A stretch of DNA of 64,000 bases from Rhodanobacter sp. (GCA_004298045.1 SCRM01000022.1:12267-76266); one strand, 5' to 3'. Counted from the first letter of the stretch, positions 1-64,000 are shown. Notes: generated by a model from the letters alone, not told the origin. Made by a program: numbers and translations.

Positions 1-1781
1 ACGGCAAAGTCGAGCACACCAAGCAATGCGTCGCCGCAGTGCAGGTGATGGTCGAGAAAGCCAAGCGGGCGGTCGGGCGTCATCGCCTCCAGCCACAACG
101 CGGTGCGCGCCAGCTCCAGCGCCATGGGGTTCACGTCCACGCCGTAGACGCAATGGGTGATGACGTCGCGCAGCGCATGGCGGTACTCCATGCCCGATGG
201 CGTGCCATCGCTGCGCACACGGGCAAGATGGCCAGCGAGGCGGCGCGCTGCGGCCAACAGAAAATGCCCGCTGCCGCAGGCCGGGTCGCACACGGTGATG
301 GCGAGCAGCGCGGCCTGCGCATCGCTGGCGCCGGCGACGCGCGCGGCGATGACCGGCTCCAGCGCGGAATCCAAAAGTTGTTGCACCAAAGCTTCGGGCG
401 TGTAGTAGCTGCCGGATTGCTTGCGCTCGTTGCCGGCGCTGGCGGCAGCATCGGCAAAGCCGAAGCGGCGGCCGTGCTCGGCGATGACGGGCACGAGTTC
501 CAGCAGGCTTTCGTAGATGCTGCCCAGCTCCTCCGGGCCCATGTCGCGCCAGTTGATGCGCACCAGCGCGCTATTGGCACGCAGCCAGCCCAGATGGAAC
601 ACGGCTTCAAGCAGGGCGGCGTTGGGCAGCTCGGCAGCATCGAGGTCGGGGCACTGGTCGGCGGCAAACAGGCCGCCGAGCGCGGGCAGCGCCAATAGCG
701 TCTGGCCTTCGGCCAAGCCGCGCCACACCGGGGCAAGGCCCTGCCACAGATCGCGGTGGCGATCCCAGGCGCGACGGCGACGGGCGCGATCGCGCAGGCG
801 CTGCAGGCCGTAGCCCTCGCGGTAGGTGCGCACCGCCGCAGGGTCGGCGCCCTCGGGGTGCAGCAGGCCGCGCTCTTCGATGGTGAGCAGGAACAGGCAG
901 CGGTAGACCAGACGCAGCAGTTGGCGGAAGTAGGCGTCTTTGCCCAGTTCGCCGGTAGTGAGGCGCGCGCGCAGTGCTTCGTTGCCGGGCGCGGAAAGAA
1001 AGCCCTGCCCCAGTGCCTTGAGCGCAGCGGTGACGCCTTGGCGCAAATCGTTGCGCGCGCGGATGCCCTCTTCGCGGCTGGCGTCGCGCCAGGCTTCGAG
1101 CGCGCATTGCGCGGGCGGGTTGCTGGCGGTGCCGAAGCGGCTGGCGTGGATCAAAAGCCACAGCGCGGAGAAATCGGCAAAGCGATCCTCGGCAAAGATG
1201 CGTTCCAGATCGGCCTCGATCCACGCCGGGCGGGTGAGGCTGGCGTTGTCGCGCGCCAGGCGCAGCGTGTTGCCGTTGCTGCACAAGCCCCAGAGCGCGG
1301 CGTCCTCCACGTTCAAGTAATCCTGCAGCAGACCGAACGGGGTCTTTTGGCGGTGACCGTCGCCAAAGCGGAGATCGCGCTGATCGAGTCCGTGCCCTGC
1401 CGGGGCGATGACGATGGGCAGGCGGCCGCCCAGTGCCAGCGCGGTAATGGGATAAACGTTGTCGCCGATAAGGCGCGGCTCGACCGGCACAAGGTCGTCG
1501 GCGCCAAACACGACGCGCCATAGCTTGGTAATGAGGTTGCGCGAGGCTTCGGCGGGATGCGCCTCGCGCGCGGCGAGGTAGTCGGCCCACTCGGCCTTGG
1601 CCATGTGCCAGTAGCGGCCCAGCTCGTCGCGCAGCTTGAGGCCCTTGGGCACGGCGTAGTCGGCGGGAGCCTGCTGGGGTGCACCGAGTTTGGCCACCTT
1701 GGCCAGCCATTCGGCCGGCAGCAGCGCGCCTTCAATGGTGATGGCGTCAAAGGCGAGCACGGGGTTGCGGTTGTGCGCCAT
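1..1781 (-). CDS. N6-adenine DNA methyltransferase, Eco57I/type IIG-like (DrmMI-like); N-terminal part only, ORF runs off the window's left edge
   Basis: ATG at 1781 overlaps the SNF2 stop (TGATG). Spot manual translation gives MAHNRNPVLAFDAITIEGALLPAEWL..., then DMGPEELGSIYESLL, GNERK..GSYYTP, the SAM-binding motif I CDPACGSGHFL and GVDVNPMA. Not in the ORF track, presumably because there is no stop in the window. Confidence 0.9.
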   Translation of the reverse strand, partial: MAHNRNPVLAFDAITIEGALLPAEWLAKVAKLGAPQQAPADYAVPKGLKLRDELGRYWHMAKAEWADYLAAREAHPAEASRNLITKLWRVVFGADDLVPVEPRLIGDNVYPITALALGGRLPIVIAPAGHGLDQRDLRFGDGHRQKTPFGLLQDYLNVEDAALWGLCSNGNTLRLARDNASLTRPAWIEADLERIFAEDRFADFSALWLLIHASRFGTASNPPAQCALEAWRDASREEGIRARNDLRQGVTAALKALGQGFLSAPGNEALRARLTTGELGKDAYFRQLLRLVYRCLFLLTIEERGLLHPEGADPAAVRTYREGYGLQRLRDRARRRRAWDRHRDLWQGLAPVWRGLAEGQTLLALPALGGLFAADQCPDLDAAELPNAALLEAVFHLGWLRANSALVRINWRDMGPEELGSIYESLLELVPVIAEHGRRFGFADAAASAGNERKQSGSYYTPEALVQQLLDSALEPVIAARVAGASDAQAALLAITVCDPACGSGHFLLAAARRLAGHLARVRSDGTPSGMEYRHALRDVITHCVYGVDVNPMALELARTALWLEAMTPDRPLGFLDHHLHCGDALLGVLDFA

Positions 1782-4564
1782 CAGGCCACCTCCGGCAGCA
1801 ACACAAACGCGGCGACCACATCCACCGGCTGCAACGCGCGCACCTCATAGCGGCCGCGCGCATCGGCGGCCGCGCGCACGCGGCGGTGGTCGGCAAGCAA
1901 CCGGTTTGCCTGCTCCGTTGCCAATTGCGCAAAGCCGTCGGCGCGATCGGCCAGTGCGGCCAGCAGGTTGGCCATTTCGCGCTGGCGCACGGCGTCGGGC
2001 AGGTTGCCGGCGGCCGGGGCTTGCAGCAAGGCCAGCCAGTCGTCGCCCGGCACCACGGCGTTGGCGTCGCGGCCGCACCAAAGCACGGGTACGGCTTGTT
2101 CCACCAGCAGCACGCTGTCGCGCCCGCCGCGATGGGCGCTGATCTGGTGGCGCAGGCGCAGCAGCACCACGCTGGTGAGTTGAGTGACCGCCGGGCTGCG
2201 CCACACGCCGATGCGGCCAAGCGTGGCCAGCTCGCGGCCGTCGCCAACCTCGCCGGTAAGTGCACGCTCCAGAAGCTCATCGGCAAGGGTGGAAACAAGT
2301 GGATGGCTGCGGTGCACGAAGCGCGCGCCGCGCGGCACGGGCTGGCTGAAGCCGGCGGTGAAGTCGGCGTCGACGCCCTCGCCTTCCAGCCGCTCGCGCA
2401 AGCTGGCGGGCAAGGCGGTTACCGGCAGGCGCATGGCGTCGCCAGTGCGCGGCGCAGGCGCAGCGCCCAGACGCGCCATGGCGCGCTCCACAAAGCGCGC
2501 CACATCGGCGCCGTTGCCAAGCACCGCCTGCATGGCTTGCCATTCGGGCAGGACGTCGTCGGGCTTCAGGCGACGCTGGGCAAAGATGGTGCGGTTTTTC
2601 TTGGCTTTTTCGGCGGCATCCACCCAGCACACATCGAGCGCTTGCGCTTCGGGCAAGGTATCGAAATCGAGCGCGTACTGGCGGCTTTCGCCGCGCAGCA
2701 TCACTGCCTGCATCAGCGCCTTGGTGAGCGCGTGGTCGTCGTCGGGGATCGGCACCGGCACGCCCAGCTCTTTGCGGATGCGTTCGGCCTTGCGCAGTAT
2801 CACTTCCAGCACCGCGCCATCGACCGGGTTGTTGGCGCCGTACATGAGCGTGGCGCGGGTAACGGGCGAGCTTTGGCCGAAGCGATCCACGCGGCCTTCG
2901 CGCTGCTCGTGGCGGGTGGGGTTCCACGACAGGTCGTAATGCACCACGGCGTCGAAACCATCCTGCAGGTTGACGCCTTCGGAGAGGCAATCGGTGGCGA
3001 CCAGCAGACGGCGCCCGGCCTGTGCGGCTTCCGCCACCCGGCGTTCGCGCTCCTCGGCGGGGTATTCGCCGGTGACGCAGGCCACGCTGACGCCGGGATA
3101 GCGGCCTTCGAGCTGCGCCGCGAGGTAGTGCGCGGTGGCGATGAAGCGACAGAACACGATGGGGTTGAAGCCATCGGCAATCAGCGCCGAAAGGTGGCCT
3201 TCCAGCATGCGCAGCTTGGGGTCGCCGTTGGCGCCGGCCAGGTGCTCGGCCTGGTGCAACAGGGCTTGCAGCGCCGGGTCGCCGGAATCGGCGGCGGGCG
3301 CCACGTCGTCGGTGGCAAGCTCATCCTCGCTGCCATCGAAAAGGTTGGTCTCGACCGTTTCGGCCTCGCTTTCGGTGGTATGGGCGAGGCGCGTGCGCAG
3401 CGCCTGCACCGCTGCCGCCGGGCTGCTGGCCACACAACGCATGAGCGCCAGCGTGCCCCAGAAATTGAGCCGCTGGTGCAATGCATCGCCGCCACGCGCG
3501 GTGACCTCGCGGCAGTACTCAAGCACGTTGCGGAAAAACACCTCCCACGGGCCATCCAGCGTGTAGGTGAGCTCGCTGGTTTCGCGGCGCGGAAAGATGC
3601 GGTTGTCGTGCCACTCGTCAATGTCGATGCGCCGGCGCTGCACGAAGTGCGCGGCCAGCGCCTCGCGCAATGCGTCCTTGCGCGCGCCCTGCGCCGTGGC
3701 GAGCTCGGCAAATTCGGGCTTGAGCAACGCAAGCAGGCTCAAGAAGCTGTCCTGGTCGCCGCTGTGCGGGGTGGCCGTGAGCAACAGCAGGTGGCGTTCG
3801 GCACCGGCGGCAACATCGCGCAGCAAGGCGAAACGCTGCTGGCGCTCGCGCCCGGCGCTGACGCAGGTGTGGGCCTCGTCGACCACGACCAGCTCGGGGC
3901 AAGCGCGCAGAAAGTCGCTGCGGTGGCGCTCGGATTTGATGTAGTCGAGGCTGACCACGGTGAAGGGGAACGCCTCGAACAGCGACTCGCCCTGCGGCAA
4001 CCCACGCTCCAGCCGCGCCACGCTGCTGGCGGTAACGGCTTCGGCATGCAGGTGGAAGCGCGCAGCCAGCTCGGTGATCCACTGTTCGACCAGATGCGGC
4101 GGACACAGCACGGCAAAGCGGCTGATTTCGCCGCGGTCGTACAGCTCGCGCACGATGAGCGCGGCTTCGATGGTCTTGCCGATGCCGACGTCGTCGGCCA
4201 GCAGCAGACGCACCGGGTCTTGGCGCAGCGCCATCAAAAGCGGCACAAGCTGGTAGGTGCGCGGCTCCACGGCAATGTTGCCGAAGCTGCGAAACGGGCC
4301 GGCGCCGCGACGCAAGGCCATGCGCAGCGCGTCGGTCAGCAGCAGCGCATCGTGCTGGCTACCCTCGTGCGCGGGGTCGAGCGGCGGAAATTGCGTGGAG
4401 GCGATATTCGGCTCCAGGCCGGTGTGGATCAGACAGGTGTCCTCGTCGCTGCCGGCGAGCGGGCGCAGCCTGAGCAGCGGCGCGACGCTGCCGGGGGCAA
4501 CGATCCAGTCGCGGCCGCGCGCGTGCAGCAAGGTGCCGGGCGGGTATTCAGGCAAGGCATTCAT
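1781..4564 (-). CDS. SNF2-family helicase (DrmD-like), 927 aa
   Basis: Motifs LLADDVGIGKT, VVVDEAH, LLLTATPH, ATDCLSEGVNLQ, YDLSWNPTRHEQREGRVDR; N-terminal PGTLLHARGRDWIV segment typical of restriction-associated SNF2 proteins. Confidence 0.9.
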   Translation of the reverse strand: MNALPEYPPGTLLHARGRDWIVAPGSVAPLLRLRPLAGSDEDTCLIHTGLEPNIASTQFPPLDPAHEGSQHDALLLTDALRMALRRGAGPFRSFGNIAVEPRTYQLVPLLMALRQDPVRLLLADDVGIGKTIEAALIVRELYDRGEISRFAVLCPPHLVEQWITELAARFHLHAEAVTASSVARLERGLPQGESLFEAFPFTVVSLDYIKSERHRSDFLRACPELVVVDEAHTCVSAGRERQQRFALLRDVAAGAERHLLLLTATPHSGDQDSFLSLLALLKPEFAELATAQGARKDALREALAAHFVQRRRIDIDEWHDNRIFPRRETSELTYTLDGPWEVFFRNVLEYCREVTARGGDALHQRLNFWGTLALMRCVASSPAAAVQALRTRLAHTTESEAETVETNLFDGSEDELATDDVAPAADSGDPALQALLHQAEHLAGANGDPKLRMLEGHLSALIADGFNPIVFCRFIATAHYLAAQLEGRYPGVSVACVTGEYPAEERERRVAEAAQAGRRLLVATDCLSEGVNLQDGFDAVVHYDLSWNPTRHEQREGRVDRFGQSSPVTRATLMYGANNPVDGAVLEVILRKAERIRKELGVPVPIPDDDHALTKALMQAVMLRGESRQYALDFDTLPEAQALDVCWVDAAEKAKKNRTIFAQRRLKPDDVLPEWQAMQAVLGNGADVARFVERAMARLGAAPAPRTGDAMRLPVTALPASLRERLEGEGVDADFTAGFSQPVPRGARFVHRSHPLVSTLADELLERALTGEVGDGRELATLGRIGVWRSPAVTQLTSVVLLRLRHQISAHRGGRDSVLLVEQAVPVLWCGRDANAVVPGDDWLALLQAPAAGNLPDAVRQREMANLLAALADRADGFAQLATEQANRLLADHRRVRAAADARGRYEVRALQPVDVVAAFVLLPEVA

Positions 4565-4568
4565 CAGG

Positions 4569-7500
4569 TCAACTCAAAAGCTTGGCGAGGCGCGCAAACA
4601 AGACCGTCCACGCGGCAGCGTCCTCGGGAAAACGCACAAAGGTGTAGCCACGATCTTCCCATGCGTTTTGCAGCGTGCGCGGGGTGTCGGGCAAGGCGGC
4701 CGCCACGTAAAGCGCCGGCCAATGCGCGAATGGCGAGGCTTCCGTGGTAACGGCGAATGGTGGCAAGGGTGGCTCGATGCCGGCCGCGGCCGCCTGCCAG
4801 CGGACCAGCCAGCCTGCGGGTTGCGCCGGCGCTGCGGGCACGGCGGCCGGCGCCTCGGCGACCAACGCAGTGCGCGTGGTGGCCAGCCGCCACAACACTT
4901 GCAGCGCGGCCTGGTTGCGACGGTCGATGAGTTCGTGGTCGGGCTGGTTGTAGTAGGACAGCAGGCAGCGGTAGCAGCCGGCGACGCAGTGGGTATCGGG
5001 CTGGTCGTGATGCGACTCGATGGCCGGCCAGTCGGCATCCGGATCGAGCGGCACCTCGTAGTGCATCACGTCCAGCGCGGCGCGGGCGACGCGCGCCAAG
5101 GCATCGGGATCGGTGACCAGGCGCGTGAGCACGCCGGCGCCGCCTTCGGTGGCTTCGTAGAACAACACCCCGGTGCGTTGGCGCGGACTGGGCAGGGACT
5201 CGGCCAGCAGCTCGGCCTCCTCCAGCTGATAGCAGGCCTCGATGCCGCGCTTGAGCGCGTGTTGCAGGGTAACCAGCGCCACCTCGTCCAGCGCAGACGC
5301 CGGCTGCAACAGCAAGGCGTTCTTGTGATCCATCACGTAGGGCACGATGCGTTGCGGGGTGGTCTGGTCGCCGTCGTCGCTGCCGGCATCGTCGTCAGCG
5401 GTTTCCTTCGCCCACCAGCCGGTGCGCGGGTTGATGAGAAAACCGAATTGCTTGAGGTTGCGCCGGCGGCGCAACCCCTTGTTGATGCGCGTGATGGTGG
5501 CGCCGGGGCCGTAGCGCAACTGCAGGATGTCGCCCTGCGCATCGCCGGCCTGCACCGTGCGCGCATCGACGTGGCCATCGCGCGTGCCCCACTGGAACGT
5601 GGTCTGCAGCTCGAAGGCCTGGCGCTGACGATCCTCGTCGTTGGCGGTGATGCGCACCGTGGGTTCGGTGTCGACGTTCTCGATACGGTACAGGCCGTTC
5701 ACCAGCTCGGCATCCGCCAGCGAGCGACCGCAGGCATGGCAATCGTTCCAACTGGCTTCAAAGTGCGCGGCGCCGCAGCCTTGGCAAATACGCACACCCT
5801 GCACCGCCAGCGTGGTGCCCGGCTGCGCCGAATCGGCGCCACTGAGCGCAATGCGCGCCCGCACCACGCGGTAGGCGCGGCCCTCGTGATACACGAGGCT
5901 GCGCGGGCCAAACTCCGAGAGCGCGAGAAAGCGCGGCCGCTGCAGAAAGGTGCTGCGGCCGCGCCTGCCGCTGCTGCCCGGCACATAGGCCATGAGCGGC
6001 AAGCGCGGGAAGTTGTAGCCGGGCAGAAAGCCTTCGGTGGCGAGATAGCGGTAGGTATAGAAGTCGCTGGCGAAGGACTCGCGACCGTGGAGCAGCAGGT
6101 CGATCTGGTTGTCCGCCTGCTGCTGCCGGCGCTGGGCATCCTTGCGCTGCCTGCCATCGGTAATGCTGTAGTCGCGCAGCGTTTCGGCTGCCAGCGTTTT
6201 TTGCCTCTGCGCCGAGGTGAACAGATCGCGCCAGCGGTCGAAGGCATGCGCGAAACGATCCGCCGCCGCGGCGCAGATCGTGGCTGCCAGTGCGTCGATG
6301 CCGGGAAACCACGGTGCAGCCTCGGCCGTCAGATACGGCAGCACCTGCTGCAGCACGCGCTGCATGTGGGTCTGCGCTTCGGCGGTGACGGCGGGTTGGC
6401 TCAATGCCTGCTGCAGGTTGGCGCGCAGCGGAATGCCTGGGTGCGCAGGGTCGACGATGTTGGCGATGGAACTGTCCAGCGCCTGCCCGCTTGCAGCCAG
6501 CCAGATGGCCTGCAGGTGGCTCTCGATCAGGGACTGGTTGGCAAGATCGAGCAGCGGCGGATTGACCACGCCATGCACCATGGCGGTGGGCTCGCGGAAA
6601 AAGTACTGGTCGTGCGGACTGCGCGCGGCGCAATAGGTGACCACCAGCGCCGGCTGGCCGCCGCGGCCGGCACGACCGGCGCGCTGCACGTAGTTGGCCG
6701 GCGTGGGCGGCACGTTGCGCAGGTAGACGACGTTGAGCTCGGCAATGTCGACGCCCAGCTCCATGGTGGGCGAGCAGAACATGAGCGGCAGGAAGCGGGT
6801 GGACTCGCCGGCCGCGAGGGCCTTGGCGCCGATGCTTTCGGGAGCACCCTCCAGCAAATCGTGCCGCTCATCCGGGCCGTAACGGAAACGACCTTCGCGC
6901 ACGGCGCGCAGGTCGGCATCCACCTGCGCGGTGTGCTCGCGGGCCTCTAGCACCAGCAGCGAGCGATTGCGGTCGGCGAGCAGGCCGCCGAGCATGCGGT
7001 ACTGCTGCGCGAAGAAATCGTTGTGGCGTTTGCCTTGCCCATCGCCTACGGCAAACCGCACACGCCCGACGTTGAGCCGGTAACCGGGCACGTTGAAGCC
7101 GGTGCTCTCGTCGCGGCGCACGAAACCGCCTTGTTGCGCGGCGTGGATCATGGCTTCAAGCAGATGCTGATAGTCGGCTTGCTTGAGGTTGGTGGCCGCC
7201 GGTGACCGCCACAAGTCCGTATCGCGCAGGGTTTTGCCAAGCCGCGATTGCGAGCCGCCACGCAGCAGCAATTCCTCATCCGCCGCGGTCAGGCTGCGCC
7301 GTGCTGGCGCCACGAGGTAAAGCCAGCGCCAACCGTAGGGTTGCTCTTCCCGGGCGAAGCCCCAAGGGTCGCGCAGTAGGCGACGGGCATCCTGGCGGTG
7401 CTGTTCGAGCATCTGCGGATCGAGCACGGCGGCATCGACCGCCAGCCCCTGCCGCATATAGTCGAACAAGGCGCGGAACACCGCCGCACGAACTTCGGGC

Positions 7501-9830
7501 ACGGTCGAGCGCAGCAAGTCGGGGCTCGCACGAAAGCGCGACTCGTCGGCGCAGAACTCGTCGAGGCCAACGTAATCGACCCGCAGCAAACCCAGCTCTT
7601 CCAAGTTGGGATTGGTGTAGCGCCAGCCGCGCCGCTGGTCGAACCAGGCGCGATAGGCCAGCACGAAACGCAGCACGGATTCGGCCTGAGCCAGATCGCG
7701 CCCGGTGGCCGATGGATCCTGCATCCATTCGGCGCGATGGCTGTCGGCAGGGTCTCCGCCTTGCGGTATGCCGCGGTCGAAACCGAGCGCCGCGCAGATC
7801 GCGTTGCCGAACTGGCTGTCAGCCAAGCCGCCGCCGGCCTGTTCGAGCGCGCGGTACACCGCGCCGCGCAGCAGGCTGACAAAGGTGTAGTCGTTGAAAT
7901 GCCCCGCTTGCAGCGCAGCGTCCTGGCGGTTGTCGGTGAAGCCGAGCAACTTGCGCTTGTAGGGATCGACCCCGGCCGTCTTGCCATGCAACCAGCGCAA
8001 GGCACTGGTTGCCAACTGCGTCGTGGCCGAGCTGCGGCCTTCGCCGGACAGCGACGCGAGGCGGTTAATGTCCTTGCCCTGTGCACCATGCACCGTGCGG
8101 CAACGCAGGCAGTAGCGGAACTTGCCAGGGGAAAACCACACGCCCTGCCCCGAGCCGACGCGACCATCCGGCGCAACCTGCAGTGGTTCCGCAGCACGCG
8201 CCTGATACGTCCGTTTCAGGCGCGGCCCGTCGCGCTTGGTGGTTTCGACCCAGGCCTCGGGGTAGTCCTCGATGCGACCTTCAAATTCGGACGGATCGGC
8301 CGGGTCGACCGGCATCGCAAAACCAACGCGTTCGCCATGCGCATCGTCGGCATCCTCGCTGGCATCCGGGTCGACCGCGCGCCGCATGTCGTCGATGCCG
8401 CGTGCCAACAGTTGCTGGCCGTCAGGTCCCTTGACCAGGCGAACGCTCAGGTACTCCTGCCCGCAGTCGCGGCAGAAGTAGACCGGATACAGGCGCTTGG
8501 TTTCATCCGCGGGCAGGAATTGCTGGCCTTCCAATTCGACCGGCCGCGTGCCGGGTGCATCCAGCGTGGTCAGTGCATTGCCGGCGCCGCTGATGAACTG
8601 GTGCAGACGGAATGCAAAGAACGGGAGCTCGGCGCCGCTGCCGCAACGCTCGCGTTCGGGCATGGCGGCAACCAGCAGCAACTGGCGCAATGCCGCTTCG
8701 GCATCGGCAGGATCGCATCCGGCTTCATCGGCAAGCTGCCGGCTGGCCACGGCGAGCGTTCGCGGCTTGGCCCGTTCCCACTTTGCCGCAGGCGTTGCGC
8801 GCGACAGGCCAAGGCGGGTCTCGATCCAGATGGCCAACGGGTGTGCTGTCAGCGCGGCATCGGTGATGCGTTCCAGGTTCGGCTTGGCGACGACGTCGCG
8901 CAGGCGGCCGCGCACGGATTCGGCGGTTTGCGCCGGGTCGGTTGCGCGCTCCAGCTCTTCGGTAACGATGTTGAACGACGGGATAGCCGTCGCAAACAAT
9001 GTGGAAGCCACTTCGGCCACCTTGGCGTTGCGATCTGCCTCGCTGCCGCCGGAAGCCATCGTGGCCGAAGTGCCGATGCACAACAGGTCGTTCGCGGCGA
9101 GCCGGTCGCGCACGCGACGCACCAGCATCGCCACGTCTGCCCCCTGCCGCCCGCGATAGGTGTGCAACTCGTCCAGCACCAGGAATTGCAGGTCGTGGCA
9201 GTTGTCGATGACGGCGCGATCGAGCTCGCCCTGCCGCGTCATCAACATCTCCAGCATCATGAAGTTGGTAAGCAGGATGTCCGGCGGGTTGTCCTTGATG
9301 CGCGCGCGCTCGTCCTGGCTCTCCTGCCCGGTGTAGCGCGCAAAGCTGACGCCGCTGCCGTTGCTCAAGTACTTGGTCAACTCCTCGCGCTGGCTGTTGG
9401 CCAATGCGTTCATCGGATAGATGACGATGGCGCGGGTGCGCGGGCGCGGATCGGGCGCCTTTGCGCGCAACACGGCGTCAACGATGGGGATGAAAAAGCA
9501 CAACGACTTGCCGGAGCCGGTGCCCGTGGTGACCACGAAGCTCTGGCGACGGTGAGCGAAATCGATGGCCTGTTCCTGATGGGTATAAAGGCGCAGGTCA
9601 AACGCGCTGGCGGTTGCCGGCAGCAAGGTGCCGGCCGCGGCAAGCTCTGAGGTGTGTCGGCCGGAACGGTAGCGCGGGTTGATCTGCACCAAAGGTTCGG
9701 GCCAATAGCGCTTGCTGGCATACGCCTCGTCGATGCGCTCGGCGAGGTCGTGCGCACGAATACTGGTAAACGAACGCGCAAACGCGCTGTAGTCCTCGAT
9801 CAGCTGCGTGCGCAGCGCGAATACGTCCAT
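4569..9830 (-). CDS. DEAD/DEAH-box helicase fused to DUF1998/MrfA-like Zn-binding domain (DrmA+DrmB-like), 1753 aa
   Basis: Walker A TTGTGSGKS, DELHTYRG, TSAT, SPTMELGVDI, QRAGRAGR; CxxC pairs; C-terminal LYEATEGGAGVL...CVAGCYRCLLSYYNQ. Start re-picked at MDVFALR (RBS AGGGG). Confidence 0.9.
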   Translation of the reverse strand: MDVFALRTQLIEDYSAFARSFTSIRAHDLAERIDEAYASKRYWPEPLVQINPRYRSGRHTSELAAAGTLLPATASAFDLRLYTHQEQAIDFAHRRQSFVVTTGTGSGKSLCFFIPIVDAVLRAKAPDPRPRTRAIVIYPMNALANSQREELTKYLSNGSGVSFARYTGQESQDERARIKDNPPDILLTNFMMLEMLMTRQGELDRAVIDNCHDLQFLVLDELHTYRGRQGADVAMLVRRVRDRLAANDLLCIGTSATMASGGSEADRNAKVAEVASTLFATAIPSFNIVTEELERATDPAQTAESVRGRLRDVVAKPNLERITDAALTAHPLAIWIETRLGLSRATPAAKWERAKPRTLAVASRQLADEAGCDPADAEAALRQLLLVAAMPERERCGSGAELPFFAFRLHQFISGAGNALTTLDAPGTRPVELEGQQFLPADETKRLYPVYFCRDCGQEYLSVRLVKGPDGQQLLARGIDDMRRAVDPDASEDADDAHGERVGFAMPVDPADPSEFEGRIEDYPEAWVETTKRDGPRLKRTYQARAAEPLQVAPDGRVGSGQGVWFSPGKFRYCLRCRTVHGAQGKDINRLASLSGEGRSSATTQLATSALRWLHGKTAGVDPYKRKLLGFTDNRQDAALQAGHFNDYTFVSLLRGAVYRALEQAGGGLADSQFGNAICAALGFDRGIPQGGDPADSHRAEWMQDPSATGRDLAQAESVLRFVLAYRAWFDQRRGWRYTNPNLEELGLLRVDYVGLDEFCADESRFRASPDLLRSTVPEVRAAVFRALFDYMRQGLAVDAAVLDPQMLEQHRQDARRLLRDPWGFAREEQPYGWRWLYLVAPARRSLTAADEELLLRGGSQSRLGKTLRDTDLWRSPAATNLKQADYQHLLEAMIHAAQQGGFVRRDESTGFNVPGYRLNVGRVRFAVGDGQGKRHNDFFAQQYRMLGGLLADRNRSLLVLEAREHTAQVDADLRAVREGRFRYGPDERHDLLEGAPESIGAKALAAGESTRFLPLMFCSPTMELGVDIAELNVVYLRNVPPTPANYVQRAGRAGRGGQPALVVTYCAARSPHDQYFFREPTAMVHGVVNPPLLDLANQSLIESHLQAIWLAASGQALDSSIANIVDPAHPGIPLRANLQQALSQPAVTAEAQTHMQRVLQQVLPYLTAEAAPWFPGIDALAATICAAAADRFAHAFDRWRDLFTSAQRQKTLAAETLRDYSITDGRQRKDAQRRQQQADNQIDLLLHGRESFASDFYTYRYLATEGFLPGYNFPRLPLMAYVPGSSGRRGRSTFLQRPRFLALSEFGPRSLVYHEGRAYRVVRARIALSGADSAQPGTTLAVQGVRICQGCGAAHFEASWNDCHACGRSLADAELVNGLYRIENVDTEPTVRITANDEDRQRQAFELQTTFQWGTRDGHVDARTVQAGDAQGDILQLRYGPGATITRINKGLRRRRNLKQFGFLINPRTGWWAKETADDDAGSDDGDQTTPQRIVPYVMDHKNALLLQPASALDEVALVTLQHALKRGIEACYQLEEAELLAESLPSPRQRTGVLFYEATEGGAGVLTRLVTDPDALARVARAALDVMHYEVPLDPDADWPAIESHHDQPDTHCVAGCYRCLLSYYNQPDHELIDRRNQAALQVLWRLATTRTALVAEAPAAVPAAPAQPAGWLVRWQAAAAGIEPPLPPFAVTTEASPFAHWPALYVAAALPDTPRTLQNAWEDRGYTFVRFPEDAAAWTVLFARLAKLLS

Positions 9831-10056
9831 GAACACCCCTGACGACGATGGCCCGGCGAATCGGCAGTCACCCCACATCGTCGGGCGACCGCGCAACCGG
9901 TGCGCTCATGCACAGCATGGCTGCGGCCGATCTCGCCGCATGATACGTGACGGAGTCCGTGGAGCTATGGAATCGAATCAGGACGCGCACGAAGGGCATG
10001 CACGCCAACGCGATGGCACAAGGGTGCCGGGGTCATTTTTCGTTTTTCGGCAATTG

Positions 10057-10091
10057 CTGTGACACCTGTTTCTGTCACAGAAGTGTCACAG
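10057..10091. repeat. Three copies of TGTCACAG (one inverted); putative integrase arm-type sites
   Basis: ctgtgaca at 10057-10064 (inverted), tgtcacag at 10073-10080 and 10084-10091. The function is inferred. Confidence 0.5.
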
Positions 10092-10155
10092 GAACCGTTC
10101 GGAGCCCCAAAACGACATCGCCACGCGTGACGCGGGTCGTCAAAATGCGCGGCGG

Positions 10156-10167
10156 ATCAAAGGTTTA
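10156..10167 (+). promoter_or_regulatory. IHF-like binding site next to the tRNA 3' end
   Basis: ATCAA-AGGT-TTA matches WATCAANNNNTTR except at the first W, and lies 4 bp from the tRNA CCA end. Confidence 0.45.
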
Positions 10168-10171
10168 CAAG

Positions 10172-10248
10172 TGGTGGCTATGGGTGGGCTCGAACCACCG
10201 ACCCCGGCATTATGAGTGCCGTGCTCTAACCAGCTGAGCTACATAGCC
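10172..10248 (-). tRNA. tRNA-Met (CAT), elongator type
   Basis: Reverse complement GGCTATGTAGCTCAGCTGGTTAGAGCACGGCACTCATAATGCCGGGGTCGGTGGTTCGAGCCCACCCATAGCCACCA: cloverleaf, CAT anticodon, G1-C72 pair, encoded CCA. Confidence 0.97.
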
Positions 10249-10470
10249 GAAACGGTTGAATTCTAGCGGGTGACCCGCCTGCGCGGGCGCCGTGTTGGCG
10301 TGCCGTGCGGCCGGCGCATTGCAAAGGCCGGGGCGCGGCAGTGTAGAGGCCTGCGCGTTCACATTCAAGGCGTTGCGGCTTGATGCGTGCCGACGCGCAT
10401 GGTTGAATCGGGTCATTCGCCCTGCATGGCTGGCGGTTGCCGGCGCACGGCAAGGCTCGAGGGTTTGCAG

Positions 10471-11028
10471 ATGATCGACGTCGATGGTTATCGCCCCAAC
10501 GTGGGCATCGTGCTGCTGAATACGGACGGGCGCCTGTTCTGGGCGCGCCGCATCAATCGCGACGGCTGGCAGTTTCCGCAGGGCGGCATGCACAGCGATG
10601 AAACCCCGCTGGAGGCGATGTACCGCGAACTGGAAGAGGAAACCGGGTTGGCCGCGCGGCACGTCGAGGTGCTGGCGACCACGCGCGGCTGGCTGCGCTA
10701 CAAGCTGCCGCACCGCTACATCCGCCAGCATCAGCATCCGTTGTGCATCGGCCAGAAGCAGGTGTGGTTTTTGCTGAAGCTGGTGAGCGCCGAGGACGCG
10801 CTGCGGTTGGACGCCGGCGACAAGCCGGAGTTCGACATCTGGCGCTGGGTGGATTTCTGGTACCCCGCCGTGCACGTGGTGAACTTCAAGCGCCAAGTGT
10901 ACGAGCGCGCGCTGCGCCATTTCGCGCCGCTGGTCGAAGGCATGTGCAGCGTGGAGCTGGGCAATGCGCCGCCGCGCGCGGCGGCGGATGCGGCGGACCG
11001 GTCGCCGCAGGGCTGGCGCGCCGCCTGA
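10471..11028 (+). CDS. rppH: RNA pyrophosphohydrolase RppH
   Basis: [15 protein letters not shown]...WQFPQGG...[13 protein letters not shown] (Nudix box)...GQKQVWFLL. Confidence 0.95.
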
Positions 11029-11108
11029 GGCCGTTGGATGCGACCCTTCGGGGGCTGTGCCGGGCGCGTCCGATGGGCGCCAGTCCACGGGCGTTCTCGT
11101 CCACAGTT

Positions 11109-11127
11109 GACAATCATTCGCATTTGC
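11109..11127. promoter_or_regulatory. Fur box overlapping a TTGACA -35 upstream of bfd
   Basis: Reverse complement GCAAATGCGAATGATTGTC matches 13/19 of GATAATGATAATCATTATC; TTGACA at 11107-11112; iron-related downstream genes. Confidence 0.75.
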
Positions 11128-11142
11128 TTTTTCATGCGCTGC

Positions 11143-11364
11143 ATGTACATCTGCATGTGCAACGCCGTTACCGATCGCGATATCCGCCGCGCCGTGGCCG
11201 AGGGCGTGCGTACGTTTGCGGAGTTGCAGCAGCGCACGCGGTGTTCCACCACTTGCGGTTGCTGCATGGGCGAGGCGCGGGCCTGTTTCAAGGAGGCGCT
11301 GCACGCCGAGGAAGCCAGGGCGGATGCGCGGCCGATCGGCCTTCCGGTATTCGCCGCCGCCTGA
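11143..11364 (+). CDS. bfd: Bacterioferritin-associated ferredoxin
   Basis: [14 protein letters not shown]...CSTTCGCC; immediately upstream of bfr. Confidence 0.9.
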
Positions 11365-11465
11365 GCTGCCGCGCGCGGCCACCCGAAAACCGTTGCCATT
11401 CGCGTCTCACCGCGTACACGGCGCGATGCCTAGAGTCGGTCGCGTTTGCCACGCGGAGAATGGTC

Positions 11466-11936
11466 ATGAAGGGCGACGCGAAGGTCATCGAGTTCCTCAA
11501 CAAGGCGCTGTACAACGAGCTCACGGCGATCAACCAATACTTCCTGCATGCACGGATGTTCAAGAACTGGGGCTATGCGGAACTGGGCGAGCACGAGTTC
11601 AAGGAATCGATCGACGAGATGCACCACGCCGACCGCCTGATCGAACGCATCCTGTTTCTCGAGGGCCTGCCGAACCTGCAGCATCTGGGCAAGCTGCACA
11701 TTGGCGAAAACGTGCCGGAATGCATCCAGGCCGATCTCGACCTTGAGCTGGGCGACGCAAAGGATCTGCGCGAAGCCATCAGCCACAGCGAAGGTCACGG
11801 TGATTTCGTCAGCCGCGACCTGTTCCGCGACATCCTGCACGAGGAGGAAGGCCACATCGACTGGCTGGAAACCCAACAGAACCTGATCAAGGACATCGGC
11901 GTGGAGCGCTACCTGCAGAGCAAGATGCAGGGTTGA
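11466..11936 (+). CDS. bfr: Bacterioferritin
   Basis: [27 protein letters not shown]...[20 protein letters not shown]...EEGHIDWLE. Confidence 0.97.
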
Positions 11937-11943
11937 ACGCGGT

Positions 11944-11978
11944 ACTGCGCGCCCTTGCCGTGGCAGGCGGCGCGCAGT
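11944..11978. terminator. Possible terminator hairpin after bfr
   Basis: actgcgcgcc / ggcgcgcagt 10-bp inverted repeat; weak U-tract. Confidence 0.4.
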
Positions 11979-12063
11979 GTGGTTTGCGGTGTTACTGCCG
12001 CACCTTGGTCCGCCGCCCCCGGCAAGAAACAGTTCCTCGGACGGAGACCACCGCCCGACAAGA

Positions 12064-12131
12064 GGCCGTCGGGCTGAAGCCCGACCCACGGAAGCCCATG
12101 ATGCCGTGGGTTGGACTTCAGTCCGACGGCC
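12064..12131. repeat. Inverted pair of REP-like palindromes
   Basis: ggccgtcgggctgaagcccgacccacgg (12064-12091) and an inverted copy with 3 mismatches (12104-12131), between convergent genes. Confidence 0.75.
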
Positions 12132-12153
12132 CTGCCCGCGCACTGCGCGGGCC

Positions 12154-14085
12154 TCAGCCGAGCGGCACCGGACAGTGCAGGCTGGCGCAGATCACGCGCA
12201 GCAACTCGGCTTCCACCAGGCTTACTTCGCCATCGGCCTGGACGGCCGCCACCAGGGCGCGCACGGCAAGCTCCTTGGCAGGTGGCGAAAGGCCGTCCAG
12301 GTCATCCAGCGCAGCCTCGAACGGCTTGGCCCAGGCGCGCGGCGGCACCACCCATGGCACCGCCTCGCCAGGGAACGCCTGCTGCATCGCGAGCAGCCAC
12401 GCGCGTTTGGCGGCGACCTCGTCGCCGTTCTGGCCGTAGATGGCCACGATGGCGCACACCAGCACCAGGCTGGCGCGGCAGGCGACAAGCTTTTTTTTGC
12501 CATCGACCGGGGCGTGCCGTGGGTCGGCGGCTTCCTGCAGTTGCACGCGCACCAGGCGGGTCAGGCAGTACTCGGCCAGGTCGACGCGGCCGTCAGCGAG
12601 CACCAGCGCGTCCAGGGCATCAAGCAGGGTTTGCCGTTGGCCATCCGACAACTGCCTGAGCGCCGGGAACGCCAGCGACACCAGCGGCAGGCGGCTGCCG
12701 GGATCGAGCTGGCCGATGGCGGCGAGCTGGCGCGCAACCGCAACGGCGGCGTCATCGCCGAACGCGTTGGCAATGGCGCGGCGCTCGGCGGGTGCGAGCT
12801 CGTTGGCAGAGGAACACGCCAGCGCGAGCACCAGGACCAGCGCCGAGGTCGGTTGTTGCACGGCGGCGCGCAAATCCGCGGGGACGCCGGCAGCAATTCC
12901 CGGCAAGGCAGGCGGGACGCTCGCCGAAGCGGTTGCGGACGCCACAGTTGCCGGTGCACTGGCAAGCCCCGCGGCAGGGATCGCTGGCGGTACCCCAAGC
13001 GGTGCGCCGGCCGCGCCGGCAAACCCAGTGGCGGCTGCCGGATGCAGCGGCGGCGGCACCGATGCTTCATCGCCATCGCCAGCGGCCGCCTGTGCCGCGA
13101 ACCGCGCCAGGCTCGCCTCGGTAAAACCCGGCTCCAGCACGCGGATGCGTTCCATCAGCGGCGGGTGAGTGGCGAACAGCGCGTTGAAGCTGCCGGCCTC
13201 GCCGAACAGCATGTGTGCCACTTCGTGGCGGTTCGCCGCGCGCAGCGAGGAACCGGCCTCGGCCAGCGCGATTTTCTTCAGCGCGCCGGCAATGCCCGCG
13301 GTTTGTCGGGTGAACTGCACGGCCGAGGCGTCGGCGAGCGATTCGCGCGAGCGCGACACCGCGGCCTGGATCAGCCGCGCAAAGAAGTAGCCGATGTAGC
13401 CGACCACGATCAGCGCGATGCCAAGCAGCACCAGTTGCCCGCCGCGGCGGCGGCTGGACCATGCGCCGCCTTCGGCGATCTGGCGGCCGACGATGGTGAG
13501 CACGAGGATGCCGAACAACAGGCCCATCAGGCGGATGTTGAGCCGCATGTCGCCGTTCAGCACGTGGCTGAACTCGTGGGCGACGACGCCCTGCAGCTCG
13601 TCGCGGCTGAGCGCATCCAGGCAGCCGCGGGTGACGCAGACGGCGGCGTCGGCCACCGAGTAGCCGGCGGCAAACGCGTTGATGCCGGGTTCGTCCTCCA
13701 TCACATAGATGTCGGGCACCGCCACGCCGGAGGCGATCGCCACCTCTTCGATGACGTTGCGCAGGCGGCGCAACGCAGGGTCGGAGGTGTTGGCCGCCAC
13801 CGGCACCGCGCCGACGCCTTCGGCCACGCTGCGCCCGCCGCCGGACAGGCTGGCGATGCGGTACAGCGACGCGCCGCCAATGCCGAGCAGCACGCCGAGG
13901 CTGGTCACCAGGAGCAGCGGAAGGTTCGATCCTGCCAGCTCGCCGTACGCATTGGGGTGCTGGCCAAACGCCACCCACACCACGAAATCGATGGCGGCCA
14001 CGATGGCCAGCACGGCCAGCGTGAACAACACCACGAGCTGCCGCGAGCTGCGGCGCACGCGCGCCTGTTGCGCAAAGAAATCCAC
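12154..14085 (-). CDS. M48-family (HtpX-like) membrane metalloprotease with C-terminal TerB-like region
   Basis: INAFAAG, VVAHEFSH zinc motif, SRSRESLADASAV; GTG start with GGAG RBS; downstream of lemA. Confidence 0.88.
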   Translation of the reverse strand: MDFFAQQARVRRSSRQLVVLFTLAVLAIVAAIDFVVWVAFGQHPNAYGELAGSNLPLLLVTSLGVLLGIGGASLYRIASLSGGGRSVAEGVGAVPVAANTSDPALRRLRNVIEEVAIASGVAVPDIYVMEDEPGINAFAAGYSVADAAVCVTRGCLDALSRDELQGVVAHEFSHVLNGDMRLNIRLMGLLFGILVLTIVGRQIAEGGAWSSRRRGGQLVLLGIALIVVGYIGYFFARLIQAAVSRSRESLADASAVQFTRQTAGIAGALKKIALAEAGSSLRAANRHEVAHMLFGEAGSFNALFATHPPLMERIRVLEPGFTEASLARFAAQAAAGDGDEASVPPPLHPAAATGFAGAAGAPLGVPPAIPAAGLASAPATVASATASASVPPALPGIAAGVPADLRAAVQQPTSALVLVLALACSSANELAPAERRAIANAFGDDAAVAVARQLAAIGQLDPGSRLPLVSLAFPALRQLSDGQRQTLLDALDALVLADGRVDLAEYCLTRLVRVQLQEAADPRHAPVDGKKKLVACRASLVLVCAIVAIYGQNGDEVAAKRAWLLAMQQAFPGEAVPWVVPPRAWAKPFEAALDDLDGLSPPAKELAVRALVAAVQADGEVSLVEAELLRVICASLHCPVPLG

Positions 14086-14107
14086 GGGCGGTCTCCGCCG
14101 CGCAGTA

Positions 14108-14695
14108 TCAGGTGAACGACACCTTCGGCACTTCGCGCACGGCGGGGCTTTCGATCGCCAGCGGCTCGGCCGCGGTGAACCCGAACTGGCGCGAGACGAT
14201 GGACGCCGGGAACACCTCGCGCCGGTTGTTGTAGCCGAGCACCGAGTCGTTGTACGCCTGCCGCGCGAACGCCACGCGGTTTTCGGTGGAGGTCAACTCC
14301 TCGGAGAGCTGCATCATCGTCTGGTTGGCCTTGAGGTCGGGGTAGGCCTCCTGCAGCGCGAAGAGTTTGCCCAGCGTCTGCGTGAGCATGTTTTCGCTGC
14401 CGGCAAGCTGCTGCATCGCGGCCGGATCGCCGGGGTTGGCCTTGGCGCCGGCCAGCCCGCTCACCGCGGCGTTGCGCGCGCTGACCACGGCTTCCAGCGT
14501 TTGCCGCTCATGCGCGAGGTAACCCCTGGCGGTTTCCACCAGGTTGGGAATCAGGTCGTGGCGGCGGGTGAGCTGCACGTCGATCTGCGCGAACGCGTTC
14601 TTGTAGCCGTTGCGGGCGGTGACCAGCCCGTTGTAGAGCACGACGAAATACAACACGATCGCCACGATGACGACCAGCAGGATCAGCAAGCCCAT
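14108..14695 (-). CDS. lemA: LemA family protein
   Basis: [31 protein letters not shown]...EAYPDLKAN...[17 protein letters not shown]; RBS AAGGAG. Confidence 0.95.
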
Positions 14696-14802
14696 CGTTG
14701 TCTCCTTCATGTGGCGCCGCACGGCGTGGGCGCGAGCCTAACACGCTGCACACGCGCGTCCGAAGTATCCTTGCGGCATCTGTCCGCCACTTTGTGAATG
14801 CC

Positions 14803-15174
14803 ATGGATACCGCCGCTGCACCCGCCACGCCCGACTACCACACCGGCGCGACGATGGGGCTTACCGACCACGCCGCGATCAAGCTGCGCGACCTGATTGC
14901 CGAAGAAGGCAACCCGGCGTTGATGCTGCGCGTGTACATCCACGGCGGCGGCTGCTCCGGGTTCCAGTACGGGTTCACCTTTGACGAAGAGCGCGAAGCC
15001 GAAGACTTTGCGGTGGAGCGCCACGGCGTCACGCTGGTGTGCGATCCGCTGTCGCTGCAATACCTCACCGGCGCGCAGATCGACTACACCGAAAACTTCG
15101 GCGGCTCGCAGTTCACCATCCACAACCCAAACGTGAAAACCACCTGCGGTTGCGGCTCCTCGGCGGATGCCTGA
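14803..15174 (+). CDS. erpA: Iron-sulfur cluster insertion protein ErpA (HesB/IscA family)
   Basis: [21 protein letters not shown]...[16 protein letters not shown]. Confidence 0.88.
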
Positions 15175-16144
15175 CATGCCGGTGCCGGTGGCGAACGCAT
15201 TTGCCGGCTTGAGCCTCACGCTCGACCGCAAGGCCGAGCGGCGCAACGACAGCACGTGGGTGGCGGCCCAGGCCGCCGCCGCCAGCACGCGGTTCCTGCT
15301 GCTGGACGCCGAGCAACGCGCCTACGTGCTGGCCGGCGAGGACGCGCTGCGCTGGCTGGGTGGCGACGAGCGCACGCGGCTGTGCGGCAAGGCGCCGACG
15401 TGGCTGCTCGGCATCGCCGGTGGCCACGCGCACTTCGTGATCGAGCTGGACGAGACCGCCGACGCGCTGGCGCTGGAGCGCACGCTGGGTGCCCGCCGCG
15501 CGAGCCTGCGCGAGGCCGCGGCCACGTTGCCGGTCGACGAGGCCGCGCTGTTCGCGTATGCCAAAGGCCTGGCCTGGTGGCACCACGAAACCCGGCACTG
15601 CGGGTTTTGCGGCGCCCCGTTGGAAACCATCTCCGCCGGACACCGCATGCGCTGCACCAACACCGCCTGCGCACGGCTGCATTTTCCGCGCACCGATGCC
15701 GCGATCATCGTGCTGGTGGAACACGACGGCGCCTGCCTGCTCGGCCGGCAATCCACCTGGCCGCCGGGGCGCTACTCCACGCTGGCCGGCTTCATCGAGC
15801 CCGGCGAAGCGCTGGAAGACGCGGTGCGGCGTGAGGTGGGCGAAGAGTCCGGCATCGTTGTCGGCGAGGTGCGCTACCACTCCTCGCAACCGTGGCCGCT
15901 ACCAGCCTCGCTGATGGTGGCGTTCACCGCCACCGCGCGCAGCACCGCCATCACCCTGCGCGACCACGAGCTGGAGGACGCGCGCTGGTTCACCCCGCGC
16001 GACATTGCCGACGGCATCGCCGACGGCAGCTTCGTACCCTCGGCGGCGATGTCGGTGTCGTATCACCTGTTGGCCGACTGGTTGCGCGCACGTGGCAGGC
16101 TGGAACTGGGCGAGCTGGTGGCCGCCCGCGCCGCCATCGCTTGA
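15167..16144 (+). CDS. nudC: NAD(+)/NADH diphosphatase NudC
   Basis: Zn ribbon (HCGFCG...C..C), [34 protein letters not shown]. Confidence 0.95.
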
Positions 16145-16193
16145 GCGTTCCACGCGTCGCCTACAATGCGGCGGTCCTTCGGAGAGTGAATTG

Positions 16194-17060
16194 ATGGCCA
16201 TCCGCCTGCTTGTTGCCCTGATCGCCCTCGGCTTGCTGCACGCCTTGCCGCGCCTTGCGCACTGGCGCGGCGACGCCGGGTTTCGGCGCTGGGTGGCACA
16301 GCTGGGCGACACCAGCGGCAGCGGCCGCGTGGCGCTTGCACTGGGCGTGCCGCTGGTGCTGTGCGCGCTGGCGCTGTGGCTGCTCGGCCACCTGCCAATG
16401 CCGCAGCTATGGCAGCTCGTGTTTGCCCTGGCGGTGCTGTTGTTCGCGTTCGGCCCGCACGCGTTCGAGGCCGATCTGGAAGCCATCCTCGCCGCCCCGG
16501 ACGGCGCACAGCGCGAGGCTGCCGCCCAGGCGCTGGGCGACGACGGCGAGACGATCAAGTGGAACGCGCCCGCACTGGGCGAGGCCACCGCGTATGCCGC
16601 GCTGCGCCGGCGCTTCGGCATGCTGTTCTGGTATTTCGTGCTCAGCCCGATCGGCGCGCTGGCGTATCGCCTGGTGCGCCAGCTCGGCCACGACGACAGC
16701 CTGCGGCTCGATGCCGGCGCGCACGGTACCTCCCGCCAGTTGGCCAACCTGCTCGACTGGGTTCCCGCGCAACTGCTGGTGTTCACGCTGGCGCTGGTCG
16801 GCCACTGGGACGCCGTGATCGAAGCCTGGCGCCGCTGGCATCGGCAGGCCCTGCCCAACAGCTGGCTGCGCGACGGCCCAGGGTTTCTCGGCGCCGCCTC
16901 ACGCGCCGACATCAAGGTCGACGTCGAAGGCGGCGACGGCTACACCGAAGACCACAGCGACGCCCTTGCCGAACTGCGACGCCTGCGCAGTGCCCTGATG
17001 CGCGCCCTGCTGGCATGGCTCAGCGTGGTGGCGCTGATCGTGATCGGGGGGTGGCTGTAA
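16194..17060 (+). CDS. AmpE/CobD-CbiB family membrane protein
   Basis: Hydrophobic N-terminus; FG.LFWY.VL.P.GALAYRL and LLDWVPAQL.VFTLALVG.W motifs. Confidence 0.7.
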   Translation: MAIRLLVALIALGLLHALPRLAHWRGDAGFRRWVAQLGDTSGSGRVALALGVPLVLCALALWLLGHLPMPQLWQLVFALAVLLFAFGPHAFEADLEAILAAPDGAQREAAAQALGDDGETIKWNAPALGEATAYAALRRRFGMLFWYFVLSPIGALAYRLVRQLGHDDSLRLDAGAHGTSRQLANLLDWVPAQLLVFTLALVGHWDAVIEAWRRWHRQALPNSWLRDGPGFLGAASRADIKVDVEGGDGYTEDHSDALAELRRLRSALMRALLAWLSVVALIVIGGWL

Positions 17061-17064
17061 GGCC

Positions 17065-17093
17065 GGGATTGGGGAGTCGGGATTGGGGAGTCG
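17065..17093 (+). repeat. GGGATT/GGGGAGTC G-rich repeat (G-quadruplex motif)
   Basis: GGG-ATT-GGGG-AGTC-GGG-ATT-GGGG just after the ampE-like stop. Confidence 0.75.
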
Positions 17094-17195
17094 CAAGATC
17101 GGATTGGCGCGAGGACGTGTGTGCCGCGGAGCCGCACCCGACCCTCACCAAGCCGCAAACGCGATGTCGCCCAGGCGCGCCACGCTTTTGAACTG

Positions 17196-17226
17196 CCAAA
17201 TCCCGAATCCCGACTCCCCAATCTCA
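17196..17226 (-). repeat. Inverted copy of the G-rich repeat
   Basis: Reverse complement contains gagattggggagtcgggattcgggatttgg, just after the MFS stop. Confidence 0.7.
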
Positions 17227-17230
17227 GCCG

Positions 17231-19105
17231 TCACGCCATCTCCCCACGCAACACACGCACGCGGGCTTCCAGCGTGGCGGCGGTGGCTTCGCTGGCGGGT
17301 ACCGGGGCGCCGACGACGAGTTCGACGTGGGCGCGGAAGCGGCGTGGCAGGCGCGCGCGGTGCAGGGCGGAATCGCGCCGGCTCCACATGCTGCCCCACA
17401 GGCCGCGCAGCGCCATCGGCACCACGGGCACCGCGCGGCGGGCGAGGATGGTTTCCATGCCGGGGCGAAACGCGGTCATTGCACCATCGGGGGTGAGCGC
17501 GCCTTCGGGAAAGACACACACCAGTTCGCCGCCGGCGAGCGCGGCGTCGATCGTGTCGAACGCCTGCGCGAGCAGCGCCGGGTCTTCCTTGTGGCCGGCG
17601 ATCGGGATCGCCTTGGCGGTCCTGAACAAGAACCGCAGCAGCGGGATGTCGAAGATCTTGTAGTACATGACGAAGCGCGCGGGCCGGCGCAGGTTGGCCA
17701 TCAGCAGCAGCGCATCGACGTAGCTCACGTGGTTGCACACCAGCAGCGCCGCGCCTTCCTCGGGAATATTCCGCAGGCCGTCGGCGCGCACGCGGTAGAG
17801 CGTGGTGGTGAGCAGCCAAGTGACGAAGCGCAGGATGAATTCCGGCACCAGGGTGAAGATGTACGCGGCCACCAGCACGTTGAGCAGCGCGGCGGCGAGA
17901 AAGATGCCGGCGGCGCTCACGCCGAGCGCCGTGAGGCCCAGGCCGAAGCCGGCGGCGGTGACGATCAGCACCGCATTCATGATGTTGTTGCCGGCGATGA
18001 CGCGCGAGAGCTTTTCGCGTGGCGCGCGCGACTGCACGAAGGCGAACAACGGCACTACGTACAGGCCGGCGAACGCGCCGATCAAAGTCAGATCAAGCGC
18101 AATGTGCCAGTTGCCGGCGCCATGCAGAAACGCGAGCCAGTCGAGCCCGTGCGCGCTGGCCGTGCCGTGGCCAGCAAAGTACAGATCCACGCCGAACGCG
18201 GTGATGCCGAACGCGCCCAGCGGCACCAGGCCGATCTCCACCCGGCGCCCGGAAAGCTTCTCGCAGGCCAGCGCGCCAAGCCCGCTGCCGATCGAGAACA
18301 ACGCCAACACCAGCGCGTACACCGTGCTGTCGCCGCCCAGCGTCTCGCGCGTGTAGAGCGGCAATTGCGCCACCAGCACGGTGCCGAAAAACCAGAACCA
18401 CGAAATGCCGAGCACCGCGTTCCACACCGCGCGGTTGGCGCGCGTGATGCCGACCACGCGTGCCGTTTCGGTGAACGGGTTCCAGTTGATCCTGAGCCCC
18501 GGTGCGGTGGCCGGCGCCGGCGGAATGAAGCGGCACGCGACGTAACCGGCCACGGCGACGACAATGGTGAGCCCGGAGGCCAGCCAGGCGCCGACGCCGG
18601 CCACGCCCATCAGCACGCTGCCGGCCATCATGCCGAGCAGGATTGCGAGCTGGGTGCCCATCTCCACCAGGCCGTTGCCGCCCAGCAGTTCGGCGGGTTT
18701 CAGCGCCTGCGGCAGAATCGCGTACTTGATCGGGCCGAACACGGTGGAGTGGATGCCCATCATGAACAGCACGATCAGCAGCAACGCCACGTGGTGGGTA
18801 AGGAAGCCGGCGGCGGCGACCGCCATCGCGGCAATCTCGAACAGCTTCACCCAGCGGATGATGCGGCTTTTCTCGAAGCGTTCGGCGAGCTGCCCCGCGG
18901 TAGCCGAGAACAGGAAAAACGGCAGGATGAACAGCGCCGGCGCGAGATTGGTGTAGAGCCCCGCGGCACGCTCGTCGAGCCCGAGCTGAAACGCGACCAG
19001 CACCAGCAGCGCATTGCGAAAGGCGTTGTCGTTGAACGCCGCCAGCGCCTGCGTCCAGAAAAACGGCGCGAAGCGGCGCTGGCCGAACAGGGCGAACTGG
19101 CTCAT
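17231..19105 (-). CDS. MFS transporter fused to PlsC-type acyltransferase (LplT/Aas-like)
   Basis: MSQFALFGQRRFAPFFWTQAL.AFNDN; multiple TM segments; C-terminal NHVSYVD and FPEG acyltransferase motifs. Confidence 0.9.
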   Translation of the reverse strand: MSQFALFGQRRFAPFFWTQALAAFNDNAFRNALLVLVAFQLGLDERAAGLYTNLAPALFILPFFLFSATAGQLAERFEKSRIIRWVKLFEIAAMAVAAAGFLTHHVALLLIVLFMMGIHSTVFGPIKYAILPQALKPAELLGGNGLVEMGTQLAILLGMMAGSVLMGVAGVGAWLASGLTIVVAVAGYVACRFIPPAPATAPGLRINWNPFTETARVVGITRANRAVWNAVLGISWFWFFGTVLVAQLPLYTRETLGGDSTVYALVLALFSIGSGLGALACEKLSGRRVEIGLVPLGAFGITAFGVDLYFAGHGTASAHGLDWLAFLHGAGNWHIALDLTLIGAFAGLYVVPLFAFVQSRAPREKLSRVIAGNNIMNAVLIVTAAGFGLGLTALGVSAAGIFLAAALLNVLVAAYIFTLVPEFILRFVTWLLTTTLYRVRADGLRNIPEEGAALLVCNHVSYVDALLLMANLRRPARFVMYYKIFDIPLLRFLFRTAKAIPIAGHKEDPALLAQAFDTIDAALAGGELVCVFPEGALTPDGAMTAFRPGMETILARRAVPVVPMALRGLWGSMWSRRDSALHRARLPRRFRAHVELVVGAPVPASEATAATLEARVRVLRGEMA

Positions 19106-19190
19106 GCGGTTCCATGCCGGAGAGGTCGCCGCAGAGCTTAGCCGATGGCGCACGGCGGCCCACAAACCGCGCTCTGCTATCATGGCGCGC

Positions 19191-19886
19191 ATGATCGCCC
19201 CGCAACTTCCGCAACTGCCGCCCGACCCGGAGCGCTTTCCGGCGGCGGCTTCCACCTTCATGCTGAGCGGTCCGGCCGGCGCGCTGGAGTGCATCAGCGA
19301 TGCCGCCGCGCCGGCCACCGCGCGTCGTGGCATCGCCGTCATCTGCCACCCCAACCCGGTGCAGGGCGGCACCATGCACAACAAGGTGGTGACGATGGTG
19401 GAACACGCGCTGCGCGAATCCGGGCTGGATACGCTGCGCTTCAATTTCCGCGGCACCGGCGCCTCCGCCGGCAGCTACGACGACGGCCGCGGCGAAAGCG
19501 AGGACTTGGCCGCGGTGGTCGACTGGATGCGCCGCACGCATCCCGGCGATGCGCTGTGGCTGGCCGGGTTCTCGTTCGGCAGTTACGTCACCATCCGCAA
19601 TGCGCAGCGGCTCGGCGCCGCCGCACTGGTCAGCGTCGCGCCGCCGGTCGGGCGCTGGGCCGACGGCATCGACGCGCTGCCCACTTGCCCGTGGCTGGTG
19701 GTGATGGGCGAAGCCGACGAGGTCGTGGAACCCCAAGCAGTGTTCGACTGGATCGCGGCGATGGCGCAGCCGCCGACGCTGGTGCGGTTTCCCGGTGCCG
19801 GGCATTTCTTCCACCGCCGCCTGATTGAGCTGCGCAACGCGGTGCAGGCCGGCGTGGCCGGCTGGCTGCCGCCCGCCCGCACCTGA
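19191..19886 (+). CDS. Alpha/beta hydrolase (COG2945-like)
   Basis: CHPNPVQGGTMHNKVV, RFNFRGTG.S.G, GFSFGS nucleophile elbow, HFFH. Confidence 0.88.
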   Translation: MIAPQLPQLPPDPERFPAAASTFMLSGPAGALECISDAAAPATARRGIAVICHPNPVQGGTMHNKVVTMVEHALRESGLDTLRFNFRGTGASAGSYDDGRGESEDLAAVVDWMRRTHPGDALWLAGFSFGSYVTIRNAQRLGAAALVSVAPPVGRWADGIDALPTCPWLVVMGEADEVVEPQAVFDWIAAMAQPPTLVRFPGAGHFFHRRLIELRNAVQAGVAGWLPPART

Positions 19887-19894
19887 CGATTTCA

Positions 19895-21016
19895 ATGCCC
19901 GAGCCTGCCACCTCCACGCCCACCGCGCGGTATCTCGAAGGCGTCGCCGCCCACCGCTGGGAGTCCGACCCGACCCAGCTTGCGGTGCTGCCCGAGTTCG
20001 ACCGCCTCTATGCCGCGCTCGCCGCACCGCCTGCGGACGACGGCTTTTTTGGCCGTCTGAAAACACTCCTGGCAAACGGCCCGACCCCCGCGCCGCAGGG
20101 CCTGTACCTGTGGGGCACGGTCGGTCGCGGCAAGACATTCCTGATGGATCTGTTCGTGGCCAGCCTGCCGCACAGCGTCGCGCTGCGCCGGCATTTCCAC
20201 CGTTTCATGGCCGAGGTGCACGACCAGTTGCGCGCGCTCGGCGACCGCGAGGACCCGCTGGTGGAGGTGGCCGCCAACCTCGCCAGCCATTGCCGCGTGC
20301 TGTGCCTGGACGAGTTTCTGGTCAACGACATCGGCGACGCGATGATTCTTGCGCGCCTGCTCGAAAGCCTGTTTGGCCGCGGCGTCGCGCTGGTCACCAC
20401 GTCGAACACGCCACCGGCGGAGCTCTACCACGACGGCCTGCAGCGCGCGCGCTTCCTGCCGGCCATCGCGCTGCTGGAAACCCGCTGCCACGTGCTGGAA
20501 ATGGCCTCCACCCACGACTGGCGACTGCGCGCGCTGACCCAGGCCGCGGTGTACTACACCCCGCCCGGCGCGGAGGCACAGCGTGCGCTGGAACGCATCT
20601 TTGCCAGCCAGGCGCATGGCAGCGTGGTGGAGGACGGCGAGCTGTTGATCAACGCTCGCCACATCGCCTGCCGCAAACGCGCCGACAACATCCTGTGGTT
20701 CGAGTTTGCCGCACTGTGCGAAGGCCCGCGCTCGGTGGCCGACTACATCGCGCTGGCCAAGGCCGGGCCGGCGATCATCGTCGCCAACGTGCCGCAGTTC
20801 AGCATCTACAGCGAGGATGCCGCGCAGCGTTTCGTGCAACTGGTGGACGAGTTCTATGACCGCCATGTGAAGCTGATCCTATCCGCCGCCGCGCCGATCA
20901 CCGAGCTGTACGACGGCACCCGATTGCGCGCGGAGTTCGGGCGCACCGAGTCGCGCCTGATCGAGATGCAAAGCGAGGACTACCTCGCGTTGCCGCACCG
21001 CCCCGAATCGGCTTGA
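19895..21016 (+). CDS. zapE: Cell division ATPase ZapE (AFG1 family)
   Basis: GLYLWGTVGRGKTFLMD, HFHRFM, CLDEF.V.DIGDAMIL, TSN.PP..LY.DGLQR.RFLP, RT.SRLIEMQS. Confidence 0.93.
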   Translation: MPEPATSTPTARYLEGVAAHRWESDPTQLAVLPEFDRLYAALAAPPADDGFFGRLKTLLANGPTPAPQGLYLWGTVGRGKTFLMDLFVASLPHSVALRRHFHRFMAEVHDQLRALGDREDPLVEVAANLASHCRVLCLDEFLVNDIGDAMILARLLESLFGRGVALVTTSNTPPAELYHDGLQRARFLPAIALLETRCHVLEMASTHDWRLRALTQAAVYYTPPGAEAQRALERIFASQAHGSVVEDGELLINARHIACRKRADNILWFEFAALCEGPRSVADYIALAKAGPAIIVANVPQFSIYSEDAAQRFVQLVDEFYDRHVKLILSAAAPITELYDGTRLRAEFGRTESRLIEMQSEDYLALPHRPESA

Positions 21017-21109
21017 ACCCCGGCCCGGGACATTTTCCGGCTTGCTGCGCCTCAACTGCCGCGCTAGCTTGCCGATGACCCGTGTGACCGCGGCGGCCAG
21101 GGGGCAACG

Positions 21110-22891
21110 ATGGCAGTAGCAGACGGCGCATTTCCGCAGGACGCACACTCACTCGGCACCAACGGCGAGCCACCCGCCCTGCCCGGTTTCGACGCCGTGG
21201 CGCGGCTCACCGCCGGTGCGCTCAACGTGCCGTTGGTCGCCCTGCTGCTCACCGACGGCAGCGCGTTCTGGTACGCGCCCCCCGCCAGCACCGGCGCACT
21301 GCCGCTGGAGGACGCGCGGCTGCTGGCCGCCTGCCGCCAGTCGGTACGCCGCGGTCGGCCCGAAACCGTGCTCGACGCACGTGAGGATCCGCGCTTCCTG
21401 CCGCCCGGCGGCGACCCGGCGCACGCCAACGTGGCGCTGTACGTGTGCGAACCGGTGTTCGGGCTGGACGGTCAGCAGCTCGGCGCCTTGTTCGCGATCG
21501 GCCGCGTGCCGCGCGTCGCCCTGCGCGACAGCGAGCGCGCCGCGTTGCGCGATGCCGCCGCGCTGGCCGCCACCGGCGCCGCGCTGCGCGGTTATCTCAA
21601 CCGCATCGAGCCGGCGACCCGCCTGCCCCACCGCGGCGCCTTTTTTGCCGACCTGCACGCGCGCCTGCCGCACACCGACGACACCGCGTGGCTGGTGGCA
21701 ATCGAGGTTTCGCCGGTCATCCGCTATCTGGCGTTTGTGCGCGCCATGGGCTATGCCTATGCCGACGCGCTGGTGCGCGCGGTGGCCGAACGTGTCCAGC
21801 AATGGATGACGGCCGACATGCAGCTCTACCGTGTGGCGCCCACCCGGCTGGCCGTACTGCGCACGGGCGCCGAACCCGAAGCGGCTGCGCTCGATGCGCT
21901 GGTGGCGACACTGCGTGAGCCGATCGACTGCCTCGGCGTGCCGCTCACCCTGCAACCCGGCGTCGGCCTGCTCGAGATCGAAGCCGGCGAGCTGCGCGGC
22001 GGCGACCCGTTGCGCCGGGTGATGAGCGCTTCCATCCAGGCATTGGGCAGCATGCGCGGCTGGACGCGCTACGACCACACGGCCGACGAGCGCCAGCGTC
22101 AGGAGTTTTTCCTCGTCACCGAGCTGGCCGCCGCACTCACCGACGGCGCCGAGCTGGAGCTGCACTACCAGCCGCAGGTGGATCTCGCCAGCGGCCGCTG
22201 TACCGGGCTTGAGGCGCTGGCGCGGTGGCACCACCCCACCCTGGGCACGGTGCCGCCCGACGTGTTCGTGCCGCTGGCCGAACAATCCGGCCTGATGCGC
22301 ACGCTTACCGACTGGGTGTTCGACCGCGGCTGTGCGCAAATGGCCGCCTGGCAGCGCGAGGGGCTCGACCTGCGGATCGCCCTCAACGTGGCGAGCGTCG
22401 ATCTCGACGCCACGCTCGAACCGCGCCTGCGCGCTGCCGCGCACCGCCACGGCATTGCGCTCGACCACCTGGAGCTGGAGTTCACCGAAAGTACCGCGAT
22501 CCACCACGATACGGTCACCCGCGAAGTGCTCGGCACCCTGCGGCAAGCCGGCGTGGGCATCGCCATCGACGACTTCGGCATCGGCTACAGCAACCTTGAC
22601 GGCCTGCGCCGCATGCCGGCAACCACGCTCAAGATCGACCAATCGCTGGTGCGCGGGCTGGATACCCGCCCGCACGACGCCGCCATCGTGCGCACCATCG
22701 CCGCACTCGGCCACGAGCTGGGGTTTCGGGTGGTGATGGAAGGCGTGGACAACGCCGCGGTGTACGCCCTCGTGCGCGGCATCGGCTGCGACGTGGTACA
22801 AGGCTTTCACCTTGCCCGCCCCTTGCCGGCCGCCGCCGTGCCCTACTGGGTCGGCGAGTTCAACACCGGCGCCACCCCGGCCAGCCCATGA
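21110..22891 (+). CDS. GAF - degenerate GGDEF - EAL protein (likely c-di-GMP phosphodiesterase)
   Basis: GAF N-terminus; the GGDEF position reads YRVAPTRLA; EAL domain has LHYQPQV, LEALARW, IAIDDFGIGYS, LKIDQS, EGV. Confidence 0.85.
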   Translation: MAVADGAFPQDAHSLGTNGEPPALPGFDAVARLTAGALNVPLVALLLTDGSAFWYAPPASTGALPLEDARLLAACRQSVRRGRPETVLDAREDPRFLPPGGDPAHANVALYVCEPVFGLDGQQLGALFAIGRVPRVALRDSERAALRDAAALAATGAALRGYLNRIEPATRLPHRGAFFADLHARLPHTDDTAWLVAIEVSPVIRYLAFVRAMGYAYADALVRAVAERVQQWMTADMQLYRVAPTRLAVLRTGAEPEAAALDALVATLREPIDCLGVPLTLQPGVGLLEIEAGELRGGDPLRRVMSASIQALGSMRGWTRYDHTADERQRQEFFLVTELAAALTDGAELELHYQPQVDLASGRCTGLEALARWHHPTLGTVPPDVFVPLAEQSGLMRTLTDWVFDRGCAQMAAWQREGLDLRIALNVASVDLDATLEPRLRAAAHRHGIALDHLELEFTESTAIHHDTVTREVLGTLRQAGVGIAIDDFGIGYSNLDGLRRMPATTLKIDQSLVRGLDTRPHDAAIVRTIAALGHELGFRVVMEGVDNAAVYALVRGIGCDVVQGFHLARPLPAAAVPYWVGEFNTGATPASP

Positions 22892-23289
22892 CCACACGCC
22901 CTGCACTTGCCGTCCTTGCCTTGCTGTTTGCCACCGCCGCCGCCCACGCCGGCGACGACTTTGCGGCACGCGTACAGCAGGCCAAACTCGCCGAAGCCGC
23001 CACCACCGGCCCGGTCTACCAGAAAGCGTTCTGGGCGCAGATCGGCACCGCCACCGGCGATGCCTACAAAACCTGCCTGGCCGCCACCACCCCGCCCGAC
23101 AAAACTCCCTTCACCCTGGTACTGGCGCTCGACGCCCACGGCCAGCCGCAACGCGTTGCCGTGCAACCGGGTATTCCGGTCGCCGACTGCATGGCCAAGG
23201 TGTTTGCCGGCTGGACCTTCCCCAAGCCACCGGCCGGCCCGGTGCCGTATCCACTGGAGATTGATTTCAGTGTGAAGGGCGGGGATTAG
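22888..23289 (+). CDS. Hypothetical secreted protein, 133 aa
   Basis: Signal peptide (…AAAHA); ATGA overlap with the upstream gene; two Cys; C-terminal W.FP.PP...YP.EI.F. Confidence 0.7.
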   Translation: MTTRPALAVLALLFATAAAHAGDDFAARVQQAKLAEAATTGPVYQKAFWAQIGTATGDAYKTCLAATTPPDKTPFTLVLALDAHGQPQRVAVQPGIPVADCMAKVFAGWTFPKPPAGPVPYPLEIDFSVKGGD

Positions 23290-23312
23290 GGATTGGGGAA
23301 TCGGGATTGGGG
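23281..23312 (+). repeat. G-quadruplex-type repeat with five G-tracts
   Basis: GGGG-ATTA-GGG-ATT-GGGG-AATC-GGG-ATT-GGGG. Confidence 0.75.
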
Positions 23313-23565
23313 AACGCGCGGCGCGGCAGGCGCGGTGACGCGGGCCGGCTGCTGCAAGGGCCGCGGGCGAGAGTTGCTTTGCAGCGGGCGGGGTGAGGGG
23401 CCGGCATCGCCAAGGCCCAACACCACAGCGTTTCGATGAACATCAACCCAGACCCCGGCACCTCACCCAGCCCTGCCGATGTGTCTTCCCGGTGGGGGAA
23501 CGGGGAAACCCGGTGAACATCGTTGCCAATCAGGCTTGGCTGATGCAACGGCCGCGGTGCGGTGC

Positions 23566-24309
23566 TTATTTCGCCTTGCCCTGGTTGGCGACGGCAGCGG
23601 TCTTGGCGGCGATGGCAGCGGCATCGCCGAGGTAGTAGTGGCGTTGCGGCACCAGCGCGGCGTCGAACTCGTAGACCAGCGGCACGCCGTTGGGGATGTT
23701 GAGCTCGACGATGTCGGCGTCGGAAATGCCATCCAGGTATTTCACCAGCGCGCGCAGCGAATTGCCGTGCGCGGCCACCACCACGCGCTGGCCCGCACTG
23801 ATCGCCGGCGCCAGCACTTCATGCCAGTACGGCAGCACGCGCGCCACGGTGTCTTTCAGGCATTCGGTATCCGGAATCTGCGCCGGCGCCAGGCGCGTGT
23901 AGCGCGGGTCGCTGCGCGACGGGTTGGTCGCGTGATCCATCGGCGGCGGCGGCACATCGTAGCTGCGGCGCCAGGTTTTGACCTGCGCATCGCCGAACTT
24001 CTGCGCGGTCTCCGCCTTGTTGAGCCCGGTCAGGCCGCCGTAATGGCGCTCGTTCAACCGCCAGTCGGTATGCACCGGCAGCCACATCAGGTCCATCGCA
24101 TCCTGCACGTGCCACAGCGTGCGCGCGGCACGCTTGAGCACCGAGGTATGCGCCACGTCGAACGTGTAACCCTCGCGCCGCAAAAGCTCGCCCGCCTCGC
24201 GTGCCTCAGTCACGCCCTGCGAGGTGAGATCCACATCGGCCCAGCCGCTGAAACGGTTTTCGAGATTCCACTGCGACTGGCCGTGGCGGATCAGGACGAG
24301 CTTGTGCAT
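23566..24309 (-). CDS. gpmA: 2,3-bisphosphoglycerate-dependent phosphoglycerate mutase
   Basis: [47 protein letters not shown]. Confidence 0.97.
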
Positions 24310-24518
24310 GACGAGGATTTTCCTTGGGGCCGAAAGCGGGATGGTGCAGCGCGGCACCGCAGGCGTCAAACCCGACGCCGTCCTCGACGGCATGAACCCA
24401 GCCTCGGGCCGCACTCGCACTGCGCGAAGTCCTTTTGGGGCAGGGCCACAGGATTCCTGATTGACGCTGCATCCAGCGCAGCCACTCCACCAGACACGCG
24501 GTCATTCCGCAGAAGCCT

Positions 24519-24541
24519 GTCGTGCTGAAGCCCGACCCACG
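24519..24541. repeat. Single REP-like copy
   Basis: gtcgtgctgaagcccgacccacg, 1 mismatch to the core of the 12064 copy; 9 bp beyond the hemF stop. Confidence 0.65.
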
Positions 24542-24550
24542 AGGTTCAGA

Positions 24551-26612
<2,062 letters not shown>

Positions 26613-27489
26613 GGCCACTGCCGGGCGTAGTGCTCAAGCCGTGCCGCGTAGCGCGCCAGCACGCCATCCAGCGCCGCGTCGCGGCCCCGGCGCGGCAGCA
26701 CCAGCGGATCGGCAAACGGCTCGAACACCAGGCGATAACGATTACCGCCGAGGTACAGCCCGAAGCACAACATCACCGGCACCTTGAGCGCGGCGGCCAA
26801 CAGCCACGGGCCCACCGGCAGCAACGCCGGCGCACCCAGCAGCGGCGCCGCGCGTTGTGCCTCGCACGTTCCGGCGCGGTCGCCGAGCATGGCGACGATG
26901 GCGCCCTGCGCACACGCCTCGGCCGCCGCCAGCACGATGGCGGCGCCACCCCGCTCGGCATCGATCACGGCGGCCCCCACGTCCGGGGCGAGCGCTTCGA
27001 GCAGGGCCGTCAACGCCGGCGTCTTGCCCTTGTCCAGCACCACGCGCAGGCTCACGTCCGGTCGGCGCGCGCGCACCGCGCGCAAGGCTTCAAAGCTGCC
27101 TTGGTGGGAGCCCACCAACAGCACGCCGCGGCCAGCGGCGACGTGCTGCTCCAGCAGCGCCAACCCCTCGATGGTGATCTCGAAATCACGCTCGCCATGC
27201 GCCAGCAGAAACACCCGATCGAGCGTGGTGGCGGCATAGGTATGGAACTGACGCAGCATCTGCGTCACCCGTGGCGGGTGACCAAGCACGCGGGTGAGGT
27301 AATCGCGCGAGGCACGGCGTTCCGCGCCGCGGCGCAGAAAGAAATACAGCGTGATCGGATACAGCAACGCGCGCCCGAAGCGGCGGCCGCCATACAGGGC
27401 CAGAGTGCGGATCAGCCACAACGCAAACCGCCCGCCGCCTTCGCGGCGTTCGCGCCAGTGGGTGGCTTCGATCATCGGCGTGGGACAGC

Positions 27490-27762
27490 TCAGGCTGCGG
27501 CGCGGTGCGCTTCGACGTGCGCCGCCAGCTCGCGCAGGCTGGTGAAGATGCGCCGGTTGTCCGGGTGGTCCGAACGCAACTGGAACCCGTAGTGTTTGGA
27601 TACCGCCAAGGCGATCTCCAGCGCGTCGATCGAATCCAGCCCCAGCTCGCCGCCGAACAGCCGCGCGTCGGGATCGATCGCGGCCGGGTCGACGTCTTCG
27701 AGGTTCAGGCACTCGACGATCAAGGTGGCCAGCTCGCGCTGGGCGTCAGTCAATTGCGTCAT
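27490..27762 (-). CDS. Acyl carrier protein (XanC-like)
   Basis: LIVECLNLEDV...LFGGELGLDSIDALE (phosphopantetheine Ser)...F.SL..LA..V. Confidence 0.92.
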   Translation of the reverse strand: MTQLTDAQRELATLIVECLNLEDVDPAAIDPDARLFGGELGLDSIDALEIALAVSKHYGFQLRSDHPDNRRIFTSLRELAAHVEAHRAAA

Positions 27763-27848
27763 GCAAGAAACACCCGGAAAAACGCCATGAAAACCTGCAA
27801 CTAGGCCAGCGAGTGTAACATGCTGTCCTCGTTTGCCCGGTGTTGCGC

Positions 27849-28841
27849 ATGATCCAAGCTGGTGAAAACCCGGGCCCGGCCGCCACCCCGGTGCCTGCCC
27901 CGTACATCTGCTATCGCCAGCAAAGCGCGGCCGAACTGCTCGCCGAGCCCGGCACCCTGGCCGTGTTCGACTTTGGCCACGCCGCCGCCGGCAGCGCCGA
28001 TCCGCGCCACCTGCAGGTGCCACTGGAAACCCTGGAAGGAACTGCGCCGCATGAAGTGTGGCGGGTGACGGCACCGATCACGCACGGCCGCGTCGGCGCG
28101 TTGCGCTGGTCGCAGGGCGGCGGCTGGCTGTTTGCGGCACTGGAACTCGACGAGCGCGAATACGGCGGCCCGGCTGGCGCCGCCCAGGCCGCGTACGCGG
28201 CGCTGCATGCCTTCATGCGCCGCTACCCGGCGTTTCGCGTGCTGCGCATCTGGAACTACCAGGGCGCCATCAACGAGGGCGACGGCGACGCCGAGCGCTA
28301 TCGCCGGTTTTGCGACGGCCGCGCCGCCGGCAGCGGGAATTTCTTTGCCGCCGGCTATCCCGCCGCCACCGCCATTGGCCACCACGCCGCGCGCGATCGG
28401 TTGCAGGTCTATCTACTCGCCGGCATCGGCGCCGGCACCGCGGTGGAAAACCCGCGTCAAGTCAGCGCATGGCGTTATCCCCGCGAATACGGCCGCACGG
28501 CACCGGGTTTCGCGCGCGCCATGCTGTTGCCGGCGCGCGACGCGCTGGCGATCTCGGGTACCGCGGCCGTGGTTGGCCACGCCTCCGCGCACGTGGGCGA
28601 TGTGGCCGCGCAACTGCGCGAAATCCTCACCAATCTCGAAGCACTGCTTGGCCAGGCCGGGCTGCCCACCGGGTTCGACACCACCGCGCCGCTCAAGGCC
28701 TACGTGCGGCATGCCGCAGACGCCGAGTGCGTCCGCGCGATCCTCGCCGAACGCCTGCCCGGCGTACCGGTGCTGTTGCTGCACGGCGACATCTGCCGTC
28801 GCGAGCTGCTGGTGGAGCTGGATGGCTGGCGATATGCGTGA
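27849..28841 (+). CDS. FkbO/Hyg5/XanB2-type chorismatase (hydroxybenzoate synthase)
   Basis: RIWNY..AIN....ERYRRF, YPAATAIG, ENPRQVSAWRYP.EYG...P.FARA, ISGTAAVVGH, DICRRELLVELDG. Confidence 0.88.
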   Translation: MIQAGENPGPAATPVPAPYICYRQQSAAELLAEPGTLAVFDFGHAAAGSADPRHLQVPLETLEGTAPHEVWRVTAPITHGRVGALRWSQGGGWLFAALELDEREYGGPAGAAQAAYAALHAFMRRYPAFRVLRIWNYQGAINEGDGDAERYRRFCDGRAAGSGNFFAAGYPAATAIGHHAARDRLQVYLLAGIGAGTAVENPRQVSAWRYPREYGRTAPGFARAMLLPARDALAISGTAAVVGHASAHVGDVAAQLREILTNLEALLGQAGLPTGFDTTAPLKAYVRHAADAECVRAILAERLPGVPVLLLHGDICRRELLVELDGWRYA

Positions 28842-28896
28842 TGCCGGGCACCTGACCTGATCTGAGCGCGCGACAGCGGCCCACGCCGACCCCGGT

Positions 28897-30513
28897 CTAT
28901 TCCGCGCGCGCAAACCAGCTTGCGTGCGGCGGCAATTGCAGCTGGTTGCCTTCGCGGGTGGCGGTGGCGAGACCGTGGCCGTCAAGCACCGACCACGCCG
29001 CGTCCTGCGGCAACTCCAGCGTGGCGTTGGTTGCCGCCAGATTGAACACCGCCAGCACCCGCTCGCCTGCGTGCTCGCGCTCGAACGCCAGCACCGGCTC
29101 GGCGGTGTCGAGAAAACGGATGCCGCCCAGGCGCAGCGCCGGCACGCGGCGGCGCCAGTGCATGAAACGGCGGTAGCCGCTGAGCGCGGAGTGCGCATCG
29201 GCGGCCTGCCGCGCCACGTTCAGCACGCGGTGCTCGGACGGCACCGGCAGCCACGGTTTGGCCACGCTGAAGCCGGCGTTCGGGCCGTCCGTCCACGGCA
29301 TCGGCGTACGGCAGCCGTCGCGGCCCTTGAACTCGGGCCAGAACGCGATGCCGTAGGGGTCACGCAAGGCTTCGAACGGCAGCTCGGCCTCGGTCAGCGC
29401 CAGCTCCTCGCCCTGGTACACGCACACCGAGCCGCGCAGCGAACACACCAGCGCGGTGAGCTGGTTGGCCATCGTCGGCGAGGCGTAGCCGCTGCCCCAG
29501 CGGCTCAGCACGCGCTTGACGTCGTGGTTGGAGATTGCCCAGCACGGCCAGCCTTCGGTCATTTTCGCCTCCAGCGCGCGCACCGTGTCGCGGATGTAGG
29601 TGGCGTTGAAGGTGTCGGTGAGCAGCTCGAAGCTGTAGCCCATGTGCAGGCGATGGCCGGCGGTGTACTCCGCCATCGTCGCCAGCGAATCCTCGGAGGA
29701 GATCTCGCCCAGCGTGACGCTGCCGGGGTAGCGGTCCATCACCGCCCGCAGTTCGGCGAGAAAGCCGAGGTTTTCCGGCTGCGTGTTGTTGAAGTAGTGG
29801 TACTGGAACGCATACGGGTTGGCCGCGCTGAAGCCGCGCCCGCTGCGCGCGGCCGGCGGCTTGGCCGGGTTGTCGCGCAGCTCGGCGTCGTGATAGCAGA
29901 AGTTGATCGAATCCAGCCGGAAGCCATCGACGCCGCGGTCGAGCCAAAACCGCAGGTTGCCGAGCACCGCCGCGCGCACGTCGGCGTGGTGAAAATCGAG
30001 ATCGGGCTGGCTGGCGAGAAAGTTGTGCAGGTAATACTGCCCGCGCCGCGGCTCCCAGCTCCACGCCGGGCCGCCAAACAGCGACAACCAGTTGTTCGGC
30101 GGCGTGCCGTCGGGCTTGGCATCCGCCCACACATACCAATCGGCGCGCGGGTTCGTGCGGTCCTGCCGGCTCTCCTTGAACCACGCATGCTCGGCCGAGG
30201 TGTGGCTGGGCACCTGGTCGATGATGACTTTCAGGCCGCGCGCATGCGCCGCGGTGAGCAGCTGGTCGAAATCGGCCAGCGTGCCGAACAGCGGGTCGAC
30301 ATCGCACGGGTCGGCAATGTCGTAGCCGAAATCCGCCATCGGCGAACGAAAGAACGGCGCGATCCAGATCGCGTCCACGCCGAGCGCGGCAATGTAATCG
30401 AGCCGGTCGATGATGCCGCGCAGGTCGCCCACGCCATCGCCATCGGTGTCGAGAAAACTCCGCGGATAAATCTGGTAGATGACGGCACCGCGCCACCAAG
30501 GTGTCTCGCTCAT
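28897..30513 (-). CDS. Cytoplasmic alpha-glucosidase, GH13
   Basis: WWRGAVIYQIYPRSF.D, DFGYDI.D, GVDGFRLD, ISNHD, YQGEELAL; no signal peptide. Confidence 0.93.
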   Translation of the reverse strand: MSETPWWRGAVIYQIYPRSFLDTDGDGVGDLRGIIDRLDYIAALGVDAIWIAPFFRSPMADFGYDIADPCDVDPLFGTLADFDQLLTAAHARGLKVIIDQVPSHTSAEHAWFKESRQDRTNPRADWYVWADAKPDGTPPNNWLSLFGGPAWSWEPRRGQYYLHNFLASQPDLDFHHADVRAAVLGNLRFWLDRGVDGFRLDSINFCYHDAELRDNPAKPPAARSGRGFSAANPYAFQYHYFNNTQPENLGFLAELRAVMDRYPGSVTLGEISSEDSLATMAEYTAGHRLHMGYSFELLTDTFNATYIRDTVRALEAKMTEGWPCWAISNHDVKRVLSRWGSGYASPTMANQLTALVCSLRGSVCVYQGEELALTEAELPFEALRDPYGIAFWPEFKGRDGCRTPMPWTDGPNAGFSVAKPWLPVPSEHRVLNVARQAADAHSALSGYRRFMHWRRRVPALRLGGIRFLDTAEPVLAFEREHAGERVLAVFNLAATNATLELPQDAAWSVLDGHGLATATREGNQLQLPPHASWFARAE

Positions 30514-30609
30514 TGCCGGCCCCGGTCCGATGCAGCGCGCAGCGATCTGCGCCGCTGCCTTGAAAACGGCCATCAGCTTAGGGCAGCCCCGCGAGCGGCA
30601 GTGGAAACC

Positions 30610-30623
30610 TGCATACGTATTCA
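30610..30623. promoter_or_regulatory. LacI-type palindromic operator 1
   Basis: TGCATACGTATTCA. Confidence 0.75.
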
Positions 30624-30643
30624 TGGGTGCTGCAGGTGCGACA

Positions 30644-30657
30644 TGCATACGTAACCA
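30644..30657. promoter_or_regulatory. LacI-type operator 2 (imperfect)
   Basis: TGCATACGTAACCA. Confidence 0.6.
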
Positions 30658-30803
30658 ATTGGACGTCCATACGGCCGTTCGCCATGGATCGAAAAACGCC
30701 ACGGAACGCACAGCACCGCGGCGCACCACCGTTCGCATCCATGTTTTCACGGCACTACGTGACACTGATGTGGCAGCGCAGCAACACCACGTAGTGCGCG
30801 CAA

Positions 30804-30817
30804 TGAATACGTATGCA
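30804..30817. promoter_or_regulatory. LacI-type operator 3
   Basis: TGAATACGTATGCA, the exact reverse complement of operator 1. Confidence 0.75.
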
Positions 30818-30955
30818 CAAACGGTTCGGCACGGAACCCCCGCCCTACCATGCGATCAAGCGGCCGCTAAGGCCGATTACGCCGATCGCGCGGGATGCGC
30901 TGAACCGGCTCGCGCCGCCATGACGGCATTCGACATTCTTGTGGGGAGAACCAAC

Positions 30956-33919
30956 ATGCTGATGAAACGCAATTTGCTCGCGATGGCGCTGCTTGCCGCG
31001 AGCATCGGTGCCACCGCCGGGGCCATCGCCGCACCGGCACCGGCGCAAACCGCGCAGGACCAGGCGCAGGACACCACCACGCCCGCCACGACCAAGAAGG
31101 CCGCCAAGAAGGCCGACGACACCACTAAGGGGAAAACCCAGGAAATGTCGGCGGTGACGGTCAACGGCTTCGTCAGCTCGATCGAGAACGCCACCGCGCT
31201 CAAGCACAATGCCAGCACCATCGTCGAGGCGGTTTCCGCCGAGCAGGTCGGCAAGCTGCCGGGCGTGTCGATCGCCGATTCGCTGGGCCGCCTGCCCGGC
31301 CTTGCGGTGCAGACCATGAACGGTCGCCCGCAGGTGCTCACCATCCACGGCTTGGGGCCCGACTTCTCCACCGCGCTGGTCAACGGCGGCCAGCAGGTGT
31401 CCACCTCCAACAACCGCGACGTGCAGTTCGACCAGTACCCGTCGAGCTGGTTCGACAACGTGGTGGTGCACATCTCGCCGGAGGCCAACCTGATCGGCCA
31501 GGGCCTCGCCGGCACGGTCGACATGCACACCATCCGCCCGCTGGAAAAGAATGGCATGGAAGCGGCATTCAACGCGCACTACATCTGGAACGACATGTCC
31601 GAGCTGTCGCCCGGACGCGGCGTGAGCAACACCGGCTACAACGTCAACGGCGTGTGGGTGAACCAGTTTGCCGACCACACCATCGGCGTCACGCTGGGCG
31701 TCGACCTCGAGAACAACCCGACCCAGATCCAGCACCAGGCGCCGTGGGGCTATCCGAACGACCAGAACGGCGACCTCGTCGTCGGCGGTGCGAAGAACTT
31801 CGGCATCACCGACTCGATGAAGCGCAACGGTCTGCTGGCCACCCTGCAGTGGCAGCCGAACGAGTTCTACACCGGCACGCTCGACTTGACCTATGACGCG
31901 TTCAAGGAAGTACAGCAGGCCAAGGGCATCGAGTTCCCGCTGTGGTGGGGCAACAGTGATATCAAACCCGGCCCGGCGGTGGTCCCCGGCAACGTCGTTG
32001 ACGGCTTCGTACAGAGCGGCACCTACCAGAACATCAACCCGGTCGTGCGCAACGACTACAACAGCACCACGGCACGCGTCTACAACCTCAACTTCGACAA
32101 CAAGTTCACCATCAACGAGAACTGGACGATCAACGCGGTCGCCAACTACTCGCGCGCCACCCGGCGCGACATCAACCTCGAAAGCTACTCGGGCACCGGC
32201 TACTACTACGGTTCGGACGCGCATCTGAACGCAGATGGCAATGTGGTGGGCAGCGGCGATCGCCCCAGCGATACCCTCGGGTTCTCCGAGCTCGGCAACG
32301 GCATGCTCTATGTCAACCCGACGCTCGATTACACCAACGGCATGGTACTGACCGATCCGCAGGGGTGGGGTCGCAGCAACCACTTGGTGCAGGCCGGCTT
32401 CATCAACGCCCCGCGCACGGTCGACTGGCTGGCGAACTTCCGCCTCGCCGCGGTGCGCAGCTTTGCCAGCGGCCCGTTCTCCAGCATGGAGTTCGGCGTG
32501 GCGCACAGCCAGCGTGACAAGACCTACCACATCGACCAGACCTTCCTGACTTTGGGTGGGGGGAGCTTCACCGCTACAAACAGCCCAACTCTGAACGCCC
32601 CATTCTCCGGCACCTCGTGCAGCCCGCTGGCCTGGATGGGCGTGCCTTCGCAGCTTTGCTACAACCCGTTTGCGCTGATCGGCAACGGCACCCTGGTCGG
32701 CGTACCGACCTTCGGCTCCTCGCTGCAGATGCCGCCGAACTGGAAGACGCGCGAGAAGGTGCTGACGCCATACGTGCAGTTCAACCTCGACACCATGCTC
32801 GGCAACGTCAGCCTGCGCGGCAACTTCGGCGTGCAGATGCAGCACACCTCGCAGGATGCCATCGGCGAGCGCGTCGCACCGGGCAGCGCGATCACCGGCA
32901 ACGCCATCACGCTGATCCCGGTCACCGGCCACACCAGCTACAACAAGTACTTGCCCAGCGCCAACCTGATCTTCGGTTTCAGCGACAACGATGACCTGCG
33001 CGTCAGCGCCGCCCGCACCCTGGCCCGCCCGCGCATGGACCAGATGAACGCGAGCATGGGGGTGAGCGGCAACATCCTGCATCTCACTAACACTGACCCC
33101 AACTTGGCGTACTTCAGCGCCTCGGGCGGCAACGCCAAGCTCAAGCCGACGATGGCGGACAACTACAACGTCAGCTACGAGCACTACTTCTCCGGCGGCA
33201 ACGGCTACGAGTGCAGCAGCACCGATGCGAAGAACTCCGACCTGTGCCGCACTGGCGGTGGCGGCTACTTTGCGGTGTCCGGGTACTACATCAAGCTGAA
33301 GGACTACATCAACCCGAACTCGGCCTACCTGTACGACTTCAGCTCGTTCCTGCCGTTCGGCCTGACCCCGTCGGATCTGGCACAGCTCGGCACCACGAAG
33401 GGCGTCGTCTCCGGCCCGACCAACGAAGGCCGCGGCTACGTGAAGGGCCTGCAGGGCACCTTGAACCTGCCGTTCAACCTGCTCACCCCGACCCTGAACG
33501 GTTTCGGTTTGATCCTCACCGGCAACCGCACCAAGAGCTCGCTGGTGTACCCCGGCAACCCGACGCCGATCACCGTGCCGGGCCTGTCCAAGTGGGTCGC
33601 CAACGGCACGCTGTACTACCAGCATGGCGGCTTCGAGGCGCGTGTGAGCGACAGCTACCGCTCCAACTTCCTGGGCGAAGTGTCCGGCATCAGCGCCTCG
33701 CGCATCGAGCAGACGCTGAAGGGCGGCAGCACCTACGACGCACAGGTGAGCTACACCTTTGAAAGCGGCACGTTCAAGGGGCTGACCTTGATTGCGCAGG
33801 GCTCCAACCTGTCCAACAAGATCTTCACCACGTTCCAGAACAACGACCCGCGCCAGGTGCAGATGTGGGAACGCTACGGCCGCCGCTACGATCTGGGCGT
33901 GTCGTACAAGTTCCAATAA
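30956..33919 (+). CDS. TonB-dependent receptor (MalA-like, maltodextrin)
   Basis: Signal peptide; plug VEAVSAEQVGKLPG.SIA.SL.RLPG; terminal GRRYDLGVSYKF; RBS GGGGAG; 987 aa. Confidence 0.95.
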   Translation: MLMKRNLLAMALLAASIGATAGAIAAPAPAQTAQDQAQDTTTPATTKKAAKKADDTTKGKTQEMSAVTVNGFVSSIENATALKHNASTIVEAVSAEQVGKLPGVSIADSLGRLPGLAVQTMNGRPQVLTIHGLGPDFSTALVNGGQQVSTSNNRDVQFDQYPSSWFDNVVVHISPEANLIGQGLAGTVDMHTIRPLEKNGMEAAFNAHYIWNDMSELSPGRGVSNTGYNVNGVWVNQFADHTIGVTLGVDLENNPTQIQHQAPWGYPNDQNGDLVVGGAKNFGITDSMKRNGLLATLQWQPNEFYTGTLDLTYDAFKEVQQAKGIEFPLWWGNSDIKPGPAVVPGNVVDGFVQSGTYQNINPVVRNDYNSTTARVYNLNFDNKFTINENWTINAVANYSRATRRDINLESYSGTGYYYGSDAHLNADGNVVGSGDRPSDTLGFSELGNGMLYVNPTLDYTNGMVLTDPQGWGRSNHLVQAGFINAPRTVDWLANFRLAAVRSFASGPFSSMEFGVAHSQRDKTYHIDQTFLTLGGGSFTATNSPTLNAPFSGTSCSPLAWMGVPSQLCYNPFALIGNGTLVGVPTFGSSLQMPPNWKTREKVLTPYVQFNLDTMLGNVSLRGNFGVQMQHTSQDAIGERVAPGSAITGNAITLIPVTGHTSYNKYLPSANLIFGFSDNDDLRVSAARTLARPRMDQMNASMGVSGNILHLTNTDPNLAYFSASGGNAKLKPTMADNYNVSYEHYFSGGNGYECSSTDAKNSDLCRTGGGGYFAVSGYYIKLKDYINPNSAYLYDFSSFLPFGLTPSDLAQLGTTKGVVSGPTNEGRGYVKGLQGTLNLPFNLLTPTLNGFGLILTGNRTKSSLVYPGNPTPITVPGLSKWVANGTLYYQHGGFEARVSDSYRSNFLGEVSGISASRIEQTLKGGSTYDAQVSYTFESGTFKGLTLIAQGSNLSNKIFTTFQNNDPRQVQMWERYGRRYDLGVSYKFQ

Positions 33920-33926
33920 GCACCGG

Positions 33927-33987
33927 GGAACGTGGGCGGTGGGAACCCAAGCGGCTGTGGCTACTTGCTTTCCACCGTCCACGCTCC
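33927..33987 (+). repeat. Long intercistronic stem-loop after the TBDR gene
   Basis: 33927-33945 pairs with 33969-33987 (one mismatch, two G-U pairs). Confidence 0.6.
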
Positions 33988-34007
33988 TACCGCTTGATCC
34001 TCCCCTC

Positions 34008-34045
34008 ATGCCCCGTCGTGCAAGTTTCGGCGGGGCATTCTTTTT
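34008..34045 (+). terminator. Rho-independent terminator
   Basis: atgccccgtcg / cggcggggcat stem followed by tcttttt. Confidence 0.8.
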
Positions 34046-34063
34046 GTAGCGTCCGGAGTTGCC

Positions 34064-35640
34064 ATGACCTGCCGTCTCGTTCCGACCCTGCTCGCCGCGC
34101 TGCTCGCGCTCGGCATCGCCGCACCTGCCGTGGCGGCCCCCGCCACGCCGACCGCACCATCCACTTCGGCCCCCGCCAACTCCGGCGTGTGGTACGAGGT
34201 TTTCGTGCGCAGCTGGTATGACACCAACGGCGACGGCATCGGCGACTTGAACGGCGTCACCGCCAAGCTCGATTACCTGAAGTCGCTCGGTGTCTCCGGC
34301 ATCTGGCTCACGCCGATCAACCCCTCGCCGAGCTACCACGGCTACGACGTCACCAACTACGAGGCGGTGAACCCGCAGTTCGGCACGCTGGCGGATTTCC
34401 GCAAGCTCACCACCGCCGCGCACGCACGCGGCATCCGCGTCATCGTGGATCTGGTCGCCAACCACAGCAGCAACGAGCACCCGTGGTTCAAGGCCGCGCA
34501 AGACCCGCGCGACGCGCACCACGACTGGTACGTGTGGGCAAACCAGTACACCGACCTCGACACCCTGAGCGCCACCGGCGGGCCGTCGTGGCACGCAGCG
34601 CCGGACGGCAAGCGCCATTACCTCGGCATCTTCGTCGCGCAAATGCCGGATCTCAACTACGACAACCCGGCCGTGCGCAGCGCGATGATCGACGTCGGCA
34701 AGTTCTGGCTGAAACAGGGCGCCGACGGCTTCCGGCTGGATGCCGCGCGGCATCTGTACGACAACTTCGCCTCCGACGACGACAACCCGCAGGCGCTGGC
34801 GAAGAACCTCGCGTTCTGGAATGAATTCCGCCGCGGCATCGACCACGTCGATCCGCACGCCTATCTCGTCGGCGAGGTAACGCGACCGCTCGCCTCAGAG
34901 CTCGCGCCGTGGTTCAAGCCGCTGGATGCCGCGTTCAATTTCCCGCTCGCCATCGAGCTCATCAAGGCCGCCGGCAGCGAGCGCAACCAGAGCCTCGCCG
35001 CCACGCTGGAACACACCTATGCGCGCTACCGCGCGGTGACCGGCGGCAGCGCGATCAAGGATGCGCCGTTCCTCTCCAACCACGACCAGGAGCGGGTGAT
35101 GAGCCAGCTCGCCGGCAACGCCGCACACATGCGCACGGCGGCCGCGATGCTGCTCACCCTGCCCGGCCAGCCGTACATCTACTACGGCGAGGAGCTGGGC
35201 ACGCTGGGCAAGAAGCCCGACCCCGCGCTGCGCGAGCCGATGCGCTGGGAACGTGCCACCACCGCCAAGGGCGAAACCACGTGGGAGGCGGTCGATCCGG
35301 CGAACGGGCCGGCCATTTCGGTGCAGGCGCAAGCGGATGATCCGCAGTCGCTGCTCAACCGCTACCGCACACTGATCCACTGGCGCATCGCGGTACCCGC
35401 GCTGCGCGATGGCGGTTTCCGTGCCTACCCGCATGCGAGCGACCATCTGGCCGCGTGGCAACGCACCGCACCCAGCGGTGGCGTGCTGGTGGTGCACAAC
35501 CTCTCCAGCAGTACGCAGACGATGGCGCTCGACGTGCCCGGCGAACCGCATTACGCACGCCTGATCGAACAGACCGGCCCAGGTGCCACCATCCACGGCA
35601 CGACGCTCAGCGTGCCGGCCTACACCAGCGTGGTGCTGCA

Positions 35641-35644
<4 letters not shown>
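34064..35644 (+). CDS. Exported alpha-amylase family protein, GH13
   Basis: Signal peptide; WYEVFVRS..D.NGDGIGD, DLVANH, DGFRLDAARH, FLSNHD, YYGEELG. Confidence 0.92.
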
Positions 35645-40189
<4,545 letters not shown>

Positions 40190-40406
40190 CCGCCGCGGCT
40201 TTGCAAACCGGGCAGTGCGGCCATCCGTGCACACTGCCCCCGGATTGCCGCATGCTGGCCATGCGGCCATCCGGGCCCGCCAACAGGCATGAACGTGCCG
40301 GCGAAAGCACGGCACCCGACCATCGACCGGAACGAGGAACAAGCAACATGAAGAAGACCATGGCAGGCGCCACGCCAATGCCGGCCGATGCGCGGAGGCT
40401 TGCGTC

Positions 40407-42581
40407 ATGATTCTGCTTGGCAGCCTGGCGCTGGCGCTGGCCGCGGGCGCACAACCCCCGCTCTGGCACGATCAACTGCAGTGGCGCGACCAGCGGGCCC
40501 GCATCGAAACCCAGGGGCCGGGTTTCCTGCTGCACGCCGCGCACGGCACACGCGCGATCCCGGCGCCACGCTACACGGTGGCTACGGCAAGCCCACTGTT
40601 CGATGGTCTGTATGCGATGGCGCAGGACGATCTCAAGCAGGATTCGGTCACCGCGATCCGCGACGGCGCGTACGACCACGGCAAGGCCATTGCCTGCGAC
40701 TGCTTTGCGACCGGCGAAAAATGGCCGTACGTGTGGACTCGCGATCTTTCCTATGCGGTCGATCTCGGCCTGTGGCGCTATGACGCCACGCGCGCACGCA
40801 ACGGCCTCCTGTTCAAGCTGTCCGACTCGCGCGTGGCCGGCACGCCGCGCGGGCCGTTCGTGATGCAGGACACCGGCTCGGGCGGCAGCTGGCCGATCAG
40901 CACCGACCGCATCGTGTGGTTTCTCGCCGCGCGCCACCTCGCTGGCGACACCGCGTTTGCCGCCACCACCTGGCAGGCGCTGACCGCGACGCTGGCGCAG
41001 GATCGCGAATACGCATTCGACGCCCGCATGGGCCTGTACCGCGGCGAGACCTCGTTCCTCGATTGGCGCGAGCAGAGCTACCCGGCGTGGACGGCGAACG
41101 ACGTAGTGCCGATCGGCGAGGCGTTCGCACTGTCCACCAACGTGCTGCACTACCAGGCACTGGTGCTTGCCGCGCGCATGGCGGGCGCGCGCCACGATGC
41201 ACGCGCAACGATGTACCAGGCGCAGGCCGATGCGCTGAAGACCGCGATCAATACGCATTTCTGGCAGGCCGGGAGTGGTCTGTACGTGAGCTACCTCGGC
41301 GGCAACGGCCTGCCGTATGCCACCTACGACCTGCTCGGCATCGCGCTGGCGATCGACAGCGGCGTCGCCGACACGGCGCAGGCACGCCAAGCGCTGGCGA
41401 AGTACCCGGCATGGCCGGCCGGCAGCCCGGTGATCTGGCCCGAGCGCAGCGAGCAGCCGATCTACCACAACCGCGCGATCTGGCCGTTCGTCAGCGCCTA
41501 CGCCCTGCGCGCCGCGCGCAAGCTGGACGACCCCGCGCACATCGCGTTCGAGATCGAATCGCTGATGCGCGGCGCCGCGCTGGCCGGCTCCAACATGGAG
41601 AACTACGAGCTGACGACGCAGGCGGTGCACGTGGAGGATGGCAAGCTTTCCGGCCCGGTGGTCAACTCGCCGCGCCAGCTGTGGTCGGTCGCGGGCTATC
41701 TGGCGATGGTGGGCGAAGGCGTGTTCGGGCTGGAAAGTGATGGCCGCATCGCACCCAAGCTGCCGACCGCGCTGGTGCCGATGCTGTTCGGCAACCGCGA
41801 CGCGATCAGCCTCGCCACGCCCGGCCAGCGCATCACGCTGGTGCGGCCGCAAAACCTCGCCGGCAACCTGCTGGTGGCCGACCACGTCGAGCGCCGCGGC
41901 ACCGAGGCACGCGTCACGCTCAAGGCCATCACGGTACTCGCACTCGCGCTGCGCCTGGATGCGCCGCTATACGCGCCGGTTGCACCGGCCACGCCGGCCG
42001 TCACCCGCGCCGGCGCACAGTGGCAGGTGCAGGCCGCCGTGGCCGGCACGCTGTATGAAAACGGCAAGCGCCTGGGCGCCATCGACGGCACGCGCAGTGT
42101 GCCGGCGCGCGCGGCGCTGCAATGCTTCAGCCTCACCACCACCGGCGCGAACGGCCTCGAATCCCTGCCCAGCGCGCCGCGCTGCGTCGGCCCGTTTGCC
42201 GAAGTCGTCGGCGCCTGGCCGCGCGCGTGGACGGCGCCAGCCAACGGCACCTACCAGGTGTCGCTGCGCTACACGAACGACCACGGCCCGATCAACACCG
42301 GCATCACTGCCGCGGTGAAACGTCTGCGGGTCACCTGCGCGGGTGCGCCGCTGCAGGTCGCGACGATGGTGATGCCGCACAGCGTCGGCGCGGAGGATTC
42401 GACCACCGCGCGCTTCGACGCCAAGGCCGGCGCGCGCTGCACGTTCGCGCTCGACGACGGCTTCAACATGAGCTACCTCGCGCACAACGCGCACTACACC
42501 GGCGGCAGCGGCGGTGCGGGCGGGCCACTGAACGAGGCCACGATCGGCGCGCTGCGCATCGTGCCGCTGGAGGGCGAATGA
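40407..42581 (+). CDS. Six-hairpin glycosidase-like (MGH1/glycogen debranching-like) protein
   Basis: YVWTRD.SY, QDTGSGGSWP.STDR.VW, GETSFLDWREQ, YHNRAIWPFV, NMENY, QLWSVAGY. Confidence 0.8.
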   Translation: MILLGSLALALAAGAQPPLWHDQLQWRDQRARIETQGPGFLLHAAHGTRAIPAPRYTVATASPLFDGLYAMAQDDLKQDSVTAIRDGAYDHGKAIACDCFATGEKWPYVWTRDLSYAVDLGLWRYDATRARNGLLFKLSDSRVAGTPRGPFVMQDTGSGGSWPISTDRIVWFLAARHLAGDTAFAATTWQALTATLAQDREYAFDARMGLYRGETSFLDWREQSYPAWTANDVVPIGEAFALSTNVLHYQALVLAARMAGARHDARATMYQAQADALKTAINTHFWQAGSGLYVSYLGGNGLPYATYDLLGIALAIDSGVADTAQARQALAKYPAWPAGSPVIWPERSEQPIYHNRAIWPFVSAYALRAARKLDDPAHIAFEIESLMRGAALAGSNMENYELTTQAVHVEDGKLSGPVVNSPRQLWSVAGYLAMVGEGVFGLESDGRIAPKLPTALVPMLFGNRDAISLATPGQRITLVRPQNLAGNLLVADHVERRGTEARVTLKAITVLALALRLDAPLYAPVAPATPAVTRAGAQWQVQAAVAGTLYENGKRLGAIDGTRSVPARAALQCFSLTTTGANGLESLPSAPRCVGPFAEVVGAWPRAWTAPANGTYQVSLRYTNDHGPINTGITAAVKRLRVTCAGAPLQVATMVMPHSVGAEDSTTARFDAKAGARCTFALDDGFNMSYLAHNAHYTGGSGGAGGPLNEATIGALRIVPLEGE

Positions 42582-44047
42582 GCACGCGCAAACCCGAGCT
42601 CACGTTCTGGCAAATCTGGAACATGTGCTTCGGGTTCCTTGGCATCCAGTTCGGCTTTGCGCTGCAGAACGCCAACGTCAGCCGCATCTTCCAGACGCTG
42701 GGCGCCGACGTCGACCAGATCCCGGTACTGTGGATCGCCGCACCGCTCACCGGGCTCATCGTGCAGCCGCTGATCGGTTATTTCTCCGACCGCACGTGGT
42801 GCCGGTTCGGTCGCCGGCGGCCGTATTTTCTCGCCGGCGCGCTGCTCGCCACGCTGGCGCTGGTGGCGATGCCGACCTCGCCCACGTTGTGGATCGCGGC
42901 CGGGCTCCTGTGGATCATGGATGCGTCGTTCAACGTGGCGATGGAGCCGTTCCGCGCGTTTGTCGGCGACCAGTTGCCGCCGCGCCAGCGTCCGCTCGGC
43001 TACGCGCTGCAGAGTTTCCTGATCGGCATTGGCGCCGTCATTGCCTCGTTCCTGCCGTGGCTGCTCACCCGCTTCGGCGTCGCCAACACCGCACCGGCCG
43101 GCAGCGTGCCGCACTCGGTGATGTACGCGTTCTGGTTCGGCGCGGTGGTGCTGCTCGGCACCATGCTGTGGACGATCGCGACCACGCGCGAGTACCCCCC
43201 GGAAGAGCTGCACGCGTTTGCCGATGCCGGCCCCGAAGCGCAGGTGGTCGACGTGCGCGACGCGTGGAAGATCGGCGCGCTGTTCCTCGTCGCCGGCCTC
43301 GCGCTCACCGGCGTGATCCACCACTACGCGCTACGCGCGGAGCTGTACCTGCTGGCCGGCGGTCTCGCCGCGGCCGGCCTGCTGTTCGGCTGGCTGGCGC
43401 GCACCCGTACGCGCGGCGCGCTGCGCCAGATCATGGGGGATCTGTATGCGATGCCGCCGCAGATGCGCCGGCTCAACTGGGTGCAGTTTTTCTCGTGGTT
43501 CGCGATGTTCGCGCTGTGGATCAACACCACGCCGGCGGTGGCCGCGCACTTCTACGCCAGCAGCGATCCCACCAGCGCGGCGTACAACGAAGGCGCGAAC
43601 TGGGCCGGCGTGCTGATGGGCACCTACAACGGCGTCGGCGTGCTCGCCGCCTTGCTCATCCCGCCGCTGGTGCGCGCGCTCGGGCTGCGCTGGAGCCACC
43701 TCATCAACCTGTGGCTGGGCGGGCTGGGGCTCATCTCGTTCCTCTTCGTGCGCGATCCGCACTGGCTGATCGCCTCGATGATCGGCGTCGGCTTTGCGTG
43801 GGCGTCGATCCTGTCGCTGCCCTACGCGATGCTGTCGGACAACCTGCCGGCGGCGAAGATGGGCATCTACATGGGCATCTTCAATTTCTTCATCGTGATC
43901 CCGCAGCTGCTCGCCGCCAGCGTGCTGGGCGTGCTGCTGAAATGGTTCTTCCGCGACGACCCGATCTGGGCGCTGGCGCTCGGCGGCGCGAGCCTCCTGC
44001 TTGCCGGCGTGTTCACTCTGCGGGTGCGCGAGGAGCGCGTTCAGTAG
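42578..44047 (+). CDS. MFS (GPH/SLC45-like) maltose/oligosaccharide transporter
   Basis: LTFWQIWNMCFGFLGIQFGFALQ, SDRTW.RFGRRRPY, G.YMGIFNFFIVIPQ. Confidence 0.92.
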   Translation: MSTRKPELTFWQIWNMCFGFLGIQFGFALQNANVSRIFQTLGADVDQIPVLWIAAPLTGLIVQPLIGYFSDRTWCRFGRRRPYFLAGALLATLALVAMPTSPTLWIAAGLLWIMDASFNVAMEPFRAFVGDQLPPRQRPLGYALQSFLIGIGAVIASFLPWLLTRFGVANTAPAGSVPHSVMYAFWFGAVVLLGTMLWTIATTREYPPEELHAFADAGPEAQVVDVRDAWKIGALFLVAGLALTGVIHHYALRAELYLLAGGLAAAGLLFGWLARTRTRGALRQIMGDLYAMPPQMRRLNWVQFFSWFAMFALWINTTPAVAAHFYASSDPTSAAYNEGANWAGVLMGTYNGVGVLAALLIPPLVRALGLRWSHLINLWLGGLGLISFLFVRDPHWLIASMIGVGFAWASILSLPYAMLSDNLPAAKMGIYMGIFNFFIVIPQLLAASVLGVLLKWFFRDDPIWALALGGASLLLAGVFTLRVREERVQ

Positions 44048-44104
44048 CGAGCGGAAGGAACCAGCAAGCGAGACCGCGCCGTCTGGTTTTTGCCGCACGC
44101 TCGC

Positions 44105-46996
44105 CTAGGCCGATGCGCTGCGCGCGGAGCCGAGGTAACGCTCGGCTTCGGCCCGCGGCATCGCGGCGCCGAAGTCGTTGCCCTGCAGCACGTCGCAGCC
44201 GAGGCTGGTGAGAAACGCGGCCTGCGCCGGGGTTTCCACCCCTTCGGCCACCGCCAGCATGCGCAACTGGTGCGCGAGCTCGATGATGGTCTGCGCGATC
44301 GCGCCGTCGCCCACGTTGTCCGGCAACTCACGCACGAAGCTCTGGTCGATCTTGAGCTTGTCGATCGGAAACTGTTTCAGGTACGCGAGGCTGGAATAGC
44401 CGGTGCCGAAATCGTCCAGCGCCATCTGCAGGCCCAGCGCCTTGAGCCCGGCCAGCGTGGTGCGGATGCGCGCGATGTTCTGCATCAGCGCACTTTCCGT
44501 CATCTCGATCTCGAACTGCGCCGGGGGTACCGCGTGCCGCGCCAGTGCGCGCGCCACCTGCTCCACCAGACCGGCGTACTGCACCTGCTGGGCCGACACG
44601 TTCACCGCCAGGGTGAGGCCGTGAAAACCGCGATCCAGCCACCTGCGCAACTGGTGCGCAGCCTCGTTCAGCGCCCAGCCGCCGATCTCCGGCATCAGCC
44701 CGAGTGCCTCGGCCACCGGAATGAAGCGCGCCGGCATGACCCGCCCCAGCTCCGCGCTGTTCCAGCGCAGCAAGGCTTCAAAGCCGGTGAGCGAATGATC
44801 GAGTGCGTTGTGCTGCGGCTGGTAGTACAGCTCCAGCTCATGCCGGCGCACGGCGTCGCGCAGATGCCGGCCAAGCACCACGCGCTCGTCCAGCGCGCGG
44901 CCCTGCTCACGGGTGAACTCGGCCACGCGGTCGCGGCCTTCGCGCTTGGCCAGGCTGAGCGCCGCCTCCGCGCCGCGCAACAGCGCACCCGGCGTCTTGC
45001 CATGCTCGGGTGCATGACTGATGCCGACGCTGGCGGTCAGCAGCAGACGGTACTCGTCGCCCTCGATCGGACGCGCCACCGCCTCGCGCAGCCGCTGCGC
45101 CACGCCCAGCGCCGCGCTGCGATCCATGCCGCTGGCGGTGGCGGCAAACTTGTCGCTGGTGACGCGGGCCAGCGGCCACGCCGCATCGAGCGCGCTGCGC
45201 AGGCGCCCGGCCACGCGGCGCAACACGTCATCGCCGATCACGTGGCCAACCGATTCATTGACCACCTGGAAGCGATCCAGCCCCACCACCCACACCCAGA
45301 CCGGCGCCTCGCCACCAGCGAGCAAGTCGCCCACCGCGTCCTCCAGCATGCTGCGCCGTGGCAGTCCGGTGATGGCGTCGTGGGTGGCAGCCTCCAGCAA
45401 CTGGGCCTCGGCCACGCGGCGTGCGGTGACGTCGCGCGCCACCGCGTACAGCAAACCATCCGGCGTGGCGAACGCCGTCCATTCGAGCACGTGCTCGCTG
45501 CCGTCCACCGCAATCAGGCGGTTGGTGAACCCGGCGGCACGCCCGGGCGCGAGGTTGCCCGGAATCGAACATGCCTCGCGACTACCCGGCAGCGGCTTGA
45601 GGAAGTCGGTGTAGTCACGCGCCTTGAGGTCGTCGGCGCTGCGCCCGGTCAGCCGCTGCAGAAAGGGGTTGAACTCCACCATCCGTTGGTGCGCGCGGTC
45701 GAAGATGCAGAACAGCTCCTGCGACATCTCGAAAAACTGGTCGCGCTCGCGCAGCCGCACGAGCAGCCGCTCGCTTTCCAGCGCGATGCCCGCCAGCGGC
45801 AACATGCGGTCGATGCCGGCCAGCTCGCCGGCACTCGGTGCGCGCACTTCGCGGTAGTACACGGCAAAGGTGCCAAGCACTTCGCCACGACTGCCAAACA
45901 CCGGCGTCGACCAGCACGCCCGCAAGCCGTGCGCCAGCGCCAGCTGCTTGTACGCAGCCCACGCCGGATCGTGCTCGATGTCGGCCACGATCACCCGTTC
46001 ACGCCGCCACGCCGCGGTGCCGCAGGAGCCGCGCGCCTCGCCAATCTCCTGGCCATCGATGGCTTCGTTGTAGGCCTGCGGCAAGCTCGGCGCAGCCCCC
46101 TGCAACACGCGCCGGCCGGTTGCATCCATCCGCAGCAGCGAGCACAGCGCGCCGGGGTTCAGCGCCTCGTGCAACTGTGCGATGCGTTCGAGGCTCTCCA
46201 CCAGCGGCCGCTGCGCGGCAATCCCGAGCAGGATCTCGTGCTGGCCGCTGGCCATGCGCTCGTCGCGCTTTTGCACGGTGATGTCCTGACAAGCGCCCAG
46301 CAGGCGCACCACCCGGCCAGTGCCATCGGTTTCCACCAGGCCGCGGCTCGACAGCACCCGCTGCTCGCCATCCGGGCGCACGATGCGCTCCTCGAACACG
46401 AACGGCGCTGCGGTCGCCACGGCGTGCTCGATCGCCTGCCGCACGCGGTCGCGGTCATCCGCATGCACGCGCGCCAGATAACCCTCGAACGTAGGGGCAT
46501 ACGTGCTGCGGTCGAGCGCGTAGATGCGGTAGAGCTCATCCGACCACGCGACCTGGCCGCTCGCCACCTCCCAGCTCCAACTGCCGACCTGCGCCAACTG
46601 TTGCACCTGGTCATATTGCCGCTGCTGCTGCAACAAATGCTGCTCGGTGCGCTTGCGTTCGGTGACATCGCGAAAGTGGATGGTCAGCCCATCGGGCGCG
46701 GGGTAGAGGCAGCTTTCAATCCAGCGATCGAGACTTGGGAACCACGTTTCCAGGTTGCTCGGCCGCTGCGCCGCCAGCGCGTGCTGGTAGCGCTCGCGGC
46801 AGCCCGCCTCCGAAACATCCGGAAACACCTCCCACGGATGGCGCCCCGGCAACTCATCCGCCGCCTTGTGCAGCAACTCGCAGGCCACCGGGCTGGCGTA
46901 GGTGTACCGCCAGTCGAGATCGAGCGCGACAAACGCATCGGTCACGCGCGCAAGCGCGCGTTGCTGCGACGTCGATCCACTCGAAGTGTGCGCCAT
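44105..46996 (-). CDS. PAS-PAS-GAF-PAS-degenerate GGDEF-EAL protein
   Basis: PAS/PAC segments, GAF (GSCGTAA), HDAITGLP, the GGDEF position reads RVTSDKF, EAL domain (FEALLRW, DDFGTGYSSL.YL, LKIDQSF, AEGVET). Confidence 0.9.
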   Translation of the reverse strand: MAHTSSGSTSQQRALARVTDAFVALDLDWRYTYASPVACELLHKAADELPGRHPWEVFPDVSEAGCRERYQHALAAQRPSNLETWFPSLDRWIESCLYPAPDGLTIHFRDVTERKRTEQHLLQQQRQYDQVQQLAQVGSWSWEVASGQVAWSDELYRIYALDRSTYAPTFEGYLARVHADDRDRVRQAIEHAVATAAPFVFEERIVRPDGEQRVLSSRGLVETDGTGRVVRLLGACQDITVQKRDERMASGQHEILLGIAAQRPLVESLERIAQLHEALNPGALCSLLRMDATGRRVLQGAAPSLPQAYNEAIDGQEIGEARGSCGTAAWRRERVIVADIEHDPAWAAYKQLALAHGLRACWSTPVFGSRGEVLGTFAVYYREVRAPSAGELAGIDRMLPLAGIALESERLLVRLRERDQFFEMSQELFCIFDRAHQRMVEFNPFLQRLTGRSADDLKARDYTDFLKPLPGSREACSIPGNLAPGRAAGFTNRLIAVDGSEHVLEWTAFATPDGLLYAVARDVTARRVAEAQLLEAATHDAITGLPRRSMLEDAVGDLLAGGEAPVWVWVVGLDRFQVVNESVGHVIGDDVLRRVAGRLRSALDAAWPLARVTSDKFAATASGMDRSAALGVAQRLREAVARPIEGDEYRLLLTASVGISHAPEHGKTPGALLRGAEAALSLAKREGRDRVAEFTREQGRALDERVVLGRHLRDAVRRHELELYYQPQHNALDHSLTGFEALLRWNSAELGRVMPARFIPVAEALGLMPEIGGWALNEAAHQLRRWLDRGFHGLTLAVNVSAQQVQYAGLVEQVARALARHAVPPAQFEIEMTESALMQNIARIRTTLAGLKALGLQMALDDFGTGYSSLAYLKQFPIDKLKIDQSFVRELPDNVGDGAIAQTIIELAHQLRMLAVAEGVETPAQAAFLTSLGCDVLQGNDFGAAMPRAEAERYLGSARSASA

Positions 46997-47188
46997 GGAT
47001 AAGCATGACCCTGCTGCACGCGGGAAAACAGCGTATGCCCGCCGCCCACCCGCCGCAACATGAACGTTTTGTCGAGAAGCGGACCCGTCACGCAGCGGCA
47101 AAACGTCCATGGTCGGGCTTCCGCCCCGCCGGGCTTTGCGGCGGACCGAATCCCACCGGCGCCAGCAACTTGCCGCAGCCTGCTTTTA

Positions 47189-47220
47189 CCAAATCCCGAA
47201 GCCCGATCCCACCCCAACCC
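47189..47220 (-). repeat. G-quadruplex-type repeat
   Basis: Reverse complement contains GGG-TT-GGGG-T-GGG-ATC-GGG-CTTC-GGG, just after the LacI gene stop. Confidence 0.65.
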
Positions 47221-47227
47221 CGGCTGC

Positions 47228-48271
47228 CTACCGTGCGCGCTTGCGTGCCCCGCGCACACTCGACGCGCGCACCTTGAGCTCGGCCGGCAGCATCGCGCTC
47301 TCGGCGTGCTCGCCGCGGATTTCACGCAGCAATTGCTCGACCAGCACCTCGCCGGCGCGGCCGGTATCCTGGCGCACGGTGGTCAATGCCGGGTTGACGA
47401 AGCTCGCCATCGAAATGTCGTCGAAGCCGGCCAGCGCCACGTCCCGCGGCACCGCGCGGCCATGCTCCGCCAGTGCGCGCAAGGCGCCGATCGCGATCAG
47501 GTCGCTGGCGGCAAACACCGCGTCGAACGCCACGCCGCGCTCGATCAGGAGTTCCGCCGCCTCGTACCCGGCCCGCTCGGTGGTTTCCGCATCCGCCTGC
47601 AACGCCGGATCGGCCGCCAGCCCGGCATCCGCCAGCGCCGCCGCATAGCCGCGATAGCGCTCGTGGAACTCGGGGTAGTGCGGTGTGGCATCGCCCAGGA
47701 AGGCAATGCGCCGGCTGTGCTGGGCAATCAGGTGCGCGGTGGCCAGCCGCCCGCCGGCAAAGTTGTCGCAGCCGATCGACACCCCGGGCTGGCCCGGCAG
47801 CACCGCACCCCAGCGCACGAAACGGGTGCCCTGCGCGACAAGCTTTTCGAGCTTGTCGCGATGCGATTGATAGTCGCCGTAGCCGAGCAGGATCAGCCCA
47901 TCGGCCTTTTGCGAGCCGGCAAAATCCGCATGCCAGTCGCGCGAAAACTGCTGGAACGAGATCAGCAGGTCATACCCCTGCTGCGCGCTGGCGCGCGTGA
48001 TCGAGCCCAGCATCGACAGGAAGAACGGATTGATGTGCGAATCGTCGGCGGTCGGATCCTCGAACAACAGCAGCGCCAGCGTGCCGGTGTGCTGGCGTCG
48101 CAGATTGGAGGCGTTCTTGTCGACCTTGTAATTGAGCTCCTCGGCCGCCGCGCGAATGCGCCGCCGGGTCTCCTCGCTCACCAACGGGCTGCCGCGCAAG
48201 GCACGCGACACCGTGGACTGCGACACCCCGGCGAGGTGGGCGATATCGAACGAGGTGGCCTTGCCCTTCAT
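47228..48271 (-). CDS. LacI-family transcriptional regulator (MalI/MalR-like)
   Basis: TSFDIAHLAGVSQSTVSRAL HTH; sugar-binding domain with FAASDLIAIG, GFDD, LTTV.Q. Confidence 0.93.
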   Translation of the reverse strand: MKGKATSFDIAHLAGVSQSTVSRALRGSPLVSEETRRRIRAAAEELNYKVDKNASNLRRQHTGTLALLLFEDPTADDSHINPFFLSMLGSITRASAQQGYDLLISFQQFSRDWHADFAGSQKADGLILLGYGDYQSHRDKLEKLVAQGTRFVRWGAVLPGQPGVSIGCDNFAGGRLATAHLIAQHSRRIAFLGDATPHYPEFHERYRGYAAALADAGLAADPALQADAETTERAGYEAAELLIERGVAFDAVFAASDLIAIGALRALAEHGRAVPRDVALAGFDDISMASFVNPALTTVRQDTGRAGEVLVEQLLREIRGEHAESAMLPAELKVRASSVRGARKRAR

Positions 48272-48464
48272 CGCGGCTCCGCTGCTGGGTGCGCGCGGCA
48301 CGCGCCCGTGCGCGCATCGTATCAGGCGCGCACGGAGGCGCTTGGCGCGCGGGGAAAGTGGGGCGTCGGTCAACCGCACCGCTCGTGCTTGCCTGCTTCC
48401 CCTCCTCAAGCGCCGACAGCAACCAACGCCCGGTAAGCACCTGGTCGCACGGACGCCATCACGA

Positions 48465-48491
48465 CAAACGGCCGGGAGTGCCGGCCGTTTG
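48465..48491. terminator. Hairpin terminator after the outer-membrane barrel gene
   Basis: caaacggccgg / ccggccgtttg. Confidence 0.6.
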
Positions 48492-48529
48492 CTGCGTCAC
48501 CGACGCCACGCGTGGCGTCATGGATCGGC

Positions 48530-49369
48530 TCAGAACGTGTACTTCAGCGACGCACCCGCACCGTAGTCCGGGCTGCCGTCGGCAAAGCCACCCATCACGT
48601 AGGCCTGCATCCGCCAGCTGTTGCCGAGCTTGTGGTTCCAGTAGCCGGTCAGTTCGCTCTGCGCCGCGCCGCCGGTGGCGATCCGCTCGCGGTAGTAGTA
48701 GTAGACGCCGATGCCATCGGCCGGGCCGAGCTTGTACTGGGCGCCGACATTGGCATTGAAGCCGTTCTTGAGCTGGATGTACTGCGAGCTGCCGTACTTC
48801 ATCCAGCCCACCCCGCCGAACGCGGTCCAGTTGCCGACCACCTTGTAGGTGTCCAGCGCCACGCCGTAATCGTTCTTGCCGGTGCCGAGGCCCTTGTTCT
48901 CGTTGGCGGTGCCGAACTTGACCTTGCCGGTGAGGTCCACGCCAAAGGTCTGGTCGGCGCTGGTGAACACCTGGTAGCCGATCGACGCCACCACATCGCC
49001 CAGGCCCGAGGCCGAGCCGCTGGTGACGGTGGACGTGCCGGGCCCGCCGACCGGGCCACCGGTGCCATTGCCGCGACCACGCGACTTCGGGTTGTTGTTG
49101 TGCACCTGGCCCACGCCGGGGATCACGTCGCCTGGACCGCTGATGTTGATATACGGCACCACCAGCTTGAAGGTCCAATCGCCGGTGGTGTACTCGCCGG
49201 TGATCGGCACCGACCAGATGTCGGTGGTGGTGTTCGTGCCGTACTTGCCGCTGCTGTAGTTGGCACCGGCGGAAACACTGAACTGGTCCGGAGCGTCAGC
49301 CGCGTACGCCACCGGCACACCGACCAGCAGCAGGCCACCGGCCAGCATCCAATAAGGTTTGTTGCTCAT
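48530..49369 (-). CDS. Putative outer-membrane beta-barrel protein
   Basis: Signal peptide; alternating beta-strand pattern; Gly-rich loop; C-terminal YGAGASLKYTF with terminal Phe. Confidence 0.8.
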   Translation of the reverse strand: MSNKPYWMLAGGLLLVGVPVAYAADAPDQFSVSAGANYSSGKYGTNTTTDIWSVPITGEYTTGDWTFKLVVPYINISGPGDVIPGVGQVHNNNPKSRGRGNGTGGPVGGPGTSTVTSGSASGLGDVVASIGYQVFTSADQTFGVDLTGKVKFGTANENKGLGTGKNDYGVALDTYKVVGNWTAFGGVGWMKYGSSQYIQLKNGFNANVGAQYKLGPADGIGVYYYYRERIATGGAAQSELTGYWNHKLGNSWRMQAYVMGGFADGSPDYGAGASLKYTF

Positions 49370-49494
49370 GCGTGGAAAGTCCTGATGGGTAGATACGACA
49401 CTGCGCGGCCGGGCCTACCGTCGGCCGCGCAGCAGAGTGCATCACCGGGCGCAACCGCCGGGTTCGCCCGGCGGTTGCGCCCGGGGGTCCCGGA

Positions 49495-50274
49495 TCAGCC
49501 GCCCGGACGACCGGCGTGCGAAGGATGATCCGGAATCTGCGGACGCTCCGGCAGGTTGGGCCTGCCGGCGAAATCCGGCTTGCCGGCAAAGTCGGGCTTG
49601 CCCGCCATGTCGGGACGGCCGCCGTGGTCGCCCGCATCCGGATGGCTGTCCATGTGGCTCTTGCCGAAATCCACCTGCGCGACGGAGGTGTTTGCGCGCG
49701 CACCCTCGGCGCCGTGGCCGGCGGCATTCGGCGAGCGCATCACGTCGCCCAGCTTGAAGCCCATGCTATTGGCGATCTGGCCCCAACCCTCGCCGGACGC
49801 GCGCGCTGCAAGCACGCCCTGCAGGTCGATGCTGGTGCCGTCGGCCAGCACCAGCGTGCCGCCGTTGAGCGCCGCCTCGAGCTCGGCCGCGGTGGGATCG
49901 GTGATGCCCGCCTTGGTCAGGCTGGCCTCGGCCAGCGACAGCGCGATCTTTACGTTGCCGTAACCCATCTTGCCGGTGGCCGGCGTGAAGGTGCTGGTGG
50001 TCGTGGTGCTCGGCGCTCCGTTGGTGCCGGCGACGGTTTCGGTCAGCGTGATCGCGCTGCCATCACGCAGGCCGTTCACCAGCGCCTGCGCGTTGGTGTC
50101 GGAACCGGCGAAGGTCGTGAACTCGGTAGTGAGCTGGGTCGACTCGCGGGTCGTGGATGTGGTCGTCGTCGTCGTGGTGGCGGTGCCGGTCGTCTGTGCC
50201 AGCGCCGGCGTGGCGGCGAACGCAGCCAGTACGCCAGCAGCCAGCAGGGTGGTGGTGAAGCGACGCGTGTTCAT
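49495..50274 (-). CDS. Uncharacterised secreted protein with Thr-rich stretches and C-terminal (AG)KPD(F/M) repeats
   Basis: Signal peptide (…PALA); LVNGLRDGS.ITL, GWGQIANSMGFKLG; tail GRPDMAGKPDFAGKPDFAGRP. Confidence 0.82.
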   Translation of the reverse strand: MNTRRFTTTLLAAGVLAAFAATPALAQTTGTATTTTTTTSTTRESTQLTTEFTTFAGSDTNAQALVNGLRDGSAITLTETVAGTNGAPSTTTTSTFTPATGKMGYGNVKIALSLAEASLTKAGITDPTAAELEAALNGGTLVLADGTSIDLQGVLAARASGEGWGQIANSMGFKLGDVMRSPNAAGHGAEGARANTSVAQVDFGKSHMDSHPDAGDHGGRPDMAGKPDFAGKPDFAGRPNLPERPQIPDHPSHAGRPGG

Positions 50275-50588
50275 GCTAAGCCCTCCCGAAACGTGGAATG
50301 GCCGGACTGGCCAGTGCGATCCGCCGGCGTCCTGCCACGGGTATGGATGCCGCCGCCGATCGACAACCCTTGCGAGCTGACCGACGCAGCGACGTGACAC
50401 CCCAAGTTTGCGCGAATGGGTCGCGCGCACAAGCCACCCGGGATTCCGGATTCAGCGGGCATTCCGCAGGAAATGTGCGCTGCGTCAGGTTGCAAGAAGT
50501 TGCGGAACCCCGTGCCGCCGCGCCACTCAATCGGTCGCGCGCGCGCCGGAGACAGGGCGAGAACACGTACTTTCTCGCCGGCCACTCC

Positions 50589-51152
50589 TCAGCGGTCGCG
50601 CGCGTGCCGGAAACAGGTAACGAGATGGTCGTCGACCATGCCGGTGGCCTGCATCAGCGCATAGCAGATAGTGCTGCCGACGAAGCGGAAGCCGCGTTTG
50701 CGCAACGCCTTGCTCATGGCGTCGGAGACCGGCGTGGTGGCCGGCACTTCCGCCGACGTGCGCCAGCGGTTCACGCGAGGCGCACCGCCCACCAGTGACC
50801 ACAGGTATGCATCGAGGCTGCCGAACTCGGCGCTGGCGACCAGCGCGGCGCGCGCGTTGTCGCGCATCGCGTTCACCTTGAGCCGGTTGCGGATGATGCC
50901 CGGATCGAGCAGCAACCGCTCCAGGTCGCGATCGGTCAGCGCCGCCACGCGGGCGATGTCGAAACCGTGAAACACCGCGCGGTAGTGCTCGCGCTTGGCC
51001 AGCACGGTGCGCCACGCCAGCCCGGCCTGCGCGCCTTCGAGGCACAGGAACTCGAACAGCAGGCGGTCATCGTGCAGCGGTACGCCCCACTCGCGGTCGT
51101 GGTAGGCGCACATCAACGCGTCGTCGGCCCGGGCCCATTCGCAGCGGTGCAT
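50589..51152 (-). CDS. tag: DNA-3-methyladenine glycosylase I
   Basis: RC.W.....LM.AYHD.EWG.P, LFE.L.LEGAQAGL.W, IIRNRLK, FVG.TICYA.MQATG.V.DH...C. Confidence 0.95.
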   Translation of the reverse strand: MHRCEWARADDALMCAYHDREWGVPLHDDRLLFEFLCLEGAQAGLAWRTVLAKREHYRAVFHGFDIARVAALTDRDLERLLLDPGIIRNRLKVNAMRDNARAALVASAEFGSLDAYLWSLVGGAPRVNRWRTSAEVPATTPVSDAMSKALRKRGFRFVGSTICYALMQATGMVDDHLVTCFRHARDR

Positions 51153-51264
51153 GCAATCGCTCCGGCAAAGCCGCAGTGAACCGCCCCGCCCCGGATCGCG
51201 CAAGCCGCCGGCGTGCCGGTCGGCGCCACGGCTACAATCGCGGCCTCCCTTCGCGCCGCTTTCG

Positions 51265-52146
51265 ATGACCCCCTCCTCGCCGCAACGCGGCGCCGTGCTG
51301 GCGCTGCTCGCCACCATCCTGCTGTGGGCCTACAGCTGGGTGGTGATGAAACAGGTGCTGACGTACATCGGCCCGTTCAATTTTTCCGCACTGCGCTATT
51401 TCCTCGGCGCGCTGGTGCTGTTTGTGGCGCTGCTTGCCGCGCGCCAGTCGCTGCGTCCGCCGCCGCTGGTCGCGACGATCCTGATCGGTTTGTTCCAGAC
51501 CGCGGCGTTCCAGGGTTTCGAGCAGCTCGCGCTGGTCCACGGCGGGGCCGGGCACGTGGCGCTCTTGGCATACACCATGCCGTTCTGGGCGGTGCTCATG
51601 GCTTGGGTGGTGCTGCATGACCGGCCGACGCGTGCACACTGGGTGGGCGTGGGCTTTGCCGCCGCCGGGCTGGTTTTCATCATCGAACCGTGGCATGGCC
51701 TCGGCAACCCGACCAGCACGGTACTGGCGATCGTCGGCGGCGCGATGTGGGCGGCCGGCACCGTGCTCAGCAAGAAACTGTTTCGCCAGCGCAACGTATC
51801 GGCACTCAGCCTGACCGCGTGGCAAATGCTGGTGGGCGGGATTGCGCTGGGGGTGCTGGCGCTGGCGGTACCGCAGCGGCCCACGCAGTGGACCGGCGCG
51901 CTGATTGCCGGGCTGGCCTATTGCGTGCTGTTTGCCTCCAGCCTCGCGTGGTGGCTGTGGTCGATCGTGCTGGCACGCCTGCCGACCACGCTCGCCAGCG
52001 TGGGCAGCCTCGGAGTGCCGATCGTCAGCGTGCTCTTGGCGTGGTGGATTCTTGCCGAGCGGCCGTCACCGTCGGAATGGCTGGGCATTGCACTGGTGCT
52101 GGTCGGCCTGTGCGCGGTGAGCGGCGTGCGCCTGCGGCGGCATTGA
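51265..52146 (+). CDS. EamA/DMT family transporter
   Basis: About 10 TM segments; LWAYSWVVMK, F.ALR, YTMPFW. Confidence 0.88.
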   Translation: MTPSSPQRGAVLALLATILLWAYSWVVMKQVLTYIGPFNFSALRYFLGALVLFVALLAARQSLRPPPLVATILIGLFQTAAFQGFEQLALVHGGAGHVALLAYTMPFWAVLMAWVVLHDRPTRAHWVGVGFAAAGLVFIIEPWHGLGNPTSTVLAIVGGAMWAAGTVLSKKLFRQRNVSALSLTAWQMLVGGIALGVLALAVPQRPTQWTGALIAGLAYCVLFASSLAWWLWSIVLARLPTTLASVGSLGVPIVSVLLAWWILAERPSPSEWLGIALVLVGLCAVSGVRLRRH

Positions 52147-52212
52147 CGCATTCAGCGTCGCGCGGCGGCAACGGCGTTACCATCCGCGACAGGTTTTCAT
52201 GGTTGGTCGGTC

Positions 52213-53325
52213 ATGTTCTCGCTGCCGCATGTATGGTCTTCGCTGGTGGATGCCGTCAGCACGCACGCGGTCGCACCGGCGCTGGATGTCCTGCATCTGG
52301 GCAAGCTCTCCGGTGACCCGCGTGACATTGCCGCGGCGCTGCTGATCGCGGCGCTGCAAATCGCGATCATTACCTGCCTGTTCCGTCCGCTGGAAACCTT
52401 TTTCCCGGCCGAAAAGTGGACCGACCGCAAGCTGACGTTGCCGGATCGCAATTACACGCTGGCGATGCTGCTGGGCATCTTCCCGTTGTTCACGTACCTG
52501 ATCCTGATGCCGTTCAGCAACCTTTTCGGCGGCGGCGACGCGAGCACCGCCAGCACCGGCTCGTCGCTGGCGCTGACCACCTGGATGCCGTGGTTCGACG
52601 CACACCCGTACGTGCTGTTCGGCACGTACTACGTGATCTACGACTTCGTGTACTACTGGATGCACCGCACCCAGCACGCCATCCCGTGGTGGTGGGCGCT
52701 GCACAGCATGCATCACAGCACGCACCAGATGAGCTGCTGGACCAACGATCGCGGCAGCCTGGTCGACGGCTTCATCCAGTCGATGATTCTCGCCGTGGTC
52801 GGCCTCGTGATCGGCGTCGACCCGGACGAGTTCGCCTGGCTGATGCTGATCGGCGAGCTGGTGCAGAACCTCTCGCACACCAACACCCGGCTCGGCTTCG
52901 GGCGCGTCTTCAACCACTGTTTCGTCGATCCGAAATTCCATCGCCTGCACCACATGCTGATCGACCCGGACCGGCCGCAATTGCACAACTGCAATTTCGG
53001 CCAGGTGTTCTCGATCTGGGACGTGATCTTCGGCACCGCGCTGTATGGCGAGCCGCCGCGCCCGACCGGCGTCGGCGACCCGGTGGTGGATGCCGACAAC
53101 CGCTGCGGCGTGATCGGCCTGCAGTGGGTGTCGTTCAAGCGCTTCTGGGCCTCGGTGTGGTGCCTGGCCGGCTGGAAGCCCGGCGAAGTGGCGTTCGACC
53201 CGGTCGACCTGCACCCGGTGCCGGTCAGCGAGCTGGATGTGCACGCGCTGGCGGCGCACCAACCCGGCGCCACCACCGGGCACCCGGCGCCCACCGCCGC
53301 TACCGACAAGCCGGTGACCGCGTAG
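52213..53325 (+). CDS. Sterol desaturase / fatty acid hydroxylase family protein
   Basis: His boxes YYWMHRTQH, WALHSMHHS, LSHTN, FHRLHH. Confidence 0.88.
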   Translation: MFSLPHVWSSLVDAVSTHAVAPALDVLHLGKLSGDPRDIAAALLIAALQIAIITCLFRPLETFFPAEKWTDRKLTLPDRNYTLAMLLGIFPLFTYLILMPFSNLFGGGDASTASTGSSLALTTWMPWFDAHPYVLFGTYYVIYDFVYYWMHRTQHAIPWWWALHSMHHSTHQMSCWTNDRGSLVDGFIQSMILAVVGLVIGVDPDEFAWLMLIGELVQNLSHTNTRLGFGRVFNHCFVDPKFHRLHHMLIDPDRPQLHNCNFGQVFSIWDVIFGTALYGEPPRPTGVGDPVVDADNRCGVIGLQWVSFKRFWASVWCLAGWKPGEVAFDPVDLHPVPVSELDVHALAAHQPGATTGHPAPTAATDKPVTA

Positions 53326-53331
53326 GCGTGC

Positions 53332-54279
53332 TCACCACGGCAACGCGTCGAGATCGACGTTGCCGCCAGTCACCACCAGACCAACTTCGCGCCCGGCAAA
53401 ACGCCCGGGGGCCTTGAGCACCGCGGCCAGCACCGTGGCGCTCGACACCTCGACCACCTGTTTCAGCTCGCTCCACACCAGACGCATCGCCGCCACTGCC
53501 TCGGCGTCGGTGACGGTGACGATGGAAACCTGGTGCGCGCGCAGCGCCGCAAGGTTCGGCTCGCCCACCAGCGCGCGCAGGCCATCGCACACGGTGTCCG
53601 GTACCACGCTGGTCACGCGGGTATTGGCGGCCAGCGAGCGCGCGGCATCGTCGGCACCGGCGGGCTCCGCGGCAACCAGGCCCAGCTCGGGATTCAAAGC
53701 GTGCGCGGCGATGGCGATGCCGCTCATCAGCCCGCCGCCGCCCACCGGGGCGACGATCACCTCGAGCGATGGCACCTGCCGCAGCAGTTCCAGCGCGATC
53801 GTGCCCTGCCCGGCCATCACCCGCGCATCGGCATACGGGTGCACCAGCGTGGCACCGGTCTGCGCCTGCACCGCGGCGCACATCGCCTCGCGCGCGGCCT
53901 GGGTCGGCGCGCAGCGGTGCAGCGTGGCGCCAGCGCGCGCAATCGCGTCGACCTTGGCCTTGACCGCACCTTCCGGCACCACGACGTGCGCCTGGATGCC
54001 GCGCGTGGCGGCCGCCAAGGCCAGCGCGTTGCCGTGGTTGCCGGAGGAGTGCGTCACTACCCCGTGCGCGGCTTCCTCGTCGCTGAGCGACCACACCGCA
54101 TTGCACGCGCCACGAAACTTGAACGCGCCGCCGCGCTGCAGCTGCTCGCACTTGAAATGCAGGTGCGCACCGGCCAGGGCATCCAGCGCCGCGCTGCGCA
54201 GCACCGGCGTCACCACCGCGTGCGGCGCGATGCGCGCGGCGGCGGCGCGGATATCCGTCAACTCAGGCAGCGCGTTCAT
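53332..54279 (-). CDS. PLP-dependent serine/threonine dehydratase (racemase-like)
   Basis: FKCEQLQRGGAFKFRGA, HSSGNHG, GQGT, VGGGGL, GGNVD. Confidence 0.92.
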   Translation of the reverse strand: MNALPELTDIRAAAARIAPHAVVTPVLRSAALDALAGAHLHFKCEQLQRGGAFKFRGACNAVWSLSDEEAAHGVVTHSSGNHGNALALAAATRGIQAHVVVPEGAVKAKVDAIARAGATLHRCAPTQAAREAMCAAVQAQTGATLVHPYADARVMAGQGTIALELLRQVPSLEVIVAPVGGGGLMSGIAIAAHALNPELGLVAAEPAGADDAARSLAANTRVTSVVPDTVCDGLRALVGEPNLAALRAHQVSIVTVTDAEAVAAMRLVWSELKQVVEVSSATVLAAVLKAPGRFAGREVGLVVTGGNVDLDALPW

Positions 54280-55274
54280 GCGGTCAGGATCTCCACGCCG
54301 CAACGGAAATGGCGCGTCGCGCCCGGTTCCAGGCGGATGGCGGCGGCCCACTCCGGCCGGTTGAATGCGTCGGCCATGCACTCCATCGGTTCCAGTGCGA
54401 TCGCCCGGCGCGGATCGCGGCTGATGGTGTCGCCGGTGAACGCGTGCATCAGCCCGCGCTCCTGCCACACCGCGATCGCGCGGCCGCCGACCGGGTCGCG
54501 CAGATGCGTGCGGATGCGGCCATCGGCATCGGCGTCCAGCTCGGCATAACCCTGGTCCAGGATGCGGTTGCCGATGACCTGCGCCACGCGAAAATCCAGC
54601 GCCGGCGCATCGTCCGCCGCCACCTGCGCCTGCGCGCCGGCAAGCGGCAGCAAATCCGCGCCGGTGCGGATCAGGCCGTGCGCGGGGATCTGCAGCTCCC
54701 ACTCATCGACCACGCCGTCCGTCACGCGAAAATACGGGTGCCAGCCAAAAAAACACGGCGCGGGTTGCGTGCCAACGTTGCGCATTGCCACGTCCAGCGC
54801 GAGACCACTGGCCTCCAGCGCAAAGCTCACGGCAAGGTCGATTGCATGCGGATACCCCGGCCGCGGGCGGATCGCCTGGGTGGCCAGCGTCACCCGCGCC
54901 CCATCCGCATCGGCCACGAGATCCGTCACCGCAAACAGCGCGTCGCGCACGAAGCCGTGCCGCACGGCGCGCGCTTCGCCGGTCACGCCAGGCGCCAGGT
55001 CGTACGCGGTGCCGTCAAACGTGTAGCGCGCATCCTGGATGCGGCCGCCAAACGGCACCATCACCGCAAAACGCGAGCCCTTGCGCGCGGCAATCTCGGC
55101 GGCGTTGCGGTAACCGTCCGCATAGTCGTGCCAGCCGCCGGCTTCGCGCGCCACCAGGCTGGTCAGCACCGCGCCGAAGCACGCAATCCGCACGCGGCGC
55201 CCCGCCACGGCGTCCTCCAGTTGCACCACGCGCTGGGTGCCGAGCGTGCCTTCAGCCGCTTGAAAACGCGTCAT
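54276..55274 (-). CDS. Aldose 1-epimerase family protein
   Basis: PFGGRI.DARY.F.G, RHGFV, GWHPYF, AIALEPM. Confidence 0.88.
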   Translation of the reverse strand: MTRFQAAEGTLGTQRVVQLEDAVAGRRVRIACFGAVLTSLVAREAGGWHDYADGYRNAAEIAARKGSRFAVMVPFGGRIQDARYTFDGTAYDLAPGVTGEARAVRHGFVRDALFAVTDLVADADGARVTLATQAIRPRPGYPHAIDLAVSFALEASGLALDVAMRNVGTQPAPCFFGWHPYFRVTDGVVDEWELQIPAHGLIRTGADLLPLAGAQAQVAADDAPALDFRVAQVIGNRILDQGYAELDADADGRIRTHLRDPVGGRAIAVWQERGLMHAFTGDTISRDPRRAIALEPMECMADAFNRPEWAAAIRLEPGATRHFRCGVEILTA

Positions 55275-55349
55275 TGCCTGACTCCGTGCAAGGGTCGATA
55301 ACCGCCTGCATGGTAGCCTTTTCCGTCCCCACCCCCCGATGTTGTCGCC

Positions 55350-58001
55350 ATGCCTGCCCGCACTGAAACCGCTCCCCTTCCCGTTCGCCTGGCCGACTAT
55401 CAGCCACCTGCCTGGCACGTCGACCATGCCGATCTCGTGTTCGACCTTGGCATCGACGCAACCGAAGTCACGGCGCGCCTCACGCTGCGTTGCGCCGGCA
55501 CGCCGGCGCAACCGCTGCAACTGGATGGCGAAGGGCTGGAACCGCTCGCCTTCGTGCTTGACGGCGAGCCGCTGCCCGACGACGCTTGGCGCGCCATCGA
55601 CGGCGGCATCGAGATCGACGGCGCGCGCAACGGCAGCGTGCTGGAAACCCGCGTGCGCCTGCATCCCGCAGCCAACACCACGCTGGAAGGCCTGTACCTT
55701 TCCGGCAGTCGCGAAGCCGGGTTCCTGCTGACCCAGTGTGAGGCGCAGGGCTTTCGGCACATCACCTGGTACCCGGACCGCCCGGACGTGCAGGCCACCT
55801 TCACCGTCACCCTGCGCGCCGATCGTGAGCGATTCCCGGTGCTGCTCGCCGGCGGCAACCCCGACGGCGCCGGCGAGCTCGCCGACGGCCGTCACTGGGC
55901 GCGCTTCGTCGACCCGCACCGCAAACCAAGCTATCTCTTTGCGCTGGTTGCCGGGCGGCTGGAAAAGATCGAGCACCCGTACCGCACCGCGGACGGCCAC
56001 GACGTGGCGATCCGCGTCTGGTCGGAAGCCAACGTCATCGACCGCTGTGCGTACGCGATGGACGCGCTGATCCGCGCGATGCGCTGGGACGAGCAGACCT
56101 ACGGCCGCAACTACGACCTCGACGTGTTCAACGTGGTCGCCACCCATGACTTCAACATGGGCGCGATGGAGAACAAGGGCCTCAACATCTTCAACGCCAA
56201 GTGCCTCCTGGCCGATCCGGACACCACCACCGACGACGAGTACCGTCGGGTGGAAGCGGTGATCGCGCACGAATATTTCCACAACTGGAGCGGCAACCGC
56301 GTCACCTGCCGCGACTGGTTCCAACTGTCGCTCAAGGAAGGCTTCACCGTGTTTCGCGAGCAGAGTTTTTCCGCCGACATGAACTCGCGCCCACTCAAGC
56401 GCATCGAGGACGTGTCGCTGCTGCGCCGCGCGCAATTTCCCGAAGATGCCGGCCCGCTCGCCCACCCGGTGCGCCCGGCGCAGTACCGCGAGATCAACAA
56501 CTTCTACACCGCGACGGTGTACGAAAAAGGCGCGGAACTGGTGCGCATGCTGGCCGGCCGTCTCGGCACCGAGGGCTTCCGCCGCGGCACCGACCGCTAC
56601 TTTGCGGACAACGACGGCCGCTCCGCGACAATCGAGGATTTCCTCGCCGCGCTCGGCAGCGCGAACGCCACCGACCTCACGCCCTACCTCGCGTGGTACG
56701 GCCAGTCCGGCACGCCGCACGTCCGGGCGCGCGGCCACTACGACGCCACCGCGCACACCTACACGCTGACCCTCGCGCAGCACACCGCACCGAGCCACGA
56801 CCAGCCGCGCAAGCTGCTGCTTCCGATCCCGGTCAGGCTCGCCCTGTTCGGCCCCGACGGACAAAAGCTCGCCTTGCATCTGGACGGCCAGACGTCTGTC
56901 GCGGGCGATGAAACAGTGATCGTGCTCGACCAGCCCGAGCAGCAATTCGTGTTCCACGCCGTGCCGGCACGGCCGGTGCCCTCGCTATTGCGTGGTTTTT
57001 CCGCCCCGGTGGTACTGGAAAGCGACGCCACCGCGGCGGACATCGCCCTGCTGCTGCGCCACGACAGCGAGGGCTTCAACCGCTGGGAAGCCAGCCAGCA
57101 GCTGGCCGCGCACGCCTTCCGCAACCTGCGCGACCACGCCGGCGAAGCCGCGCTCGATGCCTGGTGCGACACCCTGGCGGCGCTGTTCGACGACGACGCG
57201 CTCGACGCCGCCTTGCTGGCCGACCTGCTCACCCCGCCGGGCGAGGTGGAGCTGGCCGAGCGTGAAACCAGCGTCGACCCGCAGGCGATCCATGTCCTGC
57301 GCGAAACCCTGCTGGCCCGGCTCGCCACCCGTATCGGCGCGGCGCGGCTCGACGCCCGCCACGCGGCACTGGCCGCCCGCGCGAGCGCCGCACTGGATGC
57401 ACCAAGCCAGGCGGCGCGGCGGCTCAAGCAGCGCGTGCTGCAGCTCATTGCCCACCTCGACGCGGCGCATGCCAGCGACCTTGCCCACGCGCAATACCAC
57501 GCCGCACAGGGCATGACCGACCGGCTTGGTGCGTTGGCCGTATTGGCGCGGCATGACGCCGTGCGCGGCGCCGCCACGCTGGCGCATTACCGCGCGCGCT
57601 ACGCGAACGATCCGCTCGCGCTGGACAAGTGGTTCACCCTGCAGGCGCAACTGCCGGGCGAAGGCGCGCTGGCGCGCGTCGCGGCACTCGAGACCGATCC
57701 GGCCTTCACCCTCAAGAACCCCAACCGCGCGCGGGCGCTGCTCGGCGGCTACGCCACCGGCAACCCGACCGGCTTCCACCGCGCCGATGGCGCCGGCTAT
57801 CGCCATTACGCCGATCGGCTGCTTGACCTCGATGCCTTGAACCCGCAGATCGCGGCGCGCCTGGCCACCGCCTTCAACGGCTGGCAGCGGCTGGAGCCGC
57901 GCCGGCGCGAAGCTGCGCGCACCGCACTGGAAACCCTGGCCGCGCACCCCGCGTTGTCGCGCAACCTGGCCGAAATCATCGGCAACGTCCGCAAGGGATA
58001 G
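55350..58001 (+). CDS. pepN: Aminopeptidase N
   Basis: TQCEAQGFR.IT.YPDRPDV, GAMENKGLNIFN, HEYFHNW.GNRVTCRDWFQLSLKEG, YEKGAE, NPNRAR.L. Confidence 0.97.
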   Translation: MPARTETAPLPVRLADYQPPAWHVDHADLVFDLGIDATEVTARLTLRCAGTPAQPLQLDGEGLEPLAFVLDGEPLPDDAWRAIDGGIEIDGARNGSVLETRVRLHPAANTTLEGLYLSGSREAGFLLTQCEAQGFRHITWYPDRPDVQATFTVTLRADRERFPVLLAGGNPDGAGELADGRHWARFVDPHRKPSYLFALVAGRLEKIEHPYRTADGHDVAIRVWSEANVIDRCAYAMDALIRAMRWDEQTYGRNYDLDVFNVVATHDFNMGAMENKGLNIFNAKCLLADPDTTTDDEYRRVEAVIAHEYFHNWSGNRVTCRDWFQLSLKEGFTVFREQSFSADMNSRPLKRIEDVSLLRRAQFPEDAGPLAHPVRPAQYREINNFYTATVYEKGAELVRMLAGRLGTEGFRRGTDRYFADNDGRSATIEDFLAALGSANATDLTPYLAWYGQSGTPHVRARGHYDATAHTYTLTLAQHTAPSHDQPRKLLLPIPVRLALFGPDGQKLALHLDGQTSVAGDETVIVLDQPEQQFVFHAVPARPVPSLLRGFSAPVVLESDATAADIALLLRHDSEGFNRWEASQQLAAHAFRNLRDHAGEAALDAWCDTLAALFDDDALDAALLADLLTPPGEVELAERETSVDPQAIHVLRETLLARLATRIGAARLDARHAALAARASAALDAPSQAARRLKQRVLQLIAHLDAAHASDLAHAQYHAAQGMTDRLGALAVLARHDAVRGAATLAHYRARYANDPLALDKWFTLQAQLPGEGALARVAALETDPAFTLKNPNRARALLGGYATGNPTGFHRADGAGYRHYADRLLDLDALNPQIAARLATAFNGWQRLEPRRREAARTALETLAAHPALSRNLAEIIGNVRKG

Positions 58002-58186
58002 GGGCACGCGATCAACCGGCGTTGAAGCGGGTTGCGTGATGGCCGGCCGGATCCATCCGCTGGAAACCGATGCGGGTGGCGGCCAAAGCGCCACTTGGTC
58101 CCTGCCATCTGTGCCCGTGCATTCGCCGCGACGGCCTTGCGCCGTCGCCGTGTCTCACCGGAGCCGCTGCGCGGCTCCGTTTGGCT

Positions 58187-58372
58187 TCAAGCCGGCAGAC
58201 CCTTCAGCGCGGTGCGCAGACGCACCATGCGCGATTCCAGCCGCGGTTGCAGCGTGGCGCGCTCGTCGTCGGCCCGCACTTTCAGGTTTTCCATCGCCAT
58301 CTCGATGCGGCCGATTTCGATCAACAGATCGTGATGGGGGAAGAACTTGGTGAAGTCGACATTGGTGCTCAT
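58187..58372 (-). CDS. Small hypothetical protein, 61 aa
   Basis: MSTNVDFTKFFPHHDLLIEIGRIEMAMENL...; RBS GGAG 7 nt upstream; amphipathic helical composition. Confidence 0.75.
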   Translation of the reverse strand: MSTNVDFTKFFPHHDLLIEIGRIEMAMENLKVRADDERATLQPRLESRMVRLRTALKGLPA

Positions 58373-58423
58373 GGCTGCTCTCCGGGAAGTCCTGACCGAG
58401 GAAAAGCATGCGGCGTGCCAAGC

Positions 58424-58439
58424 TGTGACTCGCATCACA
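58424..58439. promoter_or_regulatory. CRP/Clp-type binding site
   Basis: TGTGA-CTCGCA-TCACA, a perfect core consensus, 51 bp upstream of the small gene ATG. Confidence 0.7.
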
Positions 58440-58599
58440 TTTGCCGTTTGGGCGCGTCACCAGTGCGGTGACGCCCCGCGTCACCTCGTGTCGCACATTA
58501 ACCAGATCTTCGGTTTCAGTCACCGAAGGTTCACGCGTTTGCGGCAAATATCGGCACACGTTGCGGCAACACATTCGGCCGTCCAAAGGCTTCACGGTT

Positions 58600-58703
58600 T
58601 CTGGCGCCCGGCCATACGGTCATCCTGGATTCCCCCTGTTCCTGAGACCGTCGGGCGCCAGATCTAAACGACAAAACCCCGCTTTCGAGCGGGGTTTTGT
58701 TTG
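58600..58703 (+). ncRNA. Candidate small RNA (long stem with C-rich loop plus terminator)
   Basis: Stem 58600-58610/58652-58662, inner ACGGTC/GACCGT, apical loop TTCCCCCTGT, followed by a strong terminator; no credible ORF. The 5' end is a guess. Confidence 0.45.
58671..58703. terminator. Strong bidirectional Rho-independent terminator
   Basis: acaaaaccccgct-TTCG-agcggggttttgt-ttg. Confidence 0.9.
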
Positions 58704-58713
58704 ATTGGCCGCA

Positions 58714-58744
58714 TAAAAACGGCGGCGCCCCGAAGGACGCCGCC
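58714..58744 (-). terminator. Minus-strand Rho-independent terminator
   Basis: Reverse complement ggcggcgtcc-TTCG-gggcgccgcc-gttttta. Confidence 0.8.
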
Positions 58745-59008
58745 TAGCTTCCCTCCACGGCACGCGATCGAGCCCCTGTCCGCCCGACCCCGACGCGCAT
58801 GCGCGATCGGTGTCCATGAAAGTGCGGGGTTCGAGATGCAATCGACATGCCAATGCCGCCGGCAGGCACTCGCGATACCATGCCGACCGGCAACCCCGTT
58901 GACCCGGCTTCGGCCCGACAATCGCTCGCTTCCCTTGTCGGGATTCATCCCGACAGCACTCGCCCCCTCGAGTCGCCAACGGCCATACCAAGCACCAGAG
59001 ACGCCCCC

Positions 59009-59053
59009 ATGCTTCACCCCACCCCATACGACGTCATCGTCATCGGCAGCGGG
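59009..59053 (+). pseudogene. Duplicated 5' fragment of mnmG (15 codons)
   Basis: 41/45 nt identical to 59213-59257 ([15 protein letters not shown] vs [15 protein letters not shown]); the reading frame then diverges and stops at 59170. Confidence 0.85.
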
Positions 59054-59212
59054 CGAACCGCGACGGCCGCAGGCCGTGCGGACTGCCGGTGGCAGGCCGC
59101 AAGCGGTGAGCGCCCGAGGCAGGATGCCGAGGGCCGGGTGACTCGGCGGGGCCAGGATGGCCGCGCCTAGTCACCGTCGTGGCCGCACACACAACCCAGA
59201 GAAGTCGCACCT

Positions 59213-61087
<1,875 letters not shown>

Positions 61088-61302
61088 GCGACCCTCTCGT
61101 CAGGCAACCGGTAGAGGCGCCGTCCGCGCGACGGAGCCACCCGCGCAACGATCCGTGCAGCAGCCCGCACGGTGGACAACTCGCCACGCCACAGGCGGCT
61201 GGTGCCGTGACGGCACCAACCCTCATCCGTTGCGCTGATCCGCCCTCACCAGGCGCATCGCCAACGCTTCGTGCCGCATTGGGCAGGCATGGCACTCCAG
61301 GC

Positions 61303-61815
61303 TCAACGAGAACCTGCCTGCACCTGCGCAAGCGATACGCCGCCCGTCCCCCGCGATGCCAGTCCCTGGTCGTTCGCACGCCCTGAAACTGGCTGGGGAA
61401 CCAACCGGCACCGTCTGCCGCCATCCCTGACGAAGTGCTTGCAATACACGTCGACGACGGCAAGCGTCCGCTGTCCGCGGTCGGACAGCATAATCTGCCA
61501 AACGTGGCGTTCGCCGGATGAGTTGTCGATGGCCACGTTGACGAACGGCGACTCGGTCATGCCGTGCTTCCGCAAGGCTTCCAACCTCTCCGTCGCGTGT
61601 CGTGCCGCCAGGTACTGCCCGTGCCGGTTGCCGACGCGAACCTTCAAGCCGAATCCCGTGTTCAGATCGACTTGGTAGGTTTCGTACTGGCCGGGTTCCG
61701 CGGTAACGGTGACATGCTGCAAGTTGGCGGTTTGCGACTGATCCTGGGCCATGCCACCACCGCTGATGCAGGCAAGACCGAACGCGAAGGCTGAGGTGAT
61801 GATCGTGCGTTTCAT
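61303..61815 (-). CDS. Hypothetical secreted protein, 170 aa
   Basis: RBS GGAGG; MKRTIITSAFAFGLAC...GMA signal; LQHVTVTA; Cys pair near the C-terminus. Confidence 0.78.
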   Translation of the reverse strand: MKRTIITSAFAFGLACISGGGMAQDQSQTANLQHVTVTAEPGQYETYQVDLNTGFGLKVRVGNRHGQYLAARHATERLEALRKHGMTESPFVNVAIDNSSGERHVWQIMLSDRGQRTLAVVDVYCKHFVRDGGRRCRLVPQPVSGRANDQGLASRGTGGVSLAQVQAGSR

Positions 61816-62147
61816 AGGAACCTCCAAGCAGACTCCCACATCCGTCGCTTGAACCTAGACCGATGTAACGGCGCCTGCTTGAGGGTTCCCTGAGGGATGG
61901 GCGTAGATTCGCTGATGCAACGTCGTGAACCCGCCCGCGAAATATGCAGGCCGGAAACCCCGGGACATCATCCGGGATTCGCAGGCTGCCCGGTTCATCG
62001 GGTGGCGCAAGCCGGACATGCCATCGTCCGGCGCAACGTTGCGGACCGCGACGCTTCCCGGAAAAGCGACCTGGGTCATTCGGGCCCCTCATGCCGCCAC
62101 GCGTCCATGGCATGATGCCGGCAGTCAACCGGGCGAGGAGCGGCACG

Positions 62148-62918
62148 ATGGAAATCTGGATCGGACGCAATGGCGAACGCCATGGCCCCTACAAGGAGGA
62201 AGACATCCGCCAGTGGCTGCGCAGCGGCAAGGTCAGCCGCGACGATCTCGGCTGGCGCGAAGGCCTCGCCGATTGGCAACCGTTGTCGGTGCTGTTTCCC
62301 GATGAAGTGCCGAGCGAACCACCACCCGTCGACAACCCGTACGCGGCACCTGTGGCCCCCGCATCCAGCCTGCCGCAGACCAACGCCGCCGCGCTGGAGG
62401 ATTACGCCGGGTTCTGGAAGCGCCTCGCGGCGTTCATCATCGACACCATCATCCTCAGCATCGCGTTCAAGCTGCTCGGCACCTTCTTCGGCGTCTCCGC
62501 CGCCGAGGAGGCAATGAAGCAGCAGATGCTCGGCGGCATGTCGCTGCTCGAAGCCTACCGCGGGTTCTACCTCAACACCTGGGTGTACTCGACGCTGACC
62601 ACGGCCATCACCTGGCTGTACTTCGCCTCGCTGGAAAGCTCGGCCTGGCAGGCCACCGTCGGCAAGCTCGCGCTCGGCGTGCGCGTGACCGACCTTGCCG
62701 GCCACCGCATCAGCTTTGCGCGCGGGCTGGGCCGCTACGCCGCCAAGTTCCTCAGCTACCTGATCCTGCTGATCGGTTTCCTGATGATCGGCTTCACCGC
62801 GCGCAAGCAGGGCCTGCACGACCTCATCGCCAGCACCCTGGTGCTCAACGGCCGCGCCAGCGAGTTCAAGGACGCGCAGCCGAAGTCGGATGCCGGCAAC
62901 GGGTCGCTCAATGCTTGA
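62148..62918 (+). CDS. GYF_2 (DUF4339) + RDD family membrane protein
   Basis: G.RHGPY....I.....G......L.WREG.A.W; YAGFWKRLAAF.ID, QAT.GK..LG.RV.D, QGLHD.IA.T.V. Confidence 0.92.
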   Translation: MEIWIGRNGERHGPYKEEDIRQWLRSGKVSRDDLGWREGLADWQPLSVLFPDEVPSEPPPVDNPYAAPVAPASSLPQTNAAALEDYAGFWKRLAAFIIDTIILSIAFKLLGTFFGVSAAEEAMKQQMLGGMSLLEAYRGFYLNTWVYSTLTTAITWLYFASLESSAWQATVGKLALGVRVTDLAGHRISFARGLGRYAAKFLSYLILLIGFLMIGFTARKQGLHDLIASTLVLNGRASEFKDAQPKSDAGNGSLNA

Positions 62919-62922
62919 GGGC

Positions 62923-62949
62923 CGGGATTCGGGAATCGAGATTAGGGAA
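62923..62949 (+). repeat. Degenerate GGGATTC/GGGAATC repeat
   Basis: cgggattcgggaatcgagattagggaa just after the RDD stop. Confidence 0.55.
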
Positions 62950-63042
62950 TAGAAAGGCGTGGTGCGGCGTGCAGGCTCCGACATCACATCCACTTTATGG
63001 ATGCGCGACTAGGCTAAGTCACTCCTGCGCATAGCTGTCGCC

Positions 63043-63882
63043 GTGCCTCGAACCGAACCCGACAACGACATCATCTACTGGTTTGACCACATTCTGGTCG
63101 AGCCAGCGGCGCACCGGCTGCAGCGCGACGGGCGGGATGTGCCGGTGGAACCCAAGGCCTACACCGTGTTGCTGACGCTGCTGCACCACGCCGGCGAAAT
63201 GGTCAGCAAAGACACCCTGCTGGACAGCGTATGGGGCCACCACCACGTCAGTACCGGCGTGCTCAATCGGGTGGTCTCGCAACTGCGGCGCGCGTTGGGC
63301 GACTCGCCCGCGCAACCGCGCTACATCGCCACCGTACACAGCCTGGGATACCGCTTTATCGGCGTACTGCAACCGGCGCCGGCGGCCGCGCCTGTCGTCG
63401 ACAACGAACCGGCCGCACCCCCGCCGCCTGTCGTGGCCAGCGCCCCGCCCGCCTTCGACGCACGGGCGCCGTATCGCCGCCGGTTCGCCGACGGCGATAC
63501 GTTTCTGCAGTTCATCGACCTGCAAACCTGCTTGAACCAGCTCGCCAACTGGGCCGCATTGTTGCCGCCGGGCGATACGCTGCGGCAGGCGATTCTCACC
63601 GTGTTGCAGCTGGAGTACGCGCGGCTGCGCGCCGGCGGTGCCGCGCCGGTGACGCTGTTGTATAACGAAGCCGTGTTGGCGGCGCTGGCGGGTGATCGGC
63701 AGACCGCACTGGCCGCGCTCGGCCTGGCGATCGACGAAGGCGCGTGCGACGAGCTGGCACTGCGCCGCGACCTGGCCTGGCGCACGCTGGCGGGCGATCC
63801 GGACTTCTGCCGCCAGCAACGGCGGCTCGGCAACGTGCCAACCATCGCCACCTCGCCGCGCCCCTCACCGCCCGAACTGTAA
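63043..63882 (+). CDS. CadC/ToxR-type winged-helix transcriptional regulator with short C-terminal TPR-like region
   Basis: V.VEPKAY.VL..L....GE.VSKD.LLD.VWG...VS..VL.RVVSQLRRALGD....PRYIATV...GYRF; C-terminal YN.A..AAL.GD...AL..L..AI..G. Confidence 0.85.
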   Translation: MPRTEPDNDIIYWFDHILVEPAAHRLQRDGRDVPVEPKAYTVLLTLLHHAGEMVSKDTLLDSVWGHHHVSTGVLNRVVSQLRRALGDSPAQPRYIATVHSLGYRFIGVLQPAPAAAPVVDNEPAAPPPPVVASAPPAFDARAPYRRRFADGDTFLQFIDLQTCLNQLANWAALLPPGDTLRQAILTVLQLEYARLRAGGAAPVTLLYNEAVLAALAGDRQTALAALGLAIDEGACDELALRRDLAWRTLAGDPDFCRQQRRLGNVPTIATSPRPSPPEL

Positions 63883-64000
63883 CGACCACGCCGCGGGCGG
63901 ACGACAGCCGTCGTCCTTCCGCGGCGTGCAGGATGCCCGTTTCAGTGCGCCGGCATGGCCTGGATTTGCGCCAGTGGCACCGATCCTTTCGGCAGGTTCG

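Follow-up and report, generated by a model that had tools for sequence, protein, structure and literature searches.

Is the compact helicase and methylase operon that opens this stretch of DNA a new defence system, or does it belong to a family that has already been described, and where does its nuclease lie? The window, meaning the whole 64,000-nucleotide stretch that was analysed, corresponds to C11:12267-76266, part of a contig in a 3.26-Mb genome of 22 contigs, and its left flank was examined as C11:1-14100 (labelled L001). ORF calling places three large co-oriented reading frames on the minus strand within window positions 1-9896. The gene armC (4569..9830, minus strand) encodes a YprA-family, DruE-like helicase with the Walker A motif GSGKS and a DELH box. 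Its longest open form begins at an upstream TTG and spans 4569-9896, and its start was assigned to the ATG at 9830, giving 1753 amino acids, given that homologues begin with MDVF. An identical 1753-aa protein is already on record (P0006). The gene armA (1781..4564, minus strand) follows, encoding a 927-aa RapA/BrxHII-like SNF2 helicase with GIGKT and DEAH motifs, and then comes the 5' part of armB (1..1781, minus strand), a PglX/DrmMI-like N6-adenine methyltransferase gene that is open at the left window edge.

The tight packing of three co-oriented genes, claimed in the preliminary description, was upheld when both junctions were read again directly: the armC stop codon TGA is followed by CCTG and then the ATG of armA, a gap of 4 nt, and armA and armB share the sequence TGATG, an overlap of 1 nt. 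The ORF, the MDVF start and the Pfam matches likewise bear out a 1753-aa protein that combines a DEAD helicase with DUF1998. The SNF2 helicase and N6-adenine methyltransferase domains were also found as described, although the window holds only 593 of the 1442 methylase codons. The complete armB lies at C11:9719-14047, with 2548 bp of the gene outside the window, past the left edge.

The three genes form a system that belongs to an already published family and is not new. As set out in the text of a recent preprint (Bell et al. 2025, bioRxiv 10.1101/2025.09.15.676423; PMC12458937), ARMADA comprises clades of YprA helicases that have two partners in common with class I DISARM, a BrxHII/RapA-like helicase and a PglX-like methylase, and the ARMADA helicase itself is nearest to that of Druantia. 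In type I, the gene order given there is a YprA-like ArmC, a RapA-like ArmA and a PglX-like ArmB. The genes of the window stand in this published order, armC, armA, armB, and we assign the locus to ARMADA type I with a probability of roughly 90%. The preliminary description had presented the trio as the best candidate for an under-described anti-phage system, and that claim has to be given up, since the locus is assigned to a described system whose architecture and gene order are the same. What had been called a compact DISARM-like trio now has a name and a published family.

The assignment draws on direct comparison with proteins classified by the ARMADA authors. Over its full length, ArmC shares 67% identity with QKI68291.1 from Achromobacter xylosoxidans (P0130), which is entered as an "ARMADA Type I helicase" in Table S1 of the preprint (PMC12458937). 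That table also includes Pseudomonas sp. RHF3.3-3 (CP182250), which is our related locus L041, and the author-listed orthologues stand at 67% and about 45% identity. The window's own accessions are not among the Table S1 entries searched. In a small, quick maximum-likelihood tree, unlike the full tree of the authors, 27 type-I-like ArmC proteins, including the author-listed L041, form one clade with an SH-aLRT of 99, very long branches separate this clade from the ArmC-II and DruE-III proteins of E. coli, and the ArmC of the window pairs with the author-listed Achromobacter protein with a support of 100. No ArmD, the RelE-GajB-like helicase that marks type II, was found among the genes downstream of armB in C11:1-14100.

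The domains and motifs of the three proteins fit this placement. Pfam finds DEAD, Helicase_C and MZB/DUF1998 within the single 1753-aa ArmC chain, and among solved structures YprA/MrfA (6znp) is matched at 1.4e-26. The RecA1 or DEAD domain (9054..9584, minus strand; Pfam DEAD 2e-27) covers residues 105-281 as numbered from the upstream TTG. Two CxxC pairs, CRDC and CLRC, were located by sequence in the insert between the RecA lobes (8100..8474, minus strand), and their cysteines (C453/C456 and C574/C577) do not vary among 46 homologues. These pairs match the zinc-binding beta-barrel module with which the preprint text describes ARMADA and Druantia helicases; for the inter-RecA inserts of type I it gives such a barrel, with at least two CxxC, together with BrxA-like and MarR-like parts (PMC12458937). 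A single, invariant Cys4 zinc module (CQGC...CHAC, residues 1349-1367) falls in the OB region (5730..5786, minus strand). According to the same text, there is one OB-region zinc insert in type I and there are two in type II and in Druantia (PMC12458937), so that the single predicted module agrees with type I. The MZB/DUF1998 zinc-binding domain (4962..5267, minus strand) matches PF09369 at 1.9e-9.

ArmA contains SNF2-rel_dom and Helicase_C domains by Pfam, and its best relative in the PDB is RapA, at 4e-25. In PADLOC, it matches DrmD at 3e-78 and BrxHI|BrxHII at 5e-63. A full-length match to DpdE (PDLC02853, 1e-193) was rejected as a label for this gene, given that no dpdA-C or other Dpd genes lie nearby and that the PADLOC library is the 2023 release, which is older than ARMADA. 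ArmB is matched by N6_Mtase, MmeI_Mtase, Eco57I, DrmMI, PglX and type IIG-like models of Pfam and PADLOC, with a DrmMI score of 7e-63, and has DPACGSG, the SAM motif, at residue 499 as well as NPPW at residue 758. The ATPase motifs of ArmC and ArmA and the methylase motifs of ArmB are intact.

Class I DISARM was the frame of the preliminary description, in which the trio would be a reorganised operon with DrmA and DrmB fused into one polypeptide and placed first. The kinship itself is borne out by the domain content, namely an SNF2 helicase, an N6-adenine methylase and a DUF1998-type helicase module, and by the DrmD and DrmMI matches of ArmA and ArmB; ARMADA is, moreover, related to DISARM by its very definition (PMC12458937). 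The fused DrmA/DrmB, on the other hand, does not stand. The helicase scores 294 bits (7e-88) against the DruE3 model of PADLOC versus 52 bits (7.5e-15) against DrmA, it groups with author-listed ARMADA type I members, and the published phylogeny, as described in the preprint text, assigns ArmC to the branch of Druantia and ARMADA, not to that of DrmA (PMC12458937). That placement agrees with the PADLOC scores, the comparison with E. coli and the tree obtained here. Canonical class I DISARM (drmD, drmMI, drmA, drmB, drmC) splits the helicase and DUF1998 into two genes, whereas here they form a single ORF, and its helicase belongs to a different branch of the YprA family. It also has the PLD nuclease DrmC. 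The preliminary description was right that no drmC is in view, for no PLD match was found beside the operon or over 12 kb to the left of the window. It had also allowed for canonical genes just beyond the left edge, an idea that fails because no PLD, DrmA or DrmB gene is present in C11:1-14100. We consider a rearranged DISARM highly improbable.

The other relative to be weighed is Druantia, in a variant that would pair a DruE helicase with a methylase, as in type II. The helicase's top PADLOC matches are indeed DruE models, its nearest solved structures are probably DruE (helicase chains of 2108 and 1970 aa; 9tu7 and 9wae), and, like the DruE of Druantia type III, it is a large YprA-like helicase in one chain, the inserts between the RecA lobes being laid out in the same way. 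That DruE, however, has PLD-type C-terminal domains and a DruH partner, and it has no methylase or SNF2 partner. None of DruA-D, DruF/G, DruM or DruH was found in C11:1-14100, nor were Druantia partner genes found in the best 80 of 600 related loci. The conserved SNF2 and PglX-like partners are those by which the preprint text defines ARMADA (PMC12458937), and when the window ArmC is compared with E. coli ATCC 8739, ArmC-II outscores DruE-III by 164 to 139 bits. A Druantia variant is therefore held to be extremely improbable.

Within ARMADA, type II is represented by armABCD of E. coli NCTC 12900, ATCC 8739 and EDL933 (PMC12458937; mBio 2026, PMC13463889). Its ArmA, ArmB and ArmC are homologous to the proteins of the window, but the similarity is only distant (164 bits for ArmC; 148 bits for ArmA against ArmA-II and 124 bits for ArmB against ArmB-II, all in ATCC 8739). 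Type II also differs in its opposite gene order, in its additional ArmD, and in a larger ArmC of 2113 aa with extra nuclease-like domains. Type I is matched, in contrast, by the order ArmC, ArmA, ArmB without ArmD, by the YprA-like helicase with its CxxC inserts, one OB-region zinc module and DUF1998, and by the RapA-like and PglX-like partners. A difference from the published type I lies at the C-terminus of ArmC.

Conservation of the operon was followed in a scan of one genome per species, from which the best 80 of 600 matches were taken as related loci. The preliminary description had called for a survey of how often the three-gene order recurs, and in these loci it recurs almost throughout: where the contig permits the comparison, ArmA follows ArmC in 64/67 and ArmB follows ArmA in 57/60, with median gaps of a few bases between the three genes. 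The operon coupling of armC, armA and armB is thus conserved. The same best 80 of 600 loci cover at least 10 phyla, namely Pseudomonadota, Myxococcota, Acidobacteriota, Chloroflexota, Planctomycetota, Actinomycetota, Spirochaetota, Verrucomicrobiota, Gemmatimonadota and Calditrichota. Closer to the window, an ArmC system is present in 1/19 other species of the genus, in 0/21 other genomes of the family and order, and in 9/399 other genomes of a sample of the class. This patchy distribution agrees with that of a mobile defence element. At least four other assemblies contain identical copies in which the flanks and the downstream DSR1 gene are also the same.

A tRNA-Met (CAT) gene at 10172-10248 (minus strand), 341 bp upstream of armC, is the probable integration anchor, and a tyrosine integrase gene on the same strand as the operon (L001:1476-2870) lies about 20 kb away, at the start of the contig. 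Synteny with genomes of the same genus is not conserved at this tRNA-Met. The tRNA-anchored island end put forward in the preliminary description therefore keeps its tRNA and gains an integrase, but a search for a direct repeat of the tRNA end of at least 12 bp found none. An island with a tRNA-Met anchor is plausible.

The C-terminus of ArmC departs from the published description. The preprint gives the C-terminus of type I ArmC as a Vsr-type nuclease, which its text calls "predicted active" and its Table S2 marks "active?" (PMC12458937). In our related loci, one clade (for example L014-L019, L037, L047 and L067-L077) keeps the tail signature PDF...(V/I)DG-x-HH...D...RF. Among the signature-bearing tails, 22/23 match Pfam DUF559, and a profile built from them finds 3hrl, 3r3p and Vsr itself. 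The window-type tail (4572..4829, minus strand) is homologous to the signature-bearing tails, with a probability of 97.9% and an E-value of 4.6e-13 in hhalign; this profile-profile comparison is the sole basis on which it is described as Vsr/DUF559-like. The tail has lost the catalytic D / DG / H-H signature: a deletion of 10 residues has removed the DG-x-HH segment, and conserved acidic residues are absent. By hmmalign, 0/120 of the closest homologues keep the D / DG / HH signature. Pfam detects no Vsr or DUF559 domain in the ArmC tail of the window even at E = 10. The AlphaFold model of the tail has a pLDDT of 86 overall and of 92-98 across the last 80 residues, and Foldseek returned nothing significant with this model, the Vsr-like matches being weak (3r3p at E 2.9 and 3hrl at E 5.4).

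Given that the signature is lost both in the window and in its 120 closest homologues, the built-in nuclease is read as a dead remnant in this lineage, and we conclude from the motifs that the tail is, by prediction, a catalytically dead Vsr-type domain. The loss is decay at the level of a lineage and gives no ground for excluding the locus from ARMADA type I. The preliminary description had placed any nuclease in the C-terminus of the methylase, in a downstream gene or in the tail of the helicase. The tail does hold a nuclease, in degenerate form, and an HNH gene does lie downstream, while the methylase, checked in its N-terminal region, has no obvious one. When residues 1-440 of ArmB were inspected across 49 homologues for a PD-(D/E)xK triad, no conserved E-x-K was seen and Pfam gave no match; ArmB is for these reasons taken to have no obvious type IIG nuclease.

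Downstream of armB, the genes on the operon strand are, in order, DSR1, two unannotated ORFs, an HNH gene, the tyrosine integrase gene and a gene for an HD-domain protein. All lie left of the window. The DSR1 protein (1170 aa, SIR2_2 and DUF4020) matches the PADLOC Dsr1 model at 1.5e-66. The HNH_2 endonuclease of 248 aa is encoded at C11:3605-4351, 5.4 kb downstream of armB, with DSR1 and 1.7 kb of sequence devoid of recognisable genes in between. Scans for promoters and terminators gave signals no better than those of shuffled sequence.

ORF clustering around the best 80 of 600 loci shows that two families occur downstream of ArmB in the same orientation. One, about 255 aa long, is an HNH_2 endonuclease (PF13391; PADLOC PDLC04132), and the other, about 650 aa long, is an LmuB/DUF2326-like ABC ATPase. 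In the related loci, the HNH gene often overlaps the armB stop codon and is otherwise placed beyond intervening genes. The sole HNH copy in the genome of the window matches the profile of ArmB-trailing HNH genes at 1.2e-55, is 35-43% identical to this family over about 240 residues and has an intact catalytic core, RASH...NG...D..FD. Its structural model (pLDDT 91.6) finds its best matches in the modification-dependent HNH endonucleases VcaM4I (E 9e-9) and TagI (E 0.023; PDB 6yex and 6ghs for the two enzymes), and the HNH_2 domain is C-terminal in the trailing family. The identity to these enzymes is only 19-25%, however, the N-terminal domain of the trailing HNH protein is weakly YjbR/YbjN-like and would at most be a candidate reader of base modification, and its gene sits in a helicase and methylase operon rather than alone.

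The stretch between armB and the HNH gene varies among the related loci. It is empty in nine loci and holds the LmuB-like ATPase in eight, and elsewhere it contains genes for Septu PtuA, for HD/dGTPase-like proteins (a DarG-like macrodomain is present in one of them), for a HEPN/RES protein, for a GmrSD_N-HNH enzyme or for another HNH. Two close relatives illustrate the variation, with the layouts ArmC-ArmA-ArmB-ATPase-HNH (L090) and ArmC-ArmA-ArmB-ATPase-UvrD-like (L089). The orientation of the HNH gene is retained across these differing contents. DSR1 neighbours none of the best 80 of 600 related loci and is, because of that absence, regarded as an independent system lodged in the slot and not as a part of ARMADA. 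A remnant of the LmuB-like ATPase was sought between DSR1 and the HNH gene and throughout the genome of the window, and no trace was found. We propose that the interval from armB to the HNH gene serves as a slot for variable cargo, which here is the independent DSR1 (SIR2) system. The searchable text of the ARMADA paper (PMC12458937) mentions neither a decayed tail nor a trailing HNH gene nor a slot.

What, then, does the HNH gene do in this operon? We suggest a large branch of ARMADA type I in which the Vsr nuclease decayed, the HNH enzyme took over cleavage, and the gap between armB and the HNH gene became a hot spot for defence genes that are perhaps co-expressed and cooperating; for this whole scenario we see the chances as evenly balanced. 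The presence of HNH genes appears to be linked to decayed ArmC tails. Among evaluable loci, tails without the signature go with an HNH gene in 25 cases and lack one in five, whereas tails with the signature go with an HNH gene in one case and lack one in seven. Because the states of the tail fall into two or three clades, this association is suggestive and not statistical, and in one clade (L019) an active-looking tail and an HNH gene occur together.

The HNH gene could instead be an unrelated passenger of the island, a stand-alone modification-dependent enzyme, with ArmC, ArmA and ArmB forming a three-gene ARMADA type I system without a dedicated nuclease. The distance from armB past DSR1 and unannotated sequence would agree with this, as would the fold, which matches that of stand-alone type IV enzymes, and 7/9 of the other ArmC-bearing genomes in the class sample have no HNH match. 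DrmC, for its part, is reportedly dispensable in DISARM. Against a passenger, members of this full-length HNH family stand immediately behind armB, or overlap it, in many loci that are phylogenetically far apart, and the family keeps its orientation next to varied cargo. In the 400-genome class sample, moreover, full-length HNH matches are confined to the genome of the window and one other ArmC-bearing genome, and all remaining matches cover just the generic HNH domain. We therefore regard an unrelated passenger as possible but rather unlikely.

Any mechanism has to be drawn from related systems. In the literature searched, type II is the sole ARMADA type with experiments, and none were found on type I. 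As far as the text of the two reports goes, ARMADA II protects directly and non-abortively and requires all of its genes, its Walker motifs and NPPW (PMC12458937; PMC13463889). Hypermodified phages escape it, according to the literature, and DruE is described as a 3'-to-5' DNA helicase that recognises single-stranded DNA. By likeness to ARMADA II, DISARM and Druantia III, armCAB is inferred to protect against phage. ArmB would mark host DNA by N6-adenine methylation, and ArmC and ArmA would engage unmodified phage DNA. ArmC might load on phage DNA where it is exposed in single-stranded or forked form, and then translocate along it, with ArmA, as a RapA-like Swi2/Snf2 motor, assisting on the DNA. 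Acting together, the three proteins would directly prevent the phage from replicating and would not kill the cell. In the branch that we suggest, cleavage would be supplied in trans by the 248-aa HNH endonuclease rather than by ArmC.

In short, the helicase has lost its nuclease domain in this lineage of ARMADA type I, a separate HNH gene having probably replaced it, and there is in addition a slot into which other defence genes have repeatedly been inserted. These two features offer handles on how helicase and methylase systems kill phage and on how defence islands are assembled.

Immediately downstream of armB, the PglX-like methylase gene of the ARMADA type I operon, lies a complete DSR1-type gene encoding 1170 amino acids with SIR2_2 and DUF4020 domains (minus strand, L001:6020-9532, L001 being the left end of contig C11; PADLOC Dsr1, 1.5e-66). 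On contig C11 it covers the stretch from 2.7 to 6.2 kb beyond the window's left edge, and 187 bp separate the armB stop from its start. The same gene is found at this position in at least four other assemblies with identical ArmC, and in none of the 80 related ARMADA loci (the best 80 of 600 matches). In ArmB itself, about 140 Ala-rich residues (residues ~1101-1240; minus strand, L001:10328-10747) form an insertion that is missing in most of 48 aligned homologues.

Many ARMADA I loci have an HNH gene trailing ArmB, and its ortholog here is a 248-residue HNH_2 endonuclease further left (minus strand, L001:3605-4351). The predicted model of this enzyme resembles VcaM4I and TagI, and its N-terminal alpha/beta domain gives no more than weak YjbR/YbjN-like matches. 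Adjoining this gene on the minus strand are ORFs of 202 (L001:4390-4998) and 219 amino acids (L001:2949-3608), for which searches of Pfam, PADLOC and the related loci returned no matches or homologues; in DNA this GC-rich, both may be spurious. A tyrosine integrase with Arm-DNA-bind_2 and Phage_integrase domains (minus strand, L001:1476-2870) and an HD-domain protein (minus strand, L001:561-1469) lie at the island's far end, where the end of the contig is 1.4 kb away. A direct repeat of the tRNA-Met end, of at least 12 bp, was sought as the left border of the island and was not found.

The ArmC helicase has a homologue in only one of 19 other species of the genus (G004:C1:115143-120440), divergent at 49% identity. 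Its open frame of 2138 amino acids is about 380 longer than the ArmC of the window, and it may contain an additional domain.

In many relatives, ArmB and the HNH gene are separated by a member of a protein family of about 650 residues (L012:22664-24640, L041:22568-24517, L089:22473-24416 and L090:22883-24811); the genome studied here has no member. These proteins carry a Walker A motif, GHGVGKT, as well as a conserved HDSPRE motif, and their long middle part resembles a coiled coil; their similarity to LmuB/DUF2326 is weak, with nothing stronger detected. In L089, from a Stenotrophomonas MAG, this ATPase is followed, at the position of the HNH gene in other loci, by an 889-residue UvrD-like helicase (L089:24574-25268) reminiscent of the ArmD of ARMADA type II.
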